A DNA stretch of 64,000 bases from Lytechinus pictus (GCF_037042905.1 NC_087262.1:16182001-16246000), one strand, 5' to 3'. Counted from the first letter of the stretch, positions 1-64,000 are shown. Notes: generated from the sequence alone by a model not told the origin. Made by a program: numbers and translations.

Positions 1-386
1 TATATTCATATTATGTAAATCTTTAACTATTTTTTTTTGCTGAGTTATATTGTTCTAATGTAAGTGTACATTTACATGTTGTTACTGTTAAGGTTGAAAA
101 ATGTATCAGGGATATTATGCCAAAACTTTTGCTGAATACTTGCAATACCAAAGCCAAAATATGTGCCTTTGATATATTTTTATGTGCTACATACGTTAAG
201 AAAGGAAAAGTACTTATTTTTGTTTACGCCTTATGCCTTGACTTATATATCCGAAGTTGTACAAATGTAAATAGTTCTTCTACCATACTTTGTTTAAGGA
301 AAAGAAATTATCCGTTCTCAATTTTGTTTCTATTTTTTTAATATATATTTTTGAAACTAGGAAGTTTCAAGCTAGGTGAGGGGTTA

Positions 387-1099
387 TGTAACAAAATTGC
401 CCTAGAGTCACCCCTCCTATTGGAGAAACCCCCCTTTTAGGACAATAGAACATTCCAAGTGTATGTCTATGTAGGGTCTATGCACAGCTGTGTGCATTGG
501 AGTATGGACTGTAGGGGTCAATGTAAAAGTGTACACATGTAGACTTCTATACAAATTGCATATTGAGGGGTCCGTGTGTATTGGACCCTGTCTGGTATAA
601 AAGCAAGTGCAAGTCTTTGTTTTAGGAGAGTTTTTCAATAAAGTTCATGCAGTCCAGAACAAAGCCACTGCACTGCAGACATTGATTTAGTCGTTGATTG
701 CCATGAGGCAAGTGGCCATTTTATTCTGTTGGAGAGCTAGAATCTTAATGAAGTTTTGTGCCTGCACGTCTGTCTAACGTTATTATACGTTCATCTTCAA
801 TAAATTCACAACTCTGGAACGGTATGTAAAGTGCTATTTTCGGCTCATTTTATGATGTCACGATATTGGTAGAATGTAAGAATCTGAGAAGTGAGATGAT
901 TCTGAAGTGATTACGCGTGTGTGTGTGATTTTGCATATAGCTGAGTGATAGAGATGAAATGCCCTGCCAAGCCATAAACCTTGGCGAGAACCTTGATGGT
1001 GCGTTGGTGTTAAGAGGTGTGATGCTAATTCACAATAATTGAAAGCCATTGATTCAGACACACCAATCACACATGCCATCCCCCACGTAAAACGTTACA
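387..1099 (+). mobile_element. Possible solo LTR
   Basis: TGTAAC...GTTACA termini, TATAAAAG at ~596, AATAAA at ~637 and ~799; no TSD found. Confidence 0.25.
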
Positions 1100-2401
1100 C
1101 TTGTATAGTTGTAACTAGGTTATTTTAATAGTATACTAATCTCGCACCATGAACTGCATTTGGCAGTGGATTTCTAACTAGTAGTGGGTCGCTCGTGTTT
1201 ACACACGACTTATGGCGTGATTTTTTTGTGCGCGGCGGCATGTATTAAACTGGCCTGGCCTGGCCCCTCCCCTTAATAAGTTTGGTACTTTCCAACACGA
1301 CAATCAATAGTTGGGACTAAGATCAAACTCAAAGTAATAATAAAACTTTGGCCTCTGTCACGTCGGCAACTTACTTTGCTTTGGCAAGGCGAAATGGACT
1401 TTCAGAATACACATCAGGGCTGCCCTCTGTCTGAGCTGGATAAATTTCGATGCCTTCTATTTTGATCGTTCCCATTATGATTTTTTAATTAAAATTTGTG
1501 CGATCATTCGACCTCCGACCGACTTCGGCACAAACCAAAACAACGACTAATCTCCTCTTTCACGAAGGTTTCGTGAAGAGAGATGACGTCATTGTTTTTT
1601 TCTTTACGTTTTTCTTTTCATAAAAAAAATGACAAAGTAAATTAATAAAAATCTATATAAACAAAACAAGTATTCAGAGGATAAGAATATTAGAGAACCT
1701 ACATAAAGAGTGACAGAGAAAGGAGGGATTCGAAAGTGAAAGCCGGGGTACACGAGGTGGAGGTACGCCCCCGCCCCCCCCCCCCTCGGATCCGGGGGCG
1801 CGGCCGGGCCCTCGATCCCTGATGACGGAAGGTGAAAAAAGGCATCAATTTACATCCATCAAAGGCGGGGGGGGGGGGCAATACTGAAACCAGTGGCCTA
1901 TCTTTCGTTTATATAGGGGGCAACAATAAGGGCAATTAAGTTCCCTTGATATAGGCAATTACGTCTGAGAAAAAAGAAATTAAGGAGGAATTGCATCCCC
2001 TCCTGATTCCCATTTGATGTTGCAATGCATTAAACTATCTGAAGAAGCATATAAGTGGATAAAGTGTAAATTTGTAACACTGTCACTTTGATTCCTCGAT
2101 CTCTGAATCACATTTTTTTTACTAGCTCCTATATACTTTTTTATGGCATGATATGATCGGATCATGAGTTCAAGGGCGTCCCGGGGGGGGGGGGCACTTC
2201 CATTGACGAGTGGATACCATATGCGCGTGACCCCCATACTAAATGATCTGTTTTTCAAGATAGAGTGCATACATGCGTAACGTAATAGGGGTGTCAAAAT
2301 AATGGAACTACATTCGTGTTTATACGGTCCAATTTGCGAGGGTATAAAAAACTGAAATACTTTATAAAGATGTACTTTTTGCCCCAACGATTTGACCGAG
2401 G

Positions 2402-2958
2402 CCCGGGGGGGGGGGCACTTCCATTCACGAATGGATACCATGCGCGACCATGGGGTCTCGAAAAGCACCCTAAACACGTAATTTCCATATTCTGAAAATG
2501 CACCCCTTAACAAGTATTGGCGTGTGAAACCATACCCTTAACAAGTATTGGAAACAAAACGACACTCTTGGCAAATATTCCCTGAAATGAACCCCTAAAC
2601 AAGTACAGGAATGTTTTATTGTTACGGGTCCTTCGGTCGTCGGCTTTACCTTATTTGGTTTAGTACGACCCCACCTTCTACACCTCGCGCAAATCGGACT
2701 CTAAACACGAAGTGTTGGGGCAAAATGGACATCCTTTATAAAACATTTTAATTTTGTTTTATCATTCCCGCAAATTCGACCCTAAACACGTAATTTTCCT
2801 GGCGAAATAGACACCCTTTTTTCATTATTTTTGTGTTTTTGACACCCTTATCACGTTACGTACGTAACGTGCCCTATCGTGAAAAGGACATCCTTTTTAC
2901 GTGTTTTTTTGGTCACGCATGGTATCCACTCGTCAATGTAAGTGGCCCCCCCCCCGGG
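2402..2958. mobile_element. CCCGGG-terminal MITE, 8-bp TSD GACCGAGG
   Basis: Perfect TSD at 2394-2401 and 2959-2966; ~45-bp TIRs; near-identical to 5636-6176. Confidence 0.9.
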
Positions 2959-3103
2959 GACCGAGGTGTGTGGGGTGGTATAAGAAAAGCCGATATATGT
3001 CCGTGATCACGTCCGTGAGACCGTGACACAATTGTTTAGGGGGTCAATTCATATATAGTGCATGCATGCTGTGGTAACATGCAGTGTTTCCAATACTTGT
3101 TAA

Positions 3104-3855
3104 CCCTAAAAGGACTGGGGGGGGGCATGATGCCCCCGGCCCCCTCGACGCTTCGCCCGGCGCTTCGCGCGATATTTCCGAAACGCAAAAAGAATATATA
3201 GCCCTGCAAAATTTTAAGACTTTTTTCTTTGAAGTCTCGAGCAACTTTTGAGACCAAATTCGCGGCATACAGGTATATAATATACCATCGCGACGTCATG
3301 TGACTTTTTACGAGGCAATGCCGAAAATGGCTCATTTTTATACCTTATCAAGTTTATGTACAAATTAGTCTATGCGGGAGATGAAATTCATAAAAGGGTT
3401 ATTATTTTTCGTTCTAATTGGACTGCTTAATTAATTAGGGTTTAATTTAGTTGTTACATGGTCTGTAATAGTTTTTTTCCATTGAAAAAAAACAATGAAA
3501 AACAAAGAACTTACATAAGAAATTCTAAAAACAAAGAAATTCATAACTGAAGGAAAAAATTCTTTGTGGAAACCTTTAAATTTAAAATATTAAAAAGATG
3601 ACAACTGCAAAAAGAGAGTATGTTAAAAATATGCAAATATGTTTTTCGATCGTGACATTTGCATAGTTCATTCATAATAATTAAAAAAAAAATTATTTTC
3701 AGAATTTTTTTTATATTAGCTTGTATAGTTTATGTGGTAAAGAATGAGCGTGCCAAATTTCGGCGCGATCGCGCGAACGGCGGCCGAGATGAGGGGGCAT
3801 CATGCCCCCCTCCCCCAGTCCTCAATACATCTCAAATAGCCCAGTCCTTTTAGGG
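3104..3855. mobile_element. piggyBac-like MITE (TTAA + CCCT termini)
   Basis: TIR CCCTAAAAGGACTGGG / CCCAGTCCTTTTAGGG; left flank TTAA, right flank TTAG. Confidence 0.8.
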
Positions 3856-4080
3856 TTAGGGTTTCACACGCCAATATATTTTGTTAAAGGAATGGTCCAG
3901 GCTGAAATTATTCATATCTAAATAAATAAAGTAAAATTCACAGAGCAAAATGCTGAAATTTTTTTTGGATAACAAATAACAAAGTTATTGAATTTTAAAG
4001 TATATCAATATTTTGTGAAAACAGTTATATGCACATGCATCGTCATAAATATTAATTAGGTGATGGGCTGATTATGTCAT

Positions 4081-4360
4081 GGGTGCGGCGTGGTCTAGTG
4101 GTTCTAGCTGACTCTCGCCTTTGAAACAGAGGGTCGTGTGTTCGAATCGTATAGCCATGGCGTATTTTCCTTCAGCAAGAAATTTATACACACTGTGCTG
4201 CACTCGACCCAGGTGAGGTGAATGGGTACCCGGCAGGAGTAATTCCTTGCATGCACTGAGCGCCGGTGATGGTAGCTCGAGCTAAAGCCGGGGTAATAAT
4301 AGCAGCGCTTTGTATCCTCTGGCAAAAAGCGCTCTGTAAATCCAGCTATTATTATTATTA
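4081..4360 (+). mobile_element. tRNA-derived SINE
   Basis: A box TGGTCTAGTGG, B box GTTCGAATC, core CACTCGACCCAGGTG...AATGGGTACC, (ATT)n tail; related to 25878-26158 and 46871-47110. Confidence 0.85.
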
Positions 4361-4577
4361 TATCCCCACTTTCCCTTTTCCTGTTACATGAAATCATAAT
4401 TATTTCATTTTTTCATACATGTGTAAATGATGTGCCTATCCATTTTGAGATGAAATATTAAGTTGCGGCAATAAATAACTAATGCACTAATCATTCGTCA
4501 ATCCAATTGTTATAGTTAACTGGTAGTAAAATTTTCAAAAAAACACCCCTAATTCCATATAATAAAATACAAAAGAA

Positions 4578-4845
4578 CGGGTCGTGTGGTCCAGTGGTTA
4601 GAGCATTGTACTCATAATCGCAAGGTTGTGGGTTCGAATCCCAACTCTGCCATTGTCTCCACTTTGATAAAAAGGCCCAAGAGTGATGCTGTCGTCTATT
4701 ACGTCAGCCTCTATGACTGATTAACCTAGATGTAACATGTTTCCAAGGTAATTGGTTATATACCAGCTTGGCGTTTACCAGCAAAAAATGCTGTCCTGTC
4801 GAGTTCCTACGGGAGTTACCACAAACAGAAAACAAAACAGAAACA
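4578..4845 (+). mobile_element. tRNA-derived SINE (second family)
   Basis: TGGTCCAGTGGTTAGAGC A box, GGTTCGAATCC B box, A/C-rich (AAAC)n-like tail. Confidence 0.75.
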
Positions 4846-5635
4846 AGTGGGGATATGACAATATCAGCCCACCTAATGAATATTCATGAAGACATGCCTA
4901 TAATATATATAAAACTGTTTCACCGGAATAATGCAAATCTTTAAAATTCAATAACTTCTTATTTGTTATCCGATTTTTTTTACTCTATATTTATTGAGAT
5001 ATAAATATGTCCAGCCTGGACCATCCCTTTAAGGGATCCATTTTCAGAACATGGAAAATACTTGTTTAGGGTGCTTTTCGAAACCCCATATGGTCGCACG
5101 CATGGTATCCACTCGTCAATGGAAATGCCCCCCCCCCCCGAAAGGCGTATAGGCTGGGGGCGGGGGGGGGGGGGTGCATGCACGCGTGCACTCTAGCTCC
5201 CGCTGATCGAGGCAGAGGAGTTTCGACACTCACGGCAAGCAAAACGAAATTTGTACCCCTTCTTCTTTCAGCAGCTGCCTTTTCCAAACGTTAATTCCAC
5301 CTCCCCAGCTAGATGTAGTCTGTATATATAGGCACAGACCCTGATTGAAACTTTGGTCAACGAGTATGTCTCCACGCAAAGACTAGCAGATACAAAACTT
5401 GCTGTTTCAATTCAGGCCTTCAATACACAAGGCATGAGTAGGCTGCAATTCAGACCCAGGATGTGCACGGCCTCCATGATGCTCAAATTAACCAGCCTAG
5501 AATAATTGGAGTTGCAGCATATCCACGTGCACCCTACCAACAAAAAGTTGTTTTGAGTAAGAAATAAAACATTCATAACGCTGAGAATTTCATTTGAAAC
5601 TTAAATGACCAACAAAAAAATCTTTTTGATTTAGT

Positions 5636-6176
5636 CCCGGGGGGGCCACTTCCATTCACGAGTGGATACCATGCGCGACCATGGGGTCTCGAAAAGCACC
5701 CTAAACACGTAATTTCCATATTCTGAAAATGCACCCCTTAACAAGTATTGGCGTGTGAAACCCTACCCTTAACAAGTATTGGAAAGAAAACGATACTCTT
5801 GGCAAATATTCCCTGAAATGAACCCCTAAACAAGTACATGAATGTTTTATTGTTACGGGTCCTTCGGTCGTCGGCTTTACCTTATTTGGTTTAGTAACAT
5901 ACACCTCGCGCAAATCGGACTCTAAACACGAAGTGTTGGGGCAAAATGGACACCCTTTATAAAACATTTTAATTTTGTTTTAACATTCCCGCAAATTCGA
6001 CCCTAAACACGTAATTTTCCTAGCGAAATAGACACCCTTTTTTCATTATTTTTGTGTTTTTGACACCCTTATCACGTTACGTACGTAACGTGCCATATCG
6101 TGAAAAGGACATCCTTTTTACGTGTTTTTTTGGTCGCGCATGGTATCCACTCGTCAATGTAAGTGGCCCCCCCGGG
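5636..6176. mobile_element. CCCGGG-terminal MITE, 8-bp TSD GATTTAGT
   Basis: Perfect TSD at 5628-5635 and 6177-6184; second copy of 2402-2958. Confidence 0.9.
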
Positions 6177-6787
6177 GATTTAGTTGAAATCTGAAATTTA
6201 AATCCAATTAAATCATTTTCAGTTTGATAACTCAACTCACTTTCTGATTCAATAATTTTTTTTCCATCCAGCTCCAGCAAATTCGGCAGATTTCAATCCA
6301 ACCAGTGGCGTACAGATGGGGGTCCTTGGGCCGGGGCTCTTGCCCATGCACCCCCAAAAAAATCACGACCAAAGGTGAAAAGAGAAAAGGAAAGAGAGAA
6401 TTAGGATGAAATGTGAATTCATTATCTCAATATTATGTCAAAATCTATCACAAACTTGGATTTTAATTTGTAATGAAAATTTCAAAAATTGTGCTCGCTC
6501 GCTTTTGTGATTTTCTAACCTAAAATGGTTAGGCTTTACTTCAAAAAATTTTATTTTTAAAAGGGGCACATTTCATTTTGAGAAAAGGATATTTTGCATT
6601 TTGAAAAAAGGCATTTAGAACCGCGGGTATACTATATAATTTTGAGTAGATTCGAGTGTGAAGCACAATTAAGCTGGCTGATGGGGGGGGGGGGGTTAGA
6701 TGCATAAACTGGACATCAGCATGTTATGTTACAATGAATTCGTACTTAATTGCGTGCGCAAACTGCAAGCTAAAATTTTGGTTACAC

Positions 6788-7003
6788 CAAGGGGCGGATC
6801 CAGGATTTTCCAAAGGGGGGGGGGGGGCACATTTGAGGAAAGTTTGACAAGCAAAAAAAAAGAAAAAAAGGTCCTCACTTGCAAAAGAGGGGGGGGGGGT
6901 CACACTTGCCTTTTTAATGGCATAGATCTATTCATTTTACGTGCCTTTCAAAGGGGGGCACGGGCCGGCTGTGCACGCCCCCCCCCCCTTGGATCCGCCA
7001 GTG
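6788..7003. mobile_element. hAT-like G/C-run MITE
   Basis: TIR AGGGGCGGATCCA / TGGATCCGCCAGTG; TSD degenerate. Confidence 0.6.
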
Positions 7004-7564
7004 GTTCCATTTGAAATTGGACATGGTGATATATTCGTTTTAAAAATAAAGAACAAGCTGTGTATCTCAAACATTAATAAATCCTTGCGCGAATTCAGCG
7101 AGAACTTTTTTTTTTTTTGGGGGGGGGGGTTAGACCTAAACAAAATTGTCCAGTTTTAGTCGTACATGTACGCCCTCTACTGTACGATCGGTGTCAATTA
7201 AGAAGTAGTTGCGCTAGTGTTCCGTGAGCGCTGAACGCCGCTCGAGCTCGTGGCCCCAATTTTTCATGCAAATTAAACGTGGTAGTATGCGCACCCACAC
7301 AACGTGCACGCAAAGATAGTAAAGCGCATAATTTTTTATTTTATGTATTTGCTACATACGTACGTGTGTGTTTTGCGCAATAAAATAATACAGCGATTAG
7401 TGCATTGACGAATTTGTCGATTGAGGAAGGAGAAGCTTGTCTACGATCCAGAAAATTCGACTTGACTAAACTCATTTATTGCTGAAAGTAACTACCCAAA
7501 GGCTGTATTTATTGTGCCCAAAATAGATTGTCTTGTACATACTCTGTATATATTTTGATACGGT

Positions 7565-16045
<8,481 letters not shown>

Positions 16046-19000
16046 CAACACTATTCTACAACTTTTTTTTGTAACATAAAGGTGAGATTGAAACCATTGA
16101 TTGTATGTTACAGTCGCAGCAACAAAATAGACTCTATCGTGATCAAAGCTATTAAAGTTATTTTTTGCGTCGGTTTGGAATTAGTTTTGTTGGTGTGACT
16201 ATAGCATAAAGGAATGCTTCCAGACTTACAAAGAATGTTCTCAATTAACATCCTTATAAACTTTGTAACGCCTCTGATGTAAAATTTTTTCCAACGAGGA
16301 CGTCATCAGTGGTTGTCTGGCCCGCCATTTCCTGATATGAGAATGCAAAACATTTTTGAGAGGTTGGACTTACATATCGCCAGTGTTTGTCCCAAACCGT
16401 CTAAGATTACTAGAAATATGCTGCCTGAATTCAGAGATTTGTGTTTTTATTTTTACTCAATTTTACGAATTTGAGGAGGTATGGTAAGAGAGCTTCATGT
16501 GATTAGTCCTGAAAATTACTCCCGGAATGGTGGTATAAAGAAGAAATGCATGTCTGTGACTACATACATAAGATTATCAGACTATCAAGAAAATGATGAA
16601 TATACACCTCTGTCTTGACTCTATTGAGGACCCACATGTAAACTTTCATGTTGGTGCAACATTAACTGAAAACGATCGGATCGTTTTGATTATTATTGAT
16701 TGTTTTACACTCTGTCAACACCATGAAAGTGTACATGTGGGACTACAATATTTACTGAGTGCAACATCATAAAATGATCGTCAAGAAAGAGGTGAATATT
16801 CTTCATTTCTTTGGTGGTTTCCTATTAAATCAAAACAATTTCAAGGAATTATGGAATTTAGATGGCCAGTTCATGAATATAGAGATGTAAAATGTGAAAT
16901 TTCAGCAATGTTTTAGAAATTTTTGACCAAAATTGACTGATACGACAGTTTGGATGAACGCCAACAATTTATGCTTTTAACGGCTGTTTGAACGGCGTTA
17001 AAACGTTTTTGACTCGGCCCTAGCATCACCATTGTCTTCATTGTTGTTTATTGTCACGTTATTGTCATGGTAATACAATATTTTCATATTTGATTTCCAT
17101 CCTATCGCAGGAGAGGAGAGCCAGAAGCAATATAATGATGAGAGATTTGACCTGTTCTAACTTCACAGCAGCCTCATAAACCATGACATCAGTGAACCCA
17201 AGGCCATCTGGATTATTATTTGAGAAAAATTATCGTCATATATTTAATATTACTACCATCACTCTGAATCGCTTCTCTGCTACATTCTTTTTTTCCCATA
17301 TACAATGATTCATGACTGTGTCTCTTTGTTTAATAAACTTAAAATAGTGGACAAGAAGATAGATGATTAAAGTATGTATCCGAGGAAGATTTGTCGGTAA
17401 AGTATTACATCATGATACACTGACGTAAACATTTCCATGCTAAATTGCTAATGTCTATCTATAGCTTTTTTTTTTTTTCAATTTTTCAATTGTGAATTAT
17501 GCTATAAACTTCCTAAGCACACTTATGTACATATATATCTGTATATATTCAAAGTTTTTATGATCAATTTTAGCCCGAATATATAATCACCCTTTGGACA
17601 ATCCAGTGTATCATACATTTTTCAACAGATCACCTGCATTTGGGGGCCTTTTGGGGGTTAGTACAGTAATTCAGCTTGGAAAACTTGACGCCCTTGCTTT
17701 ATGGGCATCCAATTATTTTAGGCAGTGAAGAATACATTAAAGACTGCTAGACATTACAACAGGCCCTTTAAAATGGTTTATACCGTCTGTCTGTAATAGA
17801 TGTTGGTTTTTATTTTCAAAATCTACATGTACTTGTTTCATGGAACAGTCAACCAGGATGATGGTATGGGAATAGATTGTTCGATGAAATTCCTTCAGAA
17901 TTCTGCCTATTACAATGATCTAAGTATGGTAATCATGGTCATGTTTCACTAGACCTGCTTACAGTATTCAAATCCTAGAAACCTGTCATACCTTTGCTCT
18001 GAGCCAATCAGATCACAGCATTTTAGCAGCTTATAACAGTTGTTTGTTTCTGGCCAATGATGATAAGTGTTGTGAAACCTGGCCCTGGCAATCATTAGTG
18101 ATGTGAAGTTTCAGATTATCTTGGATTCTGAGCTGAAAGCAATGTATAAACATGTTTTCAATATTCATACCCTCTCCTCTCCTTTTCACTATCTACCTAT
18201 TAATCTCATCAATAATGGTGTAGTGTGAATGTTTCAGATATATGGGGCCATTCGCATAAAAACGAAAATTTGTGATAACATTACTATTAGTGGTAATTTC
18301 CTCAGAAACCATGTTTTTGTATAGCTGTTGCGTAATGTTACCATGGTAGTTACCATTGAAAGGACAGTTTATTTTAATGGTTGGTTTTGTGACATGGGGC
18401 CACAGAGATAATTAAGATGACTATTTCTTTCATCAGGGGCGGGGTTTATTTGCCAGTACAGTGAGAATTCATTCTTTGTCCAAACATTATTAACCCCAAT
18501 GGACTGGCTTTATTCATGTAATGTCGAGCATAAATTTGGGACATTGTATTGGCAGAATGAAAGAACAAGTTTAATGACAGCCCTGTCTAAATTATTTAAA
18601 ATCAATCAAATCAGGATGCTGTAGGTTTGCAAATGAGAAAATGAATTGATCATTTGGAAAGTTAAAATGATCGAAATCTCTATGGGGGGACATGGTTACA
18701 TTGCTAATGTTGATATACTACCGCTTTGTCTTCGGTTTTGACAATGGGTCAGTCATGTTAATTATACTCCAGTATCATAAACACTCCAATACTTCAAAAG
18801 TGTAGTGGTAATTCATTGAGTTTTTTTCTTTTCTTCTTTTCAGCCATTCCAGAATTTAAATTTGGCATCTAGATGGGCTTTAACCCAGATGTATGATAGC
18901 TTTCATTAAATCTAGTTGTATTATTTTCTTTTCAGAATTTATTTGCACCCACTGAATCTCCTTTCACTGGGGCATGGTACACAAACTTTGCACTCGATAA

Positions 19001-20154
19001 CGTGTGAAAGAAACGTCCAATACCAGTCCTGATTATTGTGTGCTTGTGATTGAACAAAGACAAAGTTGCATGGTTTGGGGAGTTTAGATGCAAAGTCTTC
19101 TGTAGCTTCCCTAGGGTTGATTATAGTCCAATTGATCAATGAGAGTGCGGTTTATGCCATTAATTAGTGAAAATGGATTGTAGCTTGTTGAATGTAGCGA
19201 TCTTGTATCAAAACGCCCCCTCTCTATAATATATCCGTGTTATTTTCTACTTTCATTACCATAATTTTCAAACTGTTGTATTTTCTATCAATTTCGATGG
19301 TGATGTTTTTTTTCTCTCTCTTGTGATCATATGTTTATGTATCTTGTAAGAATCAAAGCTATTCCATGTTGATGTGTTATGTGGAAATACCATGTGCGGA
19401 TTAAGTTGGAGTTGGCCTCAAACAAACTGGATTTGTCTATAATACATGTATATAGTGCAGTTTTGGTTCTCACTTATAGTTTCATAAGTATCTGATTTGT
19501 TTTGTTTAAGTAAAAAAAAAATAAAGAGCTAAATATTTGAATAGTGTTAGAGAACTAATGGAAAACAGTTTACTCAACAGTCATGTTCATTTTGGAAGTT
19601 TAGGGATTTTGTTGTAAATTGAGAAAGTTTTTGAAATTAACATTGTAAGGAATTGCTGGTAATTCTCAAAATCGTGTGTCTCTGTTATAGTGTCTTATGT
19701 AAGTCTTACTAAGAGGCAAATAATTTTTCTATACACCGTGATCTCCATGATCATTTTCGACTGCATTTATTGAGAAGGGTGAAACAAGAAGTAGTGTTCA
19801 CTATCAATTTCCAAACATTTAAATGACAAACAGGTTTCCCAGCTATACAATTGAAAAAGAAAAATGTGACAAATTGATGTCTTTAACCTTTCCAAAGGGC
19901 AGAAAGTTGAGGACTTGGATTTGGGGGATGGAATCCTTAAAAATGAAAATGTATTGGTCTTTGATTGCTTGCCCAATTTGCATAATCAGTTGCATGAATG
20001 GTAATTAAGTACTGATAAACGGGATTTTCTTCGAAAGTCTTTTTTCAGGGGGGGGGGTGGAATGTTGCAAGTTTAGCTGGGAACCCTGTCTTTGTCAGAA
20101 AACAGTGATTTTCTGTGAGTTTTATGTATCTGATGTGTGGGTATATATATATAG

Positions 20155-20344
20155 AATAAAAATTTCTCCTCATAAATGAATTACAAATTGGTGGATAACC
20201 TAAGATGATGAAGATACATGCAGACTTCTTTGTCGTGTTACTTGGTTTTCCAAATCTTTTTTATAAAATGTTGTAGAGGTTACTATCGCCCCACTATCAC
20301 ATTTGAGAATCATAGCCATTCTGTTATGCATAAAGGAGAATAAA
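20155..20344 (+). terminator. Candidate distal poly(A) signals of UBE2D (implies a 3'UTR of about 4.3 kb)
   Basis: AATAAA at 20155-20160 and 20339-20344, at the end of a long U-rich, repeat-poor tract and followed by GT/T-rich sequence. Confidence 0.35.
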
Positions 20345-20499
20345 TGTCAGAATACATGTATATTGTCTCAACGAGTGTCATTCTTTTATATTTTATTCAC
20401 ATTTTTCAAAATATATTGTCGGGGGAGGGGGATACTAAGTATAAATATATGATACTTAGTCGTATGTGCCGTGGTCGAGACCCCTATTTTCAGCCTTAA

Positions 20500-21061
20500 A
20501 GGACAAGTCCACCCCAACAAAATGTTGATTTGAATAAATAGAGAAAAATCAAACTAGCATAACACTGAAAATTTCATCAAAATCGGATGTAAAATAAGAA
20601 AAATATGGCATTTTAAAGTTTCGCTTATTTTTAACAAAACAGTGATATGCACAACTCAGTGACATGCAAATGAGTCGGTCGATGATGTCCATCACTCACT
20701 ATTTTGTTTTTTATTGTTTGAATTATACAATATTTCATTTTTTACAGATATGACCATAGGGACCGACTTGACTGAATCATATAGTATTAAGCAATGCATC
20801 ACATGTTCAGGGAGGAATCAATCACTGTTTCACTTCACAATGTGGAGAAAATTAGAATATTTCATATGAAATACAAAAGAAATAGTGAGTGGATGACGTC
20901 ATCAGTCTCCTCATTTGCATATAACTTTTGTGAAATTAAGCGAAACTTTAAAATGTCATTGCTTTCTTATTTTACATCCGATTTTGATGAAATTTTCAGT
21001 GTTATGCTTGGATTTTTCTCTTTTTAATCAAATCAATTTTTTGTTGGGGTAGACTTGTCCT
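20500..21061. mobile_element. Kolobok-like MITE (AGGACAAGTCCACC family)
   Basis: TTAA|AGGACAAGTCCACCCC ... GGGGTAGACTTGTCCT. Confidence 0.85.
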
Positions 21062-21537
21062 TTGTCTGTTTCAGAGCATCACCAATATAGAAAGTCATAG
21101 AAATTCCTATTTTTTTCCCCCATTCTGGAGACCCTCTACTTTGTGGTTTCTCGTTCCAGTGCCTGCTCATACTCAGCGCAGCACAGTGGCAAATTGCAAT
21201 TGACTGCACTCAATGAACAGCAAAAGATCTGCACAGCGATTCGGAGATCGCTGATTGGTTCATCGCGCAGAAATAACGCTCCATAATATGGAATTTGCGC
21301 TGTTCCAGAGCATTGCATTTTTGGCAATTGTTGATCCTAGAGCAGTTCCGGAGACCCCAATTTTAGACCAAGGTTTAGTTCCAGAGCCCCTTACTATCGT
21401 TTTTGGTGCGGCATAAAGGCATCATGTTATAATTTGAGTACCCCCCCTCCGGGATATTGTCACTGTTTTCATGAACCATCCCAAGAGGTCAGCAAACAGA
21501 AAGACGGCTCTATAGTGCTTTAAAGATCTATATAATC

Positions 21538-21800
21538 ACCCGGTTCACCGGATCCCGACATGCCTGCGTACAATGTATGCACTTTCTCCACTCCCTGGGA
21601 GCATTCCATCAAGAGTTACAAGACTTGATTGCTAGGTATACTACATAGGCTTTCTTATCCTACCTGGTACCCATTTAACACTTGTGTGGAGAGTGGCAAA
21701 TTATGGACCGACGCCTTTCCAAAGGACGCCAGGCCATGGTGGGATTCGAACACAGGACCATCTGATTGCAAGGCGAGTCAGAACTGCTACACCACGATGC
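21538..21800 (-). mobile_element. tRNA-derived SINE (degenerate)
   Basis: Reverse-strand B box (GGATTCGAAC) and GGTACCCATTT core. Confidence 0.65.
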
Positions 21801-23346
21801 TTCCACAATGCGATGTTATACACTCAAAATTTTAAATTTTGATCCACGAACGTAAGCATAGGTTGCTGACCAGGGACGTTTCCTCATCCTACACACACAA
21901 CTTGAATTTAAAGGGGAAGTTAACCCTTAAGAAAAGTTTGTTGTAAAAAATTCCAGAAAATATCTTTGTGAAGGGTTGAGGAAAATCCATCAAAGATTAA
22001 GAAAGTCATATAAGAGTAGCTGCCCCATATGTTATATGCATAATTTTCATTTTTTTTATGGATCAAGATGACTAAAGGTGTTTTTCTTTCAGAAGCAGGT
22101 ATGAATTAATTTGTCTATTGATATATTGTAGGTACAATAGAAAAAATACCGTGACATTTTCAATTTTTTTTTGGAAAATGACATTTTATTGATATATGGG
22201 GAAGCTGCTCATAAGACGCCACTAAAAAAAAAAATATAGAATTCTAATAACTAGGGTGAACATCATACATTTATATATGAAACAGTTTGAAATGAGACAA
22301 GGAATTGATTAGTATGGCTATCTGGATTGGGGATGTTTCCAGTTGTGATTGGTAAAATGTAAAAAAAAGATGTCACCAGAAGTAGGTCATTACAAACTTA
22401 ACCCACACACAAATATGAAGCAAAACCACACATTAGAAACAATATTTACTCCTCAAGAAAGATAAATGTTGATTTTTCATGATTTTTTAATACATACAAT
22501 ATGTATCATGTAAGCAATGCTTTTATACAATGAAATATATATTGGAATACATTCCCATTTCATATATATAACAAATGTTTACAATCAAATATATATTACA
22601 CATGTACATTGTACAATCACCAATACACAATAAACTCCCAGTTAATATATAACACCTGTTTACAATAAAATATATGTACATGTATTCTTGTACATGAACA
22701 TTCTACTAGTAGACATAAACATTTGAATACCAAACACCAGTAGTGTCATAACGATGCATGCCTTACAAATAACAAATACTCTCGTACATACTTGACGAAA
22801 ATTTGACGATGTGCTCTTTGCAAGGAAAGACGGATCAAAAAGTTGACGGAAATCAATTAAATTTGATAGGAGTGTTCAGTATTTAACACAAACATTGAAG
22901 AAATATAATTTATCCATACGAATGAAACAAAATCCTACGGGAATGTGTACTTCTATAGCTTACCCCCCCCCCCCCACAAAAAAATGTCCTCGTTATAGCT
23001 TCAGACAATTACTAAATATATTACATGCACACTTAACCCAACACACTCCGAGCAATGCATTATTAAACTCAATTGAAGATGACTGACTTGCTCTGATTTG
23101 ATTGGATTAATTGTTTTACATTCCACAAAAACAGATACTCTTGATCAAATTAGAACATAATGACAATAATTACATTCAATGTTTTATAAACTAAAAAGAA
23201 TGACATGAAATAAGAGCAAATTCTTAAAAAGCATACCGTACGTGTAAACATAGATTCCCAGAAAAAATGAAATAATTGATTAGAAACTTGATGGTACTGA
23301 TGACGATGGAAAATGGCAAGTTAGAGCAGGAGGGTGGTTTGAATAT

Positions 23347-23423
23347 TTAGACTTGGTAGCTTCTGAACTTTTTAAGGACATCGTCTCCTTTCTCTCTCGA
23401 CCAGCTTGGCGGCACACCAGCAT
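23347..23423 (-). CDS. DNAJC12: DNAJC12 exon 4 (C-terminal client-binding motif)
   Basis: AGVPPSWSREKGDDVLKKFRSYQV*. Confidence 0.9.
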
Positions 23424-26400
23424 CTACAGTATCAGAAAATATAATATAAAAAGCAAAGGCAAAGGTTTATGTTAAACCAAGTTATCGCATTAAATACGGT
23501 AATCATGGAGTGTGACATTTGTAATAACATTATTTACAAAAGGACGGGACCACCACAATAGGCCCCTTAAAGGTTAAGTCCACCCCAACAAAAAATTGAT
23601 TTGAATAAAAAGAGAAAAATCCAACAAGCATAACACTGAAAATTTCATCAAAATTGGATACAAAATGAGAAAGTTATGACATTTTAAAGTTTCACTTAAT
23701 TTCACAAAACAGTTATAGGCACATCCTGATCGGTATGCAAATGAGACTGATGACGTCATCCACTCACTATTCCTTTTTGTATTTTATTATATTAAATACA
23801 AAATATTCTTATTTTCTCCTCATTGTCAAGTGAAACGGTGATTAATTCCTCCATGAACATGTTGAATTAGCATTGTTTAATACTTTATGGTTCAGTCAAG
23901 TTGGTCCTTATTGTCAAATCTGTAAAAAATGAAATATTGTATAATTCAAACATTAAAAAACAAAAGAAATAGTGAGTGAGGGACATCATCGACTGTCTCA
24001 TTTGCATGTCACTGAGTTGTGCATATCACTGTTTTGTGAACAATAAGCGAACTAAAATATGCCATAACTTTTTTTGTTTTACATTGGATTTTGATGAAAT
24101 TTTCAGCGTTACGCTAGTTTGATTTTTCTCTATTTTGATATTCAAATCTACATTTTTCTGGGGTGGATTTGCCCTTTAAATCTACGGATGGTCGAGTCAA
24201 CCTACCTGATGCTTCATATGAAGTGTAATTCCTTGATAATGATAGCAATAACATTAGTAATTCATATGGCACAATATCTATAGGCCTATACACTCTTCTG
24301 CTGCACTTACTGTACATACTGTTATCATTCTGGAAACAGCTGAGCTGCCATTATAAGCACTATCTATCATTCAAGGAATACATCTAGATCCCCCAGGAAC
24401 CCATTTACTTCACTAAGGTTAGGAATGGGTGCAGCACATTGTACAAGAATTTCTTGCTGAAGGATATTAAAACCTGGAGTGGGATTCAAACCCACAAGCC
24501 TCTAATTGAAGGATGAGAGCTGAAACCACCAAGCCATGATGTGATTTTCGAATAAATGGTATGTAAACATTCATTGACATAATTCAATGGGGAAGATACA
24601 TTGCTATATCGTCATCAAATAATCAAATACGTAATATAATTATTAAGCAGCCCTAATAGACAAAAATTGAAGGGGTACTCCAGGCTGAAAAGAATATGAT
24701 TTGAACAGATTAAAGTAAAATCAGAAAGATAAAACACTGAAAATATCCTCAAAATCAAACAAGGAAGATCAAAATTATGAACATTGAAGTTTTGTATTAT
24801 TTCGGTGAAACAATTCAATGAGCACACTGATGAGTGATGATGGTATTTATTATTTCATAAAATTTTATTTATTCAAATTTTGTCCACCATGAATGAAAAA
24901 AATTGTATTGACAACCGAATTAAAGTGCAAGATAATCATTGCTGCAACTTGCTTTGTTACAATTAAAACATATCATACACACATGTATGAAATATGAAAT
25001 ATTTACAATTTCTTGTAATAACATGTTAAAAGTAAAAGTGAGTACATGACATCATCAGCCCATCTATTGCATATTTATGATTACATGAAACTTGAATTCA
25101 ATAACTTTACTTGTTTTCAGATTTTGATGAAATTTCCAGCATTTCGCTTAGTGAATTTTACTCTATTTATTTAGATATAATTATTTTCAGCTTGGAGTAT
25201 CCCTTTACCTTTAAAGGGCAAATTCCATAAAATGTGTACATCCGACCCCATATATGTGGGATCTTCATGAAAATTTCTGTCTCTAATTTCTTGTTCTTTT
25301 GACAGTCTGCAATGTTCTCAAATGACCATGACTTGGTCAGTTCATGAAGTGAAGTAAGACTTAAGAAAAATGGGGGTCGGGCATACAAAAAGGTTGATTA
25401 TTTTATGGAATTGCCCAAAGGCTTTTCACATTACTTACAAGGGACTGATCCATCGGAAGAGTCAGTGCTGTGCCCAGGGCAACTTTGTGATGAGGTCGAC
25501 GATGTCTGTTGAAGTTGAGAACCATCCTCCAGCATAGGTTCTTTCTTCTTCTTCATTGCCCAATGCATTGTCTAATGAGAAGCAATAACAATTCAAACAA
25601 AAATAGTTAATAGTCAAACAATATGAATAATAAAATAGGAGTACATGCATATATAACGCAGTTACAGCAGATTCTCTACTGCACTTGATACTTGTTCAAT
25701 TTGTAACTCTGCCCCAAATTATTTATGTACCAATATTACACGTCAATTTAATTGAAAAATAATGATCAGCACTGGAGTAATTTTAAACCTGCGGTGAGCT
25801 GAGCCATTCTTCAAAAGGATTGGTAAAGAGTCAATATGGAAATAAATCTTACATACAAAGTTCAGAGACCATTATGTGGGCGCATCGTGGTCTAGTGGCT
25901 GTGGTTCTGACTCTCGCCTTTCAAACAGAGGGTCGTGGGTTCGAATCCTAGCCATGCATGTTTTCCTTCAGCAAGAAATTTATCCACACTGTGCTGCACT
26001 CGACTCAGGTGAGGTAAATGGGTACCGGCAGGAAGTAATTCCTCAAAAAGCTGTGTGCACCAGAATCGGTAGACTAGCTTAGCCGGGGTAATATAGGAGC
26101 GCCTTGAGCACCTAACAAGGTGGATATGTGCCCTTTACAAATCATATATTATTATTATCTTTTCACTTTTCAATAAGTTTTGTAATATTTTTTTATTACT
26201 CCTTTCATTGGATTTAGCGCCCTCTCTGGCTAATGTTTCTCATTTTAATGTTCCTGATTTTAAACAAGGCATTGTTTAAAATATTTGTGTCCTCCCCTGG
26301 TTATATTATTTAGCCAGTACCAAATACATAGATCTACCTAGTTATGATTAAAGGGGCACTTAAGTCGGAAATTAACTTAATTTGCATCACAAGAAAGTGA

Positions 26401-29400
26401 AACAGAAAAACAGTAAAAAGTTGAATTTTAATGAAATGTAAAGAAATTTATAAATACAGAATTTTCCAGAACAGTAATTATGTCCAAGAGTCTAATTGAG
26501 TGAATTGATCTAGAAAAAAAAACTTTTTAATAATTGCATAGCTTTATCACATATTTGTTCTTATTTTTTCAATGAAAGGTCTACTGTTTGGTTGAGTGCT
26601 ACTTTATTCAAATCAACTTGGTCCTAGGGTAGAATACTGCTTTATATTTTATACAAACCATGTGAACTGATCCTCTTGTAGCACACCATGCTTCGTAGGG
26701 AATAGACAGACCGCTCCGCCTCCAGAGGTCGTATTCATGCCGTAGTTTCTCGTCCGTCAGAGTGTCCCGTGCCTGCTGGAGCTTTTGGAACTTTGCAACA
26801 GCATGGGGATCATCAGGACGTTTGTCTGGGTGCACTTCTAGAACTCGGACCTTGAATTCGGCATTAATCTGCTCCGTCTGGTGAAAGGACAGAGAAGAGC
26901 AGGGGCTTGTTTATTAATGGGGGTGTTCACTCAATAATTCAACCCAAAACCCCCAGAAACATACTAACAAAGCTTTGGCTAAAGTAACTGATAAATCCAT
27001 TAAAAACAAAACGAATTATAGACTTCTAAATATTTACTTTGTGATGTCAGTCACATGCTGCTAGCGCATTTGATATTAATTCCATTTTCTCAAAAAATTA
27101 GCATGATTTACATACAGACTACTGGAATGTAATTGGAATCCAATAAGAGGTCAAAGTTTCTCCCTACCTTTTAATAAAGTTCTCTATTTGAATAATTTGT
27201 TTAAAATTACAATTTGCATTAAATTTAAAACAGGTTTAGAGCTAGCAGAGTTGGGAAGAATGGTAGTATTACATGCAACATCTCTCTGCATTTCTGCATA
27301 ATTAAAATCCAGCTAATTTTGCAATCAAAATTCAATCAAATTTTTGCTTCCCATATTCACATATATAGATCTACATCACAACTATTAAACAGCTTTGTGA
27401 AACTCGTCCCAGATGTGAGAGAAGTCATGGAAATAAAAGTAAACTTCTTTTCAATCTCAAAGTCATACTGGGATGAAAATAAGATGAATATCATTATATG
27501 AATCTATTTCACTTTCATCATGCTAACTAGCAATTTCCCATTTGAAAGAGATGGCCTTCTCCGCTTCTGAAAACCAGGGGTGGAATTCTAAGATCCATTT
27601 TATCTCAGATAAAATAAAATATTTTATCTCCATTAAAATCAGTGACATAAAATACCCTTAAAATCTCTCAGAATTCGTAATCTGAGAACAATTTTATCTT
27701 TATTTTATCTCTGTAAGGGAGTGTAAGACACCTATTTTTTAATCAATATCCAATGAGAAATGTGCTTTTATAGCTCTCTCATCTCACTCAACCAATGGAA
27801 ATCCATTCCGCCAGGGGGTGTGGCAAAAAAGTGAGATTGCTTCAATTTATGACTTCAAATACTCTTGCACGTTTGAAAAACGAAAATACTCTCATTTTTT
27901 TTTTCGAAGTCTGTATCACATCTTCTCAAGCATCATTTCAATCGCTAATCTTTTTGTTATGGGGCCATGTGGATCTAATTCTGGTTGTTGTAAATTGTCT
28001 TGGGTCAAGTCGGCATAAGGCCAGGGACGAATGTCAACTTTACCATTCTATTATTTCCTGAGAAAAACCATCGAATCATTTGATTGTTCGTCGGGAGTCA
28101 CGTCTTCTAAGCCAATAGTTGACCTACTTCGAAGACCTCCCAAACAGGGTTTTTCAATCATAGAACATCTAGGGTAGAGTATATCTGTTCCTCATAAATG
28201 AAATTAAGCCTTTTATTCCCCCTTCTCTTTGATTTCTATTTCAAAACAAACTATAAGAAATGATATTAAAACTTTCACTTTATTGTTCCAATGAAAAATG
28301 TATCCTAAATCAATTATGCTTGTATTATGCAATCCTCCAAGTGCATCCCTGCACATGAATGAATCAGCCTAGTCTTGGGTCCAATTTTTGTCTCTGTAAA
28401 CAACTCATTCATGAAGTATTCTTTGAGACAGACACGCATGTGGTGGCTTTTACTTATTGAAAAATTTCATCCATTGCCCACACCATGCCCCAACCCCCAC
28501 CTGTGGCACTGCCAACGATGTTAAAAATATTTTTCATTTGAAGTATCTTTCAAAATTACAATTTTTTATCATTTGAACCTATAATTGGGTCTATTTTATA
28601 ATTTTGGGAGACTTGTCGACATCTGGAATTGGGTGATCATGATGGCGCGTGTTTGAATGTTATTTTGATTGTTTGAGTGGGGGAGGTGCGGGGGCTAAAA
28701 GAGATTGCATTGTTCTGAAAGCAAGCCATTCGATCAATCGATGTTTACTCCCAGGCCTATAGTCGGCATGCAAGCTTAAGTGTAACTTAAAATTATAGAT
28801 CCTGACCGTTATGGAACCCGACTTATGGATCCTCCTGAGTATCATCGTAGAAGTAGACATTGGCGGCGGAAGCCAAACATTTTAGGGGGGACCACAAAAT
28901 TTTTGTGACAAGCAAAAAAAAAAAGATTATCAACCAAAAATTTTAGGGGGGACGCAGAAAAAAAAATTGACAAGCAAAAAAAAAAAAAAAAAAAGGTTAT
29001 CAACAAAAAATTTAGGGGGATCGTCCCCCCCACTTAAAATTTAGGGGGGGACATGTCCCCCCCGCTTCCGCCGCCTATGGAAGTAGATCTACTCTGTAAC
29101 TTTGTTCAAACTTGTTACTTGATCCATGGCAATTTCGTCATTGATCTCGAGACTAGACCTTGGCTTTATTCATTAAGGGGCCGTTTCATAAAGCTGTTCT
29201 TGACTTAATCCTTTCTTACGTGCTAAACCAAACCATCGCCAAACCATAAGAAAGGATCACCAGTTTAGCAGTTATTCTATAACTTAGTTTAAGTACTTTA
29301 AAGTCGCTGAGTCTTAACTTACGAACAGCTTTGACACACCTAGACAGCTGGCAGCCGTCTGTTTCGAGGAGTTTTTTAACATTTTATTTTTTTTTAAATT

Positions 29401-29937
29401 TCTCCTCATACACAGACGGCTCGCTAGCGTGCAGCCACCATTAGGGGACTTGCAATGCAAAATCCCCCCGTCGGGGCTCTTCAATTTTTGTCTTTAATTA
29501 GTAAAAATTTTGAAAATTCACGCGACCAAAATGCAAATTAATATTCCCTCTTGGCATCAATTGCCAAAAAACAGAGAAAAATCAAGTTAAAAGGAACAAA
29601 AACAGTGACTTACCTCGGCTGTCGCGCAAATTCACTTTCCCGTTTTATCCGATCTTAAGTACATAAACATATGGCCATTGAGTCCCCTGTACAGATCGCG
29701 CTAGAACTTCGGTCTCTGTATTTGGTGAGTGAAGCCAACGGAGTTCAGCTGAACAACCAACATAACAGAGACCGAAGCTTTTGGTCTATGACACACCCAC
29801 CTGGCCCAGACTATATTATGGGAGTAATTGGCCTGAAAAGAGAAGGAACAACTCACTGTTGACAATTCATCACATCCAAGCAGCACGTAATAATCATCTT
29901 CTGCCTTCTTCTCATCATTCAGTATCGCATCCATCAT
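23347..29937 (-). CDS. DNAJC12: DnaJ homolog subfamily C member 12 (JDP1), 169 aa; exons 29937-29857, 26877-26659, 25571-25439, 23423-23347
   Basis: MMDAILNDEKKAEDDYYVLLGCDELST/TEQINAEFKVRVLEVHPDKRPDDPHAVAKFQKLQQARDTLTDEKLRHEYDLWRRSGLSIPYEAWCATRGSVHM/TMHWAMKKKKEPMLE.../...WSREKGDDVLKKFRSYQV*. J-domain HPD; matches the DNAJC12 hallmarks MDAILN, LLGCDELS, MHW and C-terminal KFRxYxI/V; phases consistent (81+219+133+77 nt). Confidence 0.95.
23571..24175. mobile_element. Kolobok-like MITE
   Basis: TTAA|AGGTTAAGTCCACCCC ... GGGGTGGATTTGCCCT|TTAA. Confidence 0.85.
24671..25204. mobile_element. Kolobok-like MITE (relative of 3888-5028)
   Basis: AGGGGTACTCCAGGCTG ... CAGCTTGGAGTATCCCT. Confidence 0.7.
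25439..25571 (-). CDS. DNAJC12: DNAJC12 exon 3
   Basis: TMHWAMKKKKEPMLED...SVP; donor GTAAGT. Confidence 0.9.
25878..26158 (+). mobile_element. tRNA-derived SINE
   Basis: A/B boxes, CACTCGACTCAGGTG...AATGGGTACC core, (ATT)n tail. Confidence 0.85.
26659..26877 (-). CDS. DNAJC12: DNAJC12 exon 2 (J-domain HPD)
   Basis: CAG acceptor; HPDK motif; donor ATG|GTTTGT. Confidence 0.93.
28858..29079. mobile_element. hAT-like MITE, 8-bp TSD GAAGTAGA
   Basis: TIR CATTGGCGGCGGAAGC / GCTTCCGCCGCCTATG; perfect TSD at 28850-28857 and 29080-29087. Confidence 0.88.
29857..29937 (-). CDS. DNAJC12: DNAJC12 coding exon 1
   Basis: MMDAILN...GCDELST; donor GTGAGT. Confidence 0.93.
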
Positions 29938-30355
29938 TTGCGTGTCTTCACGTCGCGTCTTCAGTTCAATTCACTTTCAGACGAACAGCAGCAGCTAGCC
30001 TTAGCAGCCAGCGCCAGTGGGAGAAGAGAGTGTAGTTGACAAGTTCACCCAGCCGGAACTCCAGGGGATGTAGACAACAGACCTGCCGCTGGCATCGCCT
30101 GCTGCACGGGAAGCTTGAATTGAAATTAGTATTGACGAAATGTAACAGGACTGCGGTAATCAAAGTACCTGAAAATTCCTGCAAAAGTACGAACTGGACA
30201 TTTATAGGTGCACGTTATTTGAAAATACTCGCATAGACGTGAAAGAGTACATCATAAACTATATAGTCTTGTTTGATCGTCTTGAACCTCCAATCCTCTA
30301 CCCACTTGTTGCACGTTATTGGTGCTGTTCCAGGTTAAGGTTCAAGGTGCATATG

Positions 30356-30390
30356 CACGTGCGTGACGTGAGGGACTCGATGTGACGTGA
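30356..30390. promoter_or_regulatory. DNAJC12 upstream cluster: CACGTG plus two TGACGTGA (UPRE/CRE-like)
   Basis: CACGTG 30356-30361; TGACGTGA 30364-30371 and 30383-30390. Confidence 0.5.
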
Positions 30391-30749
30391 TTCAATAGAA
30401 AAAAAAAAGGCTAAATTGAAGAATGCTAAATATTTTTATATTGGAAAAGACAAAATAAACTGCTATACAATAAATGAATGGGACTCACTAGCTGGTTCAA
30501 ATCGATCTATTCCATTTATTGGTATTTTATATTTTTCAAACCAAAATTTCACTTTTACTATTTAGTTCGCAAACTTTAACAAACTCACAATTTTTCATGT
30601 GGCCCCTGATATGATATGACTATATATATTTCCTTAACCTTATATTGAAAATCTAGGAATTATCCCTCAATTTTCCTTTTAGAGATGGATCAGGTGAATA
30701 CTTTTTCCCTGTCTCTCTTTATTTCTATAAATAGGGTTGGCTATATAGC

Positions 30750-31120
30750 TGGCCAGGGGGGGGGGGGGGGGACCCAGTCTTATTATTGGCATGTGACTAT
30801 CATTTGTTTTGGTGTCACCCGTGCCCGAGACAAAAAGTGAACTGAATCAGTACAGGTCTCTCCTACTGATTGGGGATCGAGGGAAGGTGGACCACTACAC
30901 CAGGGTTTCCCCCTACTCTTGTAGTGCCAAGGTATCAGTGTGGCGACTCTCCTCTACACAGGGCATATAGCGTCCTATCCGAGGGACAGAGTGTTTTCCA
31001 CTAGCTGTAATTCATTACTTGCATCTATGAAGCATACTATAGAGACGTTTACACACAGCCATCCACCCGGTGACTCGAACCCACGATCATGATGGGCAGA
31101 CATGTATACTGACTGAGCCA
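30750..31120 (-). mobile_element. tRNA-derived SINE (degenerate)
   Basis: Reverse-strand TGGCTCAGTCAG A box and GGTTCGAGTC B box near 31070-31120. Confidence 0.55.
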
Positions 31121-33149
31121 TGCAACTTCATTCATTTCATCCTATTTTCCTTTCTTCTCAGTCTCCTCTTCCCACTCTCTATAAACTATCCCTCTCATTC
31201 TACCCTACTCACTCCACTGAACACATAGCTCACTCAGATCAATCCCTCGATCCAAACTCTCCTCATCCCCTACCACACCTAGTTCTTCACCCCCGCTTCA
31301 ATATATTTAAGTATAAAAAGCTTCATTCACTGGGTACGTGAAGGAAGATACATAGTCTCACTGCCACAACAGGGAGAAAACTTGCTTCTCACTTCATTAC
31401 ACCTTATTGCTTTTAAAGACAACCAAACACTACAACTAAATCAAAGTTAAAATATTTAGTATTTCCATTGTCCCTCCAAAAGTGTAGAACTTGGTTTGAA
31501 TTTATGTTTTGGTGGTATTTCAGTGGAGTCGGAGATCCTTCGCAAATCCACGAAATATGTACTTTTATATATCTTATTCATAAAATATTTGGCATCATTC
31601 TATATCTCTAACTCAGACTCCACTGAGGATGAGGCCTACAACTGATTTGTGAAAATAAGCAAAACTTCAAAATGCAATAATTTTCTTATGCCAATACCTA
31701 AGACCACTGTAATTCATCAACTTCTTAATGGGCTCAACCTAACCTTTGATAGCATTGTAATGGCCCCTAGCTCTGTCAACTGAGAGCTCAGGTAATATTG
31801 TAAGATTATCTTATATAGCCCCTTCTAAAAACAACTTTCCAGGTTGATTAAATGAGAACAAATGCACACCAAAATATAATACTTACTCTTTTAATGCTAA
31901 GTGAAAAAAATATCTGTAACATTTTGGAGTTTATTACATTCCTTTTTGATAATTACATCATTCTAATTGATATTCATCACAATTTGGGGAAGCTGACTCT
32001 AATTGTTGATCTTGAATTGTTTATTCATCTCATATTTCTATTTTACTAAATTTAAAATATTCTTAGCTGATCAGGTTTGAAAAATTCAAGGAATATAGTT
32101 TTAGCAATATTCAATATAATAATCAATATTTATTTGATGCATCATGTTTGTACATTGAAAATTTTCCTTTGTTTATACAATGTTCTGAAACTAAACAATT
32201 AAATCTAATCTCAATCAGAATTATACAAATAACTGGAGAACAAATGGGGGCCTACCATTTTGATAGGCATGCATGCATAGCATTATAGGTGCTCACTTAA
32301 ATATATTTACGCTAAGTCAGTTGTGCACAGAAAAATTGCATAGATAAAAATACATAAATATATTATTTAAACTTTCAATGGCATTGGGGTGATTTGATTT
32401 ACTGTTATGCCTAAAATTTTAGTAATTTGGACCAATCGAACCACATAAAACTGATTCTATCTCAATACAGTGAAATCAATATTAGTTGTAACAGAATCAT
32501 CCCAATACACTTGAAATAATTTTCACAAAGCTGAATGAAAATACTGGACGGAGAATAGATATTAGCACAAAAATGAACACTTACATAGCAACAATAATTA
32601 TATATTCATAAAACATAGGATTAAAACATTAAATAAAACCACAAAAAATCATAAATTTAAAATATACCCGGTAATCATTTCTATCACTGATGTGTTATTC
32701 GATGCTAGAAAAAAAGGTTCTCTGCTTTTTAATTTTTTTCATAAATATGGGTTTAAAAATGTACGGGAACAAAGAGAGTAGGTGTACATAAGATGAATTG
32801 TGAAAGGTCATTTGCTCCCTAAAAACTTCAAAGGTAAAAAATATTTTATTTCCCTTTTTTTTCAAACTAAGCTCTTTCATACTATATATCGAGATACGTA
32901 CCACTACAGTTACCACTATTTGTATGGTGGTGAAATGTGTAATATAACGGAGCAATGAATCTTGGGATGACATTCTGAAAACATTTCTACTTTTAACCAT
33001 TCAATGGTGTTTATGTAGATTATTCTAGATAATCCTATCATTTGACTTGGGATATGTTCCAGTCCGATCAAAGTGGTTTTGGATCTTATAATGTAGAGTC
33101 TTCACCCTTCGTGAGTATATATTCCCCCGGCCTTCAGATGACAGACCAG

Positions 33150-33418
33150 GGCCCTGTCTTACAAAGAGTTATGATTGATCCAATCAATCGTAACTCTATG
33201 GAAATCCATCAGTGTCATAATTTTTTCTACAGGAAATTTGCAAAATGTCTTTTGTAAACAAAGGAAATCACACAAACTTGTCAAGAAATCAATGACTTTA
33301 TGGATATACACTCATATCTAGAAAATTTTAAAACAAACAGCATTTAATATGTTGACTTTGCTGGCTTTCCATAGTTGCGATTGATCAGATCAATCACAAC
33401 TCTTCGTAAGAAGGGCTC
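33150..33418. mobile_element. PIF/Harbinger-like MITE (second subfamily), TSD CAG
   Basis: CAG|GGCCCTGTCTTACAAAGAGTT ... AACTCTTCGTAAGAAGGGCTC|CAG; relatives near 15050-15285 and 39790-40038. Confidence 0.75.
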
Positions 33419-34155
33419 CAGGCCTTCGATCTAATACATCTTTGAAATGAGGATTCCAGCTTGTTTATCAAACACCACTCATGAACAGTTAACACATTTG
33501 TTTTCAGAATACCATACAAAGCAGTGCTCCATTTAGTGCTTTCCAAATACTGAAACTTGAATATAAGAAGCCACACATACAAGTAATCATAATGCAGACA
33601 TTGAATGTTTTCCATCGTTTCTCTTCAGAAAGAGCCTATAATTAAGCAAATGGATAACACTGGTTTCTATAGAGATTTGTACACATCTCTACAGAAATTA
33701 TACAGACAATAACTTGAATTGGTTTTTGCCACATTTTCACTGGAACAAGGTTAAATCGCTATAGCAACCAGGGAACTCTTAATGACCAGTGATCCAAGAC
33801 CAGGGACCCATTAAACAAAGCTCAGTAATTGATTGTAGATCAAGGTTTTACGATTGATTGTATTGACCACAAAATAAAATCAATCATGAAAGTTGACCAT
33901 ACAATCAGTCGTAAGGCTACAACTAGAATAGTTAAGTGTTTGGGAGCATTTCATGAAATAATTCAGTCAGTGGTCTTCATTGACTATTGTTAAAAGTCAC
34001 TGAAAATCCTCGAAATTGATTGGCTTAGAGCAAAGTAATCAGTGAAAATCACTGAACTATTTTCTCATGAAACACTCCCCATGGATGGATCCCTGCATCC
34101 AGGACCAAAGACGGCACCGAGCCGAGAGATGAAGAAAAGAATGATGGCTAAATAA

Positions 34156-34342
34156 TCAGTTATACTGGGGATCGATGAAGAACTTGGCATCCCCTCGATA
34201 CAAGCCTCGATCCCTGAGAATCTTAGACTTTTGGGCGTGGTCCCGGAGAAGATCCTTGAGCATGTCGTCTTTTTCCTTCTGGTCCATCTTCGCGATGAGG
34301 TCATCGTGCCATGTTCTCTCGCTAACCAGCCTCTGGATTGTT
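34156..34342 (-). CDS. Orphan gene exon 3
   Basis: TIQRLVSERTW...FFIDPQYN* (part of ORF 34156..34413). Confidence 0.85.
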
Positions 34343-37300
34343 CTGTAGAGGTTTAGGGTGGGGCAGCAAGAAGAGGGAGGTTTGGTGGGATAGGTTAGGA
34401 TGAAGGAAATCATTGAAGAAAGAAATGCCCAAAGCCTTTACTGTTTGAACTGTCAGTGGTAGCAACTGCAATACAAAACTGAATTGCTATTAACTCATTC
34501 ATCTACTCTACCAGTATACTACAATTAAGATGAAGTTTCTCATACTTCACAATGGCACTATATACACTATCATTAATTACATAAAAGCCTACAATATCAG
34601 TATATCACAATTAATATATTTTAATGATTATCATGTCAGCTGATTGATTCAGTCTTTTCTACCATACACAGGATTAAAAAGACATAAGGGGCCCATTTCA
34701 TAAAGGAATTTGATTATAATTACTTTGAAAACAATGGTAACTACCATGGTGATAGAGATCTTATCAGCTAATCAAACACAAGGTTTCCATGGCAGTTACC
34801 ATAACAACAAAGGTACTATAATCGTATGTATTTGTGAAAAGAACCCAAGAACAGTGAAAGAATGAATGTGACAATTACAAATGAAGAACGAACAGAATTT
34901 TCATGGAGATCACAAATCTAATAAAATAATGCATTTTTGTTATAAAAATAATACAATGTACTAGCATGTTCATGTGCTTGCAAGTAATAAGTTCTCATAC
35001 TGGATGTTGTATGTACATGTATGATATCACGGTCATCAAGTGGAATGTATGTACAGGTATTTGATTAATTTGAAGAAATATTGTCCATTTCAATATGAAA
35101 AATATATGCAAAGCAAATTCAAATAATCTTATAGCAAGTAGAGTGATGAAATATAAATTATACATATTAGTGTAGAAGAAGCTTGACCAAAGTCAATAAA
35201 ATGAAATTTGGGCTAGATTGATCAATTACATATTTCAATTTAAATCAATACTCAAACATAATATAATGATTGGATAAAAACATTCAGGTATTGCACTAAC
35301 TTATACAGTACAAATTGCAGGATTTGCAATAAAGTTTTGCACAACTGTAATCCACAAAATTTGTTGTTCCGCTGTCTTGAAATATTTTTTGCATTTAATT
35401 GAATTTTATGGTAGACGTAATCTATCCTTGATATAAGATCTAATCTTGTAAATGGACAGTAAGTGTCCTATGTCCTTGTTGATAATGGAATGTTCCGTTC
35501 AATGGATCAATTCTAGTTGTAAAATAATGAAAATTCACAAATTGAGAGGGATTGGAAAATAGGGTGATGGGAAAATAGAGTTATGGAAATGGTTATAAAG
35601 AAAAGAAATGAAATTAAATTGAGATATAAAAATGTATATGTATAAGGATTGAAAACAGATCAGGATATTTTTTAGCAGAGGTGATTAATTTTAAGAATGA
35701 AATGGACAAGAAAGGAGGTTCCACCATAAAGTTAAACAAATGAGTTATTAGGTGAGAAATATAAAACAGAAAGAAAAGGAATTAAAATGAACATTACATT
35801 ACGATTGTCACTTGTGTAAGGTTAGAGGAATCTGACAAAACACCTTAATTCAAACTAAGATATAATGTACTCACATATTCTATTAATTTAATCAGAAAAT
35901 AAATTAGTATTATGTGAACATAATTTGACTTAAAGGGGAATCCAGCCTTGGCCATTAAATGTTGTGTTGGGAAGGAGAAAAACTAATTAAACAGAATGGT
36001 GAAAGTTTGAAAGAAATCGGACAAGCAATAAGAAAGTTATAGCTGCTTTAAAATTGAGATCACTAATACTATGTAGATTTCAAATTGGCAACTGGATAAG
36101 TAAATTATGACAAGGGGCAAGGACAACTTTCCCATACGCCATGTACTTTATTATCAGGGATTAGTGGTTTTCTCCTAAGTACCCATTCCCCTGGGGCAGT
36201 AATCTAAATATAACCCAGGTAGTATATTGTTTTATGTCCTCATGAAAGAAAAATATTAATTTGAAATAAAACTTTTGGGAAAAATGACATTTTAGCCACA
36301 ATATGTATTGGAGTACATGGAAGAGTAGTCCTTGCCTTACATCACTATGACATCCCATATACGGCCAATTTGAAGTCTCCATGGGTATAGTGATTACCAA
36401 TATTTACAACTTTTAAAAATTCATAACTTTCTTGTTGTTTGTCCAATATTGTTCAAACTTTCACCTATCAACTTGTCTGATTTATATTTTCCTTATAAAA
36501 ACAAAGTTTTATTTGGGTTGGATTCCCCTTTAATGTTATACCACCTATCAAATCCTCATATTAAATTTTACATTGACACTTAAATACAATGATTACTGAA
36601 AACATATTTTTAGCTGTGTTTGCGATGGTGGTGTTAAGTGTCTGTCCAGACATATTGAAATACTATGTAAAAATATTACAGCACAGTCCACAAAATATGA
36701 TCACGTAGATTGTGGTAAACAATCCTTTGGCTTTTAGAATGCCAAATACTTACTGTTCTCTATCTCTGTAGGTGTTGTGGATTCCTTGTCGATCTCGTTT
36801 CTGGATCTGATCGGCGAGTTGACGTCTTCTCTCGTGATCCATCTGTCTACTCTCTAGCTGTTCCCTGGCCATGTCCTCAGAGCACGTTTCAGCCATTCTC
36901 CTCTGATTAAAAAAAAGACATAAGAGGAATCTTCTTTAATTGGTTTTAATTTTTACTTAATTCATTTATGGGGGTGCAACGTGAGAGTTCAAGTGATTAA
37001 GATAATGATATTTTGTTGATTTGTCTTTCTATTTGGGATTGAGCAGGAGATCTTTTGAAATAATAGGATGGGGGCGAGGTGTCAGGATACTTAACAATTT
37101 GGAAGCCTTTTTTTAATTTTGTCTTTAAATTACACAAAAATATGAATTCAATATCTGAATATCATCTTCAATTTTGTTATCTATGATAAATATTGATAAA
37201 ACTTTGCTTGTTAACTTTTGCAAATGGCTGTTTAAAATCGATTGTCCAGACACACAACTGGATAAATTAATTGTAACATGATTATATTCTTATTACAAAT

Positions 37301-37925
37301 ATTAGTCAAGATCTATTTTTGCAACAGCCACCCAAACTGAAACATAATATATAAGGGTTAGGGTAGCTGTCACAACAGCCACCCATACAAACTGAAACAT
37401 AATATATAAGGGTTAGGGTAGCTGTCACAAAATGAACTCTTTCCCACACCTGCATTAAGTAGTATACCCAGTTGTTGTGTGTCCGGACAGGTTGTGTGTC
37501 CGGACGATCAATTTTAGAAAGTAATTTGGAAAAATTTACAAGCGAAGTTTCATCAATTTTTAGTTCAAAATGTTAGGAAATATTAGAGAGAACAAAATTG
37601 AAGATGATTATAACTATTGAATTCATATTTTTAGTGTAATCCAAAGACAAAAAAGAAGGCTTCAAAAATATAAAGTGTCCGGACACCCGATCCCCCATCC
37701 TACATTGCTATAGCGACAATCATTTCTGTAAGCCATTCAGCCTATGACCTATGTTAAATTCGCGCACACACACACATGACATGGACATGGTCAAGCAAAA
37801 AAAAAAGCAGAATGTAAACAAACATATTTTACCTCTTCATCAGCAAATTTATTCTTAGCTGCTAATTGTCTGTCGATGACACGTTGCTTCCTTAAAGCCT
37901 CCCAGTGGTACTGTTGTTGACTCAT
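34156..37925 (-). CDS. Uncharacterised 142-aa charged alpha-helical protein, candidate ciliary/axonemal protein; exons 37925-37833, 36902-36754, 34342-34156
   Basis: AAAACAATG start context; donors GAG|GTAAAA and CA|GTAAGT; acceptors ATCAG and TACAG; phases 0 and 2 join in frame to give MSQQQYHWEALRKQRVIDRQLAAKNKFADEERRMAETCSEDMAREQLESRQMDHERRRQLADQIQKRDRQGIHNTYRDREQTIQRLVSERTWHDDLIAKMDQKEKDDMLKDLLRDHAQKSKILRDRGLYRGDAKFFIDPQYN*. Exons are GC-richer than the flanking introns. Confidence 0.85.
35934..36529. mobile_element. Kolobok-like MITE (AGGGGAATCC family)
   Basis: TTAA|AGGGGAATCCAGCC ... GGGTTGGATTCCCCT|TTAA. Confidence 0.85.
36754..36902 (-). CDS. Orphan gene exon 2
   Basis: RRMAETCSEDMAREQ...YRDRE; donor GTAAGT. 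Confidence 0.85.
37322..37429. repeat. Tandem duplication, ~52-bp unit x2
   Basis: CAACAGCCACCC...AAACTGAAACATAATATATAAGGGTTAGGGTAGCTGTCA repeated. Confidence 0.85.
37833..37925 (-). CDS. Orphan gene exon 1
   Basis: MSQQQYHWEALRKQRVIDRQLAAKNKFADEE; donor GTAAAA. Confidence 0.8.
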
Positions 37926-38041
37926 TGTTTTAATTTAATGATGAATGATATTATGCCGATTAAAGGTGGAAATTAATGCCCTGATCGATCCTGTCCACAT
38001 CAGATCGAGTTGCTGGCGAGCTTCCGGGTTCTGCTTGGGTA

Positions 38042-38055
38042 CTCGCTATGGCAAC
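38042..38055. promoter_or_regulatory. RFX X-box-like motif upstream of the orphan gene
   Basis: CTCGCTATGGCAAC matches 13/14 positions of GTNRCYATRGYAAC, about 120 bp upstream of the ATG; NRF1/P3A2-like GCGCATGCG at 38065-38073 nearby. Confidence 0.55.
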
Positions 38056-38932
38056 GTGATTATAGCGCATGCGTAGAGAAGTCGATCTCGATAACAAGGG
38101 TAAAGAACTTCGGCAACAGGCTATGTGCGTTGAGGCGAGGCAGAATAGAAAGTGGTATTACGAGGGTGGGGCCGGAATTTGGGGTGGAATAACACGCCAG
38201 GCCTGGGATGGAGTTAGGGTGCTTGAAGGTGTTTTATATTCAGCAGATCGAAAAATGGGAAGATATGCTGAACTAAGAATAAATTGGTGTTACAATGTTC
38301 TTGGGGTATAGGGCAGGCATGTCATGCTGCTTTTGTGGAGTCCAGATGGTCGCCGCAGGGGGTCATATAGAAAGAGAGGGGCGCCATTCTGGATTGGAGG
38401 CAAACATCCAAAGGTGCCCACCTGTATTTGGGGGAGGGGGCTCTGTAAAAATGGTAATTGGGGTCATACTCATATTTTTTTCCAGGGGATGCAGGGGTTA
38501 AACTTTTTTTTTTTGACAGGGCATTATTAGCGAAATTGAAGGATTTGGTTCACAATTTTGGTGAAATTAAAGATTTTTAGCAAAATCGTGTAACTTTTCT
38601 TAATTTGGGGTTCGGGGATCGGGAGGGCAACTGAACCACGGCATATCCATATAGCTACATCGGAGGAGCAAACTTATTTGACCTTCCCCTCCATTTCACT
38701 TTGCTATGATAAAAACAATATAACTTGCTTAAGATATGATGCCAAGAAAGATGACAGTAATTCTTTGATGTAAAAAAAAGTGTGCCTCCTTTAAAAATAT
38801 ACAAGGAACACCGCGACGAATGAGATTTTGTTTTCATGCTAAAGTTCGCGTTTTGGAGAACCTATTTGTTTATTTTACAAGGTTGTAATACTTTTATTTC
38901 TTGCCACGGGCAGGCATTTTATTTTACAATAA

Positions 38933-39466
38933 AGGTAAAGTCCGGCCCCCCCAAAAAAGTTGATTTGAATCAATAGAGAAAAAATCAAATAAGCATAATA
39001 CGGATGTAAAATAAGAAAGTTGTTTTGCTTATTTTTCACAAAAGAGTTATACGCACAATTCAGAGATATGCAAATGAGAGAGTCGATGACTCGGAGGTCG
39101 CTCACTCACTATTTCTTTTGTTTCTTATTGTTTGAATTCTACAATATATCAATTTTTAGAGATTTTACAATGATGACCCATTTGTTTTAACCAAAAAACG
39201 CACATTTTCAAGGAATAAAACTTTGTTTCACATGGCAATGAGAAAATTAGAATATTTAATATTTCATATAATAAAAAAGAAATAGTGAGTGGATGATGTC
39301 ATCAGTCTCCCATTTACATACTGACCGGGAGTGTGAATATAACAAATTTTTTTAATTAAGCGAAATTAAAAATGTCATAACTTTCTTATTTTACATGAAA
39401 TTTTCAGTGTTTTGCATGTTTGATTTTTCTCTTTTTATTCAAACCAACTTTTTGTTGGGGTGGACA
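38933..39466. mobile_element. Degenerate Kolobok-like MITE
   Basis: Internal sequence shared with the 20500-21061 family; ends in GGGGTGGAC. Confidence 0.7.
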
Positions 39467-42400
39467 CTAGCAATGTTAAACGTACAGCTTGAGCTTCCGG
39501 TACCACTCTGCTTTTAAAACCACATCAGAGCGATCCATGAATTTATAAGCTTCAAAAATAGGTTTCATTGTGCTTCTCACCAGCATGCATCATCTGACGT
39601 CAAACAATGTGAGCAGTCTTGATTACATACATTTGTCAATGATATCAATTTTCTTGTTCCAATCACAAATTCATTTTTTTTATTTGCAGAGGAAAGCGAC
39701 ACTAAAAATATGCTTGAATATAAAATACCGGTTGTGGTAACGGTTTAAAAACGAGTTTTATACAGGGACAGAATCTACTTAAATGATCAAAGAGTTATGA
39801 TTGATCCAATCAATCGTAACTGTGGAAATCCATCGAAGTCATTTTTTTACAGGAAATCTGCACTGTCCTTTGTAAAAATAAGAGAAGCACAGTGAATTTT
39901 CAAGAAAAAATGGAATGCATGAATATACATCATAGCTAGAAAATATTTTGAACAAACATGCATAATAGCTGTTGACATTGCTGGCCGTCCATAATTGTGA
40001 TTGATTGGATCAATCGCAACTCTTTGTAAGACGGGGCCCAGGTGTCTGCAGGCATGGATAAAAATGTGTGCCAAAGTATAATAAATTGTGTTAATTACTG
40101 AGAAATTAGCAAAATAAGCATAACCTTCAGCCATTTTGTCAGGGCCACTTTTCATAAAGGCTTGTTAGAGTAACAGATGCACAGTTTCTATAATAACAAA
40201 ATGTACCATCAGCCAGATGGATTTCAGTAGCTTCTATCATTGCCAGTTTCTTATTGTAACAAGTTTTATGAACGGGCCATTAGTCTTTTTCGAGAACGAA
40301 ATCAATTGCAACAAATTTAATCAACTTTTCTATTTGAGCACACACACTAAGATGTGAAAGAATTTTGGCTGGTGTGGTTATTTTCAAAATCTGCTACTTT
40401 GGGTTTCTAAACCAAAATACTTGGCTGGCAAAAGGCAGAAATGATAAAAATTTCAATGTTTTTTGTAGATAATTCAATTTCTCTTTTCACTTTGGAAGGG
40501 ATCTTTAAACTTGTAAATAATGATGACCCATCTATTTGTCATTTTATATTCATTTCATATTGCCTGCACATGTCTCGATCAAATCATCTCAACTTGACAC
40601 TTATTGGAAACTCAACAAAAAGCAAGACCAGACAATATTTATTTTTGCATTAATAACTGTTCTGTTTTATTGTCACGAATCCTGTCGGAATTATGTATTT
40701 TGTCTAATAATCAATCATCGAGGAAAACCTACCCATTCTGGTTGATATAAAACTTCCATGAGCCGGGGATCCCATTTTACACAAAAAAGAACAAAAATAT
40801 GAAAAGCTGAAAACTATGTATACTTTATTCCCCAGCACATGAAAGTTTGAAGATCTACCAAATATGAAGGGCTCCCTCTAAGTACAAAGGTATGTAGTGG
40901 TGTGCAGATGACATGGTTTGACCAATAAGTTTAACATACGAGATTAACGGCATACATCACCCTTACATTGAGTGATCCGACGTTTGATTTAAAAATTGCA
41001 CACACGCTATTATTACATGAAGAGCTGTTCATACCAGGCTCTATTATGAACAAATACATCAAAGTCACTTCCTCCACTCACTCACTTCTAATGTGAACAG
41101 GGACGACTATAATATTAGCTTTCTGGTATCAAAGTAATCCTCTTCAGACCTCATTAACATGCATTTGGTGAAAGAGTGTAAGTAAGCAACATACAACAAA
41201 GGGCTACACTACGGAAAAACACATGAAATGGACTAGGCAATGCCTTTTGTAAAGGAAGAAAGAAACCACAATGGAGCAATGTGTACTGATGTATCGGAAC
41301 AAAGACGGAAACAACAAAACTTGGACAGATGTACTCGAGAGCTGCACCCCGACGAGTGAGCGAACATTACATGCAAAAAGTACATCTCCTTGTGATCAAA
41401 AAAGGAATGCAGGTTTGCCATTCACAAAATTACTAATCCTGTTTTCAAAATACCATCAGGATCATCTCAATTATTAATTTTCTCTTTTTTTTTAATTTCC
41501 TATCATGAAAAAAACTGTACATAATTTAAACAAATTCACATGCTGGCACTGTATCAAAAAGAAATTATAACAAAGACTTCTCAAAATATGCTCACTTACT
41601 TGCTATTTATTTTCCAAAACATTTGGCACACTTTCGTAAAAATGAAACAAAAAATGGGGGGCTGGATGTGCCAAATGTTTTGGAAACTTATTCAAATTCT
41701 GACAAAACGATTTCATAGGCAAGTTAAGCTGCTTTTAATGGATGAAACTGTACAATTTGCTAGGCATTCAAAAAGTGACCTGACAACAATAAAATATCTC
41801 AATTTCAAGAGCTCATTGTCCTTTGGAAACACATACTTAAAGTTTGAGATATTCCAAGCGGAGGTGTGACTGATACTCTCTTTTACCACCGTTATTATAC
41901 TACACAACATCATGACGAGATGAAAGTATCATACAACGTAACAGATCCAAGGAACGTGAAGAGGATAAATAACATGAAGACGTGAAAAGAATGTGTAATG
42001 AGAGGAAAAAGATGAGAAATATTTTTACAATGACATTCAATTCATCTTTCTTGTAGAAGTCTCCTAAATGACACCCCATCACACACATATCATCAAATTC
42101 CATCTTCACATAACCTCCATAGATAGTGGACTTATGAATAGATTAGATTAGATAAGTAACAGTGCATTAATTTATCATAATAAACGACCCTCTCTTATAG
42201 ACACTAATTACAAGCAAGGTAGCGAATCAATAGTCTAGATATTAAAGAACAAGCGACCTCGTCTCAGTCTGATGAAACAGAGTAATTTCATCATGTACTT
42301 GTTCCGATCTTGCGCTAAGAAAACAAGGAAACTTATAAATCGAAGCTTATAACAAAATATTGGGAAGAACCATGGAGTATACGGCATATGCAGGACTTTG

Positions 42401-44830
42401 AGCGAGGGAGAACTTAGTATTGATCTTCTTAACCACTGACTACGAAAATAACTGTAATTCTGTAAATTTTGGACAGGCAGAAAAATGGCTTTTGTATATT
42501 TTTATTTTAAGCAATTATCCTCCTTAAACTACTGAAGTTAATGGATGAACATCACAAAGGGTATTTTCGTCTTAATTTTTAATAGTAGTAATAGTATTTA
42601 CATCATAACTTCCGATATAAATATCCAGCAAATAAATCTAAAACTTCTTCAAATTCCATGGCCTTTATTCCATGAAGCGGACTAACTTAATGCTCTCCAG
42701 GGTCCAGTGACACAAAGGTTTGCGGTCAATTGTGACTTTGAAGAAGAAGCCCGATTGGCTATTTGTCAGTCTTCTGAACCAATTATCCATGCAACAATGA
42801 TCTCAATTGGTCCTTACCAAGTGCAATTGATTGGGAACCTTTAACTCACTGGGTCCAGTCTGAAAATACCAAGTGCTAGGGCACACACTGAAGAAAGAAA
42901 ACCTTCTTCTGTAATGTAGCCATTGATAAAAGTAGTAAACCAGGTCATAGACAGAATGAAAAAACCAGTCGTATGACAAGATTACTATCTGTTTAGTAAC
43001 ACAGTGATACATGTATGTTTTTCATCAATAAAGAGAAATTGTGGCACTCAATAATCAGTGGTCGGATACAGGTTAGACACACAATGATTCAGTTAGTCCG
43101 CTTTGTGGAATGAACAACTAACCGGCCAAAATATTTGAAGTGTTCTTCCTGAGGCATCAAAGTCTTTCCTGACACAGTGTGCATCCATACACTCTCGATA
43201 TCGCTCTCTCAAACACCAATCACACTCACTCATCAAGCTCAGGTCAAGAACATTAAAGCAATACATGACATTCTTTCCTACAAAGTATTCAACATGCTAT
43301 GCTAGGCATGCAGGTATCATCGAAAAGAGCAAAAATGCCCCATAGGCATAGTGACCATGTTCTCCCCAAAATAAAGATGCTTGGAATAAGAATAAAAGCA
43401 AAAAGAGGAATAATTTTTCTTTAAAAAACAGTGATGATTGGCAGCCACATATGAAACAGATACAACGCATACTGTTCTCAGCACACACAATTCCTATTAC
43501 ATCATACTTTTAAATTTTTTGATATAATTGCTAATACTCTTGATTAAATTGAACCGAACCTGTTCCCTTTTTGACCTGCTTTTTTTATCCTTCTTTTTCT
43601 TTTGAACGATTTATACTCTCATTAATCTACAAGGCACCGAGGCATAAACCAGGAGAGTTTCACAATTATCAACCAGTAAGACCGAGTCAATTTGGATATC
43701 GAACATGGACGTGTCTCCACAATCAGACACTATATGATTAGTCTGATAAATACTGTTAGAAGTCTCTTAATGCTAATATTACATCATGATTACGATATAA
43801 TTTATTAAAGTCAATCATTTCTTCCTTATAAAATAAATCTTTCAGAAATGCTGTGACTGATGGAAAATTCCAACAGTCACAGCTGTTGTCTCTTCTGTAT
43901 TTATTTTGAGGGTGATCTTTTCTACCGAGGAATAAATATCTGTCTCTGAAATTAAGCAATACTCTATTAAATGGCACATATACAACTGTTAAATGGAATA
44001 AATTATCACAAGAGTATTGTTTAACTCAAATTTTTAAAAGTTCAAAATAGCCGGACATGATACCCAAATTGACTCGATTGTTAGGAACCCTGAAAAGAAA
44101 AACATAAAATGAAGTCAACACTGTGTCCTTTGGCATAAGAAGCATATCAGAAAAATGAGTTATGATGACTTCTCCAAAACAGACACAATACAAAAGAATC
44201 CCCTTTCCTATTACCCCCCCCCCCACCCCACCTGTTGTCCATTCTAGGTTTATACAGTACATAACACATAACACTGGACTAACAATCACATGACGACATA
44301 AATGATATACATCGGGAAAAGCAAGAAAATAAATCTATTTATCATATGAACGGGGCACAACGTCATGACAGATTATTAAAATATACCCCTTAATTGCAAT
44401 TCTCAGTACTAGACTATCACAAGTTTCAAAAGAAATATCAAGTTTTGTTTGCATACATACAGTAATCCTATCTCCCAAGACACCTGACAAAGAAAATCAC
44501 TGTTCCTGTTTCGATGAGATTCTTTATTTCAGGAATCGTGCACAGCCCGGTGCACATACCATGGCATCACAATCTTGTGTGAAATCGTATCTCCCCCAAG
44601 ATAATATACGTGATCTGAACCAGAATGTGGGTCAGATTTGATGCATTCCACCTTCTAAGAGACACACACAGTTAAAATTCATATACCCCAATTTTATAAT
44701 CAATCCCTTTGTACACCAGGTACCGTAGTAAGCTATGCTTGATCACACTGAAGCAAGTGTTGGGATTACCATAGCTAGTTTCTAATATCTCCCTTTGCTG
44801 ACCCCTACCCTTCCCCTGTGTCTGTCCCAT

Positions 44831-45046
44831 CTAGCGTTGTGGGTTGTAGTTACGTCCACCACCACCACCTCCTTTGCCGACACCACCGCCGGTGCTGCCA
44901 CGTCCTCCATCACGTCCCTGGGGTCCCCCACGGGATGGTCCACCACTTCCGGGCCTCAGGTCACTGCGGGGGAGACGAGGTGGCCTCATCTCACGATTTT
45001 TCTTTTCCTCAACGTTCAAGCGATGTTCGCCGCGGAGCAGGATTGG
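44831..45046 (-). CDS. G3BP: G3BP exon 9 (RGG tail)
   Basis: [18 protein letters not shown]...[10 protein letters not shown]. Confidence 0.94.
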   Translation of the reverse strand, partial: PILLRGEHRLNVEEKKNREMRPPRLPRSDLRPGSGGPSRGGPQGRDGGRGSTGGGVGKGGGGGGRNYNPQR

Positions 45047-48000
45047 CTGAAAGAGGCATAAACAAATTTGACAATACATATAACAAATGAATTAGAAGAG
45101 GTGATTAAACAATGTGAATAATTAGTAGAATATCACTGCCAAATCATGGCCGCCATGAAAGAGGAACAAATTACTAAGAAAATTCCAGATATAGGATTGG
45201 TTTTTCAAAGACACTGCAACCACAAAGGGAAATTTCTAAATTCTATTTTCAATACTACAGAAAAAATTCTCACAAAAATAGGAATGCACGGGTTAAAATG
45301 GCAATTCTGTCTCCCTAAACGGGAATGTTCAGTCAATATGAACACTCGGTAGGCATGCCCTGATGCAATGATTTGTCTAACAGATGTTACAAAAAAACAT
45401 GGAGGGCAAGGGGTCTTGCACCCATGCCCCTGCCCCCATGATCTTGGCCAATTAATGGACGTTTGCGACGAAAATGAGGACTCGTGTGATTCACCTGCAG
45501 CTTAATCTAATTTATTGAGTAGTCAAAAGCTCCCCCTAAAATCATTATTGTGATAGTTCAGACATGAAAATATTCACCTTTGCCCTCTTCTGCTTGAGGA
45601 TGTTTTCTACTGGCTCAGCATCATCAAATACAATGAAACCGAAGTATGGTAGCTTGGGTCCAGAGTTACGGTTTATCCTCGTGTCAACAACTCTGCCATA
45701 TTCTGCATTGGATGTAATAATATAACCTTCATGTTACAAAGATGAACATATATGTATAATTATACTGTCATAGATCAAGATGTTTGTCATATCGAAGCCA
45801 TCAGAGATTATGAAAAGACAAGATTTGAAGAAACAATTGAACATAAATACATAATAACAACAGTAAAGATCTGAGGCATGAATGTAATACTTAAACAGGA
45901 GTTAAAATAATTTTTTCAAGTCTTGTGACACTTTTGGTATCCAGTTTATGAAAATCAGAAAAGGGTCCGGATTATTTTTATTATATCGGATGAAGTGACC
46001 CTGCAAGGTTTCAGCACCTGTCAAATTTTGCAGTAATTTGGTGATAAAACCTATTGTATAGATCAAAATAGTTTGACAAACCTGAGAAAAAACTCCTGAG
46101 TTCTTTGTCAGTGATGTCCTGCGGCAGGTTGCCGACGAAGAGTTGATGGCTATCTGGGAATCTTGCAGATGATGGCCCCCTTCCCTTGTCAAGCCCATCC
46201 TCAAATCCACGCCTTCCACCACCGCTGCCTCCTCCACCTCCTCCAGCACCACCAGCAGGACCTGGTCCACCAGTCATGCCAGGGTTAGGGCCAGGACCAG
46301 CACCCATCCTTTCTTGGACTCGACGATCCCTTCCCTTGGGTTCCCTCTGAGGGAGGACCTCTTTGCCCCTGGGTGGGGGGTCGCGGGAAAGGGTGGTCAT
46401 GCCTCCGATGGGCTCACTCGGCTTGGGTGCTACTACCTGGCTCTGAAATATAACACAAGTATAAGCCCCTTGATTATCTTCCTTTAAATAGAGCTACCAG
46501 TAAAATGGCACAAGTTATCTATTCCTAACATTTTGTAGGTCATTTATTTACTTTAAAACTATTCAGTGTTTTTAATGTTTAATAAGGTTTTAATGAATTA
46601 TATGCACCCAATTAATAACAATCAACATAAACAAAAGATTACATGCAACTGCTGCCTCTTTTGTAGCAATTTACAACGGTCCAGTTTAATATAAGCAAAA
46701 TAGAAAGATACAAATACAATCAATCTTAAAATGAATTTTTGTAGCAATTTACAACGGTCCAGTTTAATATAAGCAAAATAGAAAGATACAATCAATCTTA
46801 AAATGAATCATAACTATTTATGCTTGCACCAGACCTAACATATGATCCATAGTATTTTAGGCACCTTGTCAATAGAACCACAAGGTCTGGGGTTCAAATC
46901 CCACTTCAGCACCAGCGTCCTTTGGCAAGGCGTTTATCTACATTTGCCACTCTTAACCAAGGTGTAGCAAATGGGTACCCGGTAGGAAGGAATTCCTTGA
47001 ATGCTCGGTGCGCCTGATCAGGGTAGCCGTGCTAAAGCTGGGGTAATAGTATGCAGTGCTTAGCATTTGTATCAAGTGCTATATAAATGTTGCATATTAT
47101 CATTATTACTAATCATCAGTCCTCATATACAAAATCATGTGTACTACAGGAAAGCCGCGACGAGAAGACGCATAGCATCCTAACAGCGGGATTGCTGCTT
47201 AAAGACATGGCACAGACTTTTGACAAGTTTCCTCATAAGGTGCGGAGAAGACTGACTCACCGGTGCTGCCATGGGTTTGCTTGCCAAACCAGAGTTTGGA
47301 GCCGTCTGTCCTCTGGCTCTCTCGGCCCATGAGAATGTCTTGGGTGCTATGAGAAATAATAAATATTGAATGTATAGCTATATACACTAAATACCTGTCC
47401 TTAACTTTTTAGTACAGTTTCAATAATAGGATTAATACTGTACTATTATACATATAATAATAGGAGTGGGCTATACATGGGTCAAAAATACTTTTTTTGT
47501 AATTTCAATATGACAACAGTTTTTTTTCATTCCTTGTAATGTATCTCAACATGAAATGACAATATTTTTTGTCTCGGGTCCGAGAAAAAAGTGTGCCGGG
47601 CCAAAATCCAAAATGGCCGCCAAAACCCCCCAAAATCACAGTTTTGGCCACAACTTTTTTATTTGGTGGTCAATTTCTCTGGTTTTGGTGTCTATTCATA
47701 TGTTTTGGGGGGCAGGCAATTTGTTTTTCCTATAATTAGTACTTTTAAACCATTATTTGTAGAGTTAAAAGGTAATTATACCTAAATTTTCCCATTTTTG
47801 TAGCCTTTTTTCAGCCAAAAAGTAGGTTTTATCATCCTGGGGTTCTGGGATATTAGATGGTACGAGGTCAACAATAGCAAGCAGCTTCATATAGCTATAT
47901 TGCCTTTATTCCTCCACTTTGGGTTTGACGGATATTTGTGAAATATATCTTATTAAATAAAACAATGTCAATTATCCATTGGGGCTATACAGTATACATA

Positions 48001-51000
48001 TGTATGATATGTACAATGTACTGTACATACATACTGCACTGCATAAATGCATTGGCCACCATGACAGATAACAAGGCTTGTATAAACTATAGTGTCATAG
48101 AAATGAGCTCTCAGGTTTAGAATTAGATGCCTCAGAAATTGAAGATATGTTTTGTCTCAGAAATTGAGGACATGTTTTGTCAAATATGCTAATTCAGGGG
48201 GCGGAGAGAGGTAATTTACACTGTAGCTATTCTGGGCCCCGTTGCATAAAAAATTACCATTATGTTAACTTAACTTAATGGTAACTTGCATGCAATCCTT
48301 TATTCTGATTGGCTGTTGATCAGCGTTACCATGATACTAGTAGTTACCTGACCCCATAAACATAGGCCAGTTAGACACCAGAACCAGGTTTTAAAAAAAG
48401 CCTCCAAATGAAGAAGATATGGCTAAAAATGTGATGTACGTATATATGTATGTATGTGTAATTTACGTTGCTGGTTTCACCATGTACATCAGCTGACAAG
48501 GAATCAAATTCACAATCTAATTCTAAACCTTTGAAGCTCATTTCTATGACACTATAGTTTATGTACAGGCCTTGTCATAATTATGCCATGGTGGTCAATG
48601 CATGGATATATGCAGTGTAGTATGTACAGTGCATTGTACACCGTATAGCCCCTATGGATAAATGACATTTTCTTTTATTTGATAAGATATATTTCACAAA
48701 TATCCGTCAAACCCAAAGTGGAGGAATAAAAGCAATATAGCTATATGAAGCTGCTTGCTATTGTTGACCTCGTACCATCTAATATCCCAGAACCCCAGGA
48801 TGATAAAACCTACTTTTTGGCTGAAAAAGGGCTACAAAAATGGGAAAATTTAGGTATAATTACCTTTTAACTCTACAAATAATGGTTTAAAAGTACTAAT
48901 TATAGGAAAAACAAATTGCCTGCCCCCCAAAACATATGAATAGACACCAAAACCAGAGAAATTGACCACCAAATAAAAAAGTTGTGGCCAAAACTGTGAT
49001 TTTGGGGGGTTTTGGCGGCCATTTTGGATTTTGGCCCGGCACACTTTTTTCTCGGACCCGAGACAAAAAATATTGTCATTTCATGCTGAGATAAGGTAAA
49101 AGGAACACAAAAAAACTGTTGCCATAGTAAAACCAAAAATCACCCATTTATAGCCCACTCCTAATTAATAATAGCATATTTAATATTATTTCAGAGCTTT
49201 ATATAATTATACATTTTTAACATTCCAAATCTTACTTCTTCTCTCACAGAGTGCTTAAATTGTGGAAAGAATGACAAAAAGAGGTAGTCTTGGCTCCTTT
49301 AATAAACTCCTTCAAGAACGGACTAGACAAACACTGGAAAATCCACTTACATTCTTTAGTGCCAAAGGAGAGAAATACTCAATTTGAAATTATGAAGTTG
49401 TATTTCCATTCTTCCATTATCGCAACAAAACATGACAGACTAATAGATATCCCAGATAGCAATGCTACCTTGCAACTACCACAGTAGGCAAAGACATTGA
49501 CATAACTTGAACGCCATTACTCCATTCACATATTGCAGAAATTTTCAAGCTCAGGTATAAATAAGAAGCAAGCATTCCTGCCCTACTTACTGTTATCGAC
49601 AGGCTCCTCCACGGGGGCCTGCTTCTCCACCTCCACCTGCTCCACCTGATGGTTCTCTTCAGGAGGCGGAGTAGGAGGCCCGACAGGCTGCAGGTTGAGG
49701 GAAGGATCTTCCATCTCCATCTGAGGCTCCGGTGAGAAGCTTTCTACCTCCGGCGCCGCAGTCTTGATGGGGGTATCTTCAGGCGACTCTGGATGAGTTG
49801 ACCCATTGCTGTCAGGGGAGGAAAGACACAAGAAGATTACGTGGCTTGTCAAATGGTTCATTGAACCGAAGATCGACCATCAGAAGTGTACAAAACATTT
49901 TCTATTTATCTTTGGTTTTAAATTTAGTTCAATCCAACAAATGTAGAGTGCAGCATCACTTTGCAGTTTTGCTATTAGGAAGGTCCACTCGATACTATTA
50001 TGGTAACTTTGCCATACAATGGTAACAACCATGGTAACACTGATCACCAACCAAACAAAATCAAGTATTCCAGACAAGTAACCATTTGATGGCAAGGTTA
50101 CCATAATGGTAACTTTCATGCAGTGGGGCCCTGGTCAGAAAAACTACTCCATCTTTGATATGGGAGGTTGGCTTATGAAGCCTCTACAAGCTGTAGTTGT
50201 AGTTATTGTACTTATTTGCAGTTACTTCAACCGTACAGAATATATTGTGACATGGTCTTACCTCACAGGAGGCTGGGGCTCATAGTAAGATGGAGTAACC
50301 TGGGGTTGCGGGGGTGGTTCCTTAGGGATGATGGCCAGTTCTGGGGTGGTGATCCTCTGCTGCTGTTCTGCAACCATGCGGATCTCCTCACGACCACCAT
50401 CAGAATCACCTACATTGTACACAAGAAAAATAGTTCTGGTTGGAAAATTTGTCCTAGGCGTTGATGCAATAACGAGGAATGCTTGAATTTGTGACCTTTG
50501 TGCTCTACATCTCAAATCTCATAACTTCAATAACACATGCTCATATAGACTACCCACCATCCAAAGTTTGGTTAAATCACTTTGTAGCATTTTTGTGACC
50601 CCCTAACCTTCAGATTGGGGACATCAAAAAATGGCACTGAGCCTCACTGAAAATGGACCTGAGAACATATCAACCAAATTTAGGCATGCACAACCAAATG
50701 AACACTCAATAACTTATAAGCAAATATTCTCTAAATGGAAGATATACTAGAGGTTCCATTGCCTCGTTCATTCACAGAACCATGAACAAAACCACAGGGA
50801 ATAATTTTCCTGGTACATTATCGCAAGTTGCTCCACATTTCTCAATGACACACAAAATGCTACGCAAAGTTTTTTCTATGTAACAATTTTTTTTACACAG
50901 GACTGTACAAAACATTGTTTAGTTAATGCCTTCCTCTTGCAAACAGAAATGCAAATCGAGTTTGAGGGGTAAAATTATCCCCTGGAACCAACCACAGTTT

Positions 51001-54000
51001 GTCTAAATAATGTCATGAAAACCACCAAGAGGGCTGTAGCATGCAGGAGAAATCCCACACTGATCCTGTACTTTCCAATCCCTATTGACTTACATTCAAC
51101 AGGGAGCTCGGGTTCACTCTCCGTCTCGTCATCCTGGAACACCTCGTCCTGGTAGCGGAAGATGTCGTTTCGCACAAAGTATTTCTTCGCTGCCTGGGGC
51201 GCCAGCACGAAGGTCTGCATGAAGCGGCGCATGGGCTCCCCATTATTGGATAGCTCTCCAGTCACCTGCACGACGACACCTTCCCCTACCGTGCCGTGGC
51301 TGTCGACCTGCCGGATCTTGGCATGACAGTCACGGAAGTTCAGTGACACGATCTTAGCATGGATGGCCTGCAACAAGTGGACAAGTAAATGAGATTATTA
51401 TACCACTGAATTAATGTATGCTTCAAACTCGTTCTTAAACTAAATGGTAAATCACCTTAAATCTCCGTCCACACTAGACCTGACACTTGACATCCTTTTT
51501 TTTTTTTTAAACAGTGGTTCTTTACCCAGAATCAAAATGATTTGAACACATCTCATCAAATCAAACAAGCTAGACAGAAAATTCATCAAAAAAGGATAAG
51601 ACAGCTTTTGGGATTAAAGTCTCGCCATACATTATTTGGGAAATTGAAATGGAAGTGAGTGAGCCGAGGTCATAGGCTCACTCGTTTGTATTTATTTCAT
51701 TTCCAACATGTGAAAGATAATAAACACACCTCCTGGCCATAAACAGGATCCTCCGGGTTCCCATCAGGGTCTACTCCTCCATGCACGAATGATGATGCAT
51801 TCGTGTAGAACCTACATGGAAAAGACAAGACACACAGAAACAATTTATGTATTAATGTTGGTGACTAGCTAAGCAAAGTCGATCAAGACCACAGCATTGT
51901 CATGGCCTATTCAGTCACCCTGTCACTAAGAAAACATTGCTGATTTCCATGACAACCATTTAAAGTAAAATAACACACCATAACATGATCATATGACACA
52001 TTCTTTTCAAGGTAGAGGATTATGAACAAGACAACAGGAGGCCATTCTCAGGTTTTCTAAACAAATATAACCCATCAATCTACACTGGAAAAGAAAACTG
52101 ATATTAGACTAAGGATACTAGGCTAAGGAGGCAACCCAAGTAAAAACTATTAATATTATGAATCATCTGAACATCACATACATGCATTGCAGGGGCAGGA
52201 ATGCAGGGGGTACCACCCCCCCCCCCCTTAAAGATGTGAAAAGAGGTAAGGGGGAATTGGACTAACCAAAATAGACGTTTGAGTTGTCTAACTTTAATAC
52301 CCATATTAAACAAATAACAATAAAATGACCAGGGCCCTGTTGTATAAAAGTTACTATCATAGTAACTTTGCTATCAAATGGAAACTACCCTGAAATCCTT
52401 GATTCTGACTGGCTATTGAGTATTGTTACCATGGTAGTTACCATTGGAAGGCAAAGCTACCATAGTAACTTTTGTGCAATGGGGCCCAGATCATCAGTAC
52501 TCTTGTATGACCAAAATAGAAAGTTGATCCATCTGACAGTTCTCCTGTTAATATATAACAGGACAGGCAACCTTTTCAACACTTTTCCAGAAACCTTGGT
52601 CGGGTGGACATGAACCCCCCCCCCCCCAAAAAAAAAAAAAAAACTCCACACACCTCACCTAAGGATCAACATCTCAATATAATAATGAACCAGCAACAAG
52701 TATTTTGCTAGTCATATTGCAAAATTTCAATGCAAAGAATAACAATCTTTTATTACCTGCAAAGAAATTTATCACAAAATAGTTCAAAACATGATTCTCC
52801 AATTAATTTACACAGAACTCTTTTATATTTACTGCTCCCAAATTTCGGAATTCCCTTCCCCTGAATACGAGAGAGAGCTTAACAGTCAGACTGCAGGTCC
52901 CAAGAAAGAGGCTTCTTTCATCCAAGTGATATTCATGACTTGAGATGTTTTGCATATTTAATGAGCTTGATGCGGACCAAAACACCTCTTTTCATTCGGT
53001 CATTGCTGCTCTAATTATGCATCGAATTTCATGAATTTGGTACCATTGTAAAGAAGAAGAATCATTCTTTCAGGTCATGTGTTTGGATTTATTCAAAGAT
53101 TTTGTAAAATAGGTTAAAATTTTGATCTAAAATATGCTACAAAATAAATATTTTCACCTGACAAAAGCTGCTATTTTCACACTTTATTTTTGTTTGAGCC
53201 CAAATGATTTTTATATCATGATAAAGCTGAATATGTATGCTTTGAAATGATATAGGTTTCAAAATAAGAATTGGTTTAATCGGGTCAAGATCACACTTTT
53301 CATTTGCCAAGTACATAAAGCAGCTTGAAAACAAGTATACTGCACTCTGATTGGTCAAAAAGACCACACAATGGCAAATTCCAACGGTTCCAGTGCCTGG
53401 GTTCGTGGGAAGGTCACACTTCCCATGTGGTAATCTCCTCAAATACCCCGCGCCTGTTGTTCTGTGAACCTTATCCAGCCAATCAGAACTCTGGATTTCA
53501 TGCAAGTACAAAATTTCAGAAATCTCGTCTTGTACCTTGGTGGGAAAAGTGTGATCTTGACCCGATTAAAAGGTGCCGCATATCAAGAGTGGCATTGTGA
53601 GAAAGTACAGAAGTTTAGCTTTATGGTGATATAGATATCATTGAGGCTCAAAATAAAAAGTTTTGCACAATTTGCAAAAGAAAACAGAGGAAGAAAATTC
53701 AGTTTTGAGGCACAATTTCAGGCCAGAAATGTACTTATTTAACAAAATATTGTATACAAAATAAATGACCAATATGAAAGAGTAACTTTTACTCTATCTG
53801 ATGGTGCAATAATATTTCATTTAACTTGAGGTTAAAACAGGTAAATTCTTAGAGAAAGAAAATCTCACGAATCACGAGATTTTGCAAGGAGGAGGATTCA
53901 GCCACGAGATGATTTGGATGAATCTGGCCTTTTTGCTCATTAGCATAGGGACCTGCGGTCTGACTGTTAAGTATAGGTACATTTAAATTTAAAGTTAAAA

Positions 54001-55210
54001 AATCACTACTTGCCTCCTACTCACTAATCCTACAGATCCCACCTCCCACCGACCCCTTTCCCCCACTCCCATTTCCTTATTTGTCTTTTCCTTATCGTTA
54101 TTTGTATCTTATACTTTCTCCTTGCCCCCCGTCCATTGTTCTTTTTTCCATCTGTGACCATGCATTTATCTTCCACACTTTCAGCGATTATCCTCCTATT
54201 TACGTTCCTTTGATTTGAATGATCATTTACAAAGTTCACATTATATTACGTTATTTACATTATTTTTGTATTCAAGAGATCAGCGTCCAACAAGCCAAGC
54301 TTCTCAGCTGGTCTCTCTTTTTATTTCACCCCTTTCTTTTTATTTTAACACACACGCGAATACTCATACTTTTTAGAATGTTTAGCTTTATAAAATGATG
54401 ATATAAATATTGTATTTTGTTCGTATAATTTACATTACCCAATTTTTGCAAATGTAAGGTCATTACTTTTGTTCATTTTTGTTTGTAATTGTATTTATTT
54501 TTTATTTATTTGTGAAAAATGGAAAGAAAAGAAATGGAATAAATCAATTCAAATTCAAATTAAAAGTAACGAACCTCTTAAATTTTTTTTTTTAAATTGT
54601 CTTTTGGGGGTTTATTACCATTCAGATTGCACAAAATCTTTTATTTCCTCTTTATTACCAACTACAACGTTGATTGTTTTGTCTCCTTGTAAATTGAACA
54701 GCAGTATTTGTAGAGCTCGAAAAGGAAGACTTTTATTAGAAAAAAGTGCATTTCTAAATCCAACCTTTAATGCATACAGTGACACGATATATGTACATAA
54801 AGAACCCCCATTATAACCATTGCCTACATTAAACCTTTACTATTATATGTCCAATTGGCACAAAAAATGGAATTTACATTTGAATCCCAAATGACATAAA
54901 ATTTCATGTTCTAATATATTTACAAATACAATGCAATCAAAGCCTTTTGAAAATATAATTCCATTGCTCATTCTATCTTGTCCCTTAATGAAAACAAATA
55001 TCAGCCTGACAATTACCTATGCAAGTGTTTGGGCGCCTTGTTGAGTAGAGTGTAGTATTGTCGCACAAACTCTCTTCCTACTGACTGGGGGGTGACGTTG
55101 TTGACGGGGGCAGTAGGGTTGGGTCCTTGAGCAGAGTTTGGCGGGTTTGTAGGAGCCGCTGTGGCCGGAGCAGGCTGAGGCGCAGCCGGAGGATTGGTGG
55201 CCATTACCAT
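44831..55210 (-). CDS. G3BP: Ras GTPase-activating protein-binding protein (G3BP1/2, Rasputin ortholog), 567 aa; exons 55210-55017, 51811-51730, 51367-51094, 50409-50262, 49808-49591, 47346-47261, 46442-46082, 45702-45578, 45046-44831
   Basis: NTF2-like domain ([14 protein letters not shown]...[11 protein letters not shown]...[11 protein letters not shown]), acidic/Pro-rich IDR, KTFSWA motif, RRM (QLFVGNLP; YFGFIVF; RLNVEEKK), RGG tail. All splice phases consistent; total 1704 nt. Confidence 0.96.
45578..45702 (-). CDS. G3BP: G3BP exon 8 (RRM RNP1)
   Basis: [41 protein letters not shown]. Confidence 0.94.
46082..46442 (-). CDS. G3BP: G3BP exon 7
   Basis: SQVVAPKP...[26 protein letters not shown]. 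Confidence 0.93.
46659..46808. repeat. Tandem duplication, ~75-bp unit x2
   Basis: TTTTGTAGCAATTTACAACGGTCCAGTTTAATATAAGCAAAATAGAAAGATACAA...TCAATCTTAAAATGAAT repeated. Confidence 0.9.
46871..47110 (+). mobile_element. 5'-truncated tRNA-derived SINE
   Basis: GGTTCAAATCC B box, CCAAGGTGTAGCAAATGGGTACCCGG core, (ATT)n tail. Confidence 0.75.
47261..47346 (-). CDS. G3BP: G3BP exon 6
   Basis: [13 protein letters not shown]...MAAP; donor GTGAGT. Confidence 0.9.
47463..49161. mobile_element. Foldback-type element with ~650-bp TIRs, TA-flanked
   Basis: TA|GGAGTGGGCTATA ... TATAGCCCACTCC|TA; mirrored identical ORFs 47591..47785(+) and 48850..49044(-). Confidence 0.88.
49235..49440 (+). mobile_element. 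CR1-like LINE 3' fragment
   Basis: Degenerate translation FSHRV..LW....[19 protein letters not shown], typical of the CR1 ORF2 C-terminus. Confidence 0.7.
49591..49808 (-). CDS. G3BP: G3BP exon 5
   Basis: [13 protein letters not shown]...PVEEPVDN; donor GTAAGT. Confidence 0.88.
50262..50409 (-). CDS. G3BP: G3BP exon 4
   Basis: [11 protein letters not shown]...YYEPQPPV; phase 1 in, phase 2 out, matching both neighbours. Confidence 0.85.
51094..51367 (-). CDS. G3BP: G3BP exon 3
   Basis: [24 protein letters not shown]...[25 protein letters not shown]. Confidence 0.95.
51730..51811 (-). CDS. G3BP: G3BP exon 2
   Basis: [27 protein letters not shown]. Confidence 0.94.
52333..52486. mobile_element. 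PIF/Harbinger-like MITE, TSD CAG
   Basis: CAG|GGCCCTGTTGTATAAAAGTTAC ... GTAACTTTTGTGCAATGGGGCC|CAG. Confidence 0.75.
52810..54562 (+). mobile_element. CR1/L2-like LINE 3' fragment split by the 1084-bp element
   Basis: FIFTAPKF(R)NSLPLN.RESL|[14 protein letters not shown] reads across the insertion; 3' stem GAGATCAGC...GCTGGTCTC, AATAAA and (AATTCA)n tail. Confidence 0.65.
52883..53966. mobile_element. Second copy (opposite orientation) of the 1084-bp CAG...CTG element, TSD TTAA
   Basis: TTAA at 52879-52882 and 53967-53970; roughly 10 substitutions versus 11255-12338 (counted by eye). Confidence 0.92.
55017..55210 (-). CDS. G3BP: G3BP coding exon 1
   Basis: MVMATNPP...[21 protein letters not shown]; acceptor AG at 55221-55222; donor GTAATT. 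Confidence 0.93.
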
Positions 55211-55699
55211 GACTGTACCACTGCAGAAAATATGAAAAGTAAAATAATATATTTGTACCTGTACATGTATATAACTTATCACACAAGTTGTTATCACTGA
55301 AAGAAAACAATCATAAGAGAAACATGTTGTGAGATAATGAATGAAAAGGTTCAAATAACAAGAGGGGGGGGGGGGTACGTGGGCGAGGTGAGGGGGAAGG
55401 GATTTGCAATCCTCTCAATTATTTATCATCAGCTCTTATCAAATTTTATAACATGGGGTCATTTGGAGGGCAGGGATTCCACATGTAGCTGTATGGGATA
55501 TCATTTACCACATGAGAGGACAGGGCAACAGATTGTTCACAGATTCAAGACAACATGTATTGATCAGTATGTATAATGTACATGTACAGAAATGAGTATC
55601 AAATGTGTACTCAATTAATTTGAATGAGTTTAGTTTCAATGTAAACAATGTACTTCATTGAAAAAATGAATTGGAAATTCAGTATTTTTTCATTAATTA

Positions 55700-56179
55700 T
55701 GAAAAATATCAATTTTCCATATTTCCTTGAAATTGTTTATTAGTTGGAAACTACTGGAAAAAAAAAAAAATTTACCTCTTTCTTTACTCTGATAAATCGT
55801 ACTATGATGTTACACTCAGTAAATATTGTAACCCACATGTAGACTTTCATGGTGTTGACTGAGTGTATTAAAACGATCACAACTATGAAACGTTTTCAGT
55901 TAATGTTGCAACATTATGATAGTCTATATTATTTACCGAGTGTAACATAAAACAATTTTTTAAAGTCAAGAAGGAGGTGAATATTCTTATTTTCTTGATA
56001 AGTTTCCAACTAAATCAAAACAATTTCAAGGAAATATGGAAAAAATTTGCCATTTCATGGATTTAAAAATGCAAAATATGACATTTTAGCAACTTTTAGT
56101 GAATGTTTATTGTTACCTCTGTAAACACCCGTATATAGCGTTTTAACTTTTTTCTCCAAAATAAACAGTCTTATGACTC
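55700..56179. mobile_element. Long-TIR palindromic MITE; related copy at ~16570-17015 in the putative UBE2D 3'UTR
   Basis: Shared CCCACATGTA(G/A)ACTTTCATG core and GAGGTGAATATTCTT...AATCAAAACAATTTCAAGGAA arms. Confidence 0.65.
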
Positions 56180-57599
56180 AGGCCCAATTTTAACTAAAAA
56201 TGTTCTAGCAAGTTCATCAATATTTTGCAAGATCTATGGAAAGAAAATAATTGATTTCCAATTTGAAAAATAAAGCTCATTTATGATATAGTGCAGCAAG
56301 CTCAGCAACACTTTTTGAACAAGTTGAAAAAATTTGCCCCACTTACATGTGCATGTATGCTTAAATAAATGCATTGCATATTAGTCTTTAGAATTGTCAA
56401 AAGTTGCGTAAACAAACTACAATGACTCATTTTTCCTTGAGCATCCAATGAAGATGAAAGTGCACTATAGAAATCTAATGTCTTAATAATATTATTATTA
56501 TTATCATTATTATTAACACCATTATCACCATCATCATTTTTAGGCCCTATAGATTTATTGTGACATCAAGAGCCATGCTGGCTAATGTCATAAATTTGTC
56601 ATTTCCCTGGCCCATGAAGCTCTGGAGTTTGCAACTTTCAAACTTTAATTAATATTCCTTGGTCGCCCATTTTGCTTTTTTTTTGCCTGACTGTAGCTTC
56701 GAGAATGAATGCCCCTTTCCCACCAAGATAAGCCCAATTTCAAACAGCATGCATTGAGTATACATGGCATACATGAATTTCAGTCACACTGAATATTGTG
56801 AGTGTGGCTTGTTTCTTGCATTTTCTTTCAATGCTATGTCATTACTCAGACACTAAGGTTTGTTTCTTTGAAATAGAATAGGCCTAAAATAGAACACAAT
56901 TTTGCAAATGTGTCAACAAACATGAACTTCTGCTTTTGCAGCTGAGCATGTCATGTGTGTTTGCATCTTGTAGGGTAGAGCCTTGCATTCCACTGACTAC
57001 AGAAATAACCCCAATCAAGTTATATTCCTCAAATTCTTTAAAGTTAACTTGGACACCAATCTTTAAAAAAAAATCCATGAAAAATGTGGAAAAGCAACAT
57101 ACATTGTAGAGGCTTTTACTAAAGCTATTCTTTTAAAGATCACCATCAAATTTTTAAAAGAGGAAAGTCTGAGATTTGTTTCATTTAAAAATGAATATCC
57201 AAGCCTGACAAAATGATGGTATCTAAGTTAAGCAAATTAAAAAAACTACAGACTGCAAAGAGTCAAATGCACTGTTTGAAGTTGACTGCAGGGATTAAAT
57301 TAATCCAAGGCCGTTGAAGGCCATGGCCTCGGAAGCCCACTTGACTAGCTTCTTCTTTGACTGGCTTTGTTACATGTACATGTAATGGCAACCAATCAGA
57401 GTTGACAATTTCTGTTTTAAACAATTATTTTCAATAGATTCTTTCATATTCTTCAAGGGTTTTTTTTCCCTTCATTTTCTTTTCTTTTCAATACCCCAGG
57501 CCCTCTTATTGGCCTTGATTGGAGATTTTTATGAGCATTTTTCCCCCATACTGTTACATGGATAAGTGCCTTCTAAACAGTGTCCTTACCCTAAGATTA

Positions 57600-58236
57600 G
57601 CGCGTTTTCGCCCAGCGTCGTACGACGTAGAACGTAAGGGTCGTGTGCAAAAATCGCCAACTTCCATGGAAACAGAGGCCCGAGCGTTCTTGAGCTCAAA
57701 TCACGGACGGTTCTTCCGCAAATTAGCGGGCGTCCGCATTAGAACGTAGGATTTGTCAACAGCCGTCAACAGCCAATCAGATCGCTTGTAGAGCGAGCAA
57801 GCTGAGCCGATGTAAACACATTCGCCCATCGCGTGCATGCACATGTTGTACTCTACTCTGACTACACTGATAGCTGAAAGCTTCAAAACATGGACTCGAA
57901 TGCGAGTTTTTCGGTGAGTACCATTTCAATTATACTAAAATCAAGCTAAGTATAATTTCAAAATGTTACAGTAGAAGTTTAAACGAGTATGATTATTGAA
58001 ATATGATTGAAAAGCCGTTGCATGGCTCGGTCGACGACGCGACTGCAAGACACGTGGCACTGCCAGTTGTGTGCACATAGTAGGAACATATACAATGCAT
58101 ATGTTGGCGGTCGATCCGGCCGCGTTCAGCGATTTGCGAAACTGCTTACAAGCGAGAGTTGAGCGCGACGGACGCACGAACCAAGAGATCGTTCTACGTC
58201 GTAGATAGCGTCGTACGACGCTGGGCGAAAACGCGC
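57600..58236. mobile_element. CpG-rich TIR element, TA-flanked
   Basis: Perfect 28-bp TIR GCGCGTTTTCGCCCAGCGTCGTACGACG / CGTCGTACGACGCTGGGCGAAAACGCGC, TA on each side. Confidence 0.85.
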
Positions 58237-58627
58237 TATTAAACGTTAAGGCCTGGGATGATGGGAATGCCTGTCTGCCACTGGATTTGTCATGATTCAA
58301 CCAAGATAAAATAATGGAAACTGAATCTGCACATCCTGCATGTGCCATGTAGCAAAGTCAACAGCTCCTGTACACATTTACGATTTCACCCCACCATGGA
58401 TCAACATTGGACAATGATCGGCAAGGGATGTCAAATTAAATGTTTGAAACAGAATTTCTAAGCAACAGAACATTTTCTATCACAATCATTTTGCACAAAA
58501 GTTCTAGAACGATTGAAGGCGATACCATCTTCCGAATGTCTGGGCTGTATCCTAATCATTGATCAAAACATCAAATCTGATCGCTAAAGCTGCAGTCGGT
58601 AGCAAAAAAAAATCCTTGGTTGATTAA

Positions 58628-59198
58628 AGGGGAAGGTCACCATGACAAAAAGTTTATTTTAAAAATAGCAGAAAAATAATCAAAAATATTGGTGATGGTT
58701 TGAGGAAAATGCTTCAAAGATCTAAAAAGTTATTAGAATTTGTTTTTTCTTATTTGTGACCACTCACACGTATTGCGAGGTTAGTATACTAACCTCGCAC
58801 CATGAACCGCGTTTGGCAGTGAATTTCGAACTAGTGGGTCGCGCGTGCTGCGATCCCACTTCTGGTGTCCACAACACAAGACTTCTATGGCTTGATTTTT
58901 CTGTGCACGGCGGCATGTAATGAACCCTTGAGTGATTTGTGACAAACGCGAGCAGCTTCCTATGTATCGTGATTTTAAAATCAGTGAAATGTCATTTGCT
59001 CAAAAAGTTGAAAATGGGTTTTATTGTATAACGTGTCGCATTGCCAATGGAGGATCTCCATAGCATTAGTGATCGCAATATTCAAATGCTCATAACTTTC
59101 TTATTATTTGTCCGACTTTTCTCAAACTTTCTTTGATATTATTCTTTGATTTTTCTGTTTCCACAAAAGCCAACTTGTTCCAAAGGTTTCATTCCCCT
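58628..59198. mobile_element. Kolobok-like MITE with a nested 174-bp element
   Basis: TTAA|AGGGGAAGGTCACC ... GGTTTCATTCCCCT. Confidence 0.7.
58761..58934. mobile_element. 174-bp MULE-like element, 9-bp TSD ATTTGTGAC
   Basis: CACTCA...TGAGTG termini; TSD at 58752-58760 and 58935-58943; related fragment at ~1129-1250. Confidence 0.8.
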
Positions 59199-59260
59199 TT
59201 GATAAATTAGAATTTATGTATGTACATGAATGGCCTGGGCAGCTGCTGGTAGAATCCTAC

Positions 59261-59712
59261 AGTAGAGGCGCACGGCCAATATGGGAGACTCTCTCCAATA
59301 GGGGAGACAATCTCCCACATTGGAGACTTGCTTTGCAAAAGGACAAAAGAAACAACACCAACAAAAGTATGATTTTTTCCACCAAAAATTTTGTCTCACT
59401 GAGGTCAGAAGCCCATTTGTTTTGTGTGTGATTGACAACAAAATTCCTTATCAAAATAAAACTTAAAAGTAGACGGTGAATTTTTAAAGTAGATGGTGAA
59501 AAGGGGTAATTTTTCATGAGGAATCTGCTTATCACATTTTTATTTGCCGCCAAGGTAATCCTTTTGCAGCAAATGTAAACAAAGGAAATTGGACTCCAAA
59601 ACTGGAGACTGTCTCTGAAATTGGATACCCAAATTCTTTACAAAAGTCTCTGATATTGGAGATAATCTCCCACATTGGAGACAGTCTCCAATATTGGCCG
59701 TGCGCCTCTACT
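59261..59712. mobile_element. MITE with AGTAGAGGCGCACGGCCAATAT TIRs
   Basis: ~30-bp TIRs and internal TTGGAGAC/TCTCCAAT repeats. Confidence 0.8.
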
Positions 59713-60701
59713 CTCCTATGACGTCATGAATCAAAATCTTTAAATTCAAGTAAATTTCAATCTTTAGATCTAATGGATTTTCCTCAAAGTCGAACCTTCT
59801 TCCCTTCATCAATATTTTTTTTGGGGTATTTTTACATCAAACTTTTCATCAGGCTTGGGGTGAACTTCACCTTAACTCTTCAACAAGACTTTTTCTGTGT
59901 TGAGAATATAATTTGAAATAATCAACATCAGTCCAATGTTAGGTGTGTATATTTACCCCCCCCCCTCTTTATAACATTATAAAAGCCATCTTGTCTTCAA
60001 GACCCCACCCCCCCCCCCCCCAAAAAAAAAAAAAAATTGTCTGACCTGAGAAGCCTCTTTCTGCCCGGCCTGGCAGTTACTTCCAGTGGCACTGACAAAG
60101 TGAGATTCAGTCAAGTAGATTTCTATTAGTATTAGTTCTAGGTCTAAACTCTAATTTCAAAGGTTATTTATCATGTTTATCTAGAAATTACAGGAAATCA
60201 TTATGAGTTATAAAGCAGTTAGAATTCTGAACTTGATAATAATATTGATGATAAAGATTAAAGGCCAGGACCATGACATGGCAATGACATTGTCATTGCA
60301 CCGCAGTGACAAATGCAAATGCAGCAGGCATCATGCAACGGTGCCCTGCACCGTACGTCGCGGCTACAGTCCCGTGATCCACAGTGCCATGTCCCACTCA
60401 CTCTCACGTGAAGTCATTTCATTCATTGTATGGAAGATGTAAATTGGGCCAGAAAAAATGAATTAAAGCAAATCATGACTACAAACAGGAAAGGAATATA
60501 TATTAGCATATCATACACCTTTTAATACCAGAGGTTAATAATCATACATCATTTTAAGTATTAAATTGCACCTTTGGAAAGATCAGGAAGGAAATCATTC
60601 GACATAAAATTCGACGCACATCATGCAACACCGGCACAATCATGAAAACGTGCATTTCACACCATAACAATGGTAAAATAAAACAAAATCACCAAACTCA
60701 C

Positions 60702-60850
60702 CTTGCACAAGTAGAATAATTTCCTGTCCCTCGTGAAACCCTATTTTTTCATCGGTATTTGGAATTATGCTGCTTCCTTACAATCAAAAACCGAAAAAAA
60801 TATTAAAATGGGGCTCATGAAATTCGGGCAATATTGTTGCACATGTATTC
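60702..60850 (-). other. G3BP: Probable non-coding 5' exon of G3BP (5' boundary approximate)
   Basis: Consensus donor CAAG|GTGAGT at 60702/60701; the first coding exon has an acceptor only 10 nt upstream of the ATG, so an upstream exon is needed. Confidence 0.55.
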
Positions 60851-60909
60851 ACAGTGCGCAAACTGAACTGATTTCACAGTTTCTCTGCGCACAATTTCCC
60901 TGAGAGTCA

Positions 60910-61023
60910 GGCGGGAAACCCGACAGACCCTGCGCGATCTCATAATGGGCCATGCAAGAGCACAAATCGGAGTTGGAATGATTTCCACACCATATACAAA
61001 GACCCAAGTTAAAAATGACGTAA
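60910..61023. promoter_or_regulatory. Putative G3BP promoter motifs: E2F-like GGCGGGAAA (60910-60918) and CRE/ATF-like TGACGTAA (61016-61023)
   Basis: Motif matches just upstream of the putative first exon; no functional evidence. Confidence 0.3.
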
Positions 61024-61681
61024 TTTCCTGAAAAAGTGAGGCGTAGTAAATAAACAAAGAAGATCAAGTAAGAAGTAAACAATGGATAGGAAATTGATAA
61101 TTCGTGACTTAATTACATTGTCACCGGTACAACTTTTACCCCAACAACTAGATAAATATGCAGCAAGCTGAAAAAGTGGAAATCCATGTCGAATTTCAAC
61201 AAAATCGAAATCGGATTCTGAGAGGCTTTTAAGTGACCCCAACCCACCCTTTTTTCTTTGGTGGTAATTTCTTCGTATACTTCTTTATGGAATCTAAGGC
61301 TTGATCAACGTTCCTCTTGGTAATTGGTGGTAATTGCCCTGGTGGTAATGGGGGCAAATAGGCAGGGGCTAGTGTACGTAGGCCTAGTACGCAGATCATT
61401 ATTTAGATGGAAAAGAAGAAGAAGAAGAAAGTAGAAGGGAAAAATTTATTCTTCTTCGATCCGTATTGTTATTATCATTATTGTTGTTGTTACTATGATT
61501 ATTAAAATGATATAGCCTGGTGTTGTGCCTATTGTAATCATTCGTTGGGAGAGGGGCAAAGCAAATTTCCCGGCCCCCTCAAAATTCGAAAAGCAGGGGG
61601 TCGATCCCGGCCCTATATAAAAACCAAAATTTAATTCACAAAATCGCCGAACATATACCCTCTCGCTAGGGAAGTTTTTAA

Positions 61682-62280
61682 AGGACAAGTCCACCCCATC
61701 AAAAAGTTGATTTGAATAAAAAGAGAAAAATCCAACAAGCATAACGCTGAAAATTTCATCAAAATCGGATGTATTATATGAAAGTTATGACATTTTTAAG
61801 TTTCGGTCAATTTCACAAAACAGTTATATGCACATACCGGTTGGTATGCAAATGAGGGAACTGATGACAGTGATCACTCACTCACTATTTCTTTTGTATT
61901 TTATTATATGAATTATTCTAATTTTCTCCCCATTGTCCTGTGAAACAAAGTTTATTTCTCCCTGAACATGTGGAATTAACCATAATATTTCATGGTTCAG
62001 TCAAGTTGCTCCTTATTGTCAAATCTATAAAAATTTAAATATTGTAGGCCCTATAATTCAAACAATAAAAAAATAGAAATAGTGAGTGAGAGACATCATC
62101 GATTCTCCCATTTGCAAGTGACTAAATTGTGCATATAACTATTTTGTGGAAAATAAGCGAAACCGTTCAAAAATGTCATGAACTTTCTTATTTTACATCC
62201 GATAAATTTTCAGCATAGTGCTTGTCTGATTGTTCTCTATTGATTCAAATCAACGTTTTTTTTTCAGGTGGACTTGACCT
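61682..62280. mobile_element. Kolobok-like MITE
   Basis: TTAA|AGGACAAGTCCACCCC ... GGTGGACTTGACCT. Confidence 0.85.
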
Positions 62281-62502
62281 TTATTATGTAGTCGGTGGCT
62301 ACACGGGACAGCAGCTGGAGGGCTAGATTTTTTTTTATCCCGGCGGTATGGCGACTGATCAGTTGATTTTGACGATTGATCACAATTAATACACAATAAT
62401 CTATGTATTTAAAGAGCTTCAAACTGATGAATAATGTATTCAATTACAGAAATCAGCCATAAGGTCGATATAAGCTATATTGTAACCGGTTGTGTCTATA
62501 TG

Positions 62503-63850
62503 CAGTGCGTATCAAAAAAAGGTTTACACTTAGAAAAAATCCTGTAAAATTATACAAATTTTGTAATATCCTGAAGATTTTTCCACAATTTAACTTTGGT
62601 ACGGATCCATTTAAGCAAATGACGATAAAATTATGACTGTCGAAAAATATTTCCGCTTGAGTGAGCATTACTTACTTTTGAAAAGTTAGTGAAAAATGAT
62701 TTGCGCAGAACTTTGAAATAGTTATGCGAATAAAAGTAGACCTTAATCATGAATAACACGTGGAATTTAGCTAGTAATATTTTGAAGATATCTTTTACCT
62801 TTTTTTAACTTGTTTCCTTGCCCAAACCACTTTGAGGAGTGCATTGCGCCCACTAGCGTACCTAAGGGGGGGGGGGGGGGAGGGGCAGACTACCCCCCTG
62901 ACCGACGAGTCACAACTCATGCAAAGGACGTATCCCTGCCCCCCCTGACGAGTCAAAACTGATCCCTGACGAGCCACAAGTGGCCCCCTCCTTTGAACTT
63001 GAAGACCTTTTTTTTTTTGCTTGTCAAATTTTTTTCTGGTGCGAAATGTCCTTTACTTGTGGTTGAAGACCTTTTTTTTTTTTTGCTTGTCAATTTATTT
63101 ATGGTGCGAAATGTCCTTTACTTGTGGTTGAAGACCTTTCTTTTTTTTTTGCTTGTCAAATTTTTTGGCGGACGAATTTGCCCCCACCTTTGGAAAATCC
63201 TAGGTACGCCACTGATTGCGCTCCACCCCACCACACATCGAGGCCATTGTGACGATATTTGCTTTATACTTGATTTACATAAAATGGCTGAGGCTTGATT
63301 TTCATTTTGTTAATTATTTTCAAGCTTGGGAAAAGTGTGGAGAAACAAGTGTTAAATTTAAAAAAATATATAAACCCACTTTAAATGATAAAAACTTAGT
63401 AAAAAATGCTAGAGATGTCTGGTATAAACTTTTGTTCAGATCCAGTTATGTCCTCAGATCCAGCTGACACAAAAAGGGTAAAGGTTGTGTTTACTAAGTG
63501 TTGAAATATCAATTTGGGTGGCAAAATTGTTAGAAAATGTATACGTTTTATTTCAATTGACTAAAAGTGCAAGGGAAATGAATGAGAAATGTTTCGCAGG
63601 GTAAGTTTTGATTTCGCCCTTTCCCCTTGACACAGCGTACAAACGAGCATTTCTGCGCAAACAGATTTCTGCGAGCTTTACAAAAAAGGACAGTGCTCAC
63701 TCAAGTGTAACATTCTGTCAAAACTTTTACTTTCATTGGATAAATGAGACCCAAACCCAAGATTATATGTGAAAAAAATTACCCACACGTTGTATATTTT
63801 CTAATTCCCAGGGCTTTTTCAAAGTGTAAACTGTTTTTTGATACGCACTG
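62503..63850. mobile_element. Tc1/mariner-type non-autonomous element
   Basis: TIR CAGTGCGTATCAAAAAA..GTTTACACTT / AAGTGTAAACTGTTTTTTGATACGCACTG|TA. Confidence 0.8.
62851..63214. mobile_element. hAT-like MITE nested in the Tc1-type element, with an internal ~67-bp tandem repeat
   Basis: TSD ATTGCGCC/ATTGCGCT; TIR CACTAGCGTACCTA / TAGGTACGCCACTG; TTGAAGACC(T)nGCTTGTCAA unit x3. Confidence 0.8.
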
Positions 63851-64000
63851 TAGAGGGGTATCCTTCCACTCATTATCCCGGCCCAAAATTTCCAGAGTTT
63901 CGGTACTAAAAAAAGTAATAAAAACGAGAAAAATTGTCAGTACTATACTGGTCGTACATTTATGCTCAAGTTGATTGTCATCTTGCCTCTACTTGCGCTT

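What the first reader, a model, noticed from the sequence alone, without database searches (positions are those of the whole stretch)
34156..38075. Unrecognised 142-aa three-exon gene with an RFX X-box: candidate new ciliary/axonemal protein
Seen in sequence: three exons with canonical splice sites and matching phases encode a highly charged, helix-prone protein with no recognisable domain. The ORF track shows only its last exon. A near-consensus X-box (38042-38055) and an NRF1-like site lie 120-150 bp upstream of the ATG, outside any repeat I can see. Established: RFX X-boxes mark cilia genes, and many microtubule inner proteins are short charged helices. Inference: by eye, KFADEERRM and DLLRDHAQKSKILRDRGLYR loosely resemble the MNS1 C-terminal segments KFAEDDRI and KLLKEHATNLLGYLPKGVFK. 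It may be a miniature MNS1/TPH-related microtubule inner protein.
Basis: partly seen in the sequence, partly recalled or inferred. Interest (0 to 1): 0.75.

Follow-up and report, generated by a model that had tools for sequence, protein, structure and literature searches.

The report
Sea urchin SPMIP13 sperm-microtubule protein gene

Summary
Exons 37925-37833, 36902-36754 and 34342-34156 (minus strand) splice into a 142-aa ORF. It is identical to NCBI "uncharacterized protein LOC135157473" of Lytechinus pictus. Stranded RNA-seq reads confirm both junctions exactly.

The protein has no Pfam family and is predicted to be mostly one long helix. Its S. purpuratus orthologue (79% identical, E about 1e-81) is chains 1o/1p of PDB 8SNB, the sea urchin sperm doublet-microtubule model. 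Two papers that cite or appear to reproduce Leung et al. 2023 call it SPMIP13. They list a 48-nm repeat, protofilaments B02-B06, and built residues 2-31 and 96-141. So it is a known microtubule inner protein.

The proposed MNS1/TPH kinship is not supported. There is no TPH hit, hhalign probability is 0.25%, and a separate real MNS1 gene exists. The PDB copy's "MNS1" label for this chain looks like a mislabel.

The X-box core GTTRCCATRG lies upstream of the ATG in all six echinoderm orthologues examined.

New here:
- The family reaches hemichordates and a sea anemone.
- A conserved alternative last exon gives a minor short isoform, which NCBI calls "CCDC200-like" in Ptychodera.

The parts
37833..37925 (-). 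Exon 1 coding part (Met1 to Glu31). It holds the conserved N-terminal motif YHWEA..Q..D.
   Evidence: Junction 36902/37833 has 31/20/76 reads. Conservation.
37926..38010 (-). 5' UTR; the upstream end is approximate. Reads cover 37970 and 37983, and depth is zero from 38076 upward.
   Evidence: Depth bins, the SNP at 37970 and the indel at 37983. The start site was not mapped precisely.
36754..36902 (-). Exon 2 (residues 32-81; the last codon is split after 2 nt). It encodes the variable, highly charged middle of the helix.
   Evidence: Segment conservation is lowest for residues 32-65.
34156..34342 (-). Exon 3 coding part plus stop (residues 81-142). This is the most conserved segment: WH..I..M ... 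DH..K.K.LR..G.YRG...F.D..Y.
   Evidence: It corresponds to built residues 96-141 of the S. purpuratus protein in 8SNB.
33400..34155 (-). 3' UTR of at least about 750 nt. The 3' end was not reached, because the laid stretch began at 33400.
   Evidence: Same-strand RNA depth of 6-30 continues down to 33400.
35441..35512 (-). Alternative last exon, coding part plus stop (acceptor AG at 35514-35513). Spliced to exon 2, it replaces the SPMIP13 C-terminus with Q-IDPLNGTFHYQQGHRTLTVHLQD-stop, giving a short isoform of about 105 aa. Its UTR runs to about 35082.
   Evidence: Junction 35512/36754 has 2/3/5 reads plus one X1 contig, about 4-9% of the main junction. Translation. The exon is conserved in L. 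variegatus, S. purpuratus, Diadema and Patiria. It matches the C-termini of hemichordate isoforms P0028 and P0026.
38042..38055 (-). X-box-like site GTTGCCATAGCGAG. The left half-site and centre are perfect; the right half-site has 2 mismatches.
   Evidence: The core GTTRCCATRG is on the gene strand in all six orthologous promoters, five of them at -129 to -146.
38065..38073 (.). NRF1-like palindromic core CGCATGCGC.
   Evidence: Only occurrence in the 64-kb window. Conserved in L. variegatus and S. purpuratus, not found in Diadema or the starfish.
38021..38027 (-). ETS-like CCGGAAG inside a conserved block AACCCGGAAGCTCG, just upstream of the transcribed region.
   Evidence: Promoter alignment. 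Exact in L. pictus and S. purpuratus; CCGGAAA in L. variegatus.

Best explanation
This is the L. pictus orthologue of SPMIP13 (sperm microtubule inner protein 13; S. purpuratus LOC105439830, UniProt A0A7M7NFX5). It is a single-copy three-exon gene. The main product is a 142-aa, highly charged, mostly helical protein. In S. purpuratus it sits on the luminal wall of the B-tubule of sperm flagellar doublet microtubules, across protofilaments B02-B06, once per 48-nm repeat. Shown, in the sister species: only residues 2-31 and 96-141 are ordered on the lattice. Shown here: these ends are better conserved than residues 32-65, while residues 66-95, also outside the built ranges, are as conserved as the N-terminus. 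The very C-terminus (126-142) is the most conserved part, yet it is predicted disordered when folded alone. Inferred: the two ends are tubulin-binding anchors that fold on the lattice. The charged central helix is a flexible spacer. By bridging several protofilaments the protein would help stiffen the B-tubule against bending, as other filamentous inner proteins are thought to do. Inferred: transcription comes from a TATA-less promoter whose conserved X-box core places it in the RFX motile-cilia programme. Shown here: a minor, conserved alternative last exon makes a short isoform that lacks the C-terminal anchor.
For: Gene model and identity to LOC135157473. Exact spliced, stranded reads. Orthologue in 8SNB: family profile against PDB gives chain 8snb_1o, 142 aa, E 1.1e-81, aligned 1-142 to 1-142. 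Cluster look-up ties XP_030835825 / A0A7M7NFX5 to 8SNB_1o and 1p. Name, periodicity, protofilaments and built residues: Table 1 of PMC11834534. PMC12808527 states that SPMIP11L, SPMIP12 and SPMIP13 were found in sea urchin sperm by Leung et al.. Single copy in the genome. Gene order G3BP-like then this gene is shared with S. purpuratus. Conservation by segment, as mean frequency of the commonest residue: 0.67 for 1-31, 0.52 for 32-65, 0.67 for 66-95, 0.71 for 96-141 and 0.77 for 126-142. pLDDT is 42-51 at the C-terminus. X-box core in 6 of 6 promoters against a background of 0.066 per 600 bp. A conserved promoter block is shared by Lytechinus and Strongylocentrotus.
Against: Lumenal location was shown for S. 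purpuratus sperm, not L. pictus. I could not read the primary paper (Leung et al. 2023, PMC10948200, not held), so structural details come from secondary sources. One of these lists 'A-tubule' in one column and B02-B06 in another. The PDB copy labels the chain 'Meiosis-specific nuclear structural protein 1', which conflicts with the SPMIP13 name. The tissues of the RNA runs are coded, so testis or ciliary specificity of expression is not shown. The full 14-mer X-box has two mismatches and no RFX binding data exist here. The stabilising role is an inference, and knock-outs of several mammalian SPMIPs have mild phenotypes.
Confidence: 0.88

Rival explanations
1. It is a miniature paralogue of MNS1 (TPH family), occupying an MNS1-like position near the A-tubule seam. 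This was the first reader's reading, and it is what the PDB label of chain 8snb_1o suggests.
For: The PDB copy names 8snb_1o 'Meiosis-specific nuclear structural protein 1'. Both proteins are charged helical inner proteins. MNS1 does carry KFEEDDRI and LLKEHASKLLGFLPK near its C-terminus, loosely like KFADEERRM and LLRDHAQKSKILRDRG here.
Against: No TPH (PF13868) hit at E<=10. hhalign of the family profile against the MNS1 C-terminal exon gives 0.25% probability over 6 aligned columns. Profiles of 9 and 16 family members find no MNS1, CFAP53 or CFAP141 chain in the PDB at E<=10, not even 8snb_2R, the true 499-aa MNS1 of the same entry. A protein search of the genome finds no paralogue. The two motifs are 85 residues apart here and 68 apart in MNS1. 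The literature table gives different protofilaments: A08-A11/B01 for MNS1 and B02-B06 for SPMIP13.
Confidence: 0.04
2. The gene's main role is not axonemal. It would be a general coiled-coil protein, possibly the invertebrate counterpart of vertebrate CCDC200, and its presence in sperm doublets would be one use of one isoform.
For: A conserved alternative last exon yields an isoform without the lattice-bound C-terminus. NCBI names the matching Ptychodera isoform 'CCDC200-like'. Homologues exist in a sea anemone. The promoter also carries NRF1-like and ETS-like sites typical of broadly expressed genes.
Against: The SPMIP13 isoform accounts for over 90% of junction reads in three runs. Its C-terminus is the best-conserved part of the family. 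The X-box core is conserved across echinoids and asteroids. Other NCBI '-like' names in this family (trichohyalin-like, CAF-1 rlf2-like, CLK4-associating SR-like) are plainly compositional artefacts, so 'CCDC200-like' may be one too. The Atlas searches listed only cnidarian and mollusc clusters, no CCDC200-named cluster.
Confidence: 0.07
3. It is not a real gene: a chance arrangement of ORFs and splice-like sites.
For: None after testing.
Against: Exact spliced reads in three raw-read RNA runs plus a contig set, a RefSeq model, 142-aa orthologues across echinoderms and hemichordates, and a solved structure of the orthologue.
Confidence: 0.01

Closest known systems
SPMIP13 of Strongylocentrotus purpuratus (LOC105439830, UniProt A0A7M7NFX5, PDB 8SNB chains 1o/1p)
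   Same: Same length (142 aa), 79% identity over the full length, same three-exon gene, same upstream neighbour (G3BP-like), same promoter block with NRF1-like core, X-box core and ETS-like site, and the same alternative last exon.
   Different: A different species. Lumenal location has not been shown in L. pictus. NCBI still calls both genes 'uncharacterized'.
MNS1 / CFAP127 (TPH family, PF13868)
   Same: Charged, helical, filamentous microtubule inner protein with a 48-nm repeat, present in the same 8SNB model. The PDB copy gives both the same molecule name.
   Different: MNS1 is about 495-499 aa, carries a TPH domain and lies at A08-A11/B01. This protein is 142 aa, has no TPH signal, lies at B02-B06 and shows no detectable sequence kinship.
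Other B-tubule inner proteins with a 48-nm repeat (CFAP45, CFAP210, SPMIP1, CFAP144)
   Same: Same compartment and periodicity in the sea urchin table. SPMIP1 and CFAP144 are likewise built as separate stretches.
   Different: No sequence similarity was found in PDB profile searches. Those proteins have vertebrate orthologues of known name, whereas SPMIP13 is reported as sea-urchin-specific.
Vertebrate CCDC200 (function unknown)
   Same: Small coiled-coil protein. NCBI names the Ptychodera short isoform of this gene family 'CCDC200-like'. CCDC200 is said to be conserved from sharks to humans with almost nothing known of its function.
   Different: Mammalian CCDC200 is 168 aa and glutamine-rich. 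Local gene order does not recall the human CCDC200 neighbourhood (G3BP-like and DnaJ here; TMEM106A and BRCA1 in human).

Membership tests
SPMIP13 (sperm microtubule inner protein 13) | Full-length, colinear sequence match to the protein modelled in the sea urchin sperm doublet (8SNB chains 1o/1p) | tested here: met
   Profile E 1.1e-81, aligned 1-142 to 1-142. 79% identity without gaps. Chain identity confirmed by cluster look-up.
SPMIP13 (sperm microtubule inner protein 13) | Orthology rather than paralogy: single copy and conserved gene neighbourhood | tested here: met
   Only the three exons of this locus match in the 812-Mb assembly. A G3BP-like gene lies upstream on the same strand in both L. 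pictus and S. purpuratus.
SPMIP13 (sperm microtubule inner protein 13) | The gene is transcribed and spliced as modelled | tested here: met
   Both junctions are confirmed exactly in three stranded RNA runs.
SPMIP13 (sperm microtubule inner protein 13) | Physical location on the B-tubule lumen (B02-B06, 48 nm) in this species | not testable with these tools
   Known only for S. purpuratus and only through secondary sources. The primary paper is not held.
MNS1 / TPH family (PF13868) | TPH domain detectable by the Pfam profile | tested here: not met
   No TPH hit at E<=10 for four echinoid orthologues, and none at E<=1 for five further family members (crinoid, hemichordate and cnidarian). The same profile finds the real MNS1 and a second TPH gene in this genome.
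MNS1 / TPH family (PF13868) | Profile-level similarity to the MNS1 C-terminal region | tested here: not met
   hhalign probability 0.25%. Family profiles hit no MNS1 chain in the PDB at E<=10, whereas the MNS1 exon hits nine distinct FAP127/CFAP127/MNS1 chain sequences from ciliate and green alga to mammals, including 8snb_2R.
MNS1 / TPH family (PF13868) | MNS1 position in the doublet (A08-A11/B01) | tested here: not met
   The literature table gives B02-B06 for SPMIP13. This was read, not computed.
RFX-regulated motile-cilia genes (X-box promoters) | A 14-nt X-box matching GTNRCCNNRGYAAC close to the start site | tested here: inconclusive
   Two mismatches, both in the right half-site. Sites that good occur 0.52 times per 600 bp in this window.
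RFX-regulated motile-cilia genes (X-box promoters) | Evolutionary conservation of the site in orthologous promoters | tested here: met
   The core GTTRCCATRG is on the gene strand in 6 of 6 species: -129 to -146 in five, -257 in Diadema. Background is 7 sites per 64 kb on both strands. It lies in a conserved block between Lytechinus and Strongylocentrotus.
RFX-regulated motile-cilia genes (X-box promoters) | RFX binding and dependence of expression on RFX | not testable with these tools
   No ChIP, ATAC or knock-down data were available.
CCDC200 | Significant sequence similarity to vertebrate CCDC200 | not tested
   Only an NCBI product name for Ptychodera isoform X3. No vertebrate sequence could be fetched. 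The Atlas searches listed no CCDC200-named cluster among their top rows.

The most novel reading that the evidence does not exclude
SPMIP13 is not a sea-urchin-specific invention. It would be one isoform of an old metazoan gene, present in echinoderms, hemichordates and cnidarians, and perhaps molluscs, that makes two proteins with alternative conserved C-termini. The short isoform (ending ...FHYQQGH.T...) would correspond to vertebrate CCDC200, a protein of unknown function. That would predict a ciliary or sperm microtubule-associated role for CCDC200. The first half (wider range, two conserved isoforms) is shown here. The CCDC200 orthology is untested and is the part to which the probability refers.
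Probability: 0.3. Interest if true: 0.5.

Novelty: already known. Interest (0 to 1): 0.27.

Why it matters
For the scan, this is a clean positive control. A reader working from raw sequence alone found a small, unnamed gene and correctly predicted that it encodes a microtubule inner protein. Biologically the core finding is already established by the 2023 sea urchin sperm doublet structure.

What this check adds is modest but usable:
- The RefSeq entries in Lytechinus, Strongylocentrotus, Diadema, starfish, brittle star, crinoids and hemichordates can be named SPMIP13.
- The PDB molecule name "MNS1" for 8SNB chains 1o/1p is not backed by sequence.
- The family is older than "sea urchin-specific" implies. 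It spans Ambulacraria and has a cnidarian homologue.
- The gene has a deeply conserved alternative last exon, so it makes a second isoform without the lattice-bound C-terminus.
- A conserved X-box core gives a testable regulatory link to RFX in L. pictus. From general knowledge, not tested here, this urchin is used for CRISPR genetics.

Tried and rejected
- Pfam on the three exon pieces and on nine family members found nothing above threshold.
- Foldseek against the PDB gave no match. VIA-align wide gave only tied long-helix matches at Z<=7.9, as expected for a single helix and uninformative.
- The exhaustive HMMER search of 1.84 billion representatives with a four-urchin profile gave six hits. 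Five are family members or fragments. The sixth is a weak match (E 4.4e-4) in six stretches to a 2323-aa protein that I did not examine.
- The primary paper (Leung et al. 2023) could not be read by DOI or PMC id.
- A paper search for the accessions gave one review, and a search for peptide motifs gave nothing relevant.
- Papers on CCDC200 gave no functional or sequence information.
- The Atlas searches returned only cnidarian and mollusc clusters without ids, so these remain untested leads.
- Exact look-ups of the Ptychodera and Actinia proteins found no contig, so their neighbourhoods are unknown.
- An X-box scan 2 kb upstream of an early MNS1 exon, meant as a comparator, found none at <=1 mismatch. 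The true first exon was not located, so this says nothing.
- The sequencing-run index could not tell tissues. The about 0.15 word share in organism-B runs probably reflects the abundant intronic repeat, not the gene.
Full report
**1. What is in the sequence**

On the minus strand, three segments with canonical GT..AG borders join in phase into 429 nt, which is 142 codons plus a stop:
- 37925-37833
- 36902-36754
- 34342-34156

The product is identical to P0001, NCBI "uncharacterized protein LOC135157473 [Lytechinus pictus]". So the window is L. pictus, and the gene model already exists in RefSeq without a name.

I laid three stranded raw-read RNA-seq runs and one contig set on 33400-38400.
- Junction 34342/36754 has 25, 29 and 116 reads.
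- Junction 36902/37833 has 31, 20 and 76 reads.
- All of these reads have the first mate on +, which fits a minus-strand RNA.
- Same-strand coverage continues below the stop codon to at least 33400, so the 3' UTR is at least about 750 nt.
- Upstream, reads cover 37970 and 37983 and depth is zero from 38076. The start site therefore lies roughly at 37990-38070.
- The two fixed differences from the reference inside exon 3 (34258, 34294) are both synonymous.

**2. What the protein is**

No Pfam family reaches threshold. AlphaFold2 predicts one long helix (3-99), a second helix (102-125) and a low-confidence tail, at mean pLDDT 87.

A profile of four urchin orthologues searched against all PDB chain sequences gives one hit. 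It is 8snb_1o, 142 aa, E 1.1e-81, aligned end to end. The cluster look-up shows that XP_030835825 / UniProt A0A7M7NFX5 (S. purpuratus LOC105439830) is the sequence of 8SNB chains 1o and 1p. 8SNB is the 48-nm repeat of the sea urchin doublet microtubule.

A review table that appears to reproduce the structure paper's list of sea urchin proteins gives this entry: [quoted passage not shown] (PMC11834534). A second paper states that Leung et al. found three SPMIPs specific to sea urchin sperm: SPMIP11L, SPMIP12 and SPMIP13 (PMC12808527).

The review's localisation column says "A-tubule" while the protofilament column says B02-B06, and the row sits among B-tubule proteins. I take B-tubule as intended, but I could not check the primary paper, which is not held.

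The gene is single-copy in the 812-Mb assembly. A G3BP-like gene (NTF2 plus RRM) lies upstream on the same strand both here (about 46.0-55.4 kb) and in S. purpuratus. Orthology is therefore secure.

**3. How it probably works**

Shown for the sister species: the protein is a luminal B-tubule component with a 48-nm repeat, and only its two ends are ordered.

Shown here, in a 16-sequence alignment, as the mean frequency of the commonest residue:

| Residues | Conservation |
|---|---|
| 1-31 | 0.67 |
| 32-65 | 0.52 |
| 66-95 | 0.67 |
| 96-141 | 0.71 |
| 126-142 | 0.77 |

The two built ends are better conserved than residues 32-65. However, residues 66-95, which also lie outside the built ranges, are as conserved as the N-terminus. 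So the match between conservation and the ordered parts is only partial. The last 17 residues (G.YRG...F.D..Y) are the most conserved part, yet they are predicted disordered in isolation.

Inference:
- The N-terminal helix and the C-terminal segment are tubulin-binding anchors that fold on the lattice.
- The charged middle is a flexible spacer.
- Spanning B02-B06 would tie several protofilaments together. This is the stabilising role usually proposed for filamentous inner proteins.
- No functional test exists for SPMIP13.

**4. The MNS1 idea**

The PDB copy labels 8snb_1o "Meiosis-specific nuclear structural protein 1". The same entry also holds a genuine 499-aa MNS1, chain 2R. The L. pictus MNS1 exon matches that chain at E 3e-42, and it also matches MNS1/FAP127 chains from mammals, Chlamydomonas and Tetrahymena.

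SPMIP13 shows no TPH signal. hhalign against the MNS1 C-terminal exon gives 0.25% probability. Family profiles of 9 and 16 members hit no MNS1, CFAP53 or CFAP141 chain at E<=10.

MNS1 sits at A08-A11/B01. I therefore reject membership of the MNS1/TPH family and regard the PDB molecule name as a labelling slip. "Works like a filamentous inner protein" stands.

**5. The promoter**

The 14-mer at 38055-38042 has a perfect left half-site and centre (GTTGCCATAG) and two mismatches in the right half. Sites that good occur 0.52 times per 600 bp here, so by itself it is not evidence.

Conservation changes this. An alignment of the 330 bp upstream of the ATG in L. pictus, L. variegatus and S. purpuratus shows a conserved block:

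CGCATGCGCT..CACGTTGCCATAGCGA...AACCCGGAAGCTCG

The core GTTRCCATRG is present on the gene strand in all six promoters examined:

| Species | Distance from ATG |
|---|---|
| L. pictus | -130 |
| L. variegatus | -135 |
| S. purpuratus | -139 |
| Acanthaster | -129 |
| Patiria | -146 |
| Diadema | -257 |

The background is 7 sites in 64 kb on both strands. The NRF1-like core is unique in the window and is conserved only among the three camarodont urchins. RFX control is thus well supported as a hypothesis, but it is not shown.

**6. Additions beyond the literature I could read**

(a) Phyletic range. 142-aa homologues occur in echinoids, asteroids, an ophiuroid, crinoids and hemichordates. A 120-aa protein of the sea anemone Actinia tenebrosa matches the family profile at hhalign probability 98.2%, E 5e-14, through both the N-terminal and C-terminal motifs. 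The Atlas points to cnidarian (120 aa) and mollusc (111 aa) clusters, which remain untested leads.

(b) An alternative last exon.
- A minor junction 35512/36754 has 2, 3 and 5 reads plus one contig. That is about 4-9% of the main junction.
- It joins exon 2 to an exon that ends the protein with IDPLNGTFHYQQGHRTLTVHLQD.
- The same exon is conserved in L. variegatus, S. purpuratus, Diadema and Patiria.
- It matches the C-termini of the annotated short isoforms of Ptychodera (P0028) and Saccoglossus (P0026).
- The gene therefore makes a second, deeply conserved isoform that lacks the lattice-bound C-terminus.

(c) A possible link to CCDC200. NCBI names the Ptychodera short isoform "CCDC200-like". 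Vertebrate CCDC200 is described as conserved from sharks to humans with almost nothing known of its function (bioRxiv 10.1101/2025.11.08.687349). I could not obtain any vertebrate sequence, and other NCBI "-like" names in this family are clearly compositional. I give this link about 0.3.

**7. Verdict**

The protein is already known as SPMIP13. Interest is therefore low to moderate. It rests on the wider distribution, the conserved second isoform and the untested CCDC200 link.

Noticed in passing
window 35929-36540 (intron 2, both strands): A repeat of about 600 bp with internal inverted arms (35998-36056 / 36407-36465 and 36059-36089 / 36364-36394). Both ends read TTAAAGGGGAATCCA, which looks like a MITE-type transposon with TTAA at its ends. 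RNA depth is very high on both strands (hundreds of reads; contig depth up to about 90,000). Many reads run off its ends into unrelated sequence, so it is a multi-copy, transcribed element.
   Followed up: partly
window 37070-37703 (intron 1): A second foldback-like element. Inverted arms lie at 37161-37188 / 37581-37608, with a 51-nt tandem duplication (37325-37375 and 37380-37430) between them. The part at 37408-37741 has RNA on both strands, and reads run off at 37462 and 37703.
   Followed up: partly
window about 46000-55400, minus strand: Exons of a G3BP-like gene: NTF2 domain at 50978-51376 and 55016-55354, and RRM at 46014-46400. It lies upstream of SPMIP13 on the same strand. The same order (NTF2+RRM gene, SPMIP13, DnaJ gene) is seen in S. 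purpuratus.
   Followed up: partly
PDB 8SNB chains 1o/1p versus 2R: In the PDB copy searched, the 142-aa SPMIP13 chain and the true 499-aa MNS1 chain carry the same molecule name. The shorter chain's name is not supported by any sequence comparison.
   Followed up: yes
Ptychodera flava isoforms P0021, P0027, P0028: The hemichordate gene has three annotated isoforms that share the first 80 or so residues. They differ in the last exon: an SPMIP13-type end, a second divergent SPMIP13-like end (…LRDHGVFNGPHTY…) and the short FYQQGH end. This suggests a duplicated 3' exon in that lineage.
   Followed up: no
window 37983 and 37970 (5' UTR): A 4-base deletion at 37983 appears in a minority of reads (about 20-30%) in all three RNA runs. 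An A>T difference at 37970 is fixed in two runs and heterozygous in the third. These are ordinary polymorphisms relative to the reference individual.
   Followed up: no
G000:C3:11588558-11594996 and G000:C8:9749572-9753450: Two TPH-domain genes lie elsewhere in the L. pictus genome. The C3 gene is the real MNS1: its C-terminal exon matches 8snb_2R at E 3e-42. The C8 gene was not identified and could be CFAP53 or a trichoplein-like gene.
   Followed up: partly
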